NCBI RefSeq assembly: GCF_003334385.1
Contig: NZ_QOWN01000113.1
Direction: 5' to 3' (one strand)
Origin: Escherichia coli
GTDB taxonomy: Bacteria > Pseudomonadota > Gammaproteobacteria > Enterobacterales > Enterobacteriaceae
DNA length: 1,431 nt
Part shown: one piece after another, positions 1-1,431 of the stretch
How positions within the stretch are numbered: position 1 is the stretch's first letter
Layout: each line of letters starts with the position of its first letter
The notes under the pieces: model-generated
Database searches by the model: none
Told to the model about the DNA's origin: nothing
What the model saw: only the letters and a program-made list of their open reading frames with translations
Made by a program: the position numbers and the translations under genes

Positions 1-122
1 CGCTCAAGCAACAGCGCATTCTGGCGCATGATCCGGTAAACACGTTTGGCATTGATCGCAGGCATACCATCAAGTTCGGCCTGTCTGCGAAGCAGCGCCC
101 ATACCCGACGATAACCATACGT
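1..122 (-). pseudogene. insD: IS2 (IS3 family) orfB/InsD transposase, internal fragment of an IS2 remnant; 5' end of the gene and orfA are absent, and the 3' part continues beyond the window start
   Basis: The reverse complement of 1-122, read in frame from 122, gives [40 protein letters not shown](R). This matches my recollection of E. coli IS2 InsD (...[52 protein letters not shown]...). Upstream on the minus strand (123-140) the frame reads ...YCTVRD instead of the expected ...HHVIGELP, so similarity ends at about 122/123. There is no start codon or IS2 terminal repeat at the break. Confidence 0.85.
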
Positions 123-142
123 GTCACGAACGGTGCAATAGT

Positions 143-165
143 GATTCTTCCGCAACTTGGGTGGA
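143..165 (+). repeat. Putative left terminal inverted repeat (IRL) of the ISL3-family element
   Basis: GATTCTTCCGCAACTTGGGTGGA begins with a motif close to the GGCTCTTCCG start shared by many ISL3-family IRs. It lies about 75 bp upstream of the transposase start, a usual distance. The matching IRR is outside the window, so this cannot be confirmed here, and the length is a guess. Confidence 0.35.
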
Positions 166-1354
166 AGAAAATGGATGAAACTTTCTGGTGAACAAAGATC
201 TAAGCTGTTTTAAGTCATGGGCAACTCAATGCACTCTCTTAAGACACTTCTACAGTTACCTTGCGGATGGCGATGCAGTCGACAAATTATTAGCTCTGAC
301 GGTATAACCCTCCATCTCCACGGAAAACGCAACACAGCACAATGTCCTGAATGCTTTAAGCGTAGCGACTCTGTTCATAGTTGTCGTCGGCGCCGGATAC
401 AGCATCTACCCTGCTCAGGACATACGCTATGGCTTGTATTTTCCGTCCGCCACTGGTACTGCCGTAACCCGGCTTGTTCACGTAAAATTTTTGCCGAGTC
501 GCTTGCTCCCTTCGCCGGTTCACACCAACAGTCTTCACTGGCGTTACAAAATTTACAACGTCAACTGGGATTAATCGCCGGAGGTGAGGCCGGGAAACGG
601 GTAGCAACGGCAGTGGGTCTCCGTTGCAGTGCTGATACTCTCCTTCGCAGGGTTATCAATACCCCGGAGACGAAACAGTCAGGCGCGCCTCATGTCGGTA
701 TTGATGAGTGGGCGTGGCATCGGGGCCACCGTTACGGTACGTTAATCGTCAATCTTGATACTCACCGTCCCCTCGTCCTGCTTCCCGGCCGTGATCAGCG
801 TACGCTGGCGACCTGGTTCAGAAAATATCCGGAAATACAGATTGTCTCGCGTGATCGCAGTGGAGTCTATGCGACAGCAGCACGTGAAGGTGCACCTCAG
901 GCCAGACAGGTGGCCGATCGATGGCATCTGCTAAAAAATATTGGCGATGCGCCTGAACGAATGATGTACAGACATATACCTCTGATACGTCTTGTTGCCA
1001 GTGAGTTGTCACCAAAGAAATCACCTGATCCAGAACCATCTGTGCCTGCAGCATCGCTCCGTCGTTCGGAACGCCTAAAACAACAAACCCGCAAAAAACG
1101 GCATCAGCGTTGGACAGAGGTTATGGCCCTGCATAACAAGGGATGTAGTTTCAGGGAAATATCCCGTATTACAGGCCTGTCGCGTGTGACAGTCAGTCGC
1201 TGGGGGCGTTCAGGAACATTCCCTGAAATGTCAACCCGGCCTCCAAAGCTAGGGCTTCTGGCCCCATGGAGGGAGTGGTTAAAAGAGCAACGAGAAAGTG
1301 GTAATTATAACGCTAGCCGGATATGGCGGGAAATGGTGGCCCGGGGATTTACAG
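143..1354 (+). mobile_element. ISL3-family insertion sequence, left portion only: putative left end, leader and most of the transposase gene; interrupted at 1354/1355 by IS186
   Basis: It contains an ISL3-type transposase ORF. The sequence GATTCTTCCG at 143-152 resembles the GGCTCTTCCG-type termini typical of ISL3-family IRs (recalled consensus, 8/10 identical). Positions 143-216 are an AT-rich non-coding leader. The right boundary is set by the start of the IS186 IR. The left boundary is uncertain and could be anywhere from 123 to about 145. Confidence 0.7.
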
Positions 1355-1359
1355 CATAA
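217..1359 (+). CDS. ISL3 family transposase, C-terminally truncated by IS186 insertion (likely non-functional pseudogene); the last two bases of the final Ala codon and the TAA stop come from the IS186 IR
   Basis: A 380-aa ORF whose upstream extension is blocked by an in-frame TAA at 211-213. It has the ISL3 zinc finger, C43-P-E-C46 ... C82-RNPA-C87 followed by RKIFAE (nt ~343-489). An HTH-like GGEAGKRVATAVGLRCSADTLLRRV lies at nt ~580-654. The DDE_Tnp_ISL3 motifs are GIDEWAWHRGHRYGT (D163, nt 703-705), IVSRDRSGVY (D213, nt 853-855) and DRWHLLKN. A second HTH, CSFREISRITGLSRVTVSRW (nt ~1144-1203), is followed by LAPWREWLKEQRESGNYNASRIWREMVARGF, as in long-form ISL3 transposases. The C-terminal SNGxxEGxINRLKxIKRxxYG-type motif carrying the catalytic Glu is missing. 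No clear Shine-Dalgarno precedes ATG217 or the alternative ATG229. Confidence 0.9.
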   Translation: MGNSMHSLKTLLQLPCGWRCSRQIISSDGITLHLHGKRNTAQCPECFKRSDSVHSCRRRRIQHLPCSGHTLWLVFSVRHWYCRNPACSRKIFAESLAPFAGSHQQSSLALQNLQRQLGLIAGGEAGKRVATAVGLRCSADTLLRRVINTPETKQSGAPHVGIDEWAWHRGHRYGTLIVNLDTHRPLVLLPGRDQRTLATWFRKYPEIQIVSRDRSGVYATAAREGAPQARQVADRWHLLKNIGDAPERMMYRHIPLIRLVASELSPKKSPDPEPSVPAASLRRSERLKQQTRKKRHQRWTEVMALHNKGCSFREISRITGLSRVTVSRWGRSGTFPEMSTRPPKLGLLAPWREWLKEQRESGNYNASRIWREMVARGFTA

Positions 1360-1377
1360 GCGCTAACTTAAGGGTTG
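1355..1377 (+). repeat. IS186 left terminal inverted repeat (about 23 bp)
   Basis: CATAAGCGCTAACTTAAGGGTTG is the IS186 terminal IR as I recall it (right end is CAACCCTTAAGTTAGCGCTTATG). It begins exactly where similarity to ISL3 transposases should continue but the reading frame instead hits a stop. Confidence 0.8.
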
Positions 1378-1409
1378 TGGTATTACGCCTGATATGATTT
1401 AACGTGCCG

Positions 1410-1431
1410 ATGAATTACTCTCACGATAACT
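1410..1431 (+). CDS. insL: IS186 (IS4 family) transposase InsL, first 7 codons only; partial, runs off the window
   Basis: ATG AAT TAC TCT CAC GAT AAC T translates to MNYSHDN, the N-terminus of InsL as I recall it (MNYSHDNWSAILAHIGKPEELD...). It sits at the expected position relative to the IS186 IRL. Confidence 0.85.

Follow-up and report, generated by a model that had tools for sequence, protein, structure and literature searches.

The stretch of Escherichia coli DNA analysed here (the window, 1431 bases) has, at positions 113-165, two junctions in an ordinary nested scar made of known insertion sequences (IS). This arrangement is probably explained by an IS100-type end that broke IS2, by ISEc38 inserted at a target within IS100, and by a deletion to the right of ISEc38 that took away the 5' half of IS2. 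Read along 113-165, the order is the interior of IS2 (at about nt 607), then nt 1-21 of the IS100 left terminus, and then the core of ISEc38, which begins with its own terminal repeat at 143. The anomaly of the window is thereby removed: an internal break in IS2 and a run of apparently unassigned bases follow from ordinary nested transposition and one deletion on a virulence plasmid of enteroaggregative E. coli (EAEC).

Several public contigs contain the window in full and without a mismatch, among them contigs of E. coli assemblies GCA_900447915.1 and GCA_900449675.1 and scaffolds from gut metagenomes; in the locus L005 the window corresponds to positions 9785-11215. The contigs that bear the window carry genes for dispersin, aat, an ABC/FtsX transporter set, an AraC-type regulator and a chaperone-usher fimbrial operon. 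This gene content suggests that the source is a pAA-type virulence plasmid of EAEC.

The IS2 fragment and the IS100 tip

Positions 1-121 of the window, on the minus strand, are an internal fragment of IS2 (IS3 family) that runs from about IS2 nt 728 to nt 608 and belongs to orfB. The assignment is based on identity to annotated intact IS2, on the translation TYGYRRVW... and on the rve/rve_3 domains that Pfam detects in the open reading frame of the IS2 remnant. When positions 1-123 are aligned with an intact annotated IS2, 122 of the 123 bases are identical and the sequences diverge beyond. With the ends of IS2 located in the reference, window position 122 corresponds to nt 607 of 1331, far from both IS2 terminal repeats. 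The earlier note had claimed that the IS2 similarity stops at 122/123, at an internal position in the PTYGY codons of orfB, and both the alignment and the reverse-strand translation of 3-122 bear this out, with the small correction that the position of the break is ambiguous by 2 bp. The border between IS2 and the following element can be placed only between 121/122 and 123/124, because T122 and G123 fit both sides (IS2 nt 607-606); base 122 is the first base of the following element (TGT...). This IS2 copy, which does not have both of its terminal repeats, is a truncated remnant. The source plasmid retains nt 606-1331, 95.6% identical to IS2, with the right repeat present outside the window; the 10 kb to each side contain neither the IS2 5' half nor its left repeat or orfA.

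Bases 123-142 match neither IS2 nor the core of the ISL3-family element that comes after them. The earlier note had left the roughly 20 bases behind IS2 unassigned, a description that fits 123-142, and these bases can now be assigned to IS100. Positions 122-142 on the plus strand, TGTCACGAACGGTGCAATAGT, are the outermost 21 nt of the IS100 left end (IS21 family). They are identical in 21 of 21 positions to nt 1-21 of a complete 1954-bp IS100, or in 24 of 24 positions if 143-145 (GAT) are counted as well. The reference element (L023:2527-4480) was found by searching with two ISEc38 arms joined head to head, a query that also matched 47-bp 'empty' versions. Its istA gene is annotated as IS100 family and its istB gene as IS100kyp family, it is flanked by the 5-bp duplication GCTGT, and its termini are exactly the 21-mer A (TGTCACGAACGGTGCAATAGT) and the reverse complement of the 21-mer B (TGTCAACGACGGATGAAAAGT). 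The first 174 nt of this IS100, counted from nt 1, are 99.4% identical to a copy on a Yersinia pestis plasmid, where the istA gene under the match is named IS100 family. As the exact match of 21 bases begins at the first base of IS100, a chance origin is very unlikely, and 122-142 is, judged by its sequence, the tip of the IS100 left end.

IS100 was first known from Y. pestis and is common on E. coli plasmids. The window resembles this istA/istB element only from the terminal TGT at 122 through 142, or through 145; the GATCCAC half of the first end repeat, the second repeat and the right end are all missing. The remnant has neither istA nor istB and no complete multi-repeat terminal inverted repeats, and other IS100 sequence beyond nt 21-24 is absent within 10 kb in the source plasmid. 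An insertion of IS100 would be expected to leave a 5-bp duplication, here ATACG (window 117-121), and in the source plasmid the second copy of it has gone together with the right IS100 tip and the flank past it, so that a proof by duplication of the insertion into IS2 is not to be had. We infer that IS2 was interrupted by an IS100-type end rather than by the transposition of ISEc38 itself.

The ISEc38 copy and its targets

The ISL3-family element of the window is ISEc38: it shares about 99% nucleotide identity with copies that have a transposase gene annotated as ISEc38 family. Nucleotides 1-1212 of the core occupy positions 143-1354 on the plus strand, and the left terminal inverted repeat, GATTCTTCCGCAACTTGGGTGGAA, occupies 143-166 on the same strand, as established by its pairing with the right terminus. 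The repeat begins at 143, which is one of the two positions (123 or about 143) that the earlier note had named for an alignment of the terminal repeats. In this copy, 20 of the 23 positions of 143-165 pair with the reverse complement of the right terminus, and in the consensus copies, whose left and right repeats are GGTTCTTCCGCAACTTGGGTGGA and GGCTCTTCCGCAACCTGGGTGGA, the number is 21 of 23. The difference is explained by window position 144, which is A here and G in the other copies. The window copy starts GATTCTTCC, and the other copies examined start GG(T/C)TCTTCC, which resembles other ISL3-family ends. The A at 144 is what extends the identity with IS100 to nt 24 (...AGTGAT), and it may stem from a point mutation of the terminal dinucleotide or from a slightly different junction. 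It was found only in pAA-type contigs.

The ISEc38 transposase reading frame extends over 217-1359 on the plus strand and is cut by IS186 after codon 379 of the 539 codons of the full-length coding sequence in L001. Its matches to DDE_Tnp_ISL3 (PF01610, E = 1.6e-18) and Zn_ribbon_ISL3 (PF14690, E = 8e-7) both exceed the curated cut-offs. The match to the Pfam ISL3 DDE model comprises only the first 105 of its 240 positions (residues 160-257), and a weak HTH_7-like match lies at residues 293-326; residues 258-380 may thus form an insertion or a divergent region within the catalytic domain of the transposase, as the sequence comparison suggests. The truncated protein of 380 amino acids serves as an exact-match marker and was found in 91 blocks of a public assembly index.

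The element that splits ISEc38 in the source is 1339 bp long (L005:11139-12477), after which ISEc38 resumes, and carries a DDE_Tnp_1 gene. We take it to be IS186 on account of its terminal repeat. Its left end occupies 1355-1431 on the plus strand, inside the ISEc38 transposase gene, and its insertion duplicated 10-11 bp, (G)GGATTTACAG, in a G-rich stretch (CCCGGGG...) in the window region 1344-1431. With its transposase gene split by IS186 and its terminal GG changed to GA, the ISEc38 copy of the window is dead. In one metagenome contig (L010:1723-11672), the part made of IS2, the IS100 tip, ISEc38 and IS186 is the same, and conjugative-transfer genes follow IS186 instead of the remainder of ISEc38; this arrangement is due either to recombination at IS186 or to an assembly join across the repeat.

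Like the reference copies of ISEc38, the window copy has the ISL3-type transposase domains and the terminal repeat. The reference element makes an 8-bp duplication, as seen in the simple insertion at L110, whereas the window copy has flanks from two different targets, GCAATAGT on the left and CTGAAAGT on the right, and hence no duplication. These unlike flanks indicate a rearrangement. At L110, nt 14-440 of IS100 are followed by the ISEc38 core (1721-1722 bp) and then by nt 1-22 of IS100, and the 8 bp GCAATAGT stand on both sides of the core. This simple insertion fixes the terminus of ISEc38 at 143 and identifies 122-142 as former target DNA. Window positions 135-142 on the plus strand, which are IS100 nt 14-21, are accordingly the left copy of the 8-bp target, GCAATAGT, that ISEc38 duplicates in the IS100 left end.

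The connection between ISEc38 and IS100 ends extends far beyond this plasmid. A chromosomal copy in E. coli strain M8 has the same 20 bases before ISEc38 and a related 20-mer after it, and in each of 12 further copies the 1722-bp core stands between 21-mers that are A or B. Because the ISEc38 end pattern gave only one match among the GTDB representatives, in Shigella flexneri, metagenomes were scanned as well, and 69 distinct end contexts were collected from complete genomes and from 120 metagenome stretches. An IS100 tip of exactly 21 bp lies directly outside the core in 56 of these 69 contexts; A is found on the left in 12 and on the right in 12, B on the left in 17 and on the right in 13. 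The other 13 contexts have no arms, and about 3 of the 69 are intermediates that keep the interior of IS100.

The sites that ISEc38 has used are alike. In repeat 1 of the IS100 left end the target is GCAATAGT/GATCCACACCCAAC, where GATCCAC follows the 8-mer, and in repeat 1 of the right end it is TGAAAAGT/GATCCAC. At nt 46/47, in the second repeat of IS100, the site reads TGAAATCA/GATCCAG (L029 and L076), and the endpoint in the IS66 tnpC gene of the source plasmid reads CTGAAAGT/GATCCGCACAGAAC, with GATCCGC after the 8-mer. Several contexts outside IS100 end in ...GAAAGT at the core. A consensus of this handful of sites suggests that the preferred target of ISEc38 may be an A-rich 8-mer directly 5' of GATCC. 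A further hot spot lies at nt 46/47 of IS100, the equivalent position of the second end repeat, where the local motif recurs. In the two copies joined to IS100 there (L029:4348-6115 and L076:6197-7964), the other side is the right tip with a 1-nt deletion. Other copies of ISEc38 adjoin IS66-family genes, namely a TnpB fragment and an ISEc8 transposase gene (L017:2953-3162, L019:4212 onward, and L148 at about 28100-32500), and IS66-family elements may be a recurrent secondary target.

Insertion of one IS at specific sequences in other repeats or IS ends is known from IS30 and IS911, which use sequences resembling inverted repeats, and from IS1397, which uses REP sequences. ISEc38 is like these elements in that it has inserted repeatedly, within the terminal repeats of another IS, at exactly the same position; it differs in that its host belongs to another family (IS21) and usually loses its interior, so that tips of 21 bp are left. 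The literature searched for the structure of ISEc38, or for ISEc38 together with IS100, yielded only mobile-element lists from resistance-genomics papers and no description of the association. The systematic relationship of ISEc38 with IS100 tips and the apparent target rule are modestly new.

The IS66-family host element and the probable deletion

On its right side, the ISEc38 core of the source plasmid is complete to ...GGAAGAGCC (L005:12997). No right IS100 tip follows; from the next base on, the sequence is that of an IS66-family tnpC gene, entered at codon 166. A check proposed earlier, whether IS2 resumes beyond the right end of the ISL3 element, thus has a negative outcome, and tnpC is found there instead. 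Comparison with an intact IS66-family element (L146) places the first 55 nt of IS66 directly to the left of the IS2 end (L005:9127-9181) and its remainder from 12998 onward. The order in the source is therefore IS66 nt 1-55, IS2 from nt 1331 to nt 606, the IS100 tip, ISEc38 split by IS186, and IS66 from tnpC codon 166. The whole nest lies inside this single IS66-family element (L005:9127-15586), which has kept both of its ends, is flanked on both sides by the 8-bp duplication TAGTAATA, and is interrupted a second time by an IS110-family element at 13921-15367. The nest sits between the dispersin and aat genes and the AraC-type regulator of the pAA-type plasmid.

The missing DNA comprises IS66 nt 56-1383, IS2 nt 1-605, and either the remainder of IS100 or its right tip. 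As IS66 nt 1-55 stand beside the IS2 end and TAGTAATA is present on both sides, these parts form a single block to the right of ISEc38. A contiguous block of this kind points to an ISEc38-mediated deletion, and its endpoint in IS66, where CTGAAAGT directly precedes GATCC, resembles in sequence the target pattern of ISEc38. The scar has the properties of the adjacent deletions that IS elements cause and of other nested IS scars on virulence plasmids, namely an intact IS end at the boundary, the loss of a contiguous block and no target duplication. It differs from them in that the endpoint is non-random and lies at a sequence like the preferred target of the element. The same apparent target, an A-rich 8-mer beside GATCC, accounts for both the ISEc38 site and the deletion endpoint in this plasmid.

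By assembling these observations, the formation of the scar can be described in outline. First, IS2 would have entered the IS66-family element. The next arrival would have been an element with the IS100 left terminus at its end, inserted into IS2 at nt 606/607, which would be the source of the internal break; this element may have been either a full IS100 that was later hit by ISEc38, or a ready-made 1764-bp unit in which ISEc38 lies between two IS100 tips. Before or after this insertion, ISEc38 would have taken its preferred target 21 nt from the IS100 tip, within the transposase-binding repeats of the IS100 ends. The right end of ISEc38 would subsequently have become joined to a look-alike site in tnpC, either through intramolecular transposition (an adjacent deletion) or through recombination between this ISEc38 and another copy located there, and the remainder or right tip of IS100, IS2 nt 1-605 and IS66 nt 56-1383 would have been lost in one block. 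IS186 would later have disrupted the ISEc38 transposase gene.

This order of events is reconstructed from one end state, as none of the collections searched holds an intermediate. The exact junction of IS2 with the IS100 tip has no match among the GTDB species representatives, and only two-piece or partial matches among 5,426 complete E. coli genomes and PLSDB. The reciprocal junction, in which the IS100 right tip, ATACG and the IS2 5' half would follow one another, was not found in these collections, nor was a junction of IS100 with IS2 at this site or one of IS66 with IS2. Complete genomes contain neither the pre-deletion junction of the IS66 left end with IS2 next to the pAA flank nor that plasmid flank itself.

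Each of the two explanations that the earlier note offered for the break contains a part of this history. In one of them the ISL3 element inserts into IS2, and 123 is the true left end of that element. A genuine transposon terminus does lie at 122/123, and the 20 bases do usually travel with the ISL3 element (56 of the 69 contexts), but the end was attributed to the wrong owner, since the duplication at L110 puts the end of ISEc38 at 143, and IS2 does not resume. The other explanation took 123-142 for a scrap of the former target of the ISL3 element and supposed that an IS-mediated deletion or rearrangement had removed the 5' half of IS2. Both points stand, with the scrap being nt 1-21 of IS100; the deletion, however, is on the far side of ISEc38, and what lies at 122/123 is no deletion endpoint: an IS100 end adjoins IS2 there in a junction of the insertion type.

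Chimeric units and alternative routes

Many copies of ISEc38 are units of 1764 bp that have exact 21-bp IS100 tips at both ends. For seven units a duplication was identified: CCTCTG in L001, CCATG in L014, AGTAC in L015, TTTGT in L016, CAAGA in L020, and ATTAC and CCGGGA on a plasmid of strain M8. Empty sites were found for the units of L016 and L014; when the unit and one copy of its duplication are removed, the sequence that remains occurs uninterrupted in other strains, where the identity over 400 bp is 100% and 99.5%. The four copies of ISEc38 in strain M8 have 100% identical cores, two in each orientation with respect to the tips, and no intact IS100 lies on the plasmid with three of these four units. 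On NZ_CP019954.1 (L147-L150), two inverted ISEc38 units about 24 kb apart, at 79864-81627 and 105962-107725, have exchanged their flanks. That ATTAC and CCGGGA form pairs only across these two copies indicates that the two recombined and thereby caused an inversion. Both units adjoin ISEc12-type genes of the IS21 family.

The arms of the units are without the GATCCAC half of repeat 1 and without repeat 2. For the IS21-family element IS5376, integration by IstA in vitro needs two complete repeats per end and generates 5-bp duplications (PMC10122671), and the 21-bp arms, which are shorter than one repeat, do not provide such ends. Movement of the units by the IstA and IstB proteins of IS100 acting in trans is favoured by the many sites at which they are found and by the rarity of intermediates. 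Formation of each unit in place, from an IS100 that was colonised and hollowed out, is favoured by the mixture of orientations and by the two-repeat need of IstA (PMC10122671). The broadest interpretation would make ISEc38 a specialist colonist of IS21-family ends, which inserts into the IstA-binding repeats of IS100, between their two conserved halves, and takes out the IS100 interior, with the resulting 1764-bp chimeras then spreading as units and the break in IS2 being one such insertion; as a whole, this is a tentative idea and rather unlikely. If it is true that the units move whole, this would bear on the minimal requirements of IS21-family ends and on the exploitation of one IS by another, as IstA/IstB or another route would then mobilise ends much shorter than the two-repeat ends that are supposedly required. 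The mobility of the units is the only part of this analysis that could surprise a specialist.

The same evidence bears on the manner in which the IS100 end reached IS2. A full IS100 may have entered IS2, with ISEc38 inserting later at the left-end hot spot and duplicating GCAATAGT, and with IS100 nt 14-1954, the IS2 5' half and part of IS66 being deleted thereafter. This course is quite conceivable, its chance being somewhat below even. It needs no unusual activity of IstA, begins with an element common on E. coli plasmids and passes through a type of intermediate known at L110 and L043, at the price of a larger deletion (about 3.9 kb versus about 2 kb) and of an IS100-in-IS2 junction that the collections searched did not yield. 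Alternatively, a pre-formed 1764-bp chimera, made of ISEc38 between two 21-bp IS100 tips, may have entered IS2 whole, presumably through the IstA/IstB of IS100 in trans. Such units with exact 21-bp arms at many different sites, the 5-6 bp duplications around seven of them, the uninterrupted sequence of other strains that is restored on removal of a unit and one duplication copy, the strain with at least four 100% identical copies whose plasmid holds three without an intact IS100, and the small share of intermediates (about 3 of 69) all argue for this entry. The demand of the IS5376 IstA for two complete repeats per end in vitro (PMC10122671), the presence of both orientations among identical cores, which fits repeated new formation, and the one-armed state of the window copy argue against it, and we hold it to be possible with distinct reserve. 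A third matter is the step by which the IS2 5' half was lost. Homologous recombination between direct repeats of ISEc38, one in the IS100 tip in IS2 and one in the IS66 tnpC gene, may have removed it in place of an adjacent deletion catalysed by the transposase, and the product would be identical. The right junction, in which the core is followed by CTGAAAGT and GATCC..., is exactly what a normal insertion of ISEc38 at a consensus target would give on its right side, and copies of ISEc38 do recombine, as the inversion between two units on the M8 plasmid illustrates; yet this route requires one extra insertion event, and a plasmid with the two copies was not found in complete genomes. It is a serious candidate that falls a little short of being the probable one.

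Far less credible is the reading in which bases 123-142 are the outer part of a long terminal repeat (about 45 bp) of the ISL3 element, so that ISEc38 itself would have transposed into IS2 with its true end at 123. What speaks for a long repeat is that the 20-21 bases go with ISEc38 at most sites, that the outer arms form an imperfect inverted repeat, and that the units, arms included, form clean insertions with short duplications and existing empty sites. The arms are, however, identical to the two termini of IS100, and at L110 the 8-bp duplication stands at the ends of the core within an otherwise continuous IS100. The duplications outside the arms are of 5-6 bp, as for the IS21 family, against 8 bp at the ends of the core; the core can point either way between the arms, even in copies that are 100% identical; and thirteen contexts have no arms. 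Taken together, these points leave the long-repeat reading very improbable. A related candidate was an 8-bp duplication, ACCTCTGT, around a '1762-bp ISEc38' in L001, which again would have put the ISL3 end at 123. It was rejected as the arms are IS100 termini, and also because further copies give duplications of 5-6 bp when the terminal T/A is assigned to the element. The 21-bp IS100 tips that E. coli copies of ISEc38 usually carry could be misread as a long ISL3 repeat, as target DNA or as fragments of IS100, and such mistakes would affect the calling of IS boundaries and any inference that is based on duplications.

Two further ideas about the orientation of the core were discarded. A single ancestral orientation of the core relative to the arms is excluded because both orientations are about equally common, also among 100% identical copies. 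Inversion of the core by homologous recombination within its own repeats is excluded because the T/C differences found at positions 3 and 15 of the repeats go with the orientation of the gene.

Mini-IS100 elements that consist of only two tips were also encountered, one of 47 bp at L024:2501-2547 (E. coli SMS-3-5) and one of 69 bp at L025:2501-2569. Both were produced by deletions between short repeats close to either end. These IS100 derivatives with 5-bp duplications resemble MITE-like derivatives of other IS, and share their tips with the 1764-bp units; the units differ in that their cargo is a complete unrelated IS and that mobilisation of their 21-bp tips is doubtful. The 47-bp element at L024 lies within an IS3-family transposase gene and is flanked by the 5-bp duplication CTGTC. 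The query of joined arms gave full-length matches in about 520 complete genomes.
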